A stretch of DNA of 64,000 nt, taken from contig JASGJH010000001.1 of assembly GCA_047601445.1 (NCBI GenBank), forward strand, positions 4,416,001 through 4,480,000. Reading direction: 5' to 3'. The position numbers and the translations under genes were made by a program. Source of the DNA: Myxococcales bacterium. Its GTDB lineage: Bacteria > Myxococcota_A > Polyangia > Polyangiales > DASUME01. Shown here piece by piece: positions 1-64,000 of this stretch. How positions within the stretch are numbered: the stretch's first letter is position 1; each line of letters opens with the position of its first letter. The notes beneath the pieces were generated by a model. It did not search any database and was not told the DNA's origin. It worked only from the letters and a program-made list of their open reading frames with translations.

Positions 1-1283
1 GCCTCTGTCTTCGCGGCTCGTTCGGCGCGGCCTGCAGTCACTGCCCTGGCCTCCGCATTGGCAACTTCGCTCAATGTCATGCCGACGGCATCGTCTGCTT
101 CGACTCGTCTATTTCTGGCTTCGTCGAGAGCCACGCGTGCATCTCGCAGTCGTTGCCCCAGCGTATCGACATCTTGAGCGTCTCTCGTCGAATCGTCGCG
201 AAGGCTGTGAAGTACGTGATCGACCGTGGCAGCACGCTTTGTGTCCTCAGCCGACACCGCAACGTAGCTCCTGGCCAGCATCACCCAAGTTCGGTCAGCG
301 ACCGAATCCGCGGCGGCAGGATCTCGCGTCACTCGAACAGCAAGCTCAAACGCTCGGCCCTTGTCCATCTCGCTAGCCTCCTTCCCTTGCTCCTCCAGGT
401 AAAACCTGTGGTCGGCTCGCTCCAACATCCCGAGCATCCCGGATGGATCTGACGAGTTTCCCAGGAGATTTGTTCTGAGCCTCTCAGCACCTTCGTCGCC
501 GGAAGCTCGGTCAGGGGGGTCGCCGCTGTGCGTTGCTGGAGCGTCCCTGTGCACCAAGGACGCGAGGGGGCCATGGCCGGCCACGGTCCCCCCCACAAAA
601 AGGCACAGCAGAATCACCGCCAGGATCTGCGCGGCGCGCTCCCACATCTGGGAAATGCGACGGGACATCTTCGCCTGAGAGATGCCCATTTCAGCGCCGA
701 TCTCGTCACGGTCCTTCTGATTCGCAAGCCCTTCGAGGATGCGCTTGTCGTCGTTGTCGAGGGCGACCTCGTCGAGGCGCGCACGGAGACGGCTGAACGG
801 AATCCGCTCGTCCGCACCGAGTTGCGCCATGGCGAACTGCGCCGCGCTCGGCGCATACTGCCCGTCGAGCAACGGCTCGGGAGGAACCATCACGTCGTGC
901 TTCGACTCGACGGTGTTTTCCTCGAGCAGTTCAGCTCGGCGTTGGTTCTTTTCGGCGAGCTTCACGGCGATGCCACGCGCGATGGTACAGAACCACCCGT
1001 ACATGGAGCCCTTCGACTTGCCGGCGCTGACAGACCCGAAGTAATTGGCTAGCCACTCCGTCTTCCAGCACTTCACGGCGACCTGCACCGCGATGTCGCC
1101 GCGGACGCTCGGATCAAACACGGAACGGCGCACCGCCTTGGCGATGGCCCTCTTGAATTGCTCCCAGACCGTGCGGCGTAGCTTCGGATCGGTCAGCACC
1201 TCGCGAAGGTGAAGCCACGGGGCCGTCGGCGGCTTGGCGAAGAAGTGATCCACCGTAATCGAGACCAACGTTGCGGAACTCAT
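1..1283 (-). CDS. ECF-like sigma factor with a transmembrane helix and C-terminal extension (3' end beyond the window edge)
   Basis: Translated by hand; it is absent from the ORF track because there is no stop in the window. ATG at 1283 follows a GGAGG RBS. Sequence: MSSATLVSITVDHFF...SMYGWFCTIARGIAVKL (region-2-like)...LDNDDKRILEGLANQKDRDEIGAEMGISQAKMSRRISQMWERA (region-4 HTH), then hydrophobic QILAVILLCLFVGGTVAG. The frame stays open to base 1. Confidence 0.7.
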   Translation of the reverse strand, partial: MSSATLVSITVDHFFAKPPTAPWLHLREVLTDPKLRRTVWEQFKRAIAKAVRRSVFDPSVRGDIAVQVAVKCWKTEWLANYFGSVSAGKSKGSMYGWFCTIARGIAVKLAEKNQRRAELLEENTVESKHDVMVPPEPLLDGQYAPSAAQFAMAQLGADERIPFSRLRARLDEVALDNDDKRILEGLANQKDRDEIGAEMGISQAKMSRRISQMWERAAQILAVILLCLFVGGTVAGHGPLASLVHRDAPATHSGDPPDRASGDEGAERLRTNLLGNSSDPSGMLGMLERADHRFYLEEQGKEASEMDKGRAFELAVRVTRDPAAADSVADRTWVMLARSYVAVSAEDTKRAATVDHVLHSLRDDSTRDAQDVDTLGQRLRDARVALDEARNRRVEADDAVGMTLSEVANAEARAVTAGRAERAAKTE

Positions 1284-1563
1284 CGGAGCCTCCCAAACGA
1301 ACATCGTGTTGCAGCGACGAAAAATCCTGTCGGACGAGTCCGCTCCGAGGCCACGCCCGTTCACTGAGCGTTTCCCTGCGACCACCGACTTTTTGCACGC
1401 GTCCCTTCCCTTTGTTGAAGGGCACGCAGTTGCTCTGTGCGAGGGCATGAACGGCTCAGCCGTTCGGCTGTCGGAGCGGCGAGAGAGTCCGCAGTTCAGC
1501 GGAATCTCGTCAGCCGTTCAGCGTGCACACCGAGGCCGCAATGCCTGGGCCTGGCTTGCCGGT

Positions 1564-1860
1564 CTACAGCTCCCGAGGGAGATGCTCGTACCAGGTCTCG
1601 TCAGGGTAAGGCAGCGGGCAGCATCCTGCCTCGGGGCCTCGCTCGCAGCCGAGCCGGTCGTAGCAACGCGGCTGGAGACAGTCCCGGTAGTTGCCCTCGA
1701 GGCACGAGCGCGGCCGCTCCGGAAAGCAGTCCGTGGGGGCCTCGAAGGAACCCACGCGCGGCGGTTCCGCCTGCTGCTCCTGCGCTTGGGCGTTGCTGGA
1801 CGAGGTGGCCAAGAGCAGTCCACCCAACAGCATCGCGTACTTGATGATGTTCTTCGACAT
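1564..1860 (-). CDS. small secreted Cys-rich protein
   Basis: GGAGG RBS; signal peptide MSKNIIKYAMLLGGLLLATSSSNAQA; 7 Cys in the mature part. Confidence 0.7.
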   Translation of the reverse strand: MSKNIIKYAMLLGGLLLATSSSNAQAQEQQAEPPRVGSFEAPTDCFPERPRSCLEGNYRDCLQPRCYDRLGCERGPEAGCCPLPYPDETWYEHLPREL

Positions 1861-1947
1861 GACCCAAACCTCCCTCTTTGAGACCGCCCCCCTCGCCACC
1901 ATGAAGATGGGAGGGGGAAGTCAGCCAATCAGCTCCGCCCAGACACC

Positions 1948-2208
1948 TCAGTTGCCGCGGTTGTAATCACGCTCGATCTCGCGAGCGCGGTCGGGCGACG
2001 CTCGCTCGGCAGCCGAAGCTGCTTCCCGAGCAGCCCGCTCACCCGCCGCGTCACCGCGGTTCGCCGCGCGGTCGCCGTCGCGATTGATGCGCTCAGCGGC
2101 CTCGTGGCCCTCGTCAGCGCGGACACTGCCGACGCCAGTGCCCGCCAGTGCGAGGCCCATGGCAGCCAACAGAACCGCCCTGCGCATGATGTTCGTCTTG
2201 GTCTTCAT
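1948..2208 (-). CDS. small secreted helical Ala/Arg/Glu-rich protein
   Basis: Signal peptide MKTKTNIMRRAVLLAAMGLALAGTGVGSVRA followed by a charged helical repeat. Confidence 0.65.
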   Translation of the reverse strand: MKTKTNIMRRAVLLAAMGLALAGTGVGSVRADEGHEAAERINRDGDRAANRGDAAGERAAREAASAAERASPDRAREIERDYNRGN

Positions 2209-2296
2209 GTTCCGCTCCCTCTTCGTTCGTGCGCCGGTCCCGCTGACCGACACACAGAAAACGTACATGAAGGAGAGTTCACGCGCAACACTTAAT

Positions 2297-2438
2297 ATTC
2301 ATGCACTCTTCATGAATTACGTTAACACATTGATATCATACGAGTTTATTGCGGATGAAAGTTTTGCGCTTACATGGGGGTTCACGAGCGTGCAGGGATT
2401 TAACCGGCACTCACCTTGAACTTCACATGAACTTCATG
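2297..2438. promoter_or_regulatory. AT-rich divergent intergenic region with TTCATG/CATGAA operator-like palindromes
   Basis: ATTCATG-N7-CATGAAT at 2297-2317 and CATGAA-C-TTCATG at 2426-2438. TTCATGCACT occurs twice, directly upstream of an HTH gene. Confidence 0.5.
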
Positions 2439-2450
2439 CACTTTTACTGC

Positions 2451-3512
2451 ATGCTCCTTCCCGACAACGACCTTATCGACCAGGCCAAGCGGCTAGCTGG
2501 CGGGACGCAACGTGATCTCGCTGAGCAGCTGGGCGTTACCCCTGCGGCGATTTCGAACTGGTTGCGCGCTGGTCGAATTCCCGATGAACCGCGCGATCGA
2601 CTGCTCGCGTTGATCCGAGAGCGTGGCTCCGAACCGGCTGCAGCCGTGCGCGAGCCTCGAGATGCCGACGAGATACCCGAGCTACTTTGGCAAAGCCGGC
2701 GCGGCGATATCGAGCAAACTCGAATGTGGTCGCGCGGCGCATGGTGCTTCAACTACGTCCACGCACCGACCAACGGCTCGTCCGACTTTACCAGCATCGA
2801 CGTATGGCGAGCCTGGGAGCAGCTCCATACGCTGCCATCGTCCGGCAAGACGCACGTTTCCTTTCGCCATTGGCTTTCGGCTGAGTTCGACGAGTCCAGC
2901 AACACAAAGCCGGCGCCAAAGGGTTGGGGATTCCTCGAGGCGGATCACGTGTCCGGCGAGGTTCGCCACGAGGGCCGCAAGAGCGTTCCTGCTCCCCCCA
3001 ACATGGACATGCGACGACACAAAAACGTGCTCTACGTCGCTGCCCACAAACGGCTTCCTATCGGTACGGCCTACGAGAGTGGCGGCTATCACGTCAGCAC
3101 ACCCGGAGGAATACGGAGCAAGCGCAGCAAAGAGCAATCGATGGAGTTCGTTGCGTTCAGCCCCGGCTGCCCTACCGAAACGGCTCACGTATTAGTCAGC
3201 ATTCCCAGGAATGCCTATGCGCATCCGACCGCGTGCACGATCCACGCGCCCTATCAGCTCCTCTACGAGCTAGCCCAGCTCGCCGGCCAACCTGGCGCAC
3301 TAAGTAGCGTCGAGGAATTCATTGAACCTTGGGGAAAGCAGCTCCTGGTGCAACGCTGGGACTCGCCACCTTCAACGCTATTCGAGACGTTGCAACCAGA
3401 GCTTCCTAGTGATTTCTTCGGTGGCGGTCCTGACGCTCGCGACTGCCTTCATATCGCCGTGACGGTCCCGAACCCGCTGGTCCGCATCGCGATCCTCTGG
3501 GACATACGATAA
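2451..3512 (+). CDS. Cro/C1 (XRE)-type HTH protein with a large unknown C-terminal domain
   Basis: GTQRDLAEQLGVTPAAISNWLRAGRIP HTH motif; start uncertain (ORF open from 2349). Confidence 0.75.
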   Translation: MLLPDNDLIDQAKRLAGGTQRDLAEQLGVTPAAISNWLRAGRIPDEPRDRLLALIRERGSEPAAAVREPRDADEIPELLWQSRRGDIEQTRMWSRGAWCFNYVHAPTNGSSDFTSIDVWRAWEQLHTLPSSGKTHVSFRHWLSAEFDESSNTKPAPKGWGFLEADHVSGEVRHEGRKSVPAPPNMDMRRHKNVLYVAAHKRLPIGTAYESGGYHVSTPGGIRSKRSKEQSMEFVAFSPGCPTETAHVLVSIPRNAYAHPTACTIHAPYQLLYELAQLAGQPGALSSVEEFIEPWGKQLLVQRWDSPPSTLFETLQPELPSDFFGGGPDARDCLHIAVTVPNPLVRIAILWDIR

Positions 3513-3606
3513 TTGAGAGGCGACGTGGCATATACTCAGGTCAGGAGTACGCTTGGCCGCATCAGGAGGTGCGGAAAGGTCATAGTCAACCTTTCTGCGC
3601 GCATGA

Positions 3607-4626
3607 ATGGCGTCATTCGATGGTTTGTCCACTCGAACTAAGACCCACCTCAAGCTCGGTGCCATCGGCATCTGCGTCATGGCGCTGTGGGCCCTGTACG
3701 GGGTTGCGATTGGGAAGCTCACCCGCGTAACGGGAGGCGCCCCGATTCGGGCTCAGATTGAAGTGCTCGCGATGACGCTCGCACTCATCGTGCTCGAGAC
3801 CGGGTGCATCGCCTACTGGCAAAGCAACCATGTCGAGGGTCGCGAGCGCATCGCGCGCTGCCTGAGGAGCCACTACAAGGAGTTGGTCGCCCTGGGCCTG
3901 CTCACGTGTTTGGCGGCCCCTCTCTGGGTGCTGGCTATCATCTGGCTGGGCGATGCCAAGGTGGCCAACTGGATCGACCTCGGCAGCGCTCCCCTCTTCA
4001 CGGTGGCCTTTGCGTGGATGGTCCAGCTGTCGCGTGGCGGACGGCTGCCCAGGCACATCGCGAGCTACCTCAATCCCATTCTCTTGGCACTCGGGATGCT
4101 CGTGATCGTTTGGGAGCCCCTTTCCAGCGCTGGAGAATGGAAGACGGCCGGGGTCATCATCGCGGTCGTTAGCGGTCTCGGTACCGCCCTTGCCGCGGGG
4201 ACGCTGTCCAAGCTCACGAAGGTCGAAGGCCAGAAGCTCACCTCGATGGAGCTCGTGGCCCTGCGCCATGCCCTGCCAGCGGTGATCGTGTCGCTCATCT
4301 GGGTGGCCTACGCCTTGATTGAGCAAGACCTTTCTGTCGCGGCGCGGGTCTATGGCCTCGATAACCTGTTGTATCTGCTCCTGGCATGCACGTTCTTGAA
4401 CGTGGTGCCCAATGTCCTCTACGTGCGGTTCATCAAGGGACAGGGCTGGGAAGCCGCTGGCTACCTCTGGGCCCTTCTCCCGTGTTTCACGACGATCGTC
4501 GCGCTCTTCGCGGAGGAGAAAGTCGTGCTGTCCGAAACCGCCATCATCGGTGGAGTGCTTCTCCTGCTGGGATACGCGCTCAACACGTTCGCGGATACCG
4601 TGGAGAGCGCGCCGACTGGGGCGTAG
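3607..4626 (+). CDS. EamA/DMT-family membrane transporter-like protein
   Basis: About 10 hydrophobic helices in two repeats; DMT-like C-terminus (AAGYLWALLPCFTTIVALF.EE...IIGGVLLLLG). Confidence 0.7.
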   Translation: MASFDGLSTRTKTHLKLGAIGICVMALWALYGVAIGKLTRVTGGAPIRAQIEVLAMTLALIVLETGCIAYWQSNHVEGRERIARCLRSHYKELVALGLLTCLAAPLWVLAIIWLGDAKVANWIDLGSAPLFTVAFAWMVQLSRGGRLPRHIASYLNPILLALGMLVIVWEPLSSAGEWKTAGVIIAVVSGLGTALAAGTLSKLTKVEGQKLTSMELVALRHALPAVIVSLIWVAYALIEQDLSVAARVYGLDNLLYLLLACTFLNVVPNVLYVRFIKGQGWEAAGYLWALLPCFTTIVALFAEEKVVLSETAIIGGVLLLLGYALNTFADTVESAPTGA

Positions 4627-4778
4627 CGCTAGGTCCCTTCGGGTTTCGGCGCGCACGCAAATCGCGGTGGGCCATAAGGGCTGCCGGTCGAAGGCATCGA
4701 CTGAGGGTCAGGTGCTGCCGACGGCCGTGTCACGGCTGCACCTACCCGTTCGGGTAGGATAGCAAGGGAGCTCTCGCC

Positions 4779-6692
4779 ATGGATCAACGCAAGCCACTAT
4801 TCCCCGCTTTGTCCCTCGACGATGTCCGCGAACGGCTCGGAGATGCACTGCCGCTGGACCTCTCGAGGCAGTTCCAGTTTTCCGAGGAGCACGAAGAACA
4901 GCGTGTACGTGACATTCGGGAGACGGTCGCTCCGGGAATGACATTTGCGGATTTCTGCGACGCGCGACTGCGCGCAGCGGCCGAGAACCCAATCCAGGTA
5001 GCGGAGGAGGAGTACCTACGAGAGACCGAGCAGGTTGAACCCGCACAAGGCGGATTGGATGTACTTAACTGGTCCGCGGAATATGTGCTGGAGATGAGCT
5101 CCGCGAGCTTCTCGGAGCACGCGCTCATTCAACACTTCGAACGATTTCGCGACTACGTGACGCAGATCTTGAGCGACCTTGCCAGGCCGAATCGAGAGTC
5201 ATTGGAACAGGGCGAGATGCTCGTTTTCATGATCGTATCGCCCGTAATCAAATGGCACCAGCACCTACAAGAGACGTCGCGCGAAGCAATCGTTGTCCTT
5301 CTCGAAGGCGCCATAGGCGCCATCAGCAAGGCGTTGCTGTCGGGAAATCCGGACCATGACTTACTCGATGCTCAGAACCATCTTCTCTACTACTACGACG
5401 TCATCATCCGAAGACTCGAGGTGGGGCCGCATCCGAACATCATCATTCGCCACCTGCGGATCCTAAGAAGCGTCAGACCATCGATCTGGGCCTCGGTCCC
5501 TGCACGAACCAGGGTGCAATACGCGCAGGTCGTCCTCGTTTGCATGTGCATGCACTTCGACCCGAGCAAGCCGTTCGCCACGAGCATGTCGTTTGAATAT
5601 TCGACGATGCTGGACTTCCGAAATGTGCTCGACGACGCCATTCGGTCGCCAGACGGCGCTCCGTTCCACGACCTCGACTTCTTGTTCAAGTGGTTCCTCG
5701 ACAAGCTCGAGACCGATGTTTTCAGCGGCCGCCACAGAATCAAGAGAGCGCCGAATCTGGCGGCTTTAAGCGAAGGGGAGAAGGCGGCAGTAGTCGAGCT
5801 GTACCGAAAGTTCTCTACCTACCGTACCTCGATCACGGTCGGGCACGTCGAAGCATTCTTGCTTCAGTTTGGAACGACGACTCGCATCCGCGCAGCTCTC
5901 CGGCTACTTGGACATACCAGATTCTACCCTCTTTGGGAGCTAGCCGAATCAATTCAACGGCTCCTTGGGCAGTGCCTGGAGGAGGAAAAGGGATCGCAAC
6001 TCGTCGTCGCCCCACTCGGAAGCGAACGCGGCAGCAAGGACATCATTGAATACCTGGCCTCGCACTCTCCACTGGGCAAGGAAATCCTGTTCGTCACGAA
6101 CGTGTCAGCCGCTCTTGCCGCAACTCGTGACTCCGGAACGATTCATTTCATCGATGATTGCCTCATCACGGCAACACAAACATTGAACACGCTTGGCGAC
6201 CTTACGGGCACACGCCAACGGAAACCACACCACACGGCGCATGTCGCTACTCTCGACGCTGCCGAACTTTCAGCGCTGCAGCAGCGCAAGCTGCGATTCC
6301 TATTCTGCGTTGCCACCGACAAAGGCACCGAGAGAGTTCGCAAGGAGATCAGCGCCGCGCGCCTCGACCCCGGCATGATTGACATTCGCTCAGGAGTCGT
6401 CGAGCCCATCTCAGCCAAGGCCTTCGACCCGATGGGACCTGTGCCCTGGGCGAGCATTTCTGAACGCGAAGAACTGAAGGAGTTCGCGCAAGCGGTTGGC
6501 TACGACATCCTGGCCGAAGCTGCAGCAGAGAAAGGTTGGAGCGACGGCCGACGCAAAGAGAGCGCGCTGGGATACTCGGACCTTCAGCGCTTGCTGGTAT
6601 TCCCTTACAACGTTCCAAAGTCGACTGTGACGCTGCTCTGGGGACGAGGGGGATCGATGGGCTGGAAGCCGCTGTTTCTCGGCTCCGACTAG
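4779..6692 (+). CDS. phosphoribosyltransferase-like (PRTase-CE type) protein with an N-terminal helical region
   Basis: VEAFLLQF...AALRLL..TRFY, IHFIDDCLITATQ (PRPP-loop variant) and LGYSDLQRLLVFPYNVPKSTVTLLW match the PRTase-CE pattern. Confidence 0.7.
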   Translation: MDQRKPLFPALSLDDVRERLGDALPLDLSRQFQFSEEHEEQRVRDIRETVAPGMTFADFCDARLRAAAENPIQVAEEEYLRETEQVEPAQGGLDVLNWSAEYVLEMSSASFSEHALIQHFERFRDYVTQILSDLARPNRESLEQGEMLVFMIVSPVIKWHQHLQETSREAIVVLLEGAIGAISKALLSGNPDHDLLDAQNHLLYYYDVIIRRLEVGPHPNIIIRHLRILRSVRPSIWASVPARTRVQYAQVVLVCMCMHFDPSKPFATSMSFEYSTMLDFRNVLDDAIRSPDGAPFHDLDFLFKWFLDKLETDVFSGRHRIKRAPNLAALSEGEKAAVVELYRKFSTYRTSITVGHVEAFLLQFGTTTRIRAALRLLGHTRFYPLWELAESIQRLLGQCLEEEKGSQLVVAPLGSERGSKDIIEYLASHSPLGKEILFVTNVSAALAATRDSGTIHFIDDCLITATQTLNTLGDLTGTRQRKPHHTAHVATLDAAELSALQQRKLRFLFCVATDKGTERVRKEISAARLDPGMIDIRSGVVEPISAKAFDPMGPVPWASISEREELKEFAQAVGYDILAEAAAEKGWSDGRRKESALGYSDLQRLLVFPYNVPKSTVTLLWGRGGSMGWKPLFLGSD

Positions 6693-6734
6693 GGCTCACC
6701 GCCCCGGTTGCCATCGCTTGGATGCGCAGCCCCC

Positions 6735-7913
6735 TCAGAAGCACGCGTCGTTCGTGCACCCATTCGTGCAATCGGCGAGCACCGCGCTGACAGCACACAA
6801 CGACAGCGGACCGCACATAACCATGGCGACGGTGAGGTCATGCCCCGCGCACTCGTTGTAGTTCGGCGGGCACTCCGCGTCCGTGGTGCAAGGGATGCCG
6901 CAAGCCCACTGCTCGGCGGCACTGGTGTCGTAGTCGACGCAGGTCTGGGCGAACCCTCGCCAGGGGTCGCAGCTGACGCAGCTGAGCGTGCCGCCACAGC
7001 CGTCAGGCAGGGAGGGATGGCAAACGACGCTGGCCTCGCTTAGCGCCTGGGCGCAGGTCTTGGGCACGCACGGAGGCGGGGCGCACACGTTGTTGGTGCA
7101 GACCTCGTTGCCGCCGCAGCCCTTGGCGCACTCGGACGTCAGGTCGTGCGGGACGCCGCACGCGTCCATCACCACGCCGCAGCTGGCCGACGTCGCGCAA
7201 CCAAAGTTGGAGACGCACGCATCGAGGCCTGCCATGCCGCCGGTTCCTGCGTCCAACAGTGGCGGGGGTTCAGGCGTGCTGGCGTCCATCTTGGGCAGCC
7301 CGGCATCGGCGCCTGCGTCGTCGGCGGGCAGAGGGCGCGGCTCGGAGCTCTCGAGCAGGATCAAGACACTGAAGTGCTTGAGCTCGATGGTGGCCTTGTC
7401 GTTGTCTACCTTGGCCATGCCAGCTGGCTTCCAAACCGTGTCCTTCTCATCGTCCAGGTAGGCGAACGTGAGCTTCTTCTGGTCGGCGCCCTTCGAGACG
7501 GGAACCTTGAGGGTCACGGCCTCCTTGAACACCGTGCCGTGCGGCGTGAGCACGTAGGGTGCCGAGGCGGGTGTGTCCTTTTCATCGAGGGTCTTCACCA
7601 GTTCGACCGCGACGTTGTCCTTGGGACGCACGATGCTGATCTCGATGTCCTTCTCGACCGCACCCGGCGCGATGCTGAGTTCCGCGCCGGACTTCAGACT
7701 GAGCATGCCGCCCTTGTCGGAGGTCACGAGGGCCGAGCTCGCCTGACCAGCGCTCGCACCATCGTCGATGCCGAGCAAGGCCCCCTTCTGCGGAGTCTCC
7801 GAGCTGCAGGCCGCGGACAGCAAGAGCACGAGTGTAGTCAACGTGAGGCAGGCTCGATGCGTGGCAGTCGAAGGCTGCGCGTGGGCGCGTGAACGAATAG
7901 GCGTCAGGGTCAC
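6735..7913 (-). CDS. lipoprotein with a ZU5-like domain and Cys-rich C-terminus
   Basis: Lipobox LSAAC; GGMLSL..GAELSIAPGAV...PYVLTPHGTVFKEAVTL...LKHFS; Cys-rich tail. Confidence 0.75.
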   Translation of the reverse strand: MTLTPIRSRAHAQPSTATHRACLTLTTLVLLLSAACSSETPQKGALLGIDDGASAGQASSALVTSDKGGMLSLKSGAELSIAPGAVEKDIEISIVRPKDNVAVELVKTLDEKDTPASAPYVLTPHGTVFKEAVTLKVPVSKGADQKKLTFAYLDDEKDTVWKPAGMAKVDNDKATIELKHFSVLILLESSEPRPLPADDAGADAGLPKMDASTPEPPPLLDAGTGGMAGLDACVSNFGCATSASCGVVMDACGVPHDLTSECAKGCGGNEVCTNNVCAPPPCVPKTCAQALSEASVVCHPSLPDGCGGTLSCVSCDPWRGFAQTCVDYDTSAAEQWACGIPCTTDAECPPNYNECAGHDLTVAMVMCGPLSLCAVSAVLADCTNGCTNDACF

Positions 7914-8145
7914 GACATGCTCTCGGGTGCGGGCAGAACTGCGGGGGATGGTATCTGCTCCGAATGGCCGGGTCGATGAGACGCACTGCGGCCCGGGCCC
8001 CAGAGAGGCAGGTCTGCGAGGGGTCTCACACTCTCGCGCGGCCTGCCGAGGTCGCCAGCGCGTCCCTTGGGCCCGCGGACATGAACCGGCAATGGAATCT
8101 GGAATTGCCCCAGTGAGACCGAGCGCCGCTTCGACCTGAACCGGT

Positions 8146-9879
8146 CTAGCTCGTCACCGCGTCTGGTTCCGGCTCTGGCTCCTGCGACCCACCGCTCACC
8201 GCCTGCGCGAGCAGCATGTCCCGCAGGTCCGCCAGGCTGTGCTCCAGGACCTCGTAGGAGAGCTGCAGGCTGGCCACCATGGCTTGCATGTCTTCGAGCT
8301 CGAACGGCTGGTTGGCTTGGATTCGCTGGTGCGCGAGCTGAACCGCTGCCAGCAGCGTGGCCTGCAGGCCGGTGAGGTGCGGCGCGAGCTCCGAGTCACC
8401 ATGCTCCTGGATCCACGCCAGGCCACGGTCCCACCACGGGCTCTCCGCGATGCCACGAAACAGCGTGAGCAGCGCCTGCGCCGGGTCCTGCTTCTCTTCG
8501 GTCGGGCCGGCGCTCAGCTGGGCCAGGAAGCCCCCCACGAAGGTGGCGAGCTCGTCGTTGTCCCGGCGGGCCTTGGCTCCAGTCAACCAGCGATTGCCGA
8601 TCGCAATCGCCGCGTGGCGCGCGAGCGTCCAGGCAGCCTGCTGAGTCTCGGAAAGCTGACGGGCGGGCTTCCACGCGAGCCAGGTACCCACGGTGGTCGT
8701 GCGAGAGAGGAGGTCGCGTAGCTCGGGCGCGATCACCACGCGCTCGCCTGCGTGCTGCAGGATGTGCCAGCTCGAGCGCAACAGGGGAGGCCGGGTGACG
8801 GTAATCGGCGAGCTCCATGGCTCCAGCTTCGCGTGCAAAGCGGCGACGTCGGGGAACTCTGCTCCGAGTTGAGCGGTGAGTCGAAGCACGGCTTCCCTGA
8901 GCAGTAAGGGGTTCACGCTGATCCGTGGTCCGACGTCCTCCTCGTCCGCGGGTGCTTGGTCGGGGGGATGCAGCGCCAGGTGTGCCGCCAGAAGGCCAAG
9001 CATGGGCGCATTTAGGTGAAACCTGAGGAACTCTTGGAGGAGGTTCTCGGCGAGGCCGGTGCGGCGCCGCGAATACGCGCGCCGAGCGATCTCCGTCGCC
9101 CGCAAGTCGCGGGCGTCGGCCTGAAAGGGCATTCCAGGCCGCGTGATCACCAGCGCGCGGTCTCGCAGATCGACCGTGCTCGCATGCTCGATCTTCGGAT
9201 CCACCTGAATCTCGAAGAAGATCTGCGTCTCGTGGGCGGCTTCCACGAGCACGGGTATCGCGACCGGAGCCTCCCCCGGGAGCTCGGCGATGAGCGCGTA
9301 CCAGCCCGGTTCGAGCGCCAGGTGGCAAGTGAGGTAGCCCATGTCCGGATCGAACCTGGCCACGCTGACCAGCGGCACCACCGTCTCTTCCGTGGCCCGT
9401 TGGAGTGAGAAGCTCTGAAACGCCCGCCGATAGCGGCCCTGGATCTCTTTGGAGGCTCCGCGCTGCGTAAAGTTGGCGCTGCCCGGGTCGCGCACGCTGA
9501 CGAGCAGGGTCCCGCCCGTTCCGAGGCCAACGTCTCGAGCTTGCGTTTGCGTCGCCGCGGCCACGGCGGCCTGGTGGTACTCGTGACTCGTGGACGTACC
9601 GCGTAGCGGCACCGCGCTGCGGAACTCGACGCCGGGAACGCCCACCGTCACGTCCTTGCCATCGCCCTTCACCACGAACCGTGATTCCACGCTCTGGCCA
9701 GCCAGGATCGCGCGCACCTTGTACACGCCTGGAGAGAGCGCGAACGTGCATCTCCCCACGGCGCGCTCGACGACGTGAAAGCGCGCATCGATCACACGGA
9801 CTTCCGCCAAAGACTCGCCGGGGTCGATGGTCACCGACGACGGCCGGTCGGGCACGTCGTCGTTCTCAAAGGTCGACAT
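8146..9879 (-). CDS. uncharacterised caspase-associated protein (predicted beta-sandwich + helical domains)
   Basis: 577-aa ORF overlapping the caspase stop by 14 nt; two LxPGxY-containing beta segments; PMLGLLAAHL helix; no signal peptide. Confidence 0.75.
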   Translation of the reverse strand: MSTFENDDVPDRPSSVTIDPGESLAEVRVIDARFHVVERAVGRCTFALSPGVYKVRAILAGQSVESRFVVKGDGKDVTVGVPGVEFRSAVPLRGTSTSHEYHQAAVAAATQTQARDVGLGTGGTLLVSVRDPGSANFTQRGASKEIQGRYRRAFQSFSLQRATEETVVPLVSVARFDPDMGYLTCHLALEPGWYALIAELPGEAPVAIPVLVEAAHETQIFFEIQVDPKIEHASTVDLRDRALVITRPGMPFQADARDLRATEIARRAYSRRRTGLAENLLQEFLRFHLNAPMLGLLAAHLALHPPDQAPADEEDVGPRISVNPLLLREAVLRLTAQLGAEFPDVAALHAKLEPWSSPITVTRPPLLRSSWHILQHAGERVVIAPELRDLLSRTTTVGTWLAWKPARQLSETQQAAWTLARHAAIAIGNRWLTGAKARRDNDELATFVGGFLAQLSAGPTEEKQDPAQALLTLFRGIAESPWWDRGLAWIQEHGDSELAPHLTGLQATLLAAVQLAHQRIQANQPFELEDMQAMVASLQLSYEVLEHSLADLRDMLLAQAVSGGSQEPEPEPDAVTS

Positions 9880-10951
9880 CGGCGGCTCCTACCTGAAAGT
9901 CCTTCTCGATGGCCGAGCCGCCCGACACGCCCCACACGACGCACAGCGATGCGGGAAGCGGGACAACGAACCTTCCGTCCACCACGGGGATGTTGTTGGC
10001 GAGTCCATTGCGCACCACGTGCACCTCTCCGCCTGTGATCGTGAACTTCGCCAACACCCCGAGCTTGATTCCGGAGCGAATCGTAAAGCTCGCACCGTCC
10101 ACCACCGACACGACCTTGAAGCCTTGAGGCACGTCTTGCGGTGCAGGCCGGCCGAACGTCACCTCGCCGATGGTCGGCGTCACGATCTCAGGGAGATCGG
10201 CCGGCTGTCCATCGCACAGGGCGCTCCAATTTTCCTGGATGTAGCCCTTGATGTCGCGGGACGAGAGTTGCTCCAAGTCAGGCGCAGCATGGTCGAACGC
10301 TCTGAGCAGGGCGTGGGTGAGCAGGCCGTGTACCTTGTTGTCGCGCTCGCGAATCGGTCGCTCCTGCGCTTTGCCGCCTCGCGAGGTCGCGTAGAGCTCG
10401 AAGAGCTTGACCCCCTGCGCAAGAGCAGGATCCGCAGCAAGACGAAGCGTGGGCGGAAACGCCATCTTGTACAGCTCGGCATCCCTGCAGCAATCCATCA
10501 CCAGAACGATCTCGCCGAATGCACCGTGATCGCGGACTCTGCGCGCATACTCGGTCCCGCTGATGTTCCAGTTCGCAGAGCGCGTCGAGTCCGCCACGTA
10601 AAGCGCAGCCTCCGGGGTGGTGCTCGTGCGCTCGCAGAACCCATGACCCGAGAAATAGAGATAGAGTCGCCCCGCTGGGCGGCGGATCATGCTCTGATCG
10701 GGCTTGAAGAGGATCTTGTTCAGGACGCCCACGAAATCAGTCAGGATGGGCGGGAAAGGCGGCGGGTCGCCTATCTTCGCCTCGTTCGTGACCAGGCAGG
10801 TGACGTTCTCGGGCGGGACGTTGCCCCCGTTGGAATCCACGAGCCACTTGTACATGAGCTCAACGTCTCGCACCGGACCTTTGAGCTCGGGCAACCCCGC
10901 GTCCGCATAGCGGCTGATTCCCACGAGTATCGCGTAGTCCTCTTGCGCCAT
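9866..10951 (-). CDS. caspase-family protease (peptidase C14)
   Basis: DYAILVGISRY, LKGPVRDV, YFSGHG (catalytic His), VLVMDCCR (catalytic Cys), GLLTHALL. Confidence 0.9.
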   Translation of the reverse strand: MAQEDYAILVGISRYADAGLPELKGPVRDVELMYKWLVDSNGGNVPPENVTCLVTNEAKIGDPPPFPPILTDFVGVLNKILFKPDQSMIRRPAGRLYLYFSGHGFCERTSTTPEAALYVADSTRSANWNISGTEYARRVRDHGAFGEIVLVMDCCRDAELYKMAFPPTLRLAADPALAQGVKLFELYATSRGGKAQERPIRERDNKVHGLLTHALLRAFDHAAPDLEQLSSRDIKGYIQENWSALCDGQPADLPEIVTPTIGEVTFGRPAPQDVPQGFKVVSVVDGASFTIRSGIKLGVLAKFTITGGEVHVVRNGLANNIPVVDGRFVVPLPASLCVVWGVSGGSAIEKDFQVGAADVDL

Positions 10952-10958
10952 GAGGGCC

Positions 10959-12494
10959 TCACCGTGGCTGATTGAGGATGATGTAGGCCACGCTGTCCAG
11001 GGTCGCGCGGTCCTTGTCGTCGAACTCACTGTGGGACTTCCCCGTGGAGGCCAATCCCGGGCCGCCCTGGTGAGGCGACCAAATCAAGCACTCAGAGTGG
11101 CGCGCGAAGAACTTGCGGCAGACTTCGATGCTCCAGAAATCATCGTTGCCGAACACCGTGTCGTTGATGAGGAAGCGTTCCATCCCCACCAGCGGGAGGT
11201 CCACTTCGCGCTCGAGCATGCCCGACACGAAGTACAGCAGCGACGCCGGATAGAGGACCTTGACCAGGTCGTCGTCCTGCTCGCGCGGATCGCTCATGCC
11301 GAACAAGCGGAAGAAGCGGATGCTGGTTGCGTGCTCCGCCAGTGTCGCGGCAAAGACATCGTGAGAGACGGCCGGCGCTTCGAAGATCACGTGATACTTG
11401 AGTCCAGGCACGATGCGGTTCGCGGCGCGCAGAAGATTGCAGATGTAGATGGCACCGGTGCTGTGGCCCACGAGGGTAATCTTCGGAACTTCCCCGCCCT
11501 GGTCGACCACGTGCTTGAGCGCGTGCAGGAAAGCCGTGCCGCCGTATTCGTCGCCGTCCCGAAATGCATCGGCGGTATCGCCCTTCATGCGATCCCACCA
11601 GATCTCTCGGCCGATCTTGTCGAGGTAGAGCTCGCGCAAGCACTCCTCGACCAAGGTCACGTAGCCACCGTGCGATCGTCCAGAACGCCTTCTACGGATG
11701 GTGCGAATCACGATGGTGGCGACGGTCTTGGCGACCTTGAACCACGAGATGACGCCCTTGGTCTTCCCGGGCTCCGCGTCGAACATGCGCTCGGAGGCTT
11801 CCTTGCTGATCAACGAGTCGCTGGCGACCGTGCTGCCCGTTCCTTTGTTGGAGGCCACAGGCGCGGCCGACGCGCCGATGCCGTTGTACGTGCTCTCGAC
11901 AGCATGTCTGAAGGCATCATCATCCTCAAAGCTGGCTTCGATCTGCTCCACCAGCTTCTCTTCGTCGGGCATGCTGCCTTTGCTGGTGGCCGCAATACCT
12001 CCAACGAGGGCTGCGTCGACCACATCGAGCTCCGCGGGCGGCGTCGCGCGGGCGCCGTTGAACCATGCGTCCATGTCGTTCTTGAGCGTCGCCTCGTCGA
12101 CCGGGACCTCCGCGTCACCTTTTAGCCCGTCGACCCCTCCAAGCTTCTTCAGCACCCAAACCGCGCTCTTCTTCATGAACTCGCGAAAGAGGCTCTCGTG
12201 CAGAATCTCGCCCAGGTTGTTGAGCGGAGCCTCGAAGAAACCCGACTCCCAGATGAAGAAGATGGGATAGGCCTGAGCCTGCTCCTTGTAGAGGGGAAAG
12301 AGCGCTTCGCTTGCGGAGGTGCGCGCCGACTTCTCACTCACCAAGCCACCGTGGAAGTGGACCACGATGCCGCCCGGGGCCTTGGCAGCGCAGGCTTGCT
12401 CGACAATGCGCTGCACGTCGGCTGCGGTCGTGCTGGACTTCGGGGAGAGTCTACCGGCTGCGGTATGGATGACGTGATCAGCCATGTTCGGCAT
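10959..12494 (-). CDS. alpha/beta-hydrolase (lipase-like) with a large internal insertion
   Basis: VVHFHGGLV, PIFFIWESG, nucleophile elbow LVGHSTGA, FEAPAV, SLLYFVSGMLE, late His SHSEFDDK; start at 12494 or 12485; no signal peptide. Confidence 0.85.
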   Translation of the reverse strand: MPNMADHVIHTAAGRLSPKSSTTAADVQRIVEQACAAKAPGGIVVHFHGGLVSEKSARTSASEALFPLYKEQAQAYPIFFIWESGFFEAPLNNLGEILHESLFREFMKKSAVWVLKKLGGVDGLKGDAEVPVDEATLKNDMDAWFNGARATPPAELDVVDAALVGGIAATSKGSMPDEEKLVEQIEASFEDDDAFRHAVESTYNGIGASAAPVASNKGTGSTVASDSLISKEASERMFDAEPGKTKGVISWFKVAKTVATIVIRTIRRRRSGRSHGGYVTLVEECLRELYLDKIGREIWWDRMKGDTADAFRDGDEYGGTAFLHALKHVVDQGGEVPKITLVGHSTGAIYICNLLRAANRIVPGLKYHVIFEAPAVSHDVFAATLAEHATSIRFFRLFGMSDPREQDDDLVKVLYPASLLYFVSGMLEREVDLPLVGMERFLINDTVFGNDDFWSIEVCRKFFARHSECLIWSPHQGGPGLASTGKSHSEFDDKDRATLDSVAYIILNQPR

Positions 12495-12756
12495 GCGTGT
12501 TCTCGGTTTCTGCGCCGCGCGCTGCGTAAAGGGCGCTTGCAGTCCGAGGAGGAGGTGCAACGCACTTGGGCCTGAGCGTGGAATAGTAAGGCCGCTCGTT
12601 TTGCATATGCCAGCGAATAGGAGAGCGGTCGCGCGAGGGGTGAAAGACTGCCTATGGCAGCCTCGGGCACCTACGGAGCTCGGCAAAGCCAAGCGAATTC
12701 CGGGGCGAAGGCGGCAAGAGGCCGGACGACTCGCAAACCTCTCCCGCGATCACTGA

Positions 12757-13119
12757 TCACTCGACCTGCTCATCCAGCGGACAACTCTGAGGAGCGATCC
12801 CGCCAGCTTGCTCGGCGAGGATGTAGCGTAGGAGGAGCTCCGTTTGGGCGTCGTCCAAGTGGGCCTTCTTGCCCATGCGCCTGGTTGTCGAGGGCCACGC
12901 GTCCGCGTCGACCTTGTGTACGTCAGGGTAGCCGTGGCACTTGTTGCAACTGTCAAGGAAGAGCGACCATCCGGCGTCGAGCGACTCGGACGTGGAGTCT
13001 GGCCAGCGCGTTGTCGCCACCTGAAGGGCTTCAGGGCCGACGGGGACCGGCGCGGGCGCTTCCGCTGGGTAGCAGCCAGCGACGACCAGCAAAGCGGCCG
13101 ATGCGGTAAGCGCTTTCAT
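12757..13119 (-). CDS. small c-type cytochrome lipoprotein
   Basis: Lipobox VVAGC; heme motif CNKCH; distal Met in RRMGKKA. Confidence 0.8.
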   Translation of the reverse strand: MKALTASAALLVVAGCYPAEAPAPVPVGPEALQVATTRWPDSTSESLDAGWSLFLDSCNKCHGYPDVHKVDADAWPSTTRRMGKKAHLDDAQTELLLRYILAEQAGGIAPQSCPLDEQVE

Positions 13120-13524
13120 GCTGCAGCCTCCCTGAGAGTTTCACTCTGGGAGCGGAGAACTGCTCTCGCAACGCGGCTTTCCTTTGAGCTTCAAGGACCA
13201 GCTGAGCGCGGTCGTATCCGAACGGATAGCTCACCTCCACCTCACCGCTCAAGATTTCGATAGCCAAGCGAACACTTCGACGGCCACCACGAGCGGAATG
13301 GTGTCGCCTCCTATCGCGCGCAGTCTCATGCGTGTCTGGGCGCCGGCACCTAACGCGTCGAGGTGCCAAGCCGCTGGGCGCGGGATTTCGCGTCGCCGTT
13401 TCATGAGCGCAGGCGTCGGTGGCAGAGCCATGCGAGCGAATGCGAACGGCAAGGGATGCAAAAGCCGTTGGTCCGTCGACGAGGATTGTTCTCGTGATTT
13501 GGAATGCGTACCATTCTGCAGAAT

Positions 13525-14625
13525 ATGGCGCTCCAGACTGGACGTCGGGTCATTCTTTTCCCGCGCACCGAGGTGCAGCGCGTGCGCGGTGCCGTTGGTG
13601 CGCACTTCGCGTCGCATCGAGGCCGGTGCCTGCTCTTTCCAGAAACCGGTCACGCTGTCTTGGATCGCGCCCCGGCGAGAACCATCAAACGCCTTGCTGC
13701 TCTTGGGGTGAAGATTCGAGCAGAGGCAACGTTACGACGTCCGAACAGCACCATCAGTTCTGCTCCGCGAGGCCAGGCGATTCTCGACACCCTGGAGCTG
13801 GCGTGGGCGGTCCGTGCCCTTGGCATCGGTGCCGCCAGTCAGGACGGACTTGGCATCCGCGTGGGACTGATCGACTCGGGCGTAGACCTCTTGCATCCCG
13901 CGTTGATCGGCAATGTCTCCGCGGGATCTCCGCGTGGGGGACTCGATTCCCTCGGCCACGGCACGCATTGCGCAGGAATTATCGCAGGGCGGAAGCTTGG
14001 AACATCGCCGCGATTCGGCATTGCCCCGCGCGCGCACGTCCGAAGCTATCGAGTGTTCGACGCTGACGCGACCACGGACGAGGGCCATGTTCGCGAGCAT
14101 GTGCACCGCGCCGTCGAGGATGGCTGCAAAGTCATCGTGCTCGCGGCCGGGGTTCCCGCCTCGAACTTTCTCGCCGAGGACGCGACCCTAGGTCAGTGGC
14201 TCGCAAGCGTCGGATGCTTGATGTTTGCCGCAGCAGGCAACGAGAGCGATCGGCTGGCACATCGTGTCCTGCCCACCTTGGCTCCTGCCAACGCCCCACA
14301 GGTCTACGCCATCGGCGCGGTGAACGGCGCGGTGCGCCTGTGGAACTCCTCCAATGGACTTGGAGTCGATGCCGCGACCAGGGTCGACTTTGTGGCCCCT
14401 GGCGTGGATGTTCTGTCGGCTTGGCCAGGGAACCGAACGATGCGCGTCTCGGGAAGCAGCGCTGCGACCGCCGTAGCCGGTGGCGTAGCGGCCGCGCTCT
14501 GGTCGCGCACCCCTGCGCTGTCGGCACGAGAGGTAATCACGCTGATGTCACGGCTTTGCCGCATGGACGTCCTCGGTGATCGCGACGGAATCGGCACGGG
14601 AATGCTGTCTCTATTGAACAAGTAG
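13525..14625 (+). CDS. S8 (subtilisin-like) serine protease without a signal peptide
   Basis: VGLIDSG (Asp), HGTHCAG (His), AAGNES (oxyanion Asn), SGSSAAT (Ser); start at 13504 or 13525. Confidence 0.88.
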   Translation: MALQTGRRVILFPRTEVQRVRGAVGAHFASHRGRCLLFPETGHAVLDRAPARTIKRLAALGVKIRAEATLRRPNSTISSAPRGQAILDTLELAWAVRALGIGAASQDGLGIRVGLIDSGVDLLHPALIGNVSAGSPRGGLDSLGHGTHCAGIIAGRKLGTSPRFGIAPRAHVRSYRVFDADATTDEGHVREHVHRAVEDGCKVIVLAAGVPASNFLAEDATLGQWLASVGCLMFAAAGNESDRLAHRVLPTLAPANAPQVYAIGAVNGAVRLWNSSNGLGVDAATRVDFVAPGVDVLSAWPGNRTMRVSGSSAATAVAGGVAAALWSRTPALSAREVITLMSRLCRMDVLGDRDGIGTGMLSLLNK

Positions 14626-14654
14626 AACCAAACAACTTTGGAGAGGCCAAACGT

Positions 14655-15776
14655 ATGAGCGAGTCTTCATCCCTCGACGACCTGCTTGGCAGTGTCGCAC
14701 GCATGCTTGCAAGCAACCCGGCGCTGCGGGCCCGGATCGCCTTTGTCGACATTCTGCCGAACGGCGCACCGGCGGAGGCAAACGGTTCAGCCTTGAACGC
14801 ACCAACCAACGGTGCCGGCTTGGTCACGCCGAAGTTCAATTTCGAGGGCCACTCGGTGATCGCGTACGTCGCGGAGCGGTACCTCGACCTCAATGACCAG
14901 GCGACCTTTCAAGCGCTGCAGTCGGTCAAAGCGAACGATCCGCTCGCGCGCGGTGACATCGGGGAATTCGCCGGATGGCCTGACAAGTTGAAACACGATC
15001 CCGCGCTCGAAGCGGAACGGCAGCGCTTGGGCGGGACTCGCAGCTTTTGGCACTACATCAACATCCCGTACGATCCGGCGAACCCCGATCAAGAGTTCGA
15101 CCTCGCCACCATCTCGGGCGATCTGCTCAAGCAGCTCCCGCAACAACTCGACCTCTTGGCCAACCCCGACCCGCTCACTGCAGCGGACGCGTTGTGCTTC
15201 GCGCTGCATCTGGTTGGAGACCTGCACCAGCCGCTTCACTGCGCAGCCTATGCCGACGGTCAGTACTTCAGCACCCCACCGGAATATGACCAGGGCGGCA
15301 ATCTCGTGCGTTGGGGCAAGGACGCGCCGCGAAGCCAAAACCTGCACGCCCTTTGGGACGACTCCATCGCTGCGTCCGGAGCCAATGTCGCTAGCCGAGT
15401 GGACGAGGTCATGCGCGACCACCCCATTGAGTCCTTCTCGGCAGGCGACCTCGCCAAGGACGTCGACGCGATTGCCCTGGAGACCTTCGCCCTGGCGAAG
15501 GACGCCTACAACAAGTTCTTCGCGGAAGTCACCTACCAGGGGCCAAGCTCGGCCACCAAGGGTGGCCAGCAGTTCTCACCACCGTCCCCACAGTATCGGG
15601 CTGACGCGCGCGAGATTTGCCGTCGGCAGGCAGCACTGGGCGGCTATCGCCTGGCACACTTGCTCGCGGAACATTTGGGGCAGGCAACAGGAACGGCGAG
15701 AAGCCGACGGCACGGGAGCACGGCTCGAAAGGCCGCGAAGAAGGGACCGGCTAAGAAAGCGCGTAGCCGCCGCTAG
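14655..15776 (+). CDS. S1/P1 nuclease with a 60-aa N-terminal extension and a basic C-terminal tail
   Basis: FNFEGHSVIA, WPD, WHYIN, HLVGDLHQPLH, DQGGN, NLHALWD, GGYRLAHLL; GGAGAGG RBS. Confidence 0.92.
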   Translation: MSESSSLDDLLGSVARMLASNPALRARIAFVDILPNGAPAEANGSALNAPTNGAGLVTPKFNFEGHSVIAYVAERYLDLNDQATFQALQSVKANDPLARGDIGEFAGWPDKLKHDPALEAERQRLGGTRSFWHYINIPYDPANPDQEFDLATISGDLLKQLPQQLDLLANPDPLTAADALCFALHLVGDLHQPLHCAAYADGQYFSTPPEYDQGGNLVRWGKDAPRSQNLHALWDDSIAASGANVASRVDEVMRDHPIESFSAGDLAKDVDAIALETFALAKDAYNKFFAEVTYQGPSSATKGGQQFSPPSPQYRADAREICRRQAALGGYRLAHLLAEHLGQATGTARSRRHGSTARKAAKKGPAKKARSRR

Positions 15777-15869
15777 TCCCGGGCCATCGAGATGGTAGGT
15801 CTGTTCCGGCCCCCATTTACGACTCGCGCAAACAGAGGACCGGCGTGATGCGGCGGATGAACCCCACCT

Positions 15870-17480
15870 TCAAGGAAGTGGGTCGGTCTTGTTTGCGAAT
15901 TCGATGGTGTTGCTCTGTCCATCGCCGTCTGGGTCGTCGGCGCCGTTGTACTTCGTGGTGAGCAACCAACGGAATTCCCAGTCGTCGTTCAGGCCGTCTT
16001 GGTCGACGTCGGGCAAGACGCCCGGACCGAAGTCGGGGTTGAGGCGCGGAAGCGGGGCCTGCACTTGCTTGAGATAGTCACGCAGCTGGCGCCGTAGCGT
16101 GCTGACCTTGACCGGCTTGCTCCCGGCCAAGTCGGTCTGCTCGCCGAGATCGGCGGAGAGGTCGAACAGCTTGTCTTGCCCGGTTTCATAGAAGTGGACG
16201 AGCTTGAAGGCGCCGTCGCGGATCGAGGACATCGGTGTCGAGCCTTTGGCGACCTGGTAGTGCGGGAAGTGCGTGACGATGCCAGTGCCGCGGCCATCGA
16301 CCACCACCGCCTCGCCACGCGCGAGTCGGGCGAACGAGCCGCCGTCGAGCGTGCCCTTGGGTTTGGGTGTCGCACCGAGCCAGTCGGCGATGGTCGGCAG
16401 CAGATCGAACTCGGACACCGGTACGTTCGAGCGCGATGCGGCCGGAATGGCGGGGCCGGCGACGAAGAAGGGCACACGCACGCCGCCTTCGTAGGTGGAC
16501 GCCTTGCCTGCGAAGAGCGGCGCGTTGTCGGCGATTGAATCGACCGCGCCATTGTCCGACAAGAGCACGATGTACGTGTTGGCGAGCACGCTGTCGGCCT
16601 GGCTACCATCCCCGTTGGGATCGCGCAGCGCGTCGAGCGTGCGGCCGACAGCCGTGTCGAGGTTCTCGACCATCGCTGCATAGGCCGGGTCGTGGTGCAC
16701 GCTGCCCGGCGGCTTGGATCGGTACTTACTGACGGTCGAGGCCAGCGCGTAGGTGGGCTCGTGTGTCGCGTAGTGCGAGATCTGCAGGTAGAACGGCTGG
16801 TGCGCGGCGCTGCGGCGCGCGATGAAGTCGCGCGCCTTCTCGGCCAAGCTGAAGACCCGCTTGGGGTCATCGCCGCCGACATTGCCGGCGCCGTTGCCGG
16901 TCGCGCCGTCGCCTTCGTCGAAGCCGTGCTGTGCGGGGCCGCCACCTGCGAGGTGCCACTTGCCGAAATGCGCGGTGGCGTAAGAGGCGTCATACGTTTT
17001 GACCAGCTCAGCGATGCTCTGTTCGCCGGTCGGGATGGCGGTGATTCGACCGGCGGGGTTGTCGTCGTGCCCGGGCGGCAGGAGCGGATGCCCATCGTAG
17101 TCGGGGCCCGACGCGCGCTCGATGATGTCCGTCATCTTGAGCCGCGCCGGCGTCTTGCCCGTGAGCAAGCTGATACGGCTGGGCGAACAATTCGGCGCAG
17201 CGTAGCCGCTACTAAACGTGAGGCCGAGCGCGGCCAGCTCTGCGATGTTCGGCGTTTCGTGGAAGTCGCTCCTGGAGTCGGCACGATTGGCCAGCATCTG
17301 CACTGACGTACCGTTCCAGCCCGTATCATCGGTCAAGATCACGACCACGTTCGGCTTGGTTGCGACCAGGGGCGCATCGAGCTCCTCGATGTCATCGTCG
17401 GGCGCCCCCTCCCCGCAGGCGCCCATCAAGCTGAGCGCGACGATCGTTGTACCGTAGACCAGGCGTTGCTGTGTTCTCAT
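15870..17480 (-). CDS. sulfatase lipoprotein with C-terminal TSP3-like Ca-binding repeats
   Basis: Lipobox LMGAC; PNVVVILTDD, CSPSR, GKWHL, SDNG, GKASTYEGGVRVP; DVDQDGLND and DPDGDGQSN repeats. Confidence 0.92.
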   Translation of the reverse strand: MRTQQRLVYGTTIVALSLMGACGEGAPDDDIEELDAPLVATKPNVVVILTDDTGWNGTSVQMLANRADSRSDFHETPNIAELAALGLTFSSGYAAPNCSPSRISLLTGKTPARLKMTDIIERASGPDYDGHPLLPPGHDDNPAGRITAIPTGEQSIAELVKTYDASYATAHFGKWHLAGGGPAQHGFDEGDGATGNGAGNVGGDDPKRVFSLAEKARDFIARRSAAHQPFYLQISHYATHEPTYALASTVSKYRSKPPGSVHHDPAYAAMVENLDTAVGRTLDALRDPNGDGSQADSVLANTYIVLLSDNGAVDSIADNAPLFAGKASTYEGGVRVPFFVAGPAIPAASRSNVPVSEFDLLPTIADWLGATPKPKGTLDGGSFARLARGEAVVVDGRGTGIVTHFPHYQVAKGSTPMSSIRDGAFKLVHFYETGQDKLFDLSADLGEQTDLAGSKPVKVSTLRRQLRDYLKQVQAPLPRLNPDFGPGVLPDVDQDGLNDDWEFRWLLTTKYNGADDPDGDGQSNTIEFANKTDPLP

Positions 17481-17628
17481 TTGCCTCTCGATTTTTTTCT
17501 CCGCCGAGCACCTGCCACGGGTCGCGATGGCAGCCTGTAGCGACTGCCGTGTGCGGTCCGGGCGGACCGTTTCAGGACACGGAAAAGCCCAAAAATCGGC
17601 TCGAAATGCCAGCGACCAGTCGGGCAAA

Positions 17629-17642
17629 GCAAGCTCAATGCC
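17629..17642 (-). promoter_or_regulatory. putative sigma54 -24/-12 promoter for the sulfatase
   Basis: Minus strand reads cGGCATTGAGCTTGC (GG-N10-GC). Confidence 0.5.
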
Positions 17643-17676
17643 GTGAGATGTCAGGGCTCAGCGCCCAGTGCGGGCT

Positions 17677-17700
17677 GCACAAATGTGCGCACCGATGTGC
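17677..17700. promoter_or_regulatory. putative activator/enhancer site GCAC-N4-GTGCGCAC-N4-GTGC
   Basis: gcacaaatgtgcgcaccgatgtgc; the same architecture recurs at 27727-27750. Confidence 0.5.
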
Positions 17701-17811
17701 GATGAGCACGCCACGAGCTTCGCCGAGTTCGGCCGCTCCATGCAGCGTTCACTGCTTGGCACGCTTCGAACACGCCACTGCGGGATGAACGGAGCAAATA
17801 GACCTTGCGCG

Positions 17812-17825
17812 GGCACGCCATGTGC
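17812..17825 (+). promoter_or_regulatory. putative sigma54 promoter for the M4 protease
   Basis: GGCACGCCATGTGC (GG-N10-GC). Confidence 0.45.
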
Positions 17826-17840
17826 AAATCGGATTGCCGC

Positions 17841-20045
17841 ATGCTTCAACACTCAGAACTCGCGCCCTTGGTTGGCTGCATCTTGCTGCTCGGCGCATGC
17901 AGCAAGCTCCATCACGACAACGACGGCCCTGAACACGACGCCGGCCGCACCCCTCCCGTCGATGCCACCGCTCCGGATGCCAGTGCCGTGGCCAAAGCGT
18001 TGGCGCAGCTAGAAGCCGACACGGCGGTGCCCTGGGGCACGCTCGTTGATCCAGTTTATGGCGCGGTCTCGCTGCTGCGGCCCCTGGAGGAACCCGGCGT
18101 CGTGCTTCAGAGCGGTGACAAGCCCGAGGACGCGGCGCGTGCATTCCTGGAGAAGTACGCCGCGATTTTTCAGATCAAGGACGCCGCCAACGAATTGGTG
18201 CTCGAAAGTGTGAACGGCCCCGACGAACTGGAGCTCACCGGCGTAAGCTTCGTGCAAAAGGAAGGCGCTGCCAGCGTGGCCGGCGCGCGCCTGACGCTGG
18301 CGTTCGACGCGAGTGGGCGAGTCGCGTTCGTAGCGGGCCGCTTCGTGCCCAACCTGCACGGCTTTGCTACGCAGCCAGCGATTCAGGCACAAGATGCCAT
18401 GGAGGCCGCGCGTGCTGACATGCTGCAGGGCCATCCGAGTGGACTCGGGGAACCCATCGAGACGGCGGCGCCAGAGCTGATCGTTTTCGTGCGAGGCCCG
18501 GCGAAGCTCGCGTATCGGCTGACGCTGGCCTACGCATACGAAGCAGACAGCGGCGCAGGGGATACGCACAGCGCGGACTACGTCGTTGATGCGAACAACG
18601 GCGCGATCTTGGCGCGGTCCGACGCGCAGAAGGAAGCTGAAAGCGGCACCGTGGTGCAAGGGTTCGGAACCGACTCGCTCAAGAAGGTGCAAACTATTCC
18701 GGTGTTCAAGCCGGACGCCGGCAAGAACTACTTGATGGAGCAACCTGCGACGGCAGACCAGACCGCGATCACCGTGCTGGATGCCTCCAAGCTGACCACG
18801 GGCGCAATAAGCGAGGCCAGCCCTGGAACGATGAGCATGCCCGGCGCGTGGGATGCCCAAGGCGTGGACGCCTACGTCAATCTCCGCAAGGTCGACGCCT
18901 GGTGGCGTCAGCATCAGCGGAACTCTTACGATGGTCTCGGCCATGCCGTCTCCATCATCGCGCACGCGCCGTCCGCCTTCGAGAATGCCCGCTGGGACGG
19001 GGATCACAGCATCAAGATTGGGGACCGGTTTGATCCCAATGCGCTGCCGTATTCGGTGGCCCTGGACGTGATCGGGCACGAGTTTCAGCACGGCGTCAAC
19101 CAACGGACGTGGGCCTCCGGATCCATGGGACCGGAAGGGGAGGCGATCGACGAGTCGCTCGGCGACATCTTCGGTCAGTTCATCGAGGTCGACACGGGGC
19201 TCCTCGGCACGGAAGCGACCTGGACCGTGCCCTCCTTAATCGGCGAGCGTGCCGACCCGGCCGGCATTCGCAATCTGCGATCGCCGCACCTTGGCGGTCA
19301 GCCCGACAGCGTAGGGGACCCAGCATTCAGCGGAAGCAATGACTCGCACGCCTTGGGCGGCATCTCGAACAACGCCTGGTGGCTCACGACCTACGGGGGC
19401 AAGAACGAAACCACAGGCAAGGAGATTGCAAACCCTCTCACGTGGGCCGACGCCAAGAGGCTGTACCTTTCGCTGATCAAGCGCAGTTCAATCCCGTCCG
19501 ATCCGACCTTTCACGACCTCGCGGGCGGGCTGGTCGCCTCCGCAAGCCAGCTCGGCGCAGACGCGCAACGCACGGTGGCCTGCGCGTGGAACGCCGTCGC
19601 CGTGCTGACTGACAACGAGCTGAAGACCGCGTTTGGCATCAAGAGCTGCAAGCAGGACGACGCGGGCATGCCCAAGCCGCCGGGTTGCCTCCAAACCAAG
19701 GCGGCCGGGGACGGGAGCTGTCTGCCCGACCCCGACGAGCCAGATGCAGGCGAGAACGATGCTGGCGCACGCGATGCAGGCCCTCACCTTGGACCAGGAG
19801 CTTGCTTCGTTCGGGGCCCGTTCTGTTCCAACAACGGCTATTGCCCTCCTAACGGGGTACGCTTGACCTGTATGGAGGCCGGGCCAAATGGGACCTGCCC
19901 GGTACCTGGCTACGAGTTCACCACGGCCTTCGACAGCTGCGCCAACTTGCCCGGCGGCGTCTTACAGACTTGCGAAAGCGCTAACGGCACCGTCTATCTC
20001 AACTGGCGGCTCTTCGTTGTCGATAACCCGGGGAGCTGCTCCTGA
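17841..20045 (+). CDS. M4 (thermolysin-like) metalloprotease lipoprotein with FTP/PepSY-like propeptide and Cys-rich tail
   Basis: Lipobox LLGAC; NSYDG, ENARWDG, LDVIGHEFQHGV, AIDESLGDIFG. Confidence 0.92.
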   Translation: MLQHSELAPLVGCILLLGACSKLHHDNDGPEHDAGRTPPVDATAPDASAVAKALAQLEADTAVPWGTLVDPVYGAVSLLRPLEEPGVVLQSGDKPEDAARAFLEKYAAIFQIKDAANELVLESVNGPDELELTGVSFVQKEGAASVAGARLTLAFDASGRVAFVAGRFVPNLHGFATQPAIQAQDAMEAARADMLQGHPSGLGEPIETAAPELIVFVRGPAKLAYRLTLAYAYEADSGAGDTHSADYVVDANNGAILARSDAQKEAESGTVVQGFGTDSLKKVQTIPVFKPDAGKNYLMEQPATADQTAITVLDASKLTTGAISEASPGTMSMPGAWDAQGVDAYVNLRKVDAWWRQHQRNSYDGLGHAVSIIAHAPSAFENARWDGDHSIKIGDRFDPNALPYSVALDVIGHEFQHGVNQRTWASGSMGPEGEAIDESLGDIFGQFIEVDTGLLGTEATWTVPSLIGERADPAGIRNLRSPHLGGQPDSVGDPAFSGSNDSHALGGISNNAWWLTTYGGKNETTGKEIANPLTWADAKRLYLSLIKRSSIPSDPTFHDLAGGLVASASQLGADAQRTVACAWNAVAVLTDNELKTAFGIKSCKQDDAGMPKPPGCLQTKAAGDGSCLPDPDEPDAGENDAGARDAGPHLGPGACFVRGPFCSNNGYCPPNGVRLTCMEAGPNGTCPVPGYEFTTAFDSCANLPGGVLQTCESANGTVYLNWRLFVVDNPGSCS

Positions 20046-20105
20046 GACGGCACCACGGATCCTCCACCGTAGCTCTGGTAGTTGCGAAGGTGAGCTCCTT
20101 CTGAA

Positions 20106-20498
20106 CTACTCGGCCGGGTCCGCCGAAGCAGCCGTCAGCTCGATGTCGAAGCCTTGGCCCATCTCGATGTGACAGCCATCGCTCGCCGGGTCCTCCTTGA
20201 CCGTGACGCGACGGGTCCAGGTCCGGTCCCCGCTGCGCACACGCAGGACATACTCACCGCTGCCTTGCTCCCAACATGGATAGGCTCCGCCCAGACTGGC
20301 GTCACCGCCCTCGCTCGTCGACATGCACTCGCTCTCGCGGTTCTGCTCGGCCGTCACGTGCTCGACCGGCAACCCTTCGGGGGAGCTCACGCGGATCTCG
20401 AACGAGACGATGTTCGTCGTGCACACCACGCCGTCGTTGCCACACGCGCCAACCATCGATGCGAGCATCAAGGCGACTGTGGTCCAAGTCTTTTTCAT
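20106..20498 (-). CDS. small lipoprotein
   Basis: MKKTW...MVGAC lipobox; GGAGG RBS. Confidence 0.7.
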   Translation of the reverse strand: MKKTWTTVALMLASMVGACGNDGVVCTTNIVSFEIRVSSPEGLPVEHVTAEQNRESECMSTSEGGDASLGGAYPCWEQGSGEYVLRVRSGDRTWTRRVTVKEDPASDGCHIEMGQGFDIELTAASADPAE

Positions 20499-20787
20499 GG
20501 GTGCCTCCAAGCAAGAAGCGGCACTTTACGCCGCGCTAGAGTGCACCGTCGATATGACAAGGGAGTCATCACCCTCGCTCGGGCGGAGTCAGGCGGCGGA
20601 GGTCAAAAGGCCATAGAGCGTCGGTCGCTCTGGTGTCGAAGTCGACGCGAGTCTGGGCTGCACCTCGCCCGGGGAGCGCCGTCGAGGCAGCTGACGGCGC
20701 CGCCACAGCTGGTCGTCGCGCCTTGGCTGCCCCCTCGGCTAATTCCCCGAGGCCCAGCAGTTTGCGTGAGGCGTAAAGTAGTATTGA

Positions 20788-21345
20788 TCGACCGGCCATA
20801 GGCTCCAAGAGTCCGCCGACGTCCTCATCGGAGTGCCAGGTCCCGGCAAGATGACCGAGTCCATCAAGCTCTTGTCGGGCCAGTGGAAGGCGGCGATAAG
20901 TGCGCTGGAGTCCGCAGATGTCGTCGTGTTCATGGGATATCGCTTTCCCCCGTCCGATTCGTACGCGCGGAGCAAACTGCTAGGCGCGAACCGCAACAAC
21001 AATGTCGACCGTCTTCGAGTTCACTTGGTCCTTGGACCACGCCATGGAGAGGATATCGCGAGGGTCGAGGGCCTCTTGCGTTGGTCACTCCAGCACCGCG
21101 AAGACTTCGAATCGACCAGAGTTCTACGAGGCAAGAAAACGTTTAGGATCCACCGTCAGCCTCTGTTCGCAGAGGACTTCATGGCCGTGTTCGAACGAGA
21201 AATGCTCTCTGTTGCAGCCGGTGACACAGCATCGCGACCATCGAACAGAAAGGTCTTTTCCAGACAAAGGGCGAGGTCGCGCATCCCTTCTACGAGAGTG
21301 CTTGAAGCAACTCCAGACGAAAATCGCGCGCGATGCCCCCGTTGA
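20788..21345 (+). pseudogene. C-terminal remnant of a SIR2-like domain protein
   Basis: LIGVPGPGK...QWKAAISALESADVVVFMGYRFPPSD...HLVLGP; in-frame stop at 20785 and no N-terminal half. Confidence 0.6.
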
Positions 21346-21437
21346 GCCGGCCCACAAGAAATGACCAAGCGTCCCTGGTCGCTTCAGCCGAGAGCCCGCC
21401 TCAAACCACTCGCGCAACCTGGCAAGCACACGGTCCG

Positions 21438-21615
21438 TTCAACCTGCACCTCGCGGTCGCCATCGGGACGGATATCGCCTGCATTGGGCCGGAGATTGTA
21501 GCCGCTGTGTTTGGCGTCGCGGTGCGCTTCAAATAGTGTGCACGTCAGAGTCGAACACGGCCTCGGCGATGACGAAAACTCTAGCGGTTCGCCAAGCGTC
21601 AGCTGCGGCAGCTAG
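21438..21615 (+). pseudogene. frameshifted remnant of a paralog of the 3' end of the ricin-lectin gene (28084-29613)
   Basis: FNLHLAVAIGTDIACIGPEIVAAV matches FNLHIAGAIGTDIAWITPEVVVAV; continues in the +1 frame as CASNSV...SVSCGS* versus CVANGV...SISCNL*. Confidence 0.75.
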
Positions 21616-21815
21616 TCTTCGAGCGAGTCGTGCCGCGAGGACCGCGAGCGTCAGCTCGCAGCGTTCGGACAGGTTTGAACGCTGGTGCAGTCAATCGTTA
21701 GCCACTCATTGATCGGCATTCAAAGCCCCCCGCCTGGAGGTTTTCACGTGGGATTCGCGGGACCTGGCGCTGGCTACCCGAAGATCTCAGCTCTTCCGCC
21801 AGAGCCGACCTTTCC

Positions 21816-22586
21816 TCATTCTACAGACACAGCCGCGCTGTGCAGCAGCCGAAGGCGCTCCTTCTCGATTCGTATGCCGATCCGCGCGATCTCGGGGCCA
21901 CAAAAGCTGAACACGACGTCGCCCGTGGAGCTCGCCCTCTCGCCGTGCCCGGTCTGCCACGATGCACGATACCTGGCGACGACTCCACGCGGGAGCCAAT
22001 GGAGCTCACTGACCTCGAAGCGTGCGCCTTCGAACGCAGCGAAGGTCTTCTCCGTGAAGGCATGAAAGTTCGCGCGTCCAACGATGGTAGCGCCGAGCAC
22101 TGGGTCGTGGGAAGGCAAGCAATACTGGACGTCCTCGCCGCACAGACTCGCTACGCCGACCCAATCTTGCCTGCTGAGCGCGTCAAAATATTGAAGGACG
22201 AGCGCTCGTTCTGCAGCGCGCTCTTGGACCCTGGTAGCCACCGACATGGCACTCAAGAGCTTCTCGAGTGGAAACGGTTTGCTGAGCATGAAGGCCGCAC
22301 GATCGGCGACCGCGCGCGGAACGTTTGTCCAAGCTGTGAGCACACCGAGTGGGATGGGCCCTGCGGCCTCCGCCAACGCGAGCGCCTCCTTCTCGGCTTG
22401 AGACCGTGTTCCCCGCACGCAGTCCACGATGACCAGTGCACATCCATTCTGGGACAGCCAATCCAGGGCCTCGCTCGCCGTGGAGACCCACACTACCTCG
22501 AATTCCCAGGCATTCATGAGCTCGGTGAGCAACGCGCCCAAGTCCGGCTCGTCTTCGCTCAGGAGAACACGCATTAGGCTACCCAC
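21816..22586 (-). CDS. response regulator receiver fused to a SnoaL/NTF2-like domain
   Basis: RVLLSEDE...LVIVD...LTA...SKPF, then LVLQYFDALSRQDW...EDVQY...GRANF. Confidence 0.8.
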   Translation of the reverse strand: MGSLMRVLLSEDEPDLGALLTELMNAWEFEVVWVSTASEALDWLSQNGCALVIVDCVRGTRSQAEKEALALAEAAGPIPLGVLTAWTNVPRAVADRAAFMLSKPFPLEKLLSAMSVATRVQERAAERALVLQYFDALSRQDWVGVASLCGEDVQYCLPSHDPVLGATIVGRANFHAFTEKTFAAFEGARFEVSELHWLPRGVVARYRASWQTGHGERASSTGDVVFSFCGPEIARIGIRIEKERLRLLHSAAVSVE

Positions 22587-22859
22587 GTTCGAGACCTCGC
22601 AGAACCCTCGGCTTCAAAGCATCCTCTCGCGCATAAGATCTTAATCTCGCGGCGCGCTTGCAACCAAGCTTTGTCCAGCAGTCAATGGCATGCCTACGGT
22701 CTAGGCCTCTCAGCGCGCGCGGCCCACGGGTACCGCCGTACCCTCCCCTGTTTTGGGGGCTCGGGGGGGTTCGCAGAGTCCCAGAGCGCTACCTGCACGA
22801 GGTGCTGAAGGCTGCTCTCTCCACTGGTCCCCCCATCGCCGCGTTGGACGGTACCCAGG

Positions 22860-23080
22860 TGGTAACCGTTCGCCAAGCGTTGATCGCCATTCCATCTTCA
22901 CGCGCGATCATCGGCTTGCCCTTCATAGACGGCGATGAGCTCGCGGGCCGCCTGCGGCAACTGCCCGGCTTCATAGCGGCACGCTTCATCGCAGTGACGG
23001 GCCAAGGCCAAGACAAGGAACGACGTCGGGCGCGCGACGCGGGCTTCCATCACCACTTCGTCAAGCCGTTGGCTGCTAAC
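22860..23080 (+). pseudogene. degenerate receiver-domain remnant (hybrid histidine kinase C-terminus type)
   Basis: IGLPFIDGDELAGRLR...IAVTGQGQDKERRRARDAGFHHHFVKP; lacks the phosphoacceptor Asp and a credible start. Confidence 0.65.
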
Positions 23081-23184
23081 TCACCCCATGCGCGTGAGCG
23101 AACCAAGGCTCGAGCGCATCGACTCGCGCGCGCTTTTCGGCTAAGGGTGACCGCGAGGTAGCGCGCCCGAAGCGATGTGCCCTG

Positions 23185-23976
23185 GTGTCGTCGACCCTCG
23201 AGGTCCGAGCAGTGCACCGCGCCAGCCGTCTTCCGTTTGCCTCCCGCTCCTCCTCTCCCATCGGTCTCTTGCTCGCAGCCCTCTTGAGCTCATCTGCATG
23301 CGGAGGCGACGACGACTCCTGCGCCGAATCGAGGGTCTATGGGAGCGACGAGGGGTTGCCCACGTTTTACACCACGCCAGCGAGGCTGAATGGTCGCTGG
23401 AGTCAGCCGCAGGCGCTACCCATCCTGTGGGATACCGACATGTACATCGAGACCATCGGGGACCAACCACCGACCAAGATCCCGGCGCCGCCCTTTCACG
23501 GCTGGGACACGCTAACCGTGACGGCCCAGGTTCGGGGTGACGTCACGGATCGGGTGGAGACGCATGCAGGCAGTTGTCCCGCGGATTCCAGCACGCTCTT
23601 CTACGTGCCCGTTCGGTTGATGGTCGAGACCGCGTCGGGCGCATTCCGGGAGGAGCTCGATGCCTTGATCAACGCCGAGGCCGAAGAGTCCGAGTCATAC
23701 GACGAAGGTCGCCTGCTTTCGGTGAGTCTGCTCGACGAGGTGGACGGTCCACTCGGCGAATACCTCGACTCCATTGCGGTCCCAAACGGCACGAAAAAAG
23801 GCTTCAGTCTCTGGGTCCGATATACGGATGAGGGAGATTTGTCTTCGGTGAGCCTCAACGTCTACGTGGGCGACGATCCGATGAACATACGTTCGATCTT
23901 CACGGGCAACACTTGGCTCTCGGACCCTGACATTCCTCCGTGCAACTGCTCTCAGGACGCACAGCCGCAGCCATAG
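23185..23976 (+). CDS. hypothetical lipoprotein
   Basis: LLAALLSSSAC lipobox; acidic mature region. Confidence 0.7.
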   Translation: MSSTLEVRAVHRASRLPFASRSSSPIGLLLAALLSSSACGGDDDSCAESRVYGSDEGLPTFYTTPARLNGRWSQPQALPILWDTDMYIETIGDQPPTKIPAPPFHGWDTLTVTAQVRGDVTDRVETHAGSCPADSSTLFYVPVRLMVETASGAFREELDALINAEAEESESYDEGRLLSVSLLDEVDGPLGEYLDSIAVPNGTKKGFSLWVRYTDEGDLSSVSLNVYVGDDPMNIRSIFTGNTWLSDPDIPPCNCSQDAQPQP

Positions 23977-24213
23977 GCGAGCGCCCTCTCGCTGATCGGC
24001 ACCGCAACGTCAACCCGACGTCATTCGAGGCGCCCACCGCATCGAGGCCTGGCAACACGATGTCGACGATCACCCGGGGACCTGCCCCTGAGACGACTAC
24101 GCCATGCCCCATAGCTCTAACCGTTGTGTAGGTGATTCTTCTGAATTCCACCCAGCGTCGCGGCTTGCGCGGTCGAGCGCGCTCGGCGGGCGGAAAAAGG
24201 CGATAGTGCGGCG

Positions 24214-25029
24214 ATGAATCACTCCTCGCGCTCCGCTCTTCTTCTCGGTCTGCTCACGGCCGTGGCCTGCGGCGACGCCGCGCCAGGAGCTGACTCCGGG
24301 GCACCCAACACGTGTGACGACCTCGGCGCGGCGTGCATCACCCCGAGCGGAGCCGCGGGCATGCGCGTCTGTCGCAACGACGCCCCGGCGTGCGTGGCGC
24401 TCGATGCTAGCAAAGACGCGAGCGTGGCAATGGCCACGATGGATGCGAGCCCCGAACCGAGCGACGCAGGCACCGGTCCCGACGATGCCTCCAGTCCCCA
24501 GGGCGACGGCTCCGATGCGAGCACTTCCCAGGAGCCCGGCCCATGCAAAGCCGGCTATTACACTGGAGGCCTCAAGGGGAAATACCAAACGCCAGTCTTC
24601 GATCCTGGTTTTGGTACCTTGACGATGGTTCCGCTCTCCTCCTCCGGCCAAAAAGGGTGGTTTTCGTTCGTGCTCGATCCCGGCACTCAGCCTCACCTAC
24701 TCAAGGTGCACAGCGGCTGCGTAATCGCGATCATGGACGATAGTCCCTTTGTGGCGACCTTCGAAGGAGAGCTCGACTGCACCACCGGCGCCCTGACCAC
24801 GACCTTGCAAGGCGACTGGGCGCTCTTTAACGACCCCGAACATACCTACCCATTCAGCGGCGAACTCAAGGGTGTCTACGATATCGCCAATCTCAAGGTT
24901 TCAGGCGATTGGAAGGTCGCCGAATTCCCCGGAGCTAACCCGCCCGGCGGAAGCGGAACCTGGACGGCCGCCTATCAGTCCGCGCAAGCTCCGAGCTTGC
25001 CCGCCGACTGCGTGCCCCCGCAGCCGTGA
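24214..25029 (+). CDS. hypothetical lipoprotein (beta-rich)
   Basis: LTAVAC lipobox; DAS/DAG linker; PPGGSGTWTA C-terminus. Confidence 0.75.
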   Translation: MNHSSRSALLLGLLTAVACGDAAPGADSGAPNTCDDLGAACITPSGAAGMRVCRNDAPACVALDASKDASVAMATMDASPEPSDAGTGPDDASSPQGDGSDASTSQEPGPCKAGYYTGGLKGKYQTPVFDPGFGTLTMVPLSSSGQKGWFSFVLDPGTQPHLLKVHSGCVIAIMDDSPFVATFEGELDCTTGALTTTLQGDWALFNDPEHTYPFSGELKGVYDIANLKVSGDWKVAEFPGANPPGGSGTWTAAYQSAQAPSLPADCVPPQP

Positions 25030-25151
25030 GCCCTCACGGGCCCTGGATCGCTGCGCCCCGCGCTCCAAAGTGCACAACTCACTATGGAACGCCGCCTCTC
25101 CTGAGTGATAGGCGATGTGCGCAGCTTTGCCTTTTCGCCGTGGGATATTCG

Positions 25152-25829
25152 ATGCGCGCACTTCTCGGCATGACCGCCTTATCCATCTTCTCCCTTGCCT
25201 GTAAGAGCGAGGTTCCGCGCCCGCCCAAGCCCGGCGAGACCTGTTGGCCCCTTGGCGATCCGTCCATCGGCAGCGGCGAAGAGTTCTGTGACGTTCAGGC
25301 GTGCTTCCCGAAAGAGCGCGCGTTCAGCGCGAATGTGCCGGCGAACGAGACCGGTTTCGTGTGCGACACGCCGGATGGATCGTGCCCGAAGACGGAGGCC
25401 TCCAGTGAGTTCCTGATGACGTACCAAGGCGATGGCTTCGAGGTGGTGCTCTTCGTCTCACCACAGCTATTGCTCGACGGATACTCGACGGCAGGCTTTC
25501 AGAACCATGTTCTGCAAGGCTGGGTGCAGTTTCAAGCCGCACCCTCCTTCCAGGACACGCACGCGTCGACGCAGCGACAGCCTCCAACTGACCAGCTCAG
25601 CGTCCTCTCGTATGCGAACGGCCTCCTGCACGTACAGGTGAAGGCCAGAGGCTTCCAAGCCGGGAAGCTCATCAGCACGCCGCCCTACACGTGCTTCTCG
25701 AACGGCTGGGGTCTGGCCACCTGCACCACCAAGTGGTGCTCGTACGAGTCCGAGGATGGTACGGGCGATGGCGCGTCCATGGTCGTCACGGCGGACATCA
25801 CCGCGCCCGTGGCCCCCATCGCTCCCTGA
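25152..25829 (+). CDS. hypothetical lipoprotein
   Basis: MRALLGMTALSIFSLAC lipobox. Confidence 0.7.
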   Translation: MRALLGMTALSIFSLACKSEVPRPPKPGETCWPLGDPSIGSGEEFCDVQACFPKERAFSANVPANETGFVCDTPDGSCPKTEASSEFLMTYQGDGFEVVLFVSPQLLLDGYSTAGFQNHVLQGWVQFQAAPSFQDTHASTQRQPPTDQLSVLSYANGLLHVQVKARGFQAGKLISTPPYTCFSNGWGLATCTTKWCSYESEDGTGDGASMVVTADITAPVAPIAP

Positions 25830-26087
25830 CCCCGACTTCGTCACCCACGCGCCTAGTGAGCGTGAACAGCAGCTCGAACCTCGGGCGTACACGCGTCCTG
25901 GTCACAGCCCTGCCGCGGGCACGATCGTCTAGGTCGGGCCCCCCGATTCGCGCGCTCCTGCACGCAGGATTCTGAAGTTTTCGCGAGAGAATCGTGATGC
26001 TTCGCGAATCTGTGTCTATCACGGCTAGTCTGCCGGCTCCCTGGGGCGTTCCCGCGGTGGTCGCCCTGGCACATCGAGGAGAACCGT

Positions 26088-27152
26088 ATGCCGTTTCGCG
26101 GATGGCTGAGCCTTTCGAGCGCATCATTTGAACTGTGCTTCACCGGATGGGCCTGCCTTGCCCTGTCGCTTGCTCCAGCGTCCGCTTTGGCCGAGCCGCC
26201 CGGCTACGGCGTGATTGCCTCGGAGCTTCTCTCGCTCGATCGCGTCGAGGCTGCCTTGCCGGAGCTCGCTGCGCAACAGCTCTCGGTCTCCCTGGAGTGG
26301 CCGACTGATGATCTCGACAATCCGCAGCGCTGGGCGCTGGTGCGGCACGCAGAGCAGCTGGGAATCACCATCATTCCCTGGCTGCTCCTACCGGAAGACC
26401 AGGGCTACTGGCCGTGTTCCAGCAATGCGGACCTCTTCGTGGCGAGCGCCCAGAGGTTGATGCAGCGCTGGGCAGAAGAGGGGCTCTCCCCCACCGCGCT
26501 CCTCGTGGACATGGAGATGCACATCGACCGCGAGCGAGATTTCTCGGCGCTCGTGCACGCCCTCGACAACAGCGGAGTCATCGAGTTCCTACGCGCGGGG
26601 ATCGATCGCGAGCAGTTTCGGGACGCGACCGAGCAGTACCGGGAGCTCGCGATCAAGGCGCACACACTCGGCTGGAAGGTGCATCTCACGACCTGGTCTC
26701 AGGTGCTGGAGGACTATGGCGATGGCGACGATGACCTTCGTCAGGCTTTTGGCATTCCGGTCGACCACATTCCATGGGACGGCGTCTTCATCCAGGCATT
26801 CCGCACGGCGACCAATCCCCAGGCCAGCTCGTTTTATGTATACGACTACGCGCTGCGCGCGCGCTCGATCTTCGGAAGGCGCGCCGGCATCGTGCTCGGC
26901 GTTACGCAGCCCGGCATGATCTCCCGAACCGGCTATGCCTCGCCGGCCGACCTTCGCGCCGACGTCGACGCCGCCTACGCGGCTGGACTTCGCCGCGAGC
27001 AAATCGGCCTGATTAGCTTGCGAGGCATCCTCAATCGCCCACCGACAGCGGCCTGGTTCGTGCGACCCCACATCTTTCTCGTGCCACCTCTACCAGACGC
27101 CGCCACGGCCTTCATCCACACGGTGGCTGGCTTTTGGGATCTCCTGCTCTAG
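26088..27152 (+). CDS. secreted hypothetical protein, possibly a glycoside-hydrolase-like TIM barrel
   Basis: GAGGAG RBS; signal peptide ending ASALA; PWLLLPEDQGYW and LLVDME motifs. Confidence 0.6.
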   Translation: MPFRGWLSLSSASFELCFTGWACLALSLAPASALAEPPGYGVIASELLSLDRVEAALPELAAQQLSVSLEWPTDDLDNPQRWALVRHAEQLGITIIPWLLLPEDQGYWPCSSNADLFVASAQRLMQRWAEEGLSPTALLVDMEMHIDRERDFSALVHALDNSGVIEFLRAGIDREQFRDATEQYRELAIKAHTLGWKVHLTTWSQVLEDYGDGDDDLRQAFGIPVDHIPWDGVFIQAFRTATNPQASSFYVYDYALRARSIFGRRAGIVLGVTQPGMISRTGYASPADLRADVDAAYAAGLRREQIGLISLRGILNRPPTAAWFVRPHIFLVPPLPDAATAFIHTVAGFWDLLL

Positions 27153-27254
27153 GGATCCGAATCCTCCGCTCGTGGCTCCAGGACAACATCCGGCGCGTGC
27201 AGTTCCCCCAGCACGCCAGGTTTCCGCACCGTGGTAGGGTGTCGAGCAGATCGT

Positions 27255-27410
27255 CATGACGGCGTTGCAAGCGTCGACAGGCGAGATGTCGGCTCGGAGG
27301 ATCCAGACCTGAACCATAGGGCCGGTCTTCGGATCGGCGCTGCCATCCGCAGCGATCGCGACGAGTGGAGCACCGTCGAGAAGAGGGGGATCCGTCCAAA
27401 GAATTCCGGC
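27255..27410 (-). pseudogene. N-terminal fragment of a phage-type protein (DUF7227-like)
   Basis: GILW..P.LLDGAPLVAIA..GS..PKTGPMVQVWILRADISPVDA; similarity ends abruptly. Confidence 0.5.
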
Positions 27411-27724
27411 TGCTTTGCGGCGTTGCATGCTTCTGCGCCTCTGCTGGTCTGCTTTACGTCGCCGTTGCTGCGCCCTTGCTGAGCTGACCAGCCTTTCTGA
27501 GAGCGGGCTCGAACGCGCGTCAAAGGCGCGGAGCGCTGGTGCCCGGAGCGAGTACGCCGCGGCCGGGCTCAGGTCGACCGTAAGGCCTCGCCGTTCCTCG
27601 TCTTGGCTCGCCTGTGCTGCACTCTCTACGGTTACCTACGGCAACCAATGGACGACGAGGAACAAGACCACCACCACTGGGAAGGGCTTCACTTGCTCTA
27701 GGCAGGACTCGTTCAGCGGGTCGG

Positions 27725-27752
27725 GCGCACATCGGTGCGCACCGACGTGCGC
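27725..27752. promoter_or_regulatory. 28-bp near-perfect palindrome, second copy of the GCAC-N4-GTGCGCAC-N4-GTGC site
   Basis: GCGCACATCGGTGC-GCACCGACGTGCGC with one mismatch. Confidence 0.55.
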
Positions 27753-28023
27753 ATTGATGAGCGCGGCTGGTCCGCCAGGACTTGAAGTGGGCTCCTAGCG
27801 TCGGCGCCACGAGGACACCCCACCTGCCCCGAAAAAAATGGGCTCTGCACCGCGTGGGAGGCGGTGCAAGTCGCCTCCTTGCACGATGATTTTACAGATC
27901 TTCAAGTCGCCTCGAACGTGACCGCCATCGGGCAACTCAAGAGCCGGTCTACCAGCTGAGCCAGGGACGAAGACGGCACGGGCCTCCAACTACGCGCAAG
28001 GATGGATCGTCACCGCGACGGTG

Positions 28024-28037
28024 GGTACGGGGCTTGC
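28024..28037 (+). promoter_or_regulatory. putative sigma54 promoter for the ricin-lectin gene
   Basis: GGTACGGGGCTTGC (GG-N10-GC), 46 nt before the ATG. Confidence 0.5.
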
Positions 28038-28083
28038 GAAGGGAGCGATCGATCCGACGGAACTGACTCGAGGAGAAAAACGT

Positions 28084-29613
28084 ATGAACTATGTAAAAAC
28101 GAGTGCCGCGTTGATTCTCAGCGCGCTGTATGGATTGGCAGGTTGCGGCGAGGATCCCAGTGAGGGACCGGACGAGTCCGTTGGGAGCGCAGCGGAGGCA
28201 CTCACTACCAGTGCCGACCAAGGCGGAGGTCAGTTTCTCACGCCAAGCGGGCTGTGCCTGCAGGCGTCGAGTTCGCCGGTCGCGGAGGGCCCCGTCCTGG
28301 TCGGGTCGTGCTCGACCAATGCAGCAACGTTCGCGCTGGGAGTCAGCAGCCGCAACGAAATCGAAGATGGTTCTCAGGGCACCGTCAAGGTTGGAGGCCT
28401 GTGCCTCGAGGCGGACCTGAACGCGCGCACGGTTCGGCTTAGCCGGTGCAACAACTCGGTCGCGCAAGAATGGACTTGGGCATTCGACGGTTTGAGTCCA
28501 GCGACGCAGCATGGCTTGTGCGTCACGGGTCGCGATACATCGGGCAGCCAAGTTGCGCTGGCCGGGTGCGGCGAGAGCTCGCTCAACCAGGCGCTCGTGC
28601 CAGCGTTCTTTCCCATGATGTATGTAAGTTCGATTCCGGCCTCGAGCACCGTCCACGGTCCCCATCCAGCCTACAACCCACCCCACATCCCCCAGGCGGC
28701 GGTCTCGAACCCGCAATGCATGGACGTGTTCCTGGACCTCGAGACGGTGGCGAACTGGCCCATGGACAACTTCCAGTGCAACGCGACGAACGCACAGTGG
28801 CTCTCGTTCAACCGCAACCACGAGCTCCGCACGCCGGAAGGGACTTGTGTTGGTGCGACGAGCGGCTCCGCCAATGCAACCGTGGTGGTGCAGACGTGCA
28901 ATGGTTCGGCGCTACAGAAGTGGGCATATCAGCGCACGGGGCTGATGGTGAACCTAGGCGTCGGGTTGTGGCTCCCAACATTCTGCATGGCAGTGAGTGG
29001 CGGTAGCAACGCCTCGACCGCTCCGCTCGTGCTGTCGAACTGCGCGTATTCGAACACGCCGCCGGGGCAAGTGTGGACCGCGAACCTCATCTGGCCCCAG
29101 GTGGAAAAGCTCACCTTCCAGTCCAAGTATTTCGATGTTTCAGAAGAGAACGGCCAGGCAACCTACACCGTCTACAGCAACGGCAACTTTGCCTATTCGG
29201 GTAACGTTCACGACGCCGGGTTCCTTTCGGACTTCTACGCGATGAGCGTGACCCCAACGAACCCGCCCGGGGGGGTGCATCGACCGCTGATCGTGGCAAG
29301 CGGTGAGGTCTTCGGCACGAGCGCGTTGATCGGGTCGCGCGACAGCGACTGGTCTGTGACTGGTTTCGACCCCGACGTCGCCTGGGCTTTCCCCGCGATG
29401 AAACGCGACGGCGTCACCTTCAACCTGCACATTGCGGGTGCCATCGGTACCGACATAGCCTGGATCACGCCAGAGGTCGTGGTCGCTGTCGTGACCGTTG
29501 CCGCCTGCGTCGCCAATGGCGTGACGGTTTCGGCCGTCAAACAAGACGACCCGACCTCGATAAACAACAGTTCATCGTCGAGCGCCGCGGTGAGCATCTC
29601 GTGCAACCTGTAG
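28084..29613 (+). CDS. lipoprotein with two ricin-B (QxW) lectin domains and an unknown C-terminal domain with a hydrophobic tail
   Basis: AGGAG RBS; lipobox LAGC; GLCL...C...QEW, QCMDV...CNATNAQW, CNGSALQKW, GQVW. Confidence 0.85.
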   Translation: MNYVKTSAALILSALYGLAGCGEDPSEGPDESVGSAAEALTTSADQGGGQFLTPSGLCLQASSSPVAEGPVLVGSCSTNAATFALGVSSRNEIEDGSQGTVKVGGLCLEADLNARTVRLSRCNNSVAQEWTWAFDGLSPATQHGLCVTGRDTSGSQVALAGCGESSLNQALVPAFFPMMYVSSIPASSTVHGPHPAYNPPHIPQAAVSNPQCMDVFLDLETVANWPMDNFQCNATNAQWLSFNRNHELRTPEGTCVGATSGSANATVVVQTCNGSALQKWAYQRTGLMVNLGVGLWLPTFCMAVSGGSNASTAPLVLSNCAYSNTPPGQVWTANLIWPQVEKLTFQSKYFDVSEENGQATYTVYSNGNFAYSGNVHDAGFLSDFYAMSVTPTNPPGGVHRPLIVASGEVFGTSALIGSRDSDWSVTGFDPDVAWAFPAMKRDGVTFNLHIAGAIGTDIAWITPEVVVAVVTVAACVANGVTVSAVKQDDPTSINNSSSSSAAVSISCNL

Positions 29614-29807
29614 AAGTCCGCGAGCGGTCACGGGAGGCCAGCCGGTACGGCTAGTCCTCGCCAAGCCTGTCTCGCGGAAGGTGCGTGCCCTGCCCCCAAA
29701 AGAGGAAGGTTCTGCTCTGAGAGCAGGGAGCCGCGCGCTGGCAGATGTGAGGGTGCCTAAATCGCCGGTTCCGACAAGCGATGTTGGCTTTGCTGTGCCC
29801 TCCGCGC

Positions 29808-30854
29808 TCAGAACACCACGGTCCAGCCGGGGCGGGATGCCGCTTCCTTGGTGTAAGAAACACCGTCGACTTTGAGTCCGTCGGCATTGACGAGGGTGAT
29901 CGTGCCGCCCTTGTTCGAGAGCACGACGGGCGCCTCGACTCGTAGGGTCTTGGCTTCGCCCCCTCCGAGCTTCCCGCGCAGCGGCATGACGCTCTCGGCC
30001 TTGTCGATCAACGCCCAGCCAGAGAGATCGATTTCGACCGGTGACGTGTTCAGAAGTGTGACGGTCTCTACCTCTGGCGTCTTGACGTCGTTGACGCGAG
30101 CTCCGACGATCCTAATCAGGCCATCGGGTCGGTCGACTGTGGGTGGGACATGCGGTCCGAGCGGTGGTTGAGGCGCGGTATCCGAGGGAGGCCCGGAGGT
30201 GTCGACTGAGAGGACGTTCCCGGTCTTATCGTTCGTGTGCCAGGACTGTGTCTGGAACTTCAGAAAGACCGCCACCCACTGCTTGGCCGACGGGAAGTAG
30301 AACAGCAGGCCGCCGTCCTGGAACACTCCATTGTCGCCTGCAAACTGCCCGGACGGGTTTCCCTGATTCATGTGGATGTCGTGGATCCCGTTGCCGGGAA
30401 GGAACCCGAAGACCTTGTCCTTCTTGTTCTCGGGGCCCCACTTCTCGCCGAACGCGTAGATCTCCGCCTCTTCGTCGGACATCGCACGCTGCACGAAATG
30501 GTCGAGCTTCTCGTTGAGATCGTTGTCCGGACCCGGGGCGGCCATCGGCAGTGGGATGAACGAGCGAGGGTCGGCAACGTTGCTGCGGATGTAGTCCAAA
30601 GCGAGCGGATTGGGCGAACCCGTGAGCTTGCGATAGCCGCGCTCGAGCTCCCGAAGGCCCTCGCTGATCGGATGCTCGAAGTGGGAAACGACGAGATACT
30701 CGACTTGGGAGCCGTCCTGCGACTGAACGTTGACCGCGATTCGATAGTCCGTGGTGTCGTCGACTACGTGGATTTGATAGTGCGGATTGCTTCCTGATGC
30801 GAGTGTTCGGTCGATGACCGAGCCCTTCAACACGCCGTAGTTTTTGAGTGGCAC
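29808..30854 (-). CDS. YukJ/DUF2278-family protein with a C-terminal lamin-tail domain
   Basis: MPLKNYGVLKG, YRIAVNV, LDYIR, GIHDIHMNQG, QDGGL, FQTQSW; ETVTLLN...IDLSGW...LSNKGGTITL. Confidence 0.85.
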   Translation of the reverse strand: MPLKNYGVLKGSVIDRTLASGSNPHYQIHVVDDTTDYRIAVNVQSQDGSQVEYLVVSHFEHPISEGLRELERGYRKLTGSPNPLALDYIRSNVADPRSFIPLPMAAPGPDNDLNEKLDHFVQRAMSDEEAEIYAFGEKWGPENKKDKVFGFLPGNGIHDIHMNQGNPSGQFAGDNGVFQDGGLLFYFPSAKQWVAVFLKFQTQSWHTNDKTGNVLSVDTSGPPSDTAPQPPLGPHVPPTVDRPDGLIRIVGARVNDVKTPEVETVTLLNTSPVEIDLSGWALIDKAESVMPLRGKLGGGEAKTLRVEAPVVLSNKGGTITLVNADGLKVDGVSYTKEAASRPGWTVVF

Positions 30855-31309
30855 GCCGCATCTCCTTTCGCTTCTTGTCTGGCTGGATACTGCAGGCTGG
30901 CGTCCTCAGTGCAGGGTCGGATCGGAGCCAGTCTTCGAGACAGGAACTACCCGCCCAAGACAGGGGCTCGGACGGCTCCGTCGGGCACTGACACCGCCAA
31001 GGAATCACTAGTCTCTCGATGCGCACCTGAGGCGCAAGACAAATTTAGACGACACTCACATGACGCGAATTGCCGCGCGCCGCATGCGCGGCGAATTGTT
31101 CAAAGATTGAAAGGCATGTGCTCGCGCGTAGTAATTTCATGAGCGCCGCCGTATTGAGCAAGGTTGCTTGACCAGGCTTCGGCAACCACGTCGATCGATC
31201 GCGAGGAGTGACGCGTGAGTGACGCATCGATGATTGACAGGGGATCGGTCGCACCATATCTCAAGGGCAGCTTTCCCGCTTTCTTGGCTAGCGCTCACGG
31301 AGTCCTCCC

Positions 31310-32191
31310 ATGACCACTGCGTTCGACGCCTGGCGCCGCGACGGCAAGACTTATCAGTATTGCGGGCACAACATCTTTTACCGCGATCAAGGCGAGGGTC
31401 CGGTCCTGCTCGCCATCCACGGCTTTCCCAGCGCTTCGTGGGACTTTCAGCCGATCTGGTCGGAGCTCACGGCGCGCTTTCGCGTGATTGCGGCCGACAT
31501 GCTGGGCTACGGCTGGTCCGACAAGCCGCGCCCCTATCGGTACTCCGTGGTCGACCTGGCCTCGTTACATCGAGGACTACTCGCCGGGCTCGGCATCGAG
31601 CGCATCCACATTTTGGCGCACGATGTCGGAGTGTCCGTGGCCGCGGAGTTGCTCGCGCGTCAGCAGCGCAAGGAAGACTCCCTCACGATCGACTCTGTGT
31701 GCTTCTTGAATGGCGGCGTGTTTCCCGAAACTCATCGCCCCCTTCTGGTCCAACGCGCCATGGCGAGCCGCCTGGGCCCGCTGCTTGCGCCCTTGATGCG
31801 CAAACGCGACTACGCACGCGGCATGAACCGTGTGTTCGCGAAGCCGCTTTCGTCCGCGCTCATCGACGAACTGTGGTCGTTGCTGATGCATCAAGATGGG
31901 CGCCGCGTGTTGCCCAACTTGCTCGGCTACATCGCAGAGCGTCGCGTAAACCGCGAGCGCTGGGTACAGCCCATCATCCACCCACAAGTGCCTATCCGCT
32001 TGATCGACGGCACGTGCGATCCCGTCTCGGGCAAGACGTTGGTGGCACGCTTCCGCGAGCTCGTCACGAACGCTGACGTCGTGGAGCTCCCCCACGTGGG
32101 GCACTACCCCCATGTCGAAGATCCCGCCGCGGTGCTCCAAGCTCTGTTCGCATTCCACGATGGGCGCGTTGTCGCTCACTTGACGAAGTGA
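31310..32191 (+). CDS. alpha/beta hydrolase (epoxide hydrolase/MEST-like)
   Basis: IHGFPSASWD, DMLGYGWSDKP, AHDVG, GHYPHVE. Confidence 0.9.
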   Translation: MTTAFDAWRRDGKTYQYCGHNIFYRDQGEGPVLLAIHGFPSASWDFQPIWSELTARFRVIAADMLGYGWSDKPRPYRYSVVDLASLHRGLLAGLGIERIHILAHDVGVSVAAELLARQQRKEDSLTIDSVCFLNGGVFPETHRPLLVQRAMASRLGPLLAPLMRKRDYARGMNRVFAKPLSSALIDELWSLLMHQDGRRVLPNLLGYIAERRVNRERWVQPIIHPQVPIRLIDGTCDPVSGKTLVARFRELVTNADVVELPHVGHYPHVEDPAAVLQALFAFHDGRVVAHLTK

Positions 32192-32796
32192 TCGAACGGG
32201 TCGCAGCCCATCTTCCGATCCGTGTTGTAGAACGAATCATCGACCTCTTTGGTGGTGAGCTTGATATCGAGCCGCTTGGGGTCGCCGTGGGCCATGCTGA
32301 AGTAGACGACGTCCTTGTCGAGATCGCACTTGCCGTCACCGTCTTGATCGAGCCAAAAGGCGATCTTGGGGTTGTAGCCGCCGGCCGTCCTCGCCGTCAC
32401 CGCGAGCGTGAAGGAGCCGCCCTTGACCTCGGTCTTGCCGAGCACGCTGCAGAAATCGTAGTCCAGGCCGAAGCTGACCCAGCCCCAGACCGTGGTTCCG
32501 TCGGCGGCGCTCAAGCCGCTTACCGTGAGCTTCACCGGATAGTCCTTCACCAGGATCTCATCCTCGCAGCTGCCCAGGGCCGTCTCCTCCGTCGCTGGAG
32601 TGGTGCTCGGATTGCCCGTCGAGGCGTCCTCGGCTTTGCCCGAATCCTCTTGCTGGGACGCATCCTCCAAGCCGCCATCCCGCACGAAGTTGCCAGCATC
32701 GCCTCCACAGCCGAGTGCTACGGCCAACATCAATCCAAGAAAAACCGAGCTCAATGCGTGAGCCAGGTTCGTTGGCCTTGCGAGCTTTGCGATCAC
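32176..32796 (-). CDS. hypothetical lipoprotein
   Basis: VALGC lipobox; WLDQDGDGKCD EF-hand-like loop. Confidence 0.7.
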   Translation of the reverse strand: MIAKLARPTNLAHALSSVFLGLMLAVALGCGGDAGNFVRDGGLEDASQQEDSGKAEDASTGNPSTTPATEETALGSCEDEILVKDYPVKLTVSGLSAADGTTVWGWVSFGLDYDFCSVLGKTEVKGGSFTLAVTARTAGGYNPKIAFWLDQDGDGKCDLDKDVVYFSMAHGDPKRLDIKLTTKEVDDSFYNTDRKMGCDPFDHFVK

Positions 32797-32979
32797 TGTT
32801 CATCTCCCCAAACGTTCGTCGGCGCGCCAGCGGCGGGAGCCATCAAGACCAGCGATCATTATCCGTGGCTCCACCCCGAGACCACAGAATCTGGAACAAT
32901 TAGCTACGCGCTAGCAGCTTGGCATCGATGGGTCGCTTTGGGGTGAGACGTCAAATAGTGAGAGCCAGCGTACGTCGCT

Positions 32980-33525
32980 GTGGGAATGACTGTCTTCTCG
33001 TCTTTGAATCGTCGTCGAACCCGCGCCACTGCCTGGATCTCGCTCATTACTCGACCGCGGCATTGGCTGCTGACCTGCCTGCTCTTCTCCAGCGCTGCCG
33101 CCTGTGGTCACCCTGAGGCCCCCCTCAAGACGTTCGAGGTGAAACCCGACCCGGATCCCGCTTCGCTCGGCTATCCGGCGAACGACGCCGGAACCTTCAC
33201 GTTGCTGGGCGCGAACGGGCTTGAAATACGCATCGACCCCGAGCAGAAGACACCGGTCAACACGATGCGCGCTTGCCGCGGTTGGCTCCGAGAGTGTCGA
33301 AAGGCGAACCCCGGTCGGTTCGACCAGTGCGTCGCGGAAGCACCCGATTGCAAGAACGAGCGGCCTTGGGAACACGACGAGCAGTGCTGTCCACACGCCT
33401 GCGGCGTTCAGTACGAGGCACTGAGAAAGAAGGGGCAGCCTTACGACGAAGCCTGGCTCGCAGTCATCGAGCAGGGGGACTGTTTTCCCGGTTTTGTCGC
33501 CTACAGCGAAGGGAAGCAGCCATGA
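32980..33525 (+). CDS. Cys-containing lipoprotein translationally coupled to the downstream giant gene
   Basis: SSAAAC lipobox; stop overlaps the next start (ATGA at 33522-33525). Confidence 0.7.
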   Translation: MGMTVFSSLNRRRTRATAWISLITRPRHWLLTCLLFSSAAACGHPEAPLKTFEVKPDPDPASLGYPANDAGTFTLLGANGLEIRIDPEQKTPVNTMRACRGWLRECRKANPGRFDQCVAEAPDCKNERPWEHDEQCCPHACGVQYEALRKKGQPYDEAWLAVIEQGDCFPGFVAYSEGKQP

Positions 33526-36500
33526 AGCGGTCGCTTGGAACGCTGACGCTATGCGTGGCACTCGCTCCCCTGTCGGCCCGCGCCTGGGACTCCTACTGCG
33601 ACGACGCCACGGGCGCCTGTCCTTCGGGAATCGCCATGGCGTCCCAGCGCTGGAGAAGCGGAGAGCCCGCTGACACCGGGGAGTCCGACGAGCATCGGCG
33701 CCTGTTCGAGTGGGTGTTCGCGGACTCCGGGATTCCTCCGACCATGAACGACCTGGCCATCAACATCTACACGTCTCAAGACGATTGGTTCCTGCCGTCG
33801 CCGTTCAGTCGGGTCGAGACTTCCTTCGTGCACCAGCGCTCGGTGAGTGAGTTCTCCCAGTTGCCCGACTACGGCTACGCCCTGTCGGACTGGGCCTCGC
33901 AGTTCTCGACGTGCCCACCCGAGCCGGGGCGCGACCCGGCTCAGTGCCATGCCTTCGACAATCACATGGGCACCCTCAACTCGAATCACTTTCTGCCGCA
34001 AGCAGAGAACTTCTACCGTCACTATCATCAGCTAGCGCTGCAGAAGGCCGAGAGTTGCGCGCAGGTCAGCGACCAGCTCGGGACGCGGGCCAGCGAGTTC
34101 GGTGATTTTCTGCGCGAGTGTGATCGCGAGGCGCTGATCATCGAAGCGGTGGGGCAGCACTACTTGCAAGACGCCTGGAGCTCGGGCCACATGTGGGAAC
34201 GCTGGGGCACGCCCGAGTTCTCGGAGCTGCCCGCGTTTCCCTCGGACAATGCCGATTCTCGACTGTTCAATGGTCTCACCGTCGCGTTGATAGCGGGTGC
34301 GATTCACGGATCTCAGGCCAAGTTGCACCTGCCGGACCCGCTGTGCTCCGAGGACGACCGCGTGGAGTTCGTGCAGAATGGGCAGCACTACCCTGCGGTT
34401 GGCGACCTCTACCGAAACGAGCTCCTGAGCGACGACAGCTTTGCCTACCAGCGTTCTCAGCTCTACACGTGTTCGCTCTCGGGCATGACCTCGGTGTATG
34501 CGGCGAGCAGTCACATCGACGCGCCCAACTACGCTGAAAGCGGGGGTTCACCGGGCGCGGAGTGCTTTGATCAGCGGGCTACCAACCGAGCGATGAGTGC
34601 GGGCTTCGGTGCGATCTCCAAGGTCACGGGCCTGATGACGCTCTATCTCCAGAGCCAACATGAGACGGTACCCGTCGATGACGTGGTGGCCGTGAAGCAG
34701 CGCCTGAACAGCGACCTGGAGAAGATCGCGGCGCGTCTGGAGATGGCGGAGGAGAAGGATGCCTATGGGACGCAGATGGCCACGGGGGGCTTGCGAACGC
34801 TGTTGAACGTCAAGCCCAACAGCGGCTATCCGGCGGCCAGTAGTTCTCCGCCAGCGAGCTACGTCGACCCCGAGTTGGCTTGGCCGGTCAATACGACGGG
34901 TCCGTCCACGGTGGTGGAGGAGTTGCCCTTTCTCTTCAACCTCGGTCACGCGGCCGAGTGGTGTGCGGAGCTGAGCAAGCAAGATCTCGAGGGCATGCGC
35001 GAGCGCTCGCGCAGCGCGGGAGCGGGAACCCCTGCGCACCGCTTGTGCGTGGATTTCGCGCGCCGCCACGTGCGCAGGCTCGCACCCGACGAGAAACCAG
35101 AGGCCGAAAAGTGTCCCGGGGAGGAAACCGAGCCGCAGGATCCGAAGGACAAGGAGGAAGACGAGAAAAAGAAGGAGAACGCGTTCTGTCGCGCACTGAA
35201 TGAGGGCAGCGCCCTGCTCGAGGTCAAGCACGACGACGAATTCGCGACGAATGATGTGCTGGCTGACACCTGGTGCTTGTCGGAGGATGAGGAGAAAAAG
35301 GAAGACGGTCAGTCACCAGGCCGCGACTGCGACCACGGCAAGGGCCCCGGTGGAGGAGGGGGCACTGGCGGCGGAACCGGTGGCGATGGAGGAGGAACTG
35401 GTGGCAACGGAGGCAGCGGAGGAGGAACTGGCGGCAACGGTGGAGGAACTGGTGGCAACGGCGGAGGAACCGGTGGCAACGGTGGAGGAACTGATGGCGA
35501 CGGCGGAGGCACGGGTGGCAACGGTGGAGGGACTGGTGGCAATGGCGGCGGAACCGGTGGGCCTGGAGGAGGAGGAGGAGGCACGGGTGGGCCTGGAGGA
35601 GGCACGGGTGGACCGGGAGGAGACCCCGGAATGCCCTACTGTCTCGATGACTGCGGCCTGGACCTTGCCGATCCTCACCTGCTCACCTACGACGGCCTGG
35701 CCTACGACTTCATGGACACTGGAGAGTTCGTGGCTTCGCTCTCGGATGACGACTCGCTCGAGATCCAGGTTCGGTATGCGGTGCCGGGACGGCATGGCTC
35801 GCGAACCGTGATGGGGACAGCACTGGGCTTCCGCGTGGAGGGCCATCGTGTGTCGCTCTACGCTCCGTATCCGAACCTCGTGTACATCGACGGACAGCGC
35901 TTCGAGTTCGACGAGTCTCACGTGGAGAAGTTGAGTGGCACCGCGGGCGCGAGCGTGGAACTCGACGTCAAGGAGAGCACCTGGACCGTGCGCTGGTCGG
36001 ATGGCTCGTTCGTCTCGACCGATCGCAATCCGGTGGGCCATCACGCCATGATGAAGCTCTCCGAGGTGCACAGGGGTGCCGTGCGCGGTCTGCTCGGAAA
36101 CTTCGACGGCGATCCGATGAACGACGTATTGGCAGAGGATGGGCAGCCCGTGGACACCTCGTCCACCGATCAGCCCGGCGTCTACGCTGTGCCGCTCGAG
36201 GTGCTCAACGCTGGCACGCGCGCCAACTATCGGGTACCGGAAGGACGCTCGCTGTTCGACCTGCCGGACGTCTTCTTCCCCGCTCCCATGCCGACCACTG
36301 CGCCGCCCACCCCCGAGCAGGAGAAGGCCGCCGCTGCGACGTGTGCCGAGGCGGGCCTTGTCGCCGGCTACTGGTACGACGCCTGTGTCTACGACCTGGC
36401 TCGGATGGGAGACATGACCGACCGCAAGGAGTGGGCTCGCTCGTTCCTTGGAGCTCCCACGCCGGAGGCTTCGCTGGTCATCCTCAATGATCGCGACGGC

Positions 36501-38024
36501 GACGGACTCGATGCCGCCGCCGAACTCTTGCTCCTCACCGATCCCGAGCGCGCCGACACCGATGGCGATGGCATCTCCGATGGTCTCGAAGTCGCAGCCG
36601 AGACGGACCCAAACGATGAACATGATGAACCCGCTCGCAACGGCGACTCCATCGTGGACATCGTTCCGGGGCAGACGTTCACCACGCACCTGCCCATCCC
36701 CACGTCGATCGAGAAATCCGACGTGTACATTCTGATGGACGTCACCGGATCCATGGGCGGCAGTCTCAGCTCCATCCGGAGCGCCTTCAGTGGTCCGAGT
36801 GGCATCCTCGAGCGCGTGAGATCCGAGATGCCCAATGCGATGTTCGGCATCGGGCAGTTCTCCGACTACAACGAGTCCGTGCCAGCCTACAAGCACTTGC
36901 AAGACATCACGCCGGATGCGAGTGCGGTGCAGACCGCGCTGGATGGCTTGCATGCTGGAGGGGGTGGCGACAATCCAGAAGCGTTGATCCCAGCGCTTTG
37001 GTCCATGGCATCAGGCAAGGGCCTAGGAGCGGGTTCCTCGTGGGAGCTGGCACGGGGCGAGAAGGGCAGTCCCTTCGCGCCGTGTCCCGCCACGAAATGG
37101 GGCTTCCCCTGCTTCCGGGAAGCTGCGTTGCCGATCGTCGTCGCGGTGACCGACGTCCAGCAGCACAACGGCCCTGGTGGGAAGGACGCCTACTCCTTCG
37201 CTGCGCCCTCCTACGACCAAGCCGTCGACGAGCTCATCGCACGCGGCACCAAGGTGGTTGGGGTCGTGACGACCAGTGCAGCGCTGCAAACGCTCGAACC
37301 CCTCGCCAGTGACACGGGCGCCGTCGACGCGGCGGGACATCCGCTGGTCACGCGTGTATCGTCGAGCGTCAACGTGGGAGCGCAGGTCGCAAGTCAGGTC
37401 ATCTCCGTCGCCCGTGCGCCCCACGACCTGACCTTGCTCGTGGACGACGAAGCGAGCGATCCGAACCAGCCGGCAGCGTGGCTCAAGGAACTCAGCCCCC
37501 TGCCGGAAGGGGATGCGGAGTTGCGTTGCCAGGCTCACAGCAGCCTGCTCGATGCCAATAGCGATGGCCAGGTCGATACGTTCTCGCAAGTCGTGGCGGG
37601 CGATCCGGTCTGCTATTCGGCGATGTTCGTGATCGGGGACCTACCGAGAAGTCGTCGACCGACCGCGTTCTTGCTCAACCTCCGCGTCTACGCCGATGGC
37701 TCGGAGGTCGCGACCCGTCGCCTGTGGCTGATGGTCCCTGCCGCGCCCAACGCCCCGGAGCGCGCCGCCACGGACAGCCTGAGTACCGCCAATCGCTGGC
37801 TCGACACCGACGGCGACACCATCTCCGACGCAGACGAAGGCGGCATGTTGTCGGAGGACAGCTACGGGGTCGACACGGACGGAGACGGAAACCCCGACTT
37901 CCTGGACCCGGACTCCGACAACGATGGCCTCACCGATGCCCAGGAAGCCGGCGACGCCCTGCTCGAGACCGCGCCTTTTGACACGGATAAGGACGGCACT
38001 GCTGACTTTCGGGCGGCCAGTTGA
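33522..38024 (+). CDS. giant secreted protein: Zn-phospholipase C/P1-like domain, Gly linker, VWD, TSP3 repeats, vWA (CglB-like), TSP3 repeats
   Basis: Signal peptide ...SARA|W; EH, NHFL, QHYLQDAWSSGH; DPHLLTYDG...GLLGNFDG (VWD); LMDVTGSMG...GGDNPE...VTD (vWA); DTDGDG repeats. Confidence 0.85.
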   Translation: MKRSLGTLTLCVALAPLSARAWDSYCDDATGACPSGIAMASQRWRSGEPADTGESDEHRRLFEWVFADSGIPPTMNDLAINIYTSQDDWFLPSPFSRVETSFVHQRSVSEFSQLPDYGYALSDWASQFSTCPPEPGRDPAQCHAFDNHMGTLNSNHFLPQAENFYRHYHQLALQKAESCAQVSDQLGTRASEFGDFLRECDREALIIEAVGQHYLQDAWSSGHMWERWGTPEFSELPAFPSDNADSRLFNGLTVALIAGAIHGSQAKLHLPDPLCSEDDRVEFVQNGQHYPAVGDLYRNELLSDDSFAYQRSQLYTCSLSGMTSVYAASSHIDAPNYAESGGSPGAECFDQRATNRAMSAGFGAISKVTGLMTLYLQSQHETVPVDDVVAVKQRLNSDLEKIAARLEMAEEKDAYGTQMATGGLRTLLNVKPNSGYPAASSSPPASYVDPELAWPVNTTGPSTVVEELPFLFNLGHAAEWCAELSKQDLEGMRERSRSAGAGTPAHRLCVDFARRHVRRLAPDEKPEAEKCPGEETEPQDPKDKEEDEKKKENAFCRALNEGSALLEVKHDDEFATNDVLADTWCLSEDEEKKEDGQSPGRDCDHGKGPGGGGGTGGGTGGDGGGTGGNGGSGGGTGGNGGGTGGNGGGTGGNGGGTDGDGGGTGGNGGGTGGNGGGTGGPGGGGGGTGGPGGGTGGPGGDPGMPYCLDDCGLDLADPHLLTYDGLAYDFMDTGEFVASLSDDDSLEIQVRYAVPGRHGSRTVMGTALGFRVEGHRVSLYAPYPNLVYIDGQRFEFDESHVEKLSGTAGASVELDVKESTWTVRWSDGSFVSTDRNPVGHHAMMKLSEVHRGAVRGLLGNFDGDPMNDVLAEDGQPVDTSSTDQPGVYAVPLEVLNAGTRANYRVPEGRSLFDLPDVFFPAPMPTTAPPTPEQEKAAAATCAEAGLVAGYWYDACVYDLARMGDMTDRKEWARSFLGAPTPEASLVILNDRDGDGLDAAAELLLLTDPERADTDGDGISDGLEVAAETDPNDEHDEPARNGDSIVDIVPGQTFTTHLPIPTSIEKSDVYILMDVTGSMGGSLSSIRSAFSGPSGILERVRSEMPNAMFGIGQFSDYNESVPAYKHLQDITPDASAVQTALDGLHAGGGGDNPEALIPALWSMASGKGLGAGSSWELARGEKGSPFAPCPATKWGFPCFREAALPIVVAVTDVQQHNGPGGKDAYSFAAPSYDQAVDELIARGTKVVGVVTTSAALQTLEPLASDTGAVDAAGHPLVTRVSSSVNVGAQVASQVISVARAPHDLTLLVDDEASDPNQPAAWLKELSPLPEGDAELRCQAHSSLLDANSDGQVDTFSQVVAGDPVCYSAMFVIGDLPRSRRPTAFLLNLRVYADGSEVATRRLWLMVPAAPNAPERAATDSLSTANRWLDTDGDTISDADEGGMLSEDSYGVDTDGDGNPDFLDPDSDNDGLTDAQEAGDALLETAPFDTDKDGTADFRAAS
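35349..35625 (+). repeat. degenerate 21-nt tandem repeat encoding a (GGNGGGT)n linker
   Basis: Repeated ggtggcaacggYggaggaacY units. Confidence 0.85.
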
Positions 38025-38032
38025 GGGGTTGA

Positions 38033-38290
38033 GTGCACCTCGACGGTGATGCCTCCTCGCTCCAACGAGGAACGCTGCGCGCCAACATCCTGGTGTTGAT
38101 GATGGACGTGAAGGGCGACCTGCCGAACCTCGCCCCGCGCTGGTTTCTGGTGCGAAACGCGCGCGCAAAGGAGGGCATGCGGCTGTTGCAGCCGCGCTGG
38201 GCGATTTCGTACCTGCGCGACCCCACGACCGGCGCCGAAATCCGTCGAGCGCGCGGCAAACACGCCGGCCAGGCGGAAGCTGCCGAGTAG
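38033..38290 (+). pseudogene. internally deleted HerA/DUF87-like ATPase remnant
   Basis: N-terminal motif LVLMMDVKGDLPNL joined directly to C-terminal motif PRWFLVRN...QPRWAISYLRDPTT.AEIRR. Confidence 0.55.
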
Positions 38291-38335
38291 CCCGCGCGTA
38301 CCAGAAGCTGAACCGCCGCAAAAGGGAGCGCACGA

Positions 38336-39121
38336 ATGCCGATCCGAGTCCTGCGACCAACCATGCGCGGCGACGACATCACCCGCTGGCAAGCCTTCCT
38401 CCGTGGCCAAGACGTGTATCACGGGGAGATCGACGGCCAGTTCGGGCCAGAGACGCTCGAGGCCACCAAGCGCTGGCAACGCCGGGAAGGCCTCCTCGAC
38501 GACGGCATCGTGGGCGTCAAGACGCTCGGACGAGCCCAGCAGCTCGGCTTCAACCCGGGTGTAGAAGACGACGATGCGAGCGAGCACAGCATCGCGTGGC
38601 CGCCGGCCCCCGCGTTCCCGCCGCTCGATGGTGAAGGGCGCAAGCGCATGTTCGGCGAGTTTCAGTTCGTGCCGGCGCCCGTTGCGGAGAGCAAGGAAGC
38701 AATCCGCATCCTGGGCTCATGGGTCCAGGACAACATTCAACGGGTGGAGATTCCGCAGCTCGCCAGGTTCCCGAACTCGCACGGAGGCTCGATCCAGCTG
38801 CATCGGTTGGCGGTCGAACCATTCAGGCAGTTCTTCGATGCAGTGCACAGGGCGGGCCTGTTGAGCAAGGTGCTGAGCTTCAATGGAAGCTGGGTACCGC
38901 GGTTCATTCGAGGGTCGACGACAGAGCTATCGAATCATGCGTACGGGACAGCGATCGATCTCAATCTGGCGTGGAACAAGCTCGGGCATGTGCCGCCGTT
39001 GAAGGGCGAAGAAGGATCGCTAAGAGAGCTTGTGCCGATTGCGAATGAGTTTGGGATCTACTGGGGTGGGCACTTTCGAGGGCGGGTGGATGGGATGCAT
39101 TTTGAGCTGGCGCGGGTGTAG
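38336..39121 (+). CDS. peptidoglycan-binding domain + M15 metallopeptidase (endolysin-like)
   Basis: GDDITRWQAFL...DGQFGPET...WQ...DGIVG; R...SNHAYGTAIDLN; WGG...DGMHFE. Confidence 0.9.
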   Translation: MPIRVLRPTMRGDDITRWQAFLRGQDVYHGEIDGQFGPETLEATKRWQRREGLLDDGIVGVKTLGRAQQLGFNPGVEDDDASEHSIAWPPAPAFPPLDGEGRKRMFGEFQFVPAPVAESKEAIRILGSWVQDNIQRVEIPQLARFPNSHGGSIQLHRLAVEPFRQFFDAVHRAGLLSKVLSFNGSWVPRFIRGSTTELSNHAYGTAIDLNLAWNKLGHVPPLKGEEGSLRELVPIANEFGIYWGGHFRGRVDGMHFELARV

Positions 39122-39169
39122 GGTGCACCAAGGGTGGAATGCACGTGCCATCGGTGAGCCCGGGGGCGG

Positions 39170-40582
39170 CTAAAAGGTAGCCGCTAGCGCGCAAACGGCC
39201 TCGCATGTGGTGTCTGCGTGACCGCAGTCGGCGAGCACCACTCCGGAGGCGCATTCACAGAAGCCTGACCGCCAAGCCTCGACCAAAGAGCCACAGCTCA
39301 GGTCGTTCTGAGGCTCTCTTGGGCCAGCCCCTGAGCATTGGCCCGTTTGCCGCCAGGCCACGCAGCAACCGACGTCGTTCGCAACACAGCTGCCCTTGGG
39401 ATTCATCGGGCAGGCCAGGAGGCGAGTTCCAGCCGGGCACTGGCAGTATCCCTCGGTGCAGGTCTGCTGATCGACCTGGCTGCAATCCGCGCAGGTCGTC
39501 CCGGCACGCCCGCACGCCGTGAGGCTCAGTCCGTCGAGCTGACACTGACCGTTCGCGTCGCAGCAGCCGTCGCAGGTCCCCGGACCGCAGGGCTTGCAGA
39601 GTCCGTCGTGCTTGTCGCAGAGAAGTCCTTGGCTGGCGCAGTCGGAGCACTCCTCTCCGCTTCCGCAGGCGCTTACCTCGGTGCCAGCGTGCCACGAGCC
39701 ACCCGCACAACAGCCGCCCGAACTCGCATCGCACTCGCACTCGCGTTGGTCATTGCACCAGCCGTGGTCGGCTGTGCAATCCTCGCAGGTTACGACGCCT
39801 CCTCCGCCGCAGTTGTCATTGGTATTGCCCGGCAAACAGACGCCGCCGTTGAGGCATCCGTTGCATTCACAGCTGCCGGCCACGCACTTGAGCAGCGGAG
39901 AGGCGCACAACCCCAGGCAGCAGCTGTCCCCTACTGCGTGGCCGCCGCCGAGGATCGGATCATTGCAGAACTTGGCGACGGCAGCCGCGCCGCCCGCGAT
40001 CGCGGTGCTCCCGAGGTCCGAGAGGACGTCCCCCACCGCACTGATGGCCATGCCGGCCGGCGTGCCCCAGAAGCTCCAACTGAAGTGGCTGACGTTGGCC
40101 GAGAGGCGCTCGGTTGTCAGCGGCAACAGCGGCTCGAAGCCGGTACTCGGATCACCAGCAGACCAGAAGATCGTGCCCGACATACCGGCCGGCAGAGCCG
40201 GCAACGCTGAGTACGTCACAGTGGCAGGCACCGCGAACTGGAGCCCGGCCGGCTCAAACTCGAAGACGTCGCCGTAGATACTAAAGGCCTGTTGGATGCC
40301 CGCAGGAAGATCGGTTGCCGCATGGCGGGTGACCGTGATGGATGTCTCGGCGGCCAGAGATCCGGACGGCACATCGAGGCGGATTCCGGAGAGCTCTACG
40401 CTGCCTCCGGCCGGGCCAACCATGACCGACGCACTCGTACTCGCCGGCGAGTAGACTGGATCGGGCTCCCCAACTGGCTTGCCATCGTGGTTGGCGGCAG
40501 AACATCCAATCAAGGCGCCGCAGCAGGCCCATGCTGCGAGAGATCGCAGCAAACCCGCGCCGCGCGTGTGGAGCGTCAGCAT
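39170..40582 (-). CDS. lipoprotein with a ZU5-like domain and a long Cys-rich region
   Basis: LIGC lipobox; VGPAGGSV...LDVPSGSL...FEPAGLQFAVPAT...SHFS; dozens of Cys. Confidence 0.8.
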   Translation of the reverse strand: MLTLHTRGAGLLRSLAAWACCGALIGCSAANHDGKPVGEPDPVYSPASTSASVMVGPAGGSVELSGIRLDVPSGSLAAETSITVTRHAATDLPAGIQQAFSIYGDVFEFEPAGLQFAVPATVTYSALPALPAGMSGTIFWSAGDPSTGFEPLLPLTTERLSANVSHFSWSFWGTPAGMAISAVGDVLSDLGSTAIAGGAAAVAKFCNDPILGGGHAVGDSCCLGLCASPLLKCVAGSCECNGCLNGGVCLPGNTNDNCGGGGVVTCEDCTADHGWCNDQRECECDASSGGCCAGGSWHAGTEVSACGSGEECSDCASQGLLCDKHDGLCKPCGPGTCDGCCDANGQCQLDGLSLTACGRAGTTCADCSQVDQQTCTEGYCQCPAGTRLLACPMNPKGSCVANDVGCCVAWRQTGQCSGAGPREPQNDLSCGSLVEAWRSGFCECASGVVLADCGHADTTCEAVCALAATF

Positions 40583-41880
40583 AGTAATCTCTTTGGTCGC
40601 GTGGATTTCACTACGCTGACATCTCGCGCGATTTCGCGAGACGTCAACGACGGTCTCTTACGCTCCGCGATTGCGTCGAGCAAGCATGATGACGCGCAAG
40701 TAAGTCTGCTACCCGATCGGGTAGGAAGATCGACACAACGATCGCTTCGCTTCGCCAGTCGTCGGCAGCCAAGAGCCAGAGCGTGTAGAGCGATTTCAGC
40801 CCCCAAACCTCACGCTCCGTGGAGAGCTGATGAAGAACCGGAAGGAGCCTCAGCATCTGGTCGCCTCATAGCGGCAGATACTTCGTCTTCCGAGGCCGCG
40901 CACTCACCGTGGAACTCCTTGAGGCCGCGACCACCACGCGCCGCGCACCATCCGCCTCCGCGTCTCCGCCCGCAGAGGCCCGGGCCTCTTCGCACCACAG
41001 TCCGAGCGCGTACCCAAGTACGCGCGTGCTCGGTATTCCTTCATCATCTCGAAGTCCCGCGGGCTCGCGCAATCCACAGCGCGTGAGGACAGCGTTGGTG
41101 CGCGACGGATAGTCAATCCTTCGCTACCATTTGATCGCCGTCCAAGCGCCGCTTCCGCTCCCACGCACGATTCGCGCGCTCGACGTTCGCCCGACCGGCA
41201 ACGCGGGGAGCTAACACCCGCCATGGCGAGCTGAGCGGATGAGGCTGCGGCGGCGATTTTGATTGGGCCGTCGTTTCAGCACTAGGTAAACGGGCGTCCG
41301 TTCGTACGGAGATCGCAAAAGCTCTGTTTGGAACTCGCAGTCTTCTCCGACCTCACCCGGCAAATAGGCGGTCTAACAGCCGCGGCCCTCTTTCTAGTCG
41401 AGATGTCGGGCTTGCGCCGGTGCGTGGCAAACCCGCCGAGGTGCCTGCCGGTACATCCGCCGACAGCGAGAGCCCCTCCCGGGCCAACGATTCCATCCCG
41501 TGCTTCGTCTCGATCTTGTAGTCGCGCGCCGCACGTTTACGGGGAGAGCTGTCTGCTGTCCGTCGCTCGGCGCGAGGCGCTACTCAAAAAGACCCGGCGT
41601 AGCGCCAAGTCCCTCTCAGATTCCAAACCGGTACGGGAGGCCCCGCAATGCCAGAGTAGCTAGTCAATTCTTCGTCAACGCCCGAACTCGGACACCGCGT
41701 TCGATTCCTGACCTTGCCAGGTGGTCTGTTGAGCATGACTATCCCATGACATGAACCCAGGAGGCTGCCTCCGAGCGTCAACCACGTCCGCGCGATCGGA
41801 CCCAGCGCTCGAACGCCAGCCCTCTTTCGGGTTCTATGCGTGCAGCGTAGTTGGCGTAGCGTTTTCAATAGAGAGGCGAC

Positions 41881-42537
41881 ATGGCGGAGTTCATTTCCAA
41901 GCTAATTGAGCTCACTACCGACAACTTCAAGGCCCACGTGGGCGAACGAGCGCTGTTCGTGCTGTCGTGCCTGGTCTCGTTGGGTTGCGCCGCCTGGATC
42001 GGATTCGCGACGCCCCGCGAAAGGCGCTCAGAGGTTTGGCGCGCCTGGGTGGGCTTTTGGATAGGCACCGGGCTTTACTATCTGCTCGAGTTGGTACTCG
42101 GCCTGGGAAGAACCCCTGCTTGGTGGATCTCGCAGCTCGCGCTGGACATGGCCAGCCTGTCGCTCTTCGTGGGGTTGCTCTACCGCACGGATCCCCCGCG
42201 CACCTCGGAGACATGGCTTACCGTCGCCGTCGTGGCGCTAATGGTCGTCCGCTGGATCGACATCGCGCTTGTGCACAACGCTTTGCCCTACGCCTTTTTT
42301 CACCAGGCGGTCGATGTCGTACTGTTAGCTGCATGGGCCTGGAAAGGGAGCAGCAGCGACGAGGCCCGCTGGCGATTCGCCGGCTATGCACTCCTGCAAG
42401 TACCGGTGCCGGCCCTGACCGCATGGTTGTTCGGCAGTGTCGAGGAGGCGCAGGCAAATCTGTTCAACCTAGTCGTGCAGTGCCTGGTGGCCAAGCCGCT
42501 GCTTTTGGCGGCGGCGCTAAAGATCGTGACGGCTTGA
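41881..42537 (+). CDS. multi-pass membrane protein
   Basis: GAGAGG RBS; about 6-7 hydrophobic segments; ends 3 nt before the NTPase gene. Confidence 0.7.
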   Translation: MAEFISKLIELTTDNFKAHVGERALFVLSCLVSLGCAAWIGFATPRERRSEVWRAWVGFWIGTGLYYLLELVLGLGRTPAWWISQLALDMASLSLFVGLLYRTDPPRTSETWLTVAVVALMVVRWIDIALVHNALPYAFFHQAVDVVLLAAWAWKGSSSDEARWRFAGYALLQVPVPALTAWLFGSVEEAQANLFNLVVQCLVAKPLLLAAALKIVTA

Positions 42538-42540
42538 TCC

Positions 42541-45183
42541 ATGTCGCGCTACAGAGATTCCGCTTACCTGCGACAAGTGGCCGAAAAAGTGCTCCGGGAT
42601 CCGACCCCCGCGGACGGTCTTTTGCCACTTCCTGACCATAGGATTGAAGACGCCATCGCGGAGGTTACTGCCGCCGAAGAAGCGATCTGGGGCTCGGTGG
42701 AGCACGAGTATCAGTACCTCCATGATCTGGAAGCCAGGGAGCGGGAAATCTGGGATCGGCTTGTCCACGCAAATCGATCCCCAACCGCGGCACTCGCGAT
42801 CACTCGACGACTCGTCTGGTTCGCAGCGTTTCCAACGATCGTAGGCGGCCTGGTCTGGTTCGTTCGGGATGGCGTCCGCAGTGGGTGGCGCGTCTCCATG
42901 GGCGAAGTCGTCAAGGGGGCCTCGGACCAACTCTTCGTCGTACCCGCGTTAGTTTGCGTTGGTCTTACGGCGCTGTACTTGTTGTTGGGACGGCACCAGC
43001 AGTTCGAGCGCGCCCGGCGCGAAAGCGCGATGCGCGTGCTTGCGGGCCCCGTCGAGGAGCTCACCCGTCAGGCCCGGCGGCACGCAGAAACCGCGCTGCG
43101 CGGCTCCGTGGTCCGCGCGGGCAATCGCTTCTCGGCCAGCAGGGCAGCCGCAGTTTTTCAAACCTCCTTGCAAGTCGGCAAGACGGCCGGACTCGACGCT
43201 GCGTTCGACCCCAGATTCGACGTGACCACGACGGCGCGTGATCGCCTGCGATTTCTACTCTCGAGGATGGGTGGCGGAAGCATTGGCATTGCAGGCCCTC
43301 GCGGAGCCGGGAAGTCAGCCCTGATCGCGTCGATCTGCCAGGACTCGCTGACTCACCTCGACGGTCAACCGACATTGACCGTAACTACGTCGGCACCGGT
43401 CGAGTACCAACCGCGAGAGTTCCTACTGCACCTGTTTGCAACCCTCTGTCACCGGATCCTCGAGCGCGCCAATCCCAACCACGAGCGGCTCGATTGGCGA
43501 CGTAGGAAGTCGGAACTGGAAGAACGCGTCGCCCCTAGAACCACGCGCGCTCTGATGCGGGTTGGCACAATGGCGGTCTACCTCGGCATCGTCATGGCAA
43601 CGGGCGCTTACTGGCTAGCGAGGTCCAACGTCAACGATGCTTTTGCTGCGCGCGCAGAGGCAGAGCGGGAGCGTGAGGCGAGGACGGAGGTCGAACGCGT
43701 AGGCGGGCAGGCGAACGTCAAGCCCGCCCTGGCAGAGGATCCTCGCAGTGCGAGATCCGAGGCGGTGAAGATCCCTACCCTCTCGCAGGAGCTTGGGCTG
43801 ACGCCCTCGGTGCTTGCGAAGGGGAGTGCTTCCTTCTTAGCGCTCGGCGCGCTGCTGCTCCTTTTCGTCTCGGTCCGACGAGACTTGCCTCGCGTCTTCG
43901 GAGGCGGAGCGGATGAACGTAGTCGAGCGCCATGGGATGACTTGGAGGAAGAAGGATTGCAGAGGCAGGCTGCCGCGTGGCTAACCGAAATCAAGTTTCA
44001 GCAGAGCTATACATCAGGCTGGTCTGGAGCAATGAAGTTCCCGATCGGTCTCGAAGGCTCCCTCAATCGAGCCCGCGCGCTGGCCCAGCAGCAGCTCACT
44101 CTACCCGAGATCGTCGATGGCTTCGTGCGGCTTTTGAGGCGTGCGGCCACCGAGTACCGCGTTGTGATTGGCATCGACGAGCTCGACAAACTTGAGCAGG
44201 ACGAGAAGGCGCAGCGCTTCTTAAACGAGATTAAGGCTGTGTTCGGCCCACCGCGGGTGTTCTATTTGATCTCTGTCTCGGAGAATGCGATGAGCAATTT
44301 CGAGCGGCGCGGTCTTCCATTCCGGGACGCCTTCGACAGCGCCTTCGACGAAGTGATCGCCGTCGGCTACATGGATTTTCAGACTGCGAGACGCGTGCTC
44401 AATGAGCGCGTCCCCGGAATCCCGGTGCAGTTTCAACGTCTTCTCTTCTGCTTCTCCGGCGGCCTGCCTCGCGAACTGATACGCGTCTGCCGCGATCTGG
44501 TGGAACAGGCAACCCTCTACCCCCAGCGAACTGATCTCGAGAGCATGACCCTGGCCATGGTACGGCTCGACCTCGAAACAAAACTGAAAGCGCTCATGGT
44601 CGCGGTCGAGAGGGAGGACGCCGAGCGCCACGCGGGTGCCCTCATGGGAGCCTTACACAGGCTGGAGGCCTCGCCAAAGATCGATCGGGATACGCTCGAG
44701 ACAGTGAGCCAGATCATGCTCGCCACAGAACGCGCCATCTCCGGAGGGCCCTTGGAGGTGCCAAGCATGTTGGCTCTTCAGGAGAAACTCGACCGACTTT
44801 ACGTACTCCAGCAAGAGCTCGGTAGCTATCTCTGGTTTCTGGCCTCTCTGCTCGCCGAGTTTCCCAATACGCTCGACGAAGCTGCTCTGAGCGCAAGGGA
44901 ACCTGGGCACGAGCTGTTGGTCTCCGTTCGCCGCTCGCTAGCCGGAAACACGAACTTGGCAAAGAGCCAACTCGAAGAGCTCCAGGCGACCTCTCCCGCA
45001 CGCGGCGCCAGGCTCCTCAAAGTGCCGGCTCCTAACCGCACCCCTGACATTCGGCGCAGCGCCGTCCCCGGACTTCGGCACGTCGGCGCAAGGTCGAGCG
45101 GCATGTATCCACGCAGCCCTGGGGGAAGGTCTTCCAAGCTGCTCGTGCGCCGTCCCCGGCGTGCGAGCACGTATGGTCGCTAG
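42541..45183 (+). CDS. KAP-like P-loop NTPase with transmembrane helices
   Basis: Walker A GIAGPRGAGKS, Walker B VVIGIDELDKL, SGGLPRELIR; hydrophobic segments before and inside the NTPase domain. Confidence 0.85.
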   Translation: MSRYRDSAYLRQVAEKVLRDPTPADGLLPLPDHRIEDAIAEVTAAEEAIWGSVEHEYQYLHDLEAREREIWDRLVHANRSPTAALAITRRLVWFAAFPTIVGGLVWFVRDGVRSGWRVSMGEVVKGASDQLFVVPALVCVGLTALYLLLGRHQQFERARRESAMRVLAGPVEELTRQARRHAETALRGSVVRAGNRFSASRAAAVFQTSLQVGKTAGLDAAFDPRFDVTTTARDRLRFLLSRMGGGSIGIAGPRGAGKSALIASICQDSLTHLDGQPTLTVTTSAPVEYQPREFLLHLFATLCHRILERANPNHERLDWRRRKSELEERVAPRTTRALMRVGTMAVYLGIVMATGAYWLARSNVNDAFAARAEAEREREARTEVERVGGQANVKPALAEDPRSARSEAVKIPTLSQELGLTPSVLAKGSASFLALGALLLLFVSVRRDLPRVFGGGADERSRAPWDDLEEEGLQRQAAAWLTEIKFQQSYTSGWSGAMKFPIGLEGSLNRARALAQQQLTLPEIVDGFVRLLRRAATEYRVVIGIDELDKLEQDEKAQRFLNEIKAVFGPPRVFYLISVSENAMSNFERRGLPFRDAFDSAFDEVIAVGYMDFQTARRVLNERVPGIPVQFQRLLFCFSGGLPRELIRVCRDLVEQATLYPQRTDLESMTLAMVRLDLETKLKALMVAVEREDAERHAGALMGALHRLEASPKIDRDTLETVSQIMLATERAISGGPLEVPSMLALQEKLDRLYVLQQELGSYLWFLASLLAEFPNTLDEAALSAREPGHELLVSVRRSLAGNTNLAKSQLEELQATSPARGARLLKVPAPNRTPDIRRSAVPGLRHVGARSSGMYPRSPGGRSSKLLVRRPRRASTYGR

Positions 45184-45617
45184 CGAATACGGTCGTTGAA
45201 GGGACCTAGTCGAGCACGCTGATGGTGTAGGTCTTGTTGGACCCCGAGCTCCAACTGAGAATCCGTCCAGCCCCAGGAACTTCCGCTGCTCCAGTACTCG
45301 TGCAGGTGACTATCCGAGGCAATGTAGAAGATGTGGCTGTTGCCGGGGGCATCCTGATAGCCGGCAATCGGCCGCCCTGCTGTGCTCCCCAAATCGTTTG
45401 GATGCCGTTCGATGTAACGGAGCTCGAGAAATTTCCCGCTCGGGATTTGTGCGGGGGTAAGCGGCGGCTGGACCGCCGTGGATAAGGAGTGCGACATCCA
45501 TTGCCCGTGGTCCGGGTATAGCTCGTGAAAAGCTCCTTCGAAACCGTTGTAGTAAACGTGTTGCGCCGTGCCGTCCCAGCCGCCCGACACACCATCGTCG
45601 CCGACCCCTATCGTCAC
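45180..45617 (-). pseudogene. fragment of a fucose-lectin-type (AAL/PLL-like) beta-propeller
   Basis: Two repeats, QHVYYNG..G.FHELY...W and SHIFYIASDSHLHEYW...W; too few for a complete propeller. Confidence 0.5.
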
Positions 45618-45700
45618 ACTTGGGCCGGATGCTCTTCCTGCGCCCAGTGCTCCACAATCCCTTTCGTCGATTGTGAGTTGTCAGACTCGATCCGGTGCGT

Positions 45701-46027
45701 TCAACGATCCGACCGCTCCACGACGACCTCGCTGACCTGGAGCACCGGGGCGATGTCGGTGTAGTTGACAATGTCGCCGCGGATCTCGGCGCCGTGCTCC
45801 TGCATGGCGGCCTGGAAGCCTTCGGCCGACTCACAGATGAACGCGCACATCGCCACGAAGGCGGGCGGTGCATCGGGCACTCTGCCGGCCAGGCCTCTTT
45901 CGACGGTGTAGTAGGCGCAGGCAGTACCCAGCCTGGCCTTCACCATCGGCATGTGCCGGTCGCGGTAGTAGGCGTGGTCGAAGCGCGCGCCTTCGGTGTA
46001 CGGGTACATCACGTTGATTTTGACCAT
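45701..46027 (-). CDS. EthD family protein
   Basis: MVKINVMYP...FDHAYYRDRHMPMV...DIVNYTDIAP. Confidence 0.9.
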   Translation of the reverse strand: MVKINVMYPYTEGARFDHAYYRDRHMPMVKARLGTACAYYTVERGLAGRVPDAPPAFVAMCAFICESAEGFQAAMQEHGAEIRGDIVNYTDIAPVLQVSEVVVERSDR

Positions 46028-46355
46028 GCGCGTCTCCTCGCCACCATTGGCGTCGTCGCCCGGGAATTGGCGATCGCAGGTGGCTCAGCTCGAGAACCTA
46101 CGGTGATGTAGCGCCAGTCGGCCAATTGCGCTCGACTAGAAACCACGCGCGGCAGCGCTGTACGCTTGATAGCGCTGGCCGGGGGCGCGCAGACTCAACG
46201 TCTCAAAGCCCTCGCATAGCGGCACAAGCTCAGTGAGCACGGCAACGATTGGCAGTCACCCCAGCTCGAGCGACCGTGGCACCGCAGATGGCGGCAGATG
46301 GCGGGAATGCACCACGCTTGCTCCCTGCGTCGGGCTACCTCTAGAGTGATTCTGC

Positions 46356-47564
46356 ATGAGATCGGCTGGCCGCGTGGTTCTCTTGCTGACGTGGTTGGCT
46401 GGTTCGCTGGCTGGCTGCGACGCCCTGGACTTGTCACTCCCACAGTGGATGCAGACGAGGAAGGAGAGAGATCGGGCAAAGTGGGAGGCCTTCTGCGAGC
46501 CGGTTCGCGACTGCGTGCGGTCCGCAATTCCTGAGCGATTCGACCCCGCACGCCACCAGGCAAACGTCATGGCCGCGAATGGGTGCCTGAGGGGCGGTGG
46601 CATCGATTTGAGTCCGGCTTGCCTGCCAGTTGACACCGGCGTCCACGCGGGGACTGGACGTCCTGTGCGCGCGGGCGTGGACGCGAATTACGACTGCGTC
46701 GCACCCACGACCTACATGGTTACCGTGAGGTTCACGAGCGTGGACGAAGCAGAGTGCCGGTGTCTTGGTCGCCGCCACGGGCACTTCGTGCAGGGAGACT
46801 TCTTCTACCAGCACTGCGAAGTGGTCGATACGGAACGTGTGCGCCGAGATCCAGTGCACGACTTCTTGCTCGATAGCCTAGACATCCCGGCGTTCGGGAT
46901 AGGTCCACTCCACCAAATCAGAAAGGGGCGGGTCCTTCTGCGAGTTCTCCCCGACTTGCTGCCGCAGGCACTCGGCTCGCCCACCAGCTTCGCTCTCAGG
47001 TCGCTCAGCATGGTGGACAGCCGGGTGGGATCACGGGACGAACCGCCCTTGCTGGAGGTGACGTATCGCGTCATGCCCGCGATGGATCTCGAACGCTTGG
47101 TCACGCTGGTCTCCCACGACGACTCACCCGGCCTGCTCGCGTTCCCCGCTACGGATGATCGCAATCCATCGATCCGGCTCGCCTGGAATGGAGGCACGGG
47201 AGATCGCCAGACGTACATCCCGGAGGACTCGCGCGTCGCGCGCACGGTCCACGACGAGCTGCAGCGCTCGCCCAGCCTCTCGTCTTGCACCGCTGGCGCC
47301 CGGCTGCCTTATGGAGGGGCCGCATGTGTCCCCGGTATCCGCGACGCCCCGTACCTGGCTTGGCGCCGCGGCAACATGGAGATCAGGGCGGTCACACGCG
47401 TGGTAGCAGACGCGCTCTGTGAAGGGCTGGCTCAGGTGTTGAGCACCAGGCCCGGTCTCCTCAAAGCTCCGGTCGACCTACCGCGTTCCGAGCCGCGACG
47501 TAGCGGGCCCAAGAAGAAGTCAGAAGCCAAGCCGAAGTTGGATGATCCGCTCATTGGCTTGTAG
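46356..47564 (+). CDS. hypothetical lipoprotein
   Basis: SLAGC lipobox; 402-aa ORF. Confidence 0.6.
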   Translation: MRSAGRVVLLLTWLAGSLAGCDALDLSLPQWMQTRKERDRAKWEAFCEPVRDCVRSAIPERFDPARHQANVMAANGCLRGGGIDLSPACLPVDTGVHAGTGRPVRAGVDANYDCVAPTTYMVTVRFTSVDEAECRCLGRRHGHFVQGDFFYQHCEVVDTERVRRDPVHDFLLDSLDIPAFGIGPLHQIRKGRVLLRVLPDLLPQALGSPTSFALRSLSMVDSRVGSRDEPPLLEVTYRVMPAMDLERLVTLVSHDDSPGLLAFPATDDRNPSIRLAWNGGTGDRQTYIPEDSRVARTVHDELQRSPSLSSCTAGARLPYGGAACVPGIRDAPYLAWRRGNMEIRAVTRVVADALCEGLAQVLSTRPGLLKAPVDLPRSEPRRSGPKKKSEAKPKLDDPLIGL

Positions 47565-47784
47565 GGACCCGACAACTCGTTGAGTACAGAAAAGTGCGGG
47601 CTCAGTCCTAACAACGCCAGTGGTCCTGTCTCTATCCACTCGCGGCGCCACCTGGCTTCGCCGGTTTTGGAGCGTCATGGCACAAGGCATTCGAGCACCT
47701 CAGGAACGAGAATCGCTCGGGAACGGCAACCTCGGGGATGAAGGCTGCGCCAGCGCATATCCGCTCTTGGTCCCTTCGCGCGTC

Positions 47785-49404
47785 GTGAGCGGACGTTCCC
47801 TGAGCCTCGCCGCGCTAGCCATCCTATGGAGCGCCTGTGGTGGCGACTCCCCGTCCTCCCCTGGCGTAATGCAGCCTGACCGGGACGCCAACACACCGGA
47901 TGCTAGCCCGGAGCACGACGCCGGCCCGGGCGCGCCTTTACTACCCAGGGAGCTACAAGGCTTGGACCTCTCCGATCCCGCGCCGACCCAGCCCGACCTG
48001 AACGGCCTGGTGCCGATCGCAGGCTTGCGCCTCGCGGCCGACGTCGTCGACGCGGACACCGGGGCCAAGCAGCTGAGCGTGATCGATTTCACCACTGGGA
48101 TGGTCCACGCGGCCGCCAAAGCCAATCGCGACAAGGTCGCGCTAGCACCGGGCGCAGCCGGATACCTGTACGCCGACGTGCAGGGCGAGGTAACGAACAA
48201 CTTGCTGTTCACACGCCTTGTTCCGGGCGGGTTCATCCCGGAAAAGACCATCAGCGGGTATGCGGACAAGCCGGGCATCTTCAGCTTCCTGGCCAGCAGC
48301 GGAGACAGCCGCTTCAACGTCTACGCATTTGGCGGGTCGAATCGACACGACCTTGACTCGCAGGAGATCATTGACTTGGCGACTGGCAGCCGCTTTGGCT
48401 CCCTACCTGTCAACGAGGACGGCAGCACCTTCAGCAGTTTCGCACCGCAGGGCCACTACTTTCGCACCAATTTCGGCCATAGCAGCAGCGGAAGTGCCAC
48501 CAACGATATCCGCTGGGGCAAGCTGACCAAGGACGGTACTTCGCCGCTCGTCGCTCTTGGACAAGACGCGAGCTTCGCCCAGTTTAGCGACGACGGCACG
48601 CATCTCTACTATGCCAAACCAGGCACCGCTGGACAGGGCTTGGTTCTCTACGTGGCGCAGCTACCCTACGTGGGCACTCCACTGCAGCTGGATCGACCGC
48701 TTGCCACGTTCGCCTGGATGGTGCGCGCAGGTGCTGGCGGTTCGAATCTGTTCGCGCAGCTAACCGTGGCTGAAAAGCCTGGGTGGTACCGAATCACCCC
48801 CGAAGGGAAGACCGAGCACTTGCTCGATGTCAACTACGACAGCGAGGACTTTGCCGAGAACGATTCGTTGCGCGCAATCTCATCAAACGCCGGCGCGGCC
48901 GTACGCATCGAAATCCAAGACCTCAAAACCATGAGCAGACAGACGCTCACTACCCGTGCCAAGACCAACGCCACGGTGACCGACCACCACGCCTACTACT
49001 ACGAGGGCACGGACCTGCACGTGGTGGGCCTCGACGCGACTGGCGTTCAGAACGTCGTGGTTAACGAGGCAGGTGAGACCGTCGATTGCCCCGTATTCCT
49101 CCGCAACAGTTTGGTGTATCGCGTCAAGGAAACTCAGGCGCTCGTGTTCATCAGCCTCGAAGGCCCCACGGCGACGCGGATCGGCACGCTACCTCTGCCG
49201 CTGGAAATCATGGATCGCAGCTGCCTGCGTCCGCACGTCTCCAAGGACAAGTATTTCTTCAGTGAGTACAGCAGCTACACCCATGTTCGGAAGTTTTGGG
49301 TCATCGACTTCGATGGCAAGACGCTCGGAACTGCAAGTGCGACGGCATATGGGACCGCGCCCGGCACGAACCTCGTATTCTCGTCCATGATCTTCGATGG
49401 TTGA
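47785..49404 (+). CDS. lipoprotein, predicted beta-propeller
   Basis: ILWSAC lipobox; FAPQG and FSDDG turn repeats; start uncertain (ORF open from 47620). Confidence 0.7.
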   Translation: MSGRSLSLAALAILWSACGGDSPSSPGVMQPDRDANTPDASPEHDAGPGAPLLPRELQGLDLSDPAPTQPDLNGLVPIAGLRLAADVVDADTGAKQLSVIDFTTGMVHAAAKANRDKVALAPGAAGYLYADVQGEVTNNLLFTRLVPGGFIPEKTISGYADKPGIFSFLASSGDSRFNVYAFGGSNRHDLDSQEIIDLATGSRFGSLPVNEDGSTFSSFAPQGHYFRTNFGHSSSGSATNDIRWGKLTKDGTSPLVALGQDASFAQFSDDGTHLYYAKPGTAGQGLVLYVAQLPYVGTPLQLDRPLATFAWMVRAGAGGSNLFAQLTVAEKPGWYRITPEGKTEHLLDVNYDSEDFAENDSLRAISSNAGAAVRIEIQDLKTMSRQTLTTRAKTNATVTDHHAYYYEGTDLHVVGLDATGVQNVVVNEAGETVDCPVFLRNSLVYRVKETQALVFISLEGPTATRIGTLPLPLEIMDRSCLRPHVSKDKYFFSEYSSYTHVRKFWVIDFDGKTLGTASATAYGTAPGTNLVFSSMIFDG

Positions 49405-49466
49405 GCGGCGGACTACGTCCATTCCCATCTGCGAAGCGGCTCAAGCATATCTCTCCCCGCTCGAAC

Positions 49467-50213
49467 TCAGTACTGCGCCAACCCGCCATCGACGAACAAC
49501 TCGGCGCCATGGACGAAGCTGCTCTCATCCGATGCCAAGAACAGGGCGGCGCTGGCGATCTCCTCCGGCTTGGCCAGACGTCCGAGTGGCGTGCTTTCGA
49601 CCAACGCTTGGCTGAACGCCTTGAAGCTTTGCTCATCTGCAAGCCCCTGCAGGCCGGGGGTGAGAGTGCCTCCTGGCGCGAGCACGTTGACGCGGATATT
49701 GCGACCCTTGAGTTCGATGATCCAGCTGCGCACTAGATTGCGGATGGCGGCCTTTGTCGCGCTGTAAACACTGAAAGCAGCGGAGCCTTTCACACCGGCC
49801 GTGGAGCCCAATACGATGATCGAGCCCCCATCGCGCATCAAGGGCAGAGCCTTTTGCACGGTGAACAGAGTTCCCTTCACGTTCACGTCGAAGGTCTTCC
49901 GGTAGTGTTCTTCGGTAATCGCGCTCAGGGGCGCGAGCTCCCCAACACCTGCATTGGCCACCAAGACGTCGATGTGATCGCTGCGTCTCTTCACCTCGTC
50001 GAACAGCCGATCCAGGTCTTCGTTCTTCGCGACGTCGCCCAGCACCCCACTCACACGCGGACCCATGGCACGAGCTGCCGCATCGAGCTCGGCCCTACGA
50101 CGCCCGCTAATCGTCACGTCCGCACCTTCCGATGCGAAGCGTTGCGCGATTGCGAGGCCGATACCGCTGTTGCCACCCGTGACCACTGCCACCTTGCCCT
50201 TGAGCCGATTCAT
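49467..50213 (-). CDS. SDR family oxidoreductase
   Basis: TGGNSGIG, ANAG, YSATK. Confidence 0.95.
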   Translation of the reverse strand: MNRLKGKVAVVTGGNSGIGLAIAQRFASEGADVTISGRRRAELDAAARAMGPRVSGVLGDVAKNEDLDRLFDEVKRRSDHIDVLVANAGVGELAPLSAITEEHYRKTFDVNVKGTLFTVQKALPLMRDGGSIIVLGSTAGVKGSAAFSVYSATKAAIRNLVRSWIIELKGRNIRVNVLAPGGTLTPGLQGLADEQSFKAFSQALVESTPLGRLAKPEEIASAALFLASDESSFVHGAELFVDGGLAQY

Positions 50214-50425
50214 GACCACTTCCCTCCATTGATTCGCCTGCGCACCTGGAGCGCACCGACGCAAGCCAGCAAGTAGACCCCGGACAACGTGGCGGTTGGG
50301 GAGGATCTCGCGAGCTGATGGGTGCCCCCTGCCAAGAAGTTTTTCAGCTGTATCCGAGAGCGTCCTTGCCGCGGGCGCCTAGTGTGCACTTTCCTGCCCG
50401 CAGCAACCGCTCAATGGAGGCTCAC

Positions 50426-51247
50426 ATGGGCACAGTAACGACTAAGGACAGCGTCAACATCTTCTACAAGGATTGGGGCAAGGGACAGCCGATCTTGTTT
50501 AGCCACGGATGGCCGCTCACTGCGGACGCCTGGGATGAGCAGCTCATGTTTTTTGCAGATCAGGGCTACCGCGTCATCGCCCATGATCGACGCGGGCATG
50601 GGCGCTCGAGCCAGCCATGGCCGGGCAACAACCTCGACACCTACGCCGACGACCTCTCCACGCTGATCGAGAAGCTGGAGCTCAAGGATTTGATCATGGT
50701 CGGACACTCGACCGGCGGCGGCGAAGTAACCCGCTATCTCGGCCGCCATGGCACCGGACGTGTCAGCAAAGTCGTACTCGTGGGCGCCATCCCCCCGCTC
50801 ATGTTGAAGACGCCGGCCAACCCCGAAGGACTTCCGATCGCGGTCTTCGACGGCCTTCGCGACAGCGTCGCGAAGCAACGCTCGGGCTTCTATCGCGACC
50901 TCGCACAGCCCTTCTTCGGCTTCAACCGGCCCGATGCCAAGGCCATCCCAGGCATCACCGAACAGTTCTGGCTTCAAAGCATGACCGTAGGCATCAAAGC
51001 GGCCTACGACTGCATCAAGGCGTTTTCGGAGACCGACCTCACGGAGGACCTGAAGAAGATCGACAAACCCACGCTATTCATCCATGGAGACGACGATCAG
51101 ATCGTCCCGTTCGTAGCAGCCGCCAAGATCGCCTCGAAGATCGTAAGAAACGCGCAGCTCAAGGTGTACCCCGGAGCCCCGCACGGCCTGATGGTCACGC
51201 ACCGCGACCAGTTCAACAAAGACGTCCTCCAGTTCATACGCGGGTGA
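50426..51247 (+). CDS. cpo: non-heme chloroperoxidase/perhydrolase
   Basis: [49 protein letters not shown]. Confidence 0.9.
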
Positions 51248-51507
51248 ATGCGCTCGTACCAAGATCGGCGTCGTGAAGCTTCGGCTGCGCAATATCTCGA
51301 GCCGCGAGGCCGGCCAGGTCTACCTGCTCTCCTCGCGCTCGTGCGCGGGCTATTGCACATGTTCGCGGTTTGCTTGAGCGCGTGAGCCCAGTTACGGTCT
51401 CTTCCGTCCTCGTCAACACCATGCTCTTGGAGGCGCTGGATAGTACTCATTACCAGCGCGCCATACATTTAGCTCGGTCACGGACCGGAATTTGATTCGT
51501 CGCTTCT

Positions 51508-52908
51508 TCACCCCTCATGACTCACGTGACGAGCCGGGCGCGGGCGCGAGCGCCGGCGGAGCGACAACATGAGCATGAGTGCGAGCACGGCGAAGCTCGG
51601 CAACGACTCACCGTGCCCGAGCGAGCATGCTGGTTGCTGCACATGCCCTCTCAATTCGGGTTGCTCCGGTTCTTTTGCGCCCGCATCGCTTGAGCCCATG
51701 TCGACCGAGCCGGCGTCTTCGGAGCCCGCGTCTCCGGAGCTCGACGCGTCCACCGACGCATTCGCGGTAGCTGCATCTGCGGTGGCTGCGTCTGCGGTGG
51801 CCGCATCGGCAGTGTCCTCGCGGGCGCCGCAGTCGTCCGGGCATGACGCGGGATCCTCGCTGCCCGTGCAGAACGAATCCCCGCAGCGCGCGCTGATTCC
51901 ACACAAGCGTTGGCTGGGGTAGCCACGCGCACAGAGCGCCTCGATGGCGAGCGCGATGTAGGTCGCCTCGTCGGCGTTTGGCTCCGCAATGGCGTCGCTG
52001 GCGGACGCGTCCTGACCGGCCGGGTCCACCGCTGCTGCATCGCTGGTGTCCTGACCTCGCCCGCCGTCCGGCTCGGGCAGCTGATTGAGCGTAAAGCAAT
52101 TCCGCACGCCGTCGTAGACATAGTCGTTGTTTCCGCGCACGAGCACCCCGGTAAGGGCGCCATCCGTATCGAGCACCGGAGCACCACTGGATCCCTCGAA
52201 TGTGTCCGAATCGAGCACGAAGTGTTCACTCTCGGGATCACTCGCGAGTACCCGAGCGCCACGATCCACCTTGAGCGGGATACCGTTCGTCGCACTCAGC
52301 ACGGTCAGGCGCTCCCCCTTCTGCAGCGGCTCGTCGCGAAGAACGATTGGCTCGCGAGCCTGTACCTTGTTCGCGAGCTGCACTACGGCGTAGTCTCCCG
52401 CCCTGGCGTTCAAGACGCTGGGTCCGACGCCGCGCACCACCACTTGTGTGCATTCATGGAGTTCGAGGCTCTGCAGGAAGGACTCGTCGTCGGGCGCGTA
52501 GTAGTAGTAGCCGAACGCGAAGTAGTAGTTGGGGCAGTCGAGAATGGTCTTGAAGCAATGGCCCGCAGTGACCAGCAAGTCATCGTCGATGAGGGCCGCC
52601 GTGCACACGGCAAGCGAACGCTGATCAGCAAAGCGCTCTTCGTCGCAGAAGTCGAGCGTGTCGCGCTGGGTCACCGGACTCGGGCGCAACGTTCCATCCG
52701 AGAGCCTCGTGATGTTTTCACGTGGGATGACCACCGCGACGGACCGCGCCGCGTTTCTAACTCCGGAGTCTACCTCCTCGTAGACCTCGCGTCGGTCGTC
52801 CGCCCCGTAGATGACGGGTGAAGAAATCATCTCTACCTGAGCGGACTCGGGGGGAGCAGCACACGAGACGAGGAACAACGAGGCGAGAGTCGTAGATTTG
52901 AGCTGCAC
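51508..52908 (-). CDS. trypsin-like serine protease lipoprotein with a MYXO-CTERM-like tail
   Basis: FLVSC lipobox; VIYGADDR, TAGHC, DYAVV, DTFEGSSG; C-terminal ACS...LALMLMLSLRRR. Confidence 0.88.
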   Translation of the reverse strand: MQLKSTTLASLFLVSCAAPPESAQVEMISSPVIYGADDRREVYEEVDSGVRNAARSVAVVIPRENITRLSDGTLRPSPVTQRDTLDFCDEERFADQRSLAVCTAALIDDDLLVTAGHCFKTILDCPNYYFAFGYYYYAPDDESFLQSLELHECTQVVVRGVGPSVLNARAGDYAVVQLANKVQAREPIVLRDEPLQKGERLTVLSATNGIPLKVDRGARVLASDPESEHFVLDSDTFEGSSGAPVLDTDGALTGVLVRGNNDYVYDGVRNCFTLNQLPEPDGGRGQDTSDAAAVDPAGQDASASDAIAEPNADEATYIALAIEALCARGYPSQRLCGISARCGDSFCTGSEDPASCPDDCGAREDTADAATADAATADAATANASVDASSSGDAGSEDAGSVDMGSSDAGAKEPEQPELRGHVQQPACSLGHGESLPSFAVLALMLMLSLRRRSRPRPARHVSHEG

Positions 52909-53084
52909 GGGCGACCTGCGGAAGAAAGGGCTTGTGTTGGTGCTCGATGCTGAGAACAAACGCACCGCTCCGAGGCGTGGGGAGGACGGTGCGTAAAAAG
53001 GGTGTGCCCTCTGGCACGGGTGGCGCAGCCACGTCTGGGGCACTGCAGAGGACGGGCGGCGCCATGGTGGCGCAGCCCGCGAGG

Positions 53085-56000
53085 TCACAGGATGGTGCCG
53101 AACGTCACCGTCACGGTCTTGTTCGCAGTCACAGGGAAGGTGCAGGTGTCGTCATACTGCTTGCACCCCGACGATCCTGTCGTGCTCCATGAGTCGATGA
53201 AGTCGCTCGTGTTGGTATTCTTCAACGTGATGGATGCGCCGTAGTTCACCGTCGTGGTGCAGTCACCCGGACACGCGACTGACGGGCCGCTCACCGTGCC
53301 GTGCGTGTAGTTCGTCCCGCCACTGATCATGTCCTTGATCACCACGGTCACCGTGAACGTCTTGAGCGCGAAGTTGGCGGTCACGGACTTGGCCGCGGAG
53401 ACCGTGACGGTGCAAGTCGAGCTCGTCCCGGTGCAGGCGCCGCTCCAGCCGGTGAAGTTGGAGCTCGCCGCTGGCGTGGCAGTGAGCGTCACCACCGTGC
53501 CCGCGGGGTAGAGCTCGGTGCAGTCGCTACCGCAGTTGATCCCAGTCGCACTCACCGTTCCCGTGCCGTTGCCGGTCTTGCTCACGTTGACGGAGTAGTC
53601 CTGCAGCTTGAAGGTCGCCGTGACCGTTTGTGCTGCCGACATGGTGACCGTGCAGGTCGGGACCGAGGGAGGGCAGCCTCCGCCGCTCCAGCCACCGAAG
53701 AGCTGACCCGATGTCGGCGTGGCCGTAAGGGTCACGGTCGCTCCGTTGTTCAACGTCTCCGTGCAGTCGGAGCCGCAGTCGATGCTGTTCTTGCCCTGGA
53801 TGAGCGGGTTGGGGGCGGTGACCGTGCCGGTGCCGTTGCCGGCCTTCTTAACCGTGAGGGTCTTCGGGCGATTCCCGTCCCAGCTGGCCGGGCAACCATC
53901 CGTGCTATGCAACGAGTACAACTGGCAGACTTGGGCGTCGTTGTACTTGTAGCGAAGCTCGGTCGAGAGGGCGGAGAACAGGTTGTCGTTGCTCAGCGAT
54001 GCGCCCGCGGGCCCGTTGGATGTCGCAAAGCGCTTAATCGCGTCGCGAAGGGTTTGCGGAGTGAGCTGGATCTCTTCGTCCTGGGTCGCATTGTTCCAAG
54101 TGGACGACGACTCCGTCTTGCAGCCCGTCCAGAGAAACGTGTCTGAAGTCTGGGCACTACAGCTCCAGATACCCGTGTCGGTCGTCAACTGCGGACCTTG
54201 GTCGCTCGCCTTGCCATCGCCGACATCGTGGAAAAGGGTGGCAACCCGCGCGATGTGAGTCTCGTAGGGCTGGTAGGTCGCCTTGTGATTGTCATCATAG
54301 GTGTTCACTACGGGACCGTTGCGATGACCAACGTTGGACTCCATGCCGCTGGTGAAGCCCGGGGTGGTGTACGACCAGTAGACCGCGTCTCCGGCGACCG
54401 TGAGGCCGCTGCCGTCGAGATTCTTGACGTAGCTGGTGCCGCCCATGACCTGAGACGAGTACCAGTCTGCGAAGCCTTCGTTGAGATGATTGACCTCGCC
54501 GTCGGACTTGGCCATGGCGTTGACGACCACCTGGCTCCAGACGACGTTGTAGGTCTGCATGCTTTCGTTCGCGAGCAGGTCGCAGAACACGAAGTGCCCG
54601 TACTCGTGCGCAGCGACGTTGCGAGAGTCGACAGTTGCGTCCGGCAGGACGATGTCCGTGGCATAGGCAAACTCGAGCGCGATGGATGCCGTGATGCCTA
54701 CGAAAGGTGCACCGGCCAGAGCGCCCGCTTGAACGAGCGCGTCGGCGTAGGAGTTGACCATCGAGTTCGGCGCCTTGCGTGCTGCCAGGCATGGCGTGAA
54801 CGCTCGATGGTCCGAGGCTGCAGTCAGCGCGTTGGCGAGCTTGCCCGTTTGCACGGTCGCTTTCTTGGGCGTGTAGCCGAAGGCCTCCGCGGCGAACTTG
54901 CGCGCGTCGATGAACTGCGCGAGCTGGAAGACGTTCTTGTCCGACGTGCTGAAGCTGTAGGGCGCCGGAGTGGCCGAGTTGGGCGTGAAGGTAAAGCAGT
55001 GGCGCGGCACGCGGATGAAGCCCGCTTCGAACGAGAAGCCCGCCGAATCCATCTCGATGCAGCTCCGCGTCTTGCGATCACGGCGCACGGTAACCTTAAC
55101 GAGACCGCTATCGTCCGTGGTGCCCGGGTAGAGTGACATGCGGCCAAACTGCGTCGTCGTGATGCGGGTCTTCGAGAGCGTCAGCTCCTTTCCAAAGCGG
55201 GCCGCATCACCCCAGGCTCGGGTTGCCGCGGTGTACGTGCTGCCTGGCGTCCCAACGTGGAACTGAACGGTGACGTCCGACGTGGGCAGCACGGCCGTGA
55301 CCAGCTTACCGACCGCGGTCCGTGCGGCGTCGACCACCGCTTTGCCGGCATCGCGCACTTTACGCGCCCACTTTCGAAGGCGGCGGCCGAAGCGCTTGGT
55401 GTCTGGGCCTTCGCACGTCAGCGAAACCGCCAGTTTCTTGTCGGTTCCGACGCACGGGTCGCCGAACACCGAATTGTCCGCGAATACGGAGCACGAGGTC
55501 TTTCCGACGCATGCGTTCGCCACCAGGGTGCGCGAGTTGGAAGCGTCGCAGGTGCTGAGCGCGAAATCCGGATAGCTGCCAGTGGGCGTGCCATAGCTCG
55601 CGAACGGAACGTCCACGATGGTCTCGCCAGTAGGACAGGCCAGGTTGAGCGTGGCGTATTCATTGACCACGGTGCCCACGGGATCGCCAGCCAAGGTGGC
55701 GTCGAGCGGCGCGTCGCCCGTGTCGGTCACCTGCATGGTCGGCGGCGCCCAGACGAGCAAATTGTCCGCGAGGTACGACCAGGACACCGTGCCATCGGCG
55801 TTCAGCGCGGCGGCTGGCGCCTGGCGAAGCTGGACGGCCTTGTACGTGAACTCGCCGCCGAGCGCTGCATCGCGAATCCCGTTGTAGACCTGGGCCGGCA
55901 TGAGCGCGTAGACGTAGAAGCCCCCGTCGGTGTCGGATCCGGTGAAGTCCTCGATGTATTCGTCGTCCGGCGCCTGCTCGGAGTCGAACAATGGCGTGGC

Positions 56001-56474
56001 GTCGTAGTGCACGCCCATCTCTTCGAGCTCACGCAGGTGCTCGGGCTCCGTCACGTAGACCTGCACGTAATAGATTGGCATCGTCGCTTGCAGATCGTCG
56101 ACGGTGCTCTTGGTCACCTTCCCCGTGGGCTCGGGCACCGGCAGGGCCTCCGTCTCCTCCCACGAAAACGAAGCCACGAGAGCATCGATCTCTTCAGGCG
56201 TGTACTGCGACCAGACCGGGACCCCATCTCGGGTCTTTCCGCGCGCAGGTGGATTTTCGACATGAGCCTCGAAAGTCGCCTGTGAAGGTGCACTCGCGTC
56301 CAGCGCTTGGTCGCCTGGAGGCGACTTTGTGTCGATATCTGCCGAGCCCTCCCCATCGAAATCCTCGGCACCTTCGAAACCACTCCCTGGCCCAACGCAC
56401 GAGATGGCCAACATCAGGCTCATCAACGTGAGGGCAGCTTTCACTCGCCCTGTTCTTCTTGAATGACAACGCAT
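53085..56474 (-). CDS. large lipoprotein: SUEL-type lectin, Zn metalloprotease (HEYGH), InlB-B-like repeats
   Basis: LAISC lipobox; CPTG..I....FASYG...FGDPC.GT.KKL; AAHEYGH...NEGFAD; three GxGTV...VTLTATP...F.GWSG.C repeats. Confidence 0.85.
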   Translation of the reverse strand: MRCHSRRTGRVKAALTLMSLMLAISCVGPGSGFEGAEDFDGEGSADIDTKSPPGDQALDASAPSQATFEAHVENPPARGKTRDGVPVWSQYTPEEIDALVASFSWEETEALPVPEPTGKVTKSTVDDLQATMPIYYVQVYVTEPEHLRELEEMGVHYDATPLFDSEQAPDDEYIEDFTGSDTDGGFYVYALMPAQVYNGIRDAALGGEFTYKAVQLRQAPAAALNADGTVSWSYLADNLLVWAPPTMQVTDTGDAPLDATLAGDPVGTVVNEYATLNLACPTGETIVDVPFASYGTPTGSYPDFALSTCDASNSRTLVANACVGKTSCSVFADNSVFGDPCVGTDKKLAVSLTCEGPDTKRFGRRLRKWARKVRDAGKAVVDAARTAVGKLVTAVLPTSDVTVQFHVGTPGSTYTAATRAWGDAARFGKELTLSKTRITTTQFGRMSLYPGTTDDSGLVKVTVRRDRKTRSCIEMDSAGFSFEAGFIRVPRHCFTFTPNSATPAPYSFSTSDKNVFQLAQFIDARKFAAEAFGYTPKKATVQTGKLANALTAASDHRAFTPCLAARKAPNSMVNSYADALVQAGALAGAPFVGITASIALEFAYATDIVLPDATVDSRNVAAHEYGHFVFCDLLANESMQTYNVVWSQVVVNAMAKSDGEVNHLNEGFADWYSSQVMGGTSYVKNLDGSGLTVAGDAVYWSYTTPGFTSGMESNVGHRNGPVVNTYDDNHKATYQPYETHIARVATLFHDVGDGKASDQGPQLTTDTGIWSCSAQTSDTFLWTGCKTESSSTWNNATQDEEIQLTPQTLRDAIKRFATSNGPAGASLSNDNLFSALSTELRYKYNDAQVCQLYSLHSTDGCPASWDGNRPKTLTVKKAGNGTGTVTAPNPLIQGKNSIDCGSDCTETLNNGATVTLTATPTSGQLFGGWSGGGCPPSVPTCTVTMSAAQTVTATFKLQDYSVNVSKTGNGTGTVSATGINCGSDCTELYPAGTVVTLTATPAASSNFTGWSGACTGTSSTCTVTVSAAKSVTANFALKTFTVTVVIKDMISGGTNYTHGTVSGPSVACPGDCTTTVNYGASITLKNTNTSDFIDSWSTTGSSGCKQYDDTCTFPVTANKTVTVTFGTIL

Positions 56475-56640
56475 GAATTTTCTCTCCGCATGAGTCCGTG
56501 ACGCAGGGAAGTGTCGGCCGCGTCGGAATTCTTAAATCAAAGTTCGCAAGAACCCGTCCGCTCACCCCAACCCACGCGCTCCGGCTCTTGACCGTGCTCG
56601 CGGCATCCCGTAGCAAGGCGCGAGGCGCAGCACGGTAGTC

Positions 56641-57711
56641 ATGGAGCGGAGCCCCGATACGTATGCTTGGAGCGAGCTGCTCGCTCATCGCCCCTTCGTG
56701 CAAGCGCAATTGCGGCGCTTCGGTGTTGCTGCAGGGTCGGTCGACGATCTGACCCAGGAAGTGTGGCTGCTGGCGGTCTCGCAGCGACAAGCATTCCGAG
56801 ATGAGCGAGCTGCACGAGCCTGGCTCACCGCGGTCTGTCGGCGTCTGGCCGCCAACCACCGGCGCTCGCGCACGCGTGTGAATGCCACAGCCGACGAGAC
56901 CAAGCTCTCCGACACGGTTCAGGAAGATCAACTCGACGCGCTCGAGGGCGCGGACCTGCGGACGTTGAGCGATATGGCCTTGGCTCGTCTCAAGGACGAG
57001 CAACGAGACGTTCTGTCACTCTACGGTGGCGGCGATCTATCCATGCGCGAGGTCGCCGAGTTGGTGGGAGAGCGTGAGCCGACGGTCTACGCTCGCTACC
57101 GCACCGCCATCGCGCAGCTGGCGCGCGACCTGGCGCGGAACGATCTGCCGCGGAGCGAAGAGGTACGTCCGCACGCCAGGCGGACTCCGCCCTTCCCGAG
57201 CGCCCAGGGCACAGAACTAGAGGCGGACCAAGGCAACCTGATCTTCTATCGCTGCGATTCCGAGATGGTGCTCGGCCGACTAGGCAACGTGGTGATCGCT
57301 CGCTGGCAGCAGCGCGCGTTCGAGCAGAGCTCGGAGAGTCTTGGAACCACCCTCAGCAGAGTCCATGAGCGACTCGGCGCACCGCTCGTCCTCATCAACG
57401 ATGCGGCGCCGAACTTGGTCATGCCCAACGCCTCGGAGCGCCGGACCATGTTGTCGCAGATGTGGTCGACCCGGGGGGCCACTTCGGTGATCGTCGACAT
57501 CTTCGCCGATCACGCGGGTCTCAAGGTGCTGACGGCAGTGCTGACCGGCCTTATGTCCATCACACGTTCCCTGCCGCGCTCGTCGTTTCGCGTGGTCATG
57601 GACATCGACTCCGCACGCCCCTGGCTCGAGCCCCACGCGCGCTCCCTGCAGGCCCCACTGCCTTGGCTAGCAGTACGCGATGCCATCATGTCCGCCCGCT
57701 GCATGGGCTAA
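56641..57711 (+). CDS. ECF sigma factor with a C-terminal STAS/SEC14-like domain
   Basis: LRRFGV...DDLTQEVWL...RAWLTAVCRR; LSMREVAELVG..EPTVYARY; ~150-aa alpha/beta extension ending DSARPWL. Confidence 0.8.
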   Translation: MERSPDTYAWSELLAHRPFVQAQLRRFGVAAGSVDDLTQEVWLLAVSQRQAFRDERAARAWLTAVCRRLAANHRRSRTRVNATADETKLSDTVQEDQLDALEGADLRTLSDMALARLKDEQRDVLSLYGGGDLSMREVAELVGEREPTVYARYRTAIAQLARDLARNDLPRSEEVRPHARRTPPFPSAQGTELEADQGNLIFYRCDSEMVLGRLGNVVIARWQQRAFEQSSESLGTTLSRVHERLGAPLVLINDAAPNLVMPNASERRTMLSQMWSTRGATSVIVDIFADHAGLKVLTAVLTGLMSITRSLPRSSFRVVMDIDSARPWLEPHARSLQAPLPWLAVRDAIMSARCMG

Positions 57712-58185
57712 GGGCCGCGCGCGCAGCGTGCTCGCGCATGCGGGGCAACGCACCGGTCTACGACCACCCCACCCGCCTCACGTCGCGACGGCACCCGTGG
57801 TTGCTGACGTTTGCCGGCCCATTGAGAGGACGAAACATGTGCTCGCCAGACGGCCCAGCTCTTGCCGCTCGACTGCCGAGTTCGCACGCGCTGCGCACAT
57901 GACCGGCGAGCGCACTACGGAAGGCGCGCGCCCTTCGTCCAAAAGCTAGCGCCTCCAAACACTCCGAAAGAGGCTTAGCGCCTCTCAGAGCCCGCACAGA
58001 CTCTGAAGAGCCCATCTCGATGGCGCCGTCCTTGTACGTCAAGGTCCGCTCGATGGCTGCCGAGCAAGTCGCATCGTCGTCTTTCGCACTTCGATGGACT
58101 GACAACTCGGCTGCGTGGGACATCCGGGAATCCGGCCGGCACACGACGTCTCGCTGCCGTGATATTGATCCAGGCCGTGGTCGCC

Positions 58186-59172
58186 TCAGGGGCGCGGCGC
58201 CTCGTGCCCCGTGAACACCGTGACTTCGGGATGCTGGGCGGCGAAGGCGCGCAGGCGTTCGAGCGTGGCTTGGCCGACCGCGTCTTCGGCGCCGCTCGTA
58301 CCCGACGGACCGACGTCGTGTTCGAAGGCCCAGCGGAAGTGCGTGGCGTCACCGGTGAGCAGCACCGGGCCGGTCTTGGCGTTCACCAGGAACGACACGT
58401 GCCCGCGCGTATGCCCGGGCGTCGAGATGGCCCATACGCTGCCGTCGCCGAACAGGTCGATCGCGCGGCCGAGCGGCAGAAGCTCGGGCGCCGTCCGGAA
58501 GTCTAGCTCCCAGAGGGTTGTGGCGCGTTCGAGGTGTCCATAGCCGAAAAACTGGACCGGATCGTCGGCTTCTCGGGCGCCGGTCACAATCTCCGTCGCT
58601 GGGTCGAGCGCGGGCAGCCCGGCGGTGTGGTCCATGTGCAGGTGCGTGAGGAACAGCGTGCGCGGGCGCGCGCCGAGACGGGCGAGCTGAGCCGCCACGT
58701 CGTCGCCCGGCGCCTGCGTGTAGGGCGCGTCATAGAGCAGCGCCAGCACGGTGCGCGTCGGCCACTGGATGTTGCCGTAGCGGCGCGTGGCGAAGCTCTC
58801 GTCGAGCCCACTGTCGATGAGGATATCTCCGCCTGTCGGGTGTCGCACCAAGTGCGCGAAGACGCGCAGCGGCGTCGGCTCCTCGACGTAGCTGGCAGTG
58901 AGCGGGTGGTCCTGCGCCAACATCTTCTTGCGCGCGACGTGCACCGCACCGGTGTCGAGTGAATACAGCTCGACGACAGGCGCGCGCGCCAGGACCGCGC
59001 TCCACGAGCCGGCCGAGGGTGGCGGCGCGGCCCAGACCTGGCGCGGTAGGCGACGCGCGCTGCCTCGGGTGAGCGCCAGCCCGGTGGCGCCGACAAGGAG
59101 CAGGACGGCGACGCCCCACAGAAGGGCGCGGCGGCGACGCGGGCTACGTACGAGGGGATGAGCGTTCTCCAT
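58186..59172 (-). CDS. MBL-fold hydrolase (AHL-lactonase-like) with an N-terminal membrane anchor
   Basis: LIDSG, THLHMDH, DLFGDGS, TPGHTRGH, LTGDA, GHE. Confidence 0.88.
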   Translation of the reverse strand: MENAHPLVRSPRRRRALLWGVAVLLLVGATGLALTRGSARRLPRQVWAAPPPSAGSWSAVLARAPVVELYSLDTGAVHVARKKMLAQDHPLTASYVEEPTPLRVFAHLVRHPTGGDILIDSGLDESFATRRYGNIQWPTRTVLALLYDAPYTQAPGDDVAAQLARLGARPRTLFLTHLHMDHTAGLPALDPATEIVTGAREADDPVQFFGYGHLERATTLWELDFRTAPELLPLGRAIDLFGDGSVWAISTPGHTRGHVSFLVNAKTGPVLLTGDATHFRWAFEHDVGPSGTSGAEDAVGQATLERLRAFAAQHPEVTVFTGHEAPRP

Positions 59173-59198
59173 CCCTTCACGGTAGGGCCTTCGAACCT

Positions 59199-59213
59199 AT
59201 GCATCCAGCGCAT
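59199..59213. promoter_or_regulatory. LysR box (T-N11-A)
   Basis: ATGC-N7-GCAT between the divergent MBL and LysR genes. Confidence 0.55.
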
Positions 59214-59231
59214 GGGTGGTATCCTCACCAT

Positions 59232-60137
59232 ATGCAGAATGATATGCGTATCCTTGCTGGGGTCGAGCTGTCGCTGCTGCTGGCGCTGCGCGAGATGCTC
59301 GCCACGCAGAGCGTGACGGTGGCCGCGCGCCGGCTCGACACGACCCAGCCCAACCTGAGCCGCCTGCTCGCGCGTGCGCGGGTGCTCTTCGCCGATCCAC
59401 TGCTGGTGCCGGTAGGGCGGCGCATGGAGCGCACTCCCCGCGCCCGCGAGCTTCAGCCGCGGCTCGAGCAGGCGCTCGATTCGATGCGTAGGCTGCTCTC
59501 ACCGGCGCCGCTGCCAGGCGACGAGCCGCGCGTGGTGCACGTGGCTGCCTCGGACTATGCACTCAAGGTGGTGCTCGAGCCGTGGCTCCAGCGGCTGCGC
59601 AGGGAGGCGCCCGGCGTGGTGGTGCGTGTGCAGCCAGTCGGCGCCGACTCGATCGACCCGCTGGCCCGCGGCGAGATCGACCTCGCGATCGCGCCGCGCC
59701 TGCCGCTCGAAGGCATCGAGCAGTTCGTGCTGCGCAAGGTGCTCGACGACCGGCTGGTGTGCGTCGTGCGCAGGAAGCACCCGCGCGTGCGTGGAGAGCT
59801 GACGCTCAGCGGTTACCTGGACCTTGCGCACGTAATGGTCTCGAGCGGGCGCCCCACCCCATCGAACGTGCAGGTGGCGCTGCACCGCCTGGGCAAGACG
59901 CGCCAGGTGGCGCTCACCGTGCCCAGCTTCCTCGCCGCATTGGCGCTGGTGCAGGCGAGCGATCTGGCGGCGGCGTTGCCCGAGCGCTTGGTGCGCGCGA
60001 TGGGCGCACCGGTCACCTGCTACCCGCTACCCTTCCGGATCGATCCGATCTCGCTGCACCTGGCCTGGCACCCGCGGCGCAGCACCGATCCATCGCATCG
60101 CTGGTTGCGCGATGGAATCCTGGCTGCGCAGTCGTGA
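59232..60137 (+). CDS. LysR family regulator (NodD/LeuO-like)
   Basis: SVTVAARRL..TQPNLSRLLARAR..FADPLLV; WHPRR.TDPSHRWLR. Confidence 0.93.
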   Translation: MQNDMRILAGVELSLLLALREMLATQSVTVAARRLDTTQPNLSRLLARARVLFADPLLVPVGRRMERTPRARELQPRLEQALDSMRRLLSPAPLPGDEPRVVHVAASDYALKVVLEPWLQRLRREAPGVVVRVQPVGADSIDPLARGEIDLAIAPRLPLEGIEQFVLRKVLDDRLVCVVRRKHPRVRGELTLSGYLDLAHVMVSSGRPTPSNVQVALHRLGKTRQVALTVPSFLAALALVQASDLAAALPERLVRAMGAPVTCYPLPFRIDPISLHLAWHPRRSTDPSHRWLRDGILAAQS

Positions 60138-60177
60138 TCCAGCCCGGGTGCGAACTGAACTCCGCCCTACCCACAGG

Positions 60178-60669
60178 TCACTCCCGGCCCGCGACGCCGC
60201 GACCTGGAACGCGTTGCTCGGCGGAGCGACGAGAGATCACGACCACGAACCGGTTTCCCGATCCGACGTGCTCGTAGTGGAGCTCGTCACTCAGCCGCGC
60301 GATGGCGCCCAGACCCGCTGCGATGCCGCCTCTACGCCAGAAGTGGGCCGGATCGATGGGACCTCCGGCATCCGAGCCGTCTTTCAGCGCCGCAGCCAGA
60401 TTGGTGATTTTGGGGCCGCGATCGGTGGCCTCGAGGCGCAGCGCCGGCCCCCACTTGATGTCGTCTAGGCAACTCAGCTCGACGTTGCCCTCCACGCCGT
60501 GCTTCAGGATGTTGGTCGCCAGCTCCGTGGCCACAATCTCGAGGCTCTGGCGCGCTTTCGAACTGAAGCCCTGAGAATCGGCGAGCCCTCTCAGAATTCG
60601 CCGGAGCTCGAAGATGTCGAGGGGGTTACGGACCGGGACCCGGATCGGGGCGTTGACAGCGTGCTGCAC
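60178..60669 (-). CDS. RsbT-like anti-sigma/Ser kinase
   Basis: IVATELATNILKHG, DRGP, AGLGAIARLSD. Confidence 0.8.
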   Translation of the reverse strand: MQHAVNAPIRVPVRNPLDIFELRRILRGLADSQGFSSKARQSLEIVATELATNILKHGVEGNVELSCLDDIKWGPALRLEATDRGPKITNLAAALKDGSDAGGPIDPAHFWRRGGIAAGLGAIARLSDELHYEHVGSGNRFVVVISRRSAEQRVPGRGVAGRE

Positions 60670-60858
60670 AGCGTTTCTCTCGCGTCACACGAAGGACACA
60701 GCCTCTATCGTCGCGCATTTTGCGCAGATTGTGCACGCGCAATGGCAACGCCGCTGGAACGCGGTCGCCTTCGGGGGGCCCTCAGGGGGAGAAAAAACTC
60801 GCTCTCCACACCCCCATTCCGTCCCCCGTACGATTTTCTAGAGAGGGCCAGATCACCG

Positions 60859-61437
60859 ATGAGCAGCGAGAAGTTGAATCGTGGAAATCACATCATCCCG
60901 CTCCGCGACTACATGAACGCCAAGTTCGACGAAGGCACACGGCGACGCATGTACGAGGGGTTGTCGCCGGACACGCAAGAGATGCTCAAGAAGGTCGCGC
61001 ACGAGGACTGGTATCCCACGCGCATGGTCTCGGAGATGCACTCCGCCATCTTCAATGCCCGCGGCAACCCACAGCAGGGCTACGAGGACATGATCGCCGG
61101 AGGGGCAGCGGTCGCCGAATACTCGGTCAACACCTTCATGCGCCTTCTAATCAAGCTCATGACCCCCGAGATGCTGGCCAAGAAGTGGCCCGCCATCTGG
61201 CTGAAGAGCCACAACTTCGGCGCCATGGAGACGGAGCTCGACCCGAACGATCCGCGCAAACTCAAGCTGATGCTGAGCGACGTGGAAGACTATCACTACA
61301 TCGGACCGACGGTGATGGGCTTTCTCTCCTTCTCTCTCAAGGCGATGGGGAAGGACACCGCCAAGGTCGACGAGCTGGATAATCCCGACAAAACCCGAAA
61401 AAACAGCCGTCGGTACGATTTCATCATCACTTGGTGA
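60859..61437 (+). CDS. myxobacterial hypothetical protein (DUF2378-like)
   Basis: GAGAGG RBS; LSPDTQ...DWYP...G..VA..SVNTFMRLLIKL.TP pattern. Confidence 0.65.
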   Translation: MSSEKLNRGNHIIPLRDYMNAKFDEGTRRRMYEGLSPDTQEMLKKVAHEDWYPTRMVSEMHSAIFNARGNPQQGYEDMIAGGAAVAEYSVNTFMRLLIKLMTPEMLAKKWPAIWLKSHNFGAMETELDPNDPRKLKLMLSDVEDYHYIGPTVMGFLSFSLKAMGKDTAKVDELDNPDKTRKNSRRYDFIITW

Positions 61438-61458
61438 CGGGAAGTTGGTCGCCTCATC

Positions 61459-62136
61459 ATGGATGCTCCCGGTCGTTCGTCTTCGGGATCCAAGCCCCCT
61501 GGCTTGGGTGACGTGATCCTCAATATCCTGAGCGGGTATGTTTCGAGTATCAACGCCCGGTCCTTGTTGGCGCGCTCGGTAGCGAGCGTCGGCGGCAGCA
61601 GCAGGGACGAGGTCGACGAGAGGAACCTCGCCGCCGTCCTGCAGCGCCTCCAAATCAGCGCGGCGCTGTTCGTACCCGAGGAGCAGCGCGGCGAGCTCCA
61701 GCAGAAGTTCGACCGGCTCAAGCAGGAGCAGAAGTCCAGGGCGCCGCAGGTAGCGGGCGAGGTCGTGCAGATCTCGCAGGAGAGTGACATCGTGTTGGCG
61801 CGCACGCGCGCCAGGCTCTTGTGTGAGCAGCTGGGATCGGGGACCGTGAGCACCCACAAGGTTGCGACCGTGGTGAGCGAGCTGGCACGCAATATCGTCT
61901 CCTACACGCCGGGCGGAAGCATCGAGTTCGCGGCGAGCGCGGGGGCCGGCATGCTGACGATCCAGGCGGTCGATCGCGGCTCGGGGATCAAAAACCTCAA
62001 CGAGATTTTCGAGGGCCAGTATCGCAGCAAGACGGGTCTCGGCATGGGCCTGGTGGGCACGCGGCGGCTGGCGGACTCCTTTCACATCGACACGGGTCCA
62101 AGCGGGACGACGGTGACCGTCAGGATGCGCGTATGA
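61459..62136 (+). CDS. rsbT: RsbT-like kinase with an N-terminal helical extension
   Basis: ESDIVLAR..AR, VATVVSELARNIVSY, DRGSGI, GLGMGL.GTRRLAD.F. Confidence 0.85.
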   Translation: MDAPGRSSSGSKPPGLGDVILNILSGYVSSINARSLLARSVASVGGSSRDEVDERNLAAVLQRLQISAALFVPEEQRGELQQKFDRLKQEQKSRAPQVAGEVVQISQESDIVLARTRARLLCEQLGSGTVSTHKVATVVSELARNIVSYTPGGSIEFAASAGAGMLTIQAVDRGSGIKNLNEIFEGQYRSKTGLGMGLVGTRRLADSFHIDTGPSGTTVTVRMRV

Positions 62137-62717
62137 GCCTCCAAATCGTGGTCTCGTCCGCGCCCATGCCCGGCGAGACGCTGAACGGTGACGCGGTCGT
62201 GGTGCGCGAGAGCGACGAGCTCACGCTGCTTGCGGTGGTCGACGCGCTGGGCCACGGGGAAAAAGCCCACGAAGTGGCCGCGCTGGCCGTGAAGGCCTTG
62301 CAGCAGGCTCCGCTGCACGAGGGCATCGAGCGCATCATGCACGGGTTGGACGCAGCCTTGCGCGGCACGCGCGGGGCTGCGGCGACAGTGTGTCTGCTCC
62401 AGGGGGGCGAACTCTCCGGGTGCGGCGTGGGCAACGTGGAGATGCGCGTGCGGGGCGCGCACGTGCCGTTCACGTTGAGCCCTGGCGTGCTCGGCCGTCA
62501 GGTGCGCAACTACCGCTTTTTTCGCGGGACGTTCAGCGGCAACGCGCGGCTGGTGATGTTCAGCGACGGCCTAGCCGGTCGCTTTGCGCTCACGGATTTC
62601 GATCGTTTCTCAGCGCGGGCCGCCTGCGATGCGCTGATCGAGAAATTTTCGCGCGGGAGTGATGACGTGACGGTGTTGGTCGCGGATGCTGGAGGAACGG
62701 GTGAGTCAAGACGCTAA
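62133..62717 (+). CDS. rsbX: RsbX-like PP2C/SpoIIE phosphatase
   Basis: GETLNGD, VVDALGHG, TRGAA, GVGNV, FSDGL, DDVTVL. Confidence 0.85.
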   Translation: MSLQIVVSSAPMPGETLNGDAVVVRESDELTLLAVVDALGHGEKAHEVAALAVKALQQAPLHEGIERIMHGLDAALRGTRGAAATVCLLQGGELSGCGVGNVEMRVRGAHVPFTLSPGVLGRQVRNYRFFRGTFSGNARLVMFSDGLAGRFALTDFDRFSARAACDALIEKFSRGSDDVTVLVADAGGTGESRR

Positions 62718-63174
62718 TCGCATTCCAACCATTCGGCTGTGGGGCCTCTTGTTGGTGCCGCTCCAGGGTGACATCGACGATAGGCAGGGGGAGCTCTTGT
62801 GTACCGACGTGCTCAGCGCCATCGAGCGCTTCAACACCCAAGGTCTGATCATCGACGTGACGGGGCTGTGGCTCATGGACAGCCATTTGTGCTCCGTGCT
62901 CTCCACCCTGGCCTCGGCCGCAGCGCTGATGGGAACGCGCACCGTTCTGTGCAGCTTGAGCCCCGAGATCGCGATCACGCTGCAGACCATGGGGCTGGAG
63001 ATGCCCGACGTGGCCACGGTGCCCTCGCTCGAGGACGCACTGACCATGCTCGGCATCGGACCGCACTACGCCGAGCGCGCCGACGCTGCCGACTTCGACG
63101 AGGGCGAGCCCAACGATGACGCCTACCAAGATGCAGAGGACGAGGAATTTTGGAGCAGCCAAGGAGACCACTGA
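62701..63174 (+). CDS. rsbS: RsbS-like STAS protein with an acidic tail
   Basis: IPTIRL...LQGDIDD, IIDVTG..MDS, LMG, PEIAITL..MG. Confidence 0.85.
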   Translation: MSQDANRIPTIRLWGLLLVPLQGDIDDRQGELLCTDVLSAIERFNTQGLIIDVTGLWLMDSHLCSVLSTLASAAALMGTRTVLCSLSPEIAITLQTMGLEMPDVATVPSLEDALTMLGIGPHYAERADAADFDEGEPNDDAYQDAEDEEFWSSQGDH

Positions 63175-63177
63175 GTC

Positions 63178-63873
63178 ATGAATGACAAGGACCAATTGGA
63201 GATAGACATTCTGGACAGGCTGGCCGACGTCTTGATGGTGCTGTCCGAAGTCACCTCCAGCGACTACTCGAGTCGTCTCAAATCCGACCTGTCCGACGAT
63301 CATCCGATCAGCGCGCTCTACAAGGGGATCAATGAGACCGTCGAGTCCCTCGCGGCCACCCACGCCCGGATGACAGCCTATCAGGCCGAGCTCGAAGAGA
63401 AGCTGCTCACCATCGAGCGCCAGCGCGCTGCGATCCACGAGCTCTCCACACCCGTGATTGAGATCTGGGAGGGCGTGGTCTGCCTGCCCGTGGTGGGCGT
63501 CATGGACACGGCGCGAAGCGCGGACATGACCGAGGCGGTGCTCAAGGCAGTGGTCGAAAAGAGCGCCCGGTGCGCCATCATCGACATCACGGGCATCGAG
63601 ATCATGGACACGGGCACGGCGGACCACTTCATCCGCATGGCCAAGGCCATCCGCTTGTTGGGCGCGCGCTGCGTGCTCACCGGGATTAGCCCCACGATCG
63701 CCCAAACCATCGTCCACATGGGAGTGCAGCTGGACGGTGTGACCACGCGGCGCTGCCTGCGCGATGCGCTGCAAGACTTCGTCACAAGCAGCGGGCGCAA
63801 GGACGACGGTGGCCGCGCGCGCGAGCGCTCCAAGGCGGACGTGGCCGCGCCGGCCAAACGCGTTCCGCGCTGA
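63178..63873 (+). CDS. rsbR: RsbR-like STAS protein with a short HAMP-like N-terminus
   Basis: ELSTPVIEIWEG...LPVVGVMDTARS, IIDITG, LLGA...TGISP.IAQTIV. Confidence 0.88.
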   Translation: MNDKDQLEIDILDRLADVLMVLSEVTSSDYSSRLKSDLSDDHPISALYKGINETVESLAATHARMTAYQAELEEKLLTIERQRAAIHELSTPVIEIWEGVVCLPVVGVMDTARSADMTEAVLKAVVEKSARCAIIDITGIEIMDTGTADHFIRMAKAIRLLGARCVLTGISPTIAQTIVHMGVQLDGVTTRRCLRDALQDFVTSSGRKDDGGRARERSKADVAAPAKRVPR

Positions 63874-64000
63874 GCTACGGCCGCGCGCCGCGGCGGATCA
63901 CCTGGCAGCGTAGCTGCGCGCGCCTCGCGCTGCGTAAAGTGGCCTGTGCGACGACCATACTGGCAGGCAAAGCTCGTCGCTATCCTCGGCCTGCAGCTCC

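Follow-up and report, generated by a model that had tools for sequence, protein, structure and literature searches.

A predicted caspase-gated alpha/beta-hydrolase operon with a putative caspase-binding partner in a Myxococcales bacterium

Does a bacterial caspase-like protease switch on the alpha/beta-hydrolase encoded beside it by cutting it, and what does a third protein encoded with them contribute? The question is raised by three genes on the minus strand of the 64,000-nucleotide stretch of Myxococcales DNA analysed here (the window). They encode a 511-aa alpha/beta-hydrolase that is a predicted zymogen (10959..12494; the start may be 12485), a 361-aa C14 caspase-like protease (9866..10951) and a 577-aa protein without a library family, the predicted caspase-binding partner (8146..9879). 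The three-gene set, its 7-nt gap and its 14-nt overlap were as described in an earlier note on this DNA, which had also called the products cytoplasmic, and a Kyte-Doolittle scan alone agreed with this, showing no strongly hydrophobic N-terminus. No promoter or terminator above chance level was found at the locus, and neither a tRNA gene nor a GC anomaly was found in the window.

We consider it probable that the operon is a protease-gated cell-death (defence) module in which the caspase-partner pair cuts the hydrolase at Lys-Gly loops. In the proposed mechanism, the caspase would dock on the third protein by an Ig-Ig contact, as modelled, and both together would cleave the hydrolase C-terminal to Lys in these loops, chiefly at K246. 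By analogy with LcHydrolase, removal of the acidic helical insert would switch on a likely toxic serine hydrolase, and the freed basic amphipathic helix may act as a lid or on the membrane.

The hydrolase and its Lys-Gly sites

The first protein belongs to the alpha/beta-hydrolase superfamily, as indicated by its fold, GxSxG elbow and Ser-acid-His triad. Its AlphaFold model (pLDDT 91) matched many alpha/beta-hydrolases with Z about 11-12 (best match Z 11.8, rmsd 3.7, 212 residues aligned), and all of the top 50 fold matches displayed were of this type; the match to Abhydrolase_6 (E 0.002) was below the cut-off. Landmarks are the oxyanion HGG at residues 48-50, the nucleophile S345, and the conserved D408, D432, D492 and H488, of which S345 was retained in 78/78 hydrolases, D432 in 77/78, and H488 and D408 each in 76/78. 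The protein had been read as a caspase-activated pro-lipase that damages membranes. A lipase as an established identity was rejected, since the fold search gives generic alpha/beta-hydrolases only and nothing singles out a lipase, and a lipid ester is a tentative guess at its substrate. The zymogen part of that reading is well supported as an inference from caspase-dependent site conservation, conserved gene order, co-divergence and a published R|G precedent.

The insert lies between WESG (82-85) and GHSTG (343-347). It is acidic, as had been noted (D+E 20% versus 12% in the rest of the hydrolase), but we rejected its description as low-complexity, because its entropy is only slightly lower (3.84 versus 4.13 bits), 11 of its columns are at least 90% conserved, and AlphaFold gives folded helices. 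Four KG motifs are present there as claimed, each assigned by [KR]G conservation and all on the minus strand: GLKG (site 1, K125|G126, 12117..12122), a predicted cut bordering the insert on its N-terminal side; TSKG (site 2, K172|G173, 11976..11981), the weakest and clade-restricted; SNKG (site 3, K217|G218, 11841..11846), which is not specific to this caspase; and KTKG (site 4, K246|G247, 11754..11759), the near-universal predicted activating cut. These motifs make up four of the five [KR]G pairs of the whole hydrolase, and ten-residue blocks at or beside them are among the least confident of the model (pLDDT 55, 56, 62 and 69). Cuts at all four sites would give fragments of about 13.6, 4.8, 4.8, 3.0 and 29.8 kDa. 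Directly after site 4 comes helix 247-270 (11685..11756, minus strand), which has a 97% conserved W251, a C-terminal run of Arg and the most hydrophobic 19-mer of the hydrolase; a cut at site 4 would make it the new N-terminus, and it may serve as a lid or membrane-docking helix.

Across 119 hydrolase homologues, K/R stood at sites 1-4 in 91, 61, 96 and 91% of sequences and G after it in 87, 46, 87 and 89%, compared with a background of [KR]G in control segments of the GTDB set averaging 2% of sequences (maximum 22%), indicating that the sites exceed chance. At site 4, [KR]G was found in 54/57 loci with a separate caspase and 9/9 fused loci, that is, in 63/66 caspase-linked hydrolases versus 1/11 without this caspase. 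The corresponding counts for separate-caspase, fused and caspase-less loci were 39/56, 0/9 and 1/11 at site 1, 14/57, 0/9 and 0/9 at site 2, and 30/55, 0/9 and 7/11 at site 3. Four-site gating thus appears clade-specific, given the persistence of site 3 without a caspase and the lack of sites 1-3 in the fused loci. The universality of all four sites was rejected. The homologue alignment proposed in the earlier note found basic-Gly pairs conserved at both insert borders in the window's clade; among distant loci, they occurred broadly at site 4 (63/66) and in 39/65 at site 1.

The caspase and its predicted partner

The second protein is a peptidase C14 caspase-like protease, matching PF00656 (E 3.6e-6, 27.3 bits versus a cut-off of 21.4) and carrying a His-Cys dyad, H103/C155, that is invariant in 118 sequences. 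D29 and D153 are also invariant in the family alignment; we take them to be acidic S1 residues, which would predict a basic P1. The N-terminal part aligns to metacaspases (E 0.03), and an Ig-like domain occupies the C-terminus (about 275-361).

The third protein (model pLDDT 89, pTM 0.87) comprises three regions on the minus strand: an N-terminal Ig/transthyretin-like domain with a PGxY motif (residues 12-85, 9625..9846), assigned by a fold match (Z 9.9, rmsd 1.9, 69 aligned), and, from the alignment and the model, a second beta-sandwich with a helical solenoid (residues 86-405, 8665..9624) and a variable helical C-terminal tail (8200..8490), whose profile matched 41 of 87 relatives. Residues 86-405 carry the conserved motifs FxSxxPL..T..HExH, R..E.AR, KFxNPMLG..AHLL, PDV.AL and PP.L..SW, and many near-invariant polar and aromatic positions, among them H99/E100/H102, R130, E263, R266, K288, H300, D344, W371 and W403.

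The earlier note called this third component uncharacterised. It indeed has no family in Pfam, PADLOC, NCBIfam or PHROGs, but it is not isolated, since its family comprises 2,392 clusters at 50% identity and it is probably related, remotely, to the CanB-type proteins of Canu and to Y4kD proteins. When five Canu-type B genes were compared with the full third-protein profile, four scored 4.3-9.2 bits and one was unlisted, the maximum among 231 shuffled or reversed control sequences being 2.1 bits. With hhalign, the Canu-type B genes alone gave 32-33% and Canu-type plus Y4kD-like relatives 82% (controls at most 3.3%), and Atlas tied the protein to C14 and Y4kD_C clusters (TM 0.51 by query). Among PDB sequences no substantial relative was found (best E 0.008, gingipain C-terminal domain, 52 columns). 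The whole-chain fold search gave no match, the N-terminal Ig being the one domain searched singly; an Atlas search with the C-terminal tail gave no usable match, and tblastn against plasmids gave none. Weak matches to the N-terminal domain in 10 other stretches were rejected as generic sandwiches without an adjacent caspase or core domain. We found no literature on this partner family or on the M12 variant described below, subscription papers and the Canu supplementary loci lying mostly outside the scope of the search.

Modelling of the caspase-third protein complex, a check suggested earlier, predicted an Ig-Ig interface with a score of 0.83 versus 0.00 for the best control; the mark for this score is reached by 116/157 solved and 2/215 mismatched pairs, counts that hold roughly here. 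Runs agreed in at least 83% of contacts, and the partner pLDDT was at least 84. The third protein is predicted from this model to bind the caspase through its N-terminal Ig domain only, against the C-terminal Ig of the caspase; residues of the predicted interface include D31, G51 and Y53 of the third protein and 335-338 of the caspase. The N-terminal Ig profile also picked up 8 partner caspases at their C-terminal Ig (E 4e-4 to 0.02). In 9/64 complete GTDB loci, and further in metagenome loci L092, L096, L098 and L099, the two proteins are fused, and the fusions fall in two separate places of a quick caspase tree of descriptive use (82 rows, near-duplicate loci omitted, midpoint root).

The third protein had been proposed to be a sensor or adaptor that turns on the caspase. 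The fusions and the complex model bear out a caspase partner, whereas the sensor part did not gain the same support, a subunit or scaffold fitting equally; whether the protein senses, beyond a purely structural role, we regard as evenly balanced. A rather less probable possibility, though a serious one, is that it serves the caspase solely as an obligate subunit, for folding or structure, or else restrains it, any trigger being sensed by the caspase or through partner loss under the same zymogen logic. The modelled interface is confined to the N-terminal Ig domain, and family and fold searches found no sensor domain of known type. CanA and CanB are purifiable only together and activate CanC in vitro without a phage factor (PMC12799240), and LcCaspase needs no added trigger for activity in vitro (Evans et al., 10.1101/2025.11.14.688446), so that sensing would be a putative role even in these precedents. 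However, about 320 further residues with many near-invariant polar and aromatic positions go beyond the needs of a tether, and the variable tail in some cases carries fused trypsin and PLD domains (L101).

Distribution, role and putatively exchangeable effectors

Co-occurrence of the three genes was borne out in GTDB, where they stood in the same order in 64/80 hydrolase loci; 4 of the others were cut by contig ends and 12 were without a caspase, and a caspase adjoined the hydrolase in 67/80. Distance correlations of the three genes over 60 loci were 0.71, 0.59 and 0.63 (permutation maxima at most 0.19), values that shared ancestry alone can produce. A conserved fourth gene was not observed near the loci. 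The three-gene neighbourhood was found across many bacterial phyla. Its occurrence is patchy and does not track taxonomy, with full matches in 0/9 genomes of the same genus (72-99% complete) and 3/31 of the same order.

An anti-phage role is moderately probable for the module. In the PADLOC check, the hydrolase and the third protein matched no PADLOC family, and 7/117 neighbour ORFs in 6/22 loci had a PADLOC match at E<=1e-20, a modest yield that includes some generic helicases, comes from greedily picked ORFs and stands without a control set. It appears unlikely that the protease-gated module answers stress, development or inter-cell conflict instead of phage. This alternative would fit the few loci with a PADLOC neighbour, the rarity of the operon, which is single-copy in the source genome, and the general stress triggers raised for related modules (Evans et al., 10.1101/2025.11.14.688446), but among tested systems the closest either act against phage or become lethal once cleaved, the distribution is patchy, pAgo and Wadjet adjoin L013 and L052, and a PRTase-CE gene lies 1.5 kb from the operon in the window.

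Elsewhere this caspase-partner core is found behind an M12 metalloprotease; the effector therefore seems exchangeable, and the pair looks like a constant core. The astacin/M12-type variant shows, in 11/11 cases and also in L122, HExxHxxGxxH together with a short propeptide that ends ahead of AAL; in 11/11 M12 effectors, [KR]|AAL follows a Cys-bearing N-terminal peptide, whose Cys may act as a cysteine switch. A broader proposal, to which we give almost even chances, is a widespread two-chain platform held by a homotypic Ig-Ig contact, distantly related to CanAB, in which an infection-sensing solenoid and cuts at basic residues license interchangeable zymogens (a four-latch serine hydrolase, a cysteine-switch M12, possibly S8, NucA-trypsin and PLD). 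If it is true, Canu would represent a single branch within a broader family and the M12 variant a bacterial caspase-to-metalloprotease cascade. Effector swapping behind one core could guide the discovery of new effectors gated by proteolysis, the M12 zymogen being an example, and the family, with its 2,392 clusters, fusions found in nature, and predictions of both an interface and cut sites, is a large natural set for testing the role of CanB and the targets of caspase-activated hydrolases.

That the KG motifs are uncut lid hinges of a hydrolase working uncleaved, the caspase having another substrate, is highly improbable: glycines are frequent in loops, site 3 is kept in hydrolases without this caspase, and 17/57 separate-caspase and 9/9 fused loci have a single site only, but K/R swaps are retained together with G, site 4 is gone with caspase loss, and both the R|G precedent and the independent [KR]|AAL of the M12 variant agree with cutting.

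Comparison with known systems

The locus NGR_RS31425/30/35 of pNGR234a, which we take to be y4kF-y4kE-y4kD, has the same order of alpha/beta-hydrolase, caspase and a protein of about 550 aa, the last belonging to Pfam PF27295 (Y4kD_C). It is very distant, the hhalign values of its three pairs being 3.6%, 12% and 39%, and profile searches of pNGR234a gave no match. An obligate pairing of caspase and alpha/beta-hydrolase has also been predicted for VMAP/MoxR-vWA ternary systems (PMC7159879), which differ in their MoxR, vWA and VMAP genes, not seen around the present loci.

In Canu, CanA and CanB form the complex that activates CanC, and the full CanABC set blocks T4 (Science, PMC12799240). KaeCanABC resembles the present operon in having three genes, in the C-terminal Ig fold of its caspase, in a second protein that forms a complex with that caspase, and in a zymogen whose gating insertions carry conserved Gly. 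The Canu effector, however, is a downstream MBL nuclease, whereas here it is an upstream serine hydrolase, and filing the locus as Canu was rejected; no MBL gene was present among the window neighbours scanned. The CanC loops read G-L-G and S-M-G instead of K-G, and the third protein (577 aa versus 347 aa for CanB), compared with KaeCanB itself by eye only, adds two PGxY sandwiches, an HExH motif and a helical tail. Canu-type plasmid loci with caspase, B gene and MBL were L136, L138, L140, L144 and L145; a caspase search of 317 genomes belonging to one family gave no identifiable Canu locus.

That protease-hydrolase pairs may already be reported, as the earlier note surmised, is correct: LcCaspase cleaves the R73|G and R117|G bonds of LcHydrolase, yielding fragments lethal to E. 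coli (Evans et al., 10.1101/2025.11.14.688446). In both systems the hydrolase adjoins a C14 caspase and carries an insert, located past the early strands and ahead of the nucleophile elbow, that has a basic residue-Gly pair at either border. When a supplement row is compared by eye, Gly-x-x-x-Trp and an amphipathic helix come after the second LcHydrolase site, as they do after K246 here, although only 19/66 distant loci of the window-type hydrolase share the three-residue Gly-to-Trp spacing. The present hydrolase is larger (511 versus 296 aa; insert 121 versus 44 aa) and has up to four predicted cut sites, mostly Lys, where LcHydrolase has two, both R|G; its caspase, of 361 aa, carries an Ig domain and has a separate protein as predicted partner, in contrast to the single 594-aa chain of LcCaspase. 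Caspase activation of an alpha/beta-hydrolase at R|G is therefore already known, and what the present locus adds is a 511-aa form predicted to have as many as four sites.

Operon layout and the Lys-Gly sites of the hydrolase

The operon consists of three minus-strand genes, encoding a hydrolase (12494..10959), a caspase (10951..9866) and a third protein (9879..8146), separated by the 7-nt gap and joined by the 14-nt overlap that the earlier note had described. The middle gene matched Peptidase_C14 in Pfam, the first gene gave only sub-threshold matches to alpha/beta-hydrolase families, and no Pfam match was found for the third gene. PADLOC returned generic caspase matches and nothing further for the operon, NCBIfam likewise matched only as generic caspase, and a PHROGs search of the operon gave no match. 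No recurrent fourth gene was found around the hydrolase loci of the GTDB set. Just downstream (window 6735-7913) lies a gene for a lipoprotein-like ZU5 protein whose C-terminus is rich in Cys; this gene is not kept in related loci.

The AlphaFold model of the hydrolase (pLDDT 91) has an alpha/beta-hydrolase core and a helical insert. The insert had been described as acidic and of low complexity; it is acidic, but it is modelled as folded and is not of low complexity. All four claimed Lys-Gly motifs are present, at K125, K172, K217 and K246 (sites 1-4), and the least confident blocks of the modelled insert fall at or beside them. A fold search retrieved generic hydrolases (Z about 11-12) and therefore does not allow a substrate to be assigned.

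A scoring of 8,000 candidates yielded 784 relatives of the hydrolase. In the best 119 of these, sites 1, 3 and 4 carry K/R in 91-96% followed by G in 87-89%, and site 2 is partly conserved, so that the expected conservation of [KR]G at the insert borders holds at sites 1 and 4. The strongest test of these sites, based on aligned sequences, was a comparison of GTDB loci by caspase state, in which 77 of 80 hydrolase loci entered the alignment and the other three, being frameshifted or split, did not. [KR]G was found at site 4 in 54/57 loci with a separate caspase, 9/9 with a fused caspase-partner and 1/11 without this caspase; the corresponding counts were 39/56, 0/9 and 1/11 at site 1, 14/57, 0/9 and 0/9 at site 2, and 30/55, 0/9 and 7/11 at site 3, with a 2% mean in background windows, and they overstate independence because near-copies (three Stenotrophomonas, two Planctomycetota) are among the aligned rows. 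These counts indicate that site 4 is the core site and that four-site gating belongs to a subclade including the window. A cut at K246 would uncover the most hydrophobic 19-residue stretch of the hydrolase, followed by a run of Arg, and we infer that the freed stretch may be a lid or membrane-docking helix.

In four loci, L056 (6983-10738), L057, L067 and L070, hydrolase relatives are fused to an S8 subtilase, with a trypsin-like gene ahead. E-S-L replaces K-G at sites 1 and 4 in L056, L057 and L067, which suggests re-tuning to a Glu-specific protease.

The third protein as a predicted caspase partner

The third-protein family comprises 2,392 clusters at E<=0.001 in a profile search. In its model (pLDDT 89, pTM 0.87) two sandwiches, the N-terminal one transthyretin/Ig-like, come before a helical solenoid and a variable tail that is also helical. 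The N-terminal profile also matches the C-terminal domain of eight partner caspases, so the two Ig domains appear paralogous. Binding of the caspase by the third protein, but not the sensor role proposed in the earlier note, is supported by complex prediction: the caspase with third-protein residues 10-410 scored 0.83 versus 0.00 for the best control, with at least 83% contact agreement between runs and a partner pLDDT of at least 84. The score mark was met by 116/157 solved and 2/215 mismatched pairs, counts that are only roughly valid with custom alignments. The modelled interface joins caspase residues 222-241, 293-297 and 335-353 to partner residues 30-35, 49-54 and 67-72, including conserved D31 and G51-x-Y53. 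No similar solved complex was found by sequence search.

In the L061 and L066 caspase-partner fusions, the partner's N-terminal Ig begins at about residue 300-311, which seems to leave a single Ig domain; this would be expected were the Ig pair a tether. Residues 86-102 of the third protein (window 9574-9624) form a conserved FxSxxPL..T..HExH motif, which, together with conserved polar positions R130, E263, R266, K288, H300 and D344, is a possible ligand or metal site.

Co-occurrence, exchangeable effectors and a putative defence role

The three genes occur together in the same order in 64/80 GTDB loci, of which 55 keep them separate and 9 have the caspase fused to the third gene; 4/80 are cut by contig ends and 12/80 lack the caspase. 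Several of these 12 adjoin other proteases (trypsin, S8 fusion, CHAT). A CHAT-kinase protein (L039:8509-12408) and a trypsin-PPC protein (L005:2870-5719) each follow the hydrolase in place of the C14 caspase. A quick caspase tree spans 16 phylum labels and places a Nitrospirota and a Hahella locus nearest the window caspase. Full matches to the third protein, centre genomes counted, were found in 3/401 genomes of its own phylum sample and in 2/401, 2/401 and 0/401 of three others, with none among nine same-genus genomes; this rarity and scatter fit horizontal spread. In a same-order genome, a second caspase gene directly follows the third gene (L112:8273-9481).

A one-motif scan, which gives a biased sample, gathered 19 metagenome loci with the third protein; the caspase lies directly upstream in 18/19 (in pieces in one), and the remaining locus is cut. 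The gene before the caspase is a window-type hydrolase in one, cut off in six, and in twelve an M12/astacin-like metalloprotease, identified by Pfam in 11 and by clustering in one. All aligned M12 proteins (11/11) begin with a short peptide that contains an invariant Cys and is followed by [KR]|AAL, and their zinc motif is intact. This second effector with a basic-small junction provides independent support for K/R-directed processing. An Actinomycetota-sample genome (L122) and a Sinorhizobium plasmid (L146) show this M12 arrangement as well. The Cys-bearing propeptide with [KR]|AA[LV], on an M12 protein replacing the hydrolase, was seen in L084, L086-L089, L091-L095, L098, L122 and L146; such loci are a possible caspase-to-metalloprotease cascade. 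Other plasmid core loci have an S8 protease upstream (L142), a NucA-trypsin downstream (L141) or a partner fused to trypsin and PLD (L101:8417-12766); such fusions are present in both the window-type (L101) and Y4kD-type (L133:3875-9241) branches. In three loci that resemble one another (L096:2713-3300, L098:5651-6235, L100:1749-2333), a gene of roughly 194 aa without a Pfam match follows the fused M12-type operon.

By precedent and distribution, the operon probably serves defence. Neighbourhood evidence is modest: PADLOC matches near operon-type loci, for 117 of 138 picked ORFs, amount to 7/117 ORFs in 6/22 loci, including pAgo and Wadjet, as a raw count without a control. A possible conflict gene 1.5 kb downstream (window 4779-6692) encodes a protein of 637 aa whose C-terminal domain is PRTase-CE (PF24390 E 1e-20; PADLOC PRTase_III-A). 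Window 2349-4626 encodes an HTH/Cro-like protein with a long C-terminal region of unknown nature, then an EamA-like transporter. At window 13504-15776, an S8 subtilase with no evident signal peptide precedes a basic-tailed S1/P1 nuclease; the two could be another protease-nuclease pair.

Relation to LcHydrolase and Canu

In published systems, LcCaspase cuts the 296-aa LcHydrolase at R73|G and R117|G, and its N and C fragments, of unknown substrate, are together lethal to E. coli (bioRxiv 10.1101/2025.11.14.688446); Canu combines a caspase-Ig, a partner CanB co-purifying with the caspase and an MBL pro-nuclease, and protects against T4 (PMC12799240); and caspase-hydrolase pairs were predicted in VMAP systems (PMC7159879). 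Nothing on the window operon was found in passages of PMC8195603 or bioRxiv 10.64898/2026.10.19.760177. In one plasmid description, 'ChyC' stands for CanC (PMC12799240 supplement, Table S2 row 32), perhaps as its earlier name.

By eye, KaeCanB of Canu and the third protein have in common an N-terminal PGxY sandwich motif and a Lys-x-x-x-Pro helical motif. Plasmid loci of Canu type, with a caspase, a B gene and an MBL, were gathered to compare five B genes with the third protein, and four of the five scored 4.3-9.2 bits against its profile (control maximum 2.1). The profile-profile probability was 33% for the five B genes and rose to 82% (E 1e-5) with six Y4kD-like relatives added, controls reaching 3.3% or less in both. 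These scores suggest that the third protein is likely a remote relative of CanB-type proteins. The window operon itself is not Canu, because MBL is absent. By analogy, its mode of action would resemble that of the LcHydrolase module and of Canu, both built on a zymogen, and its hydrolase may belong to the LcHydrolase family. Compared with these systems, the new elements are a large multi-site hydrolase, a partner family that has no name and is predicted to contact the caspase through a homotypic Ig interface, and effector exchange, M12 zymogen included, behind one caspase-partner core.
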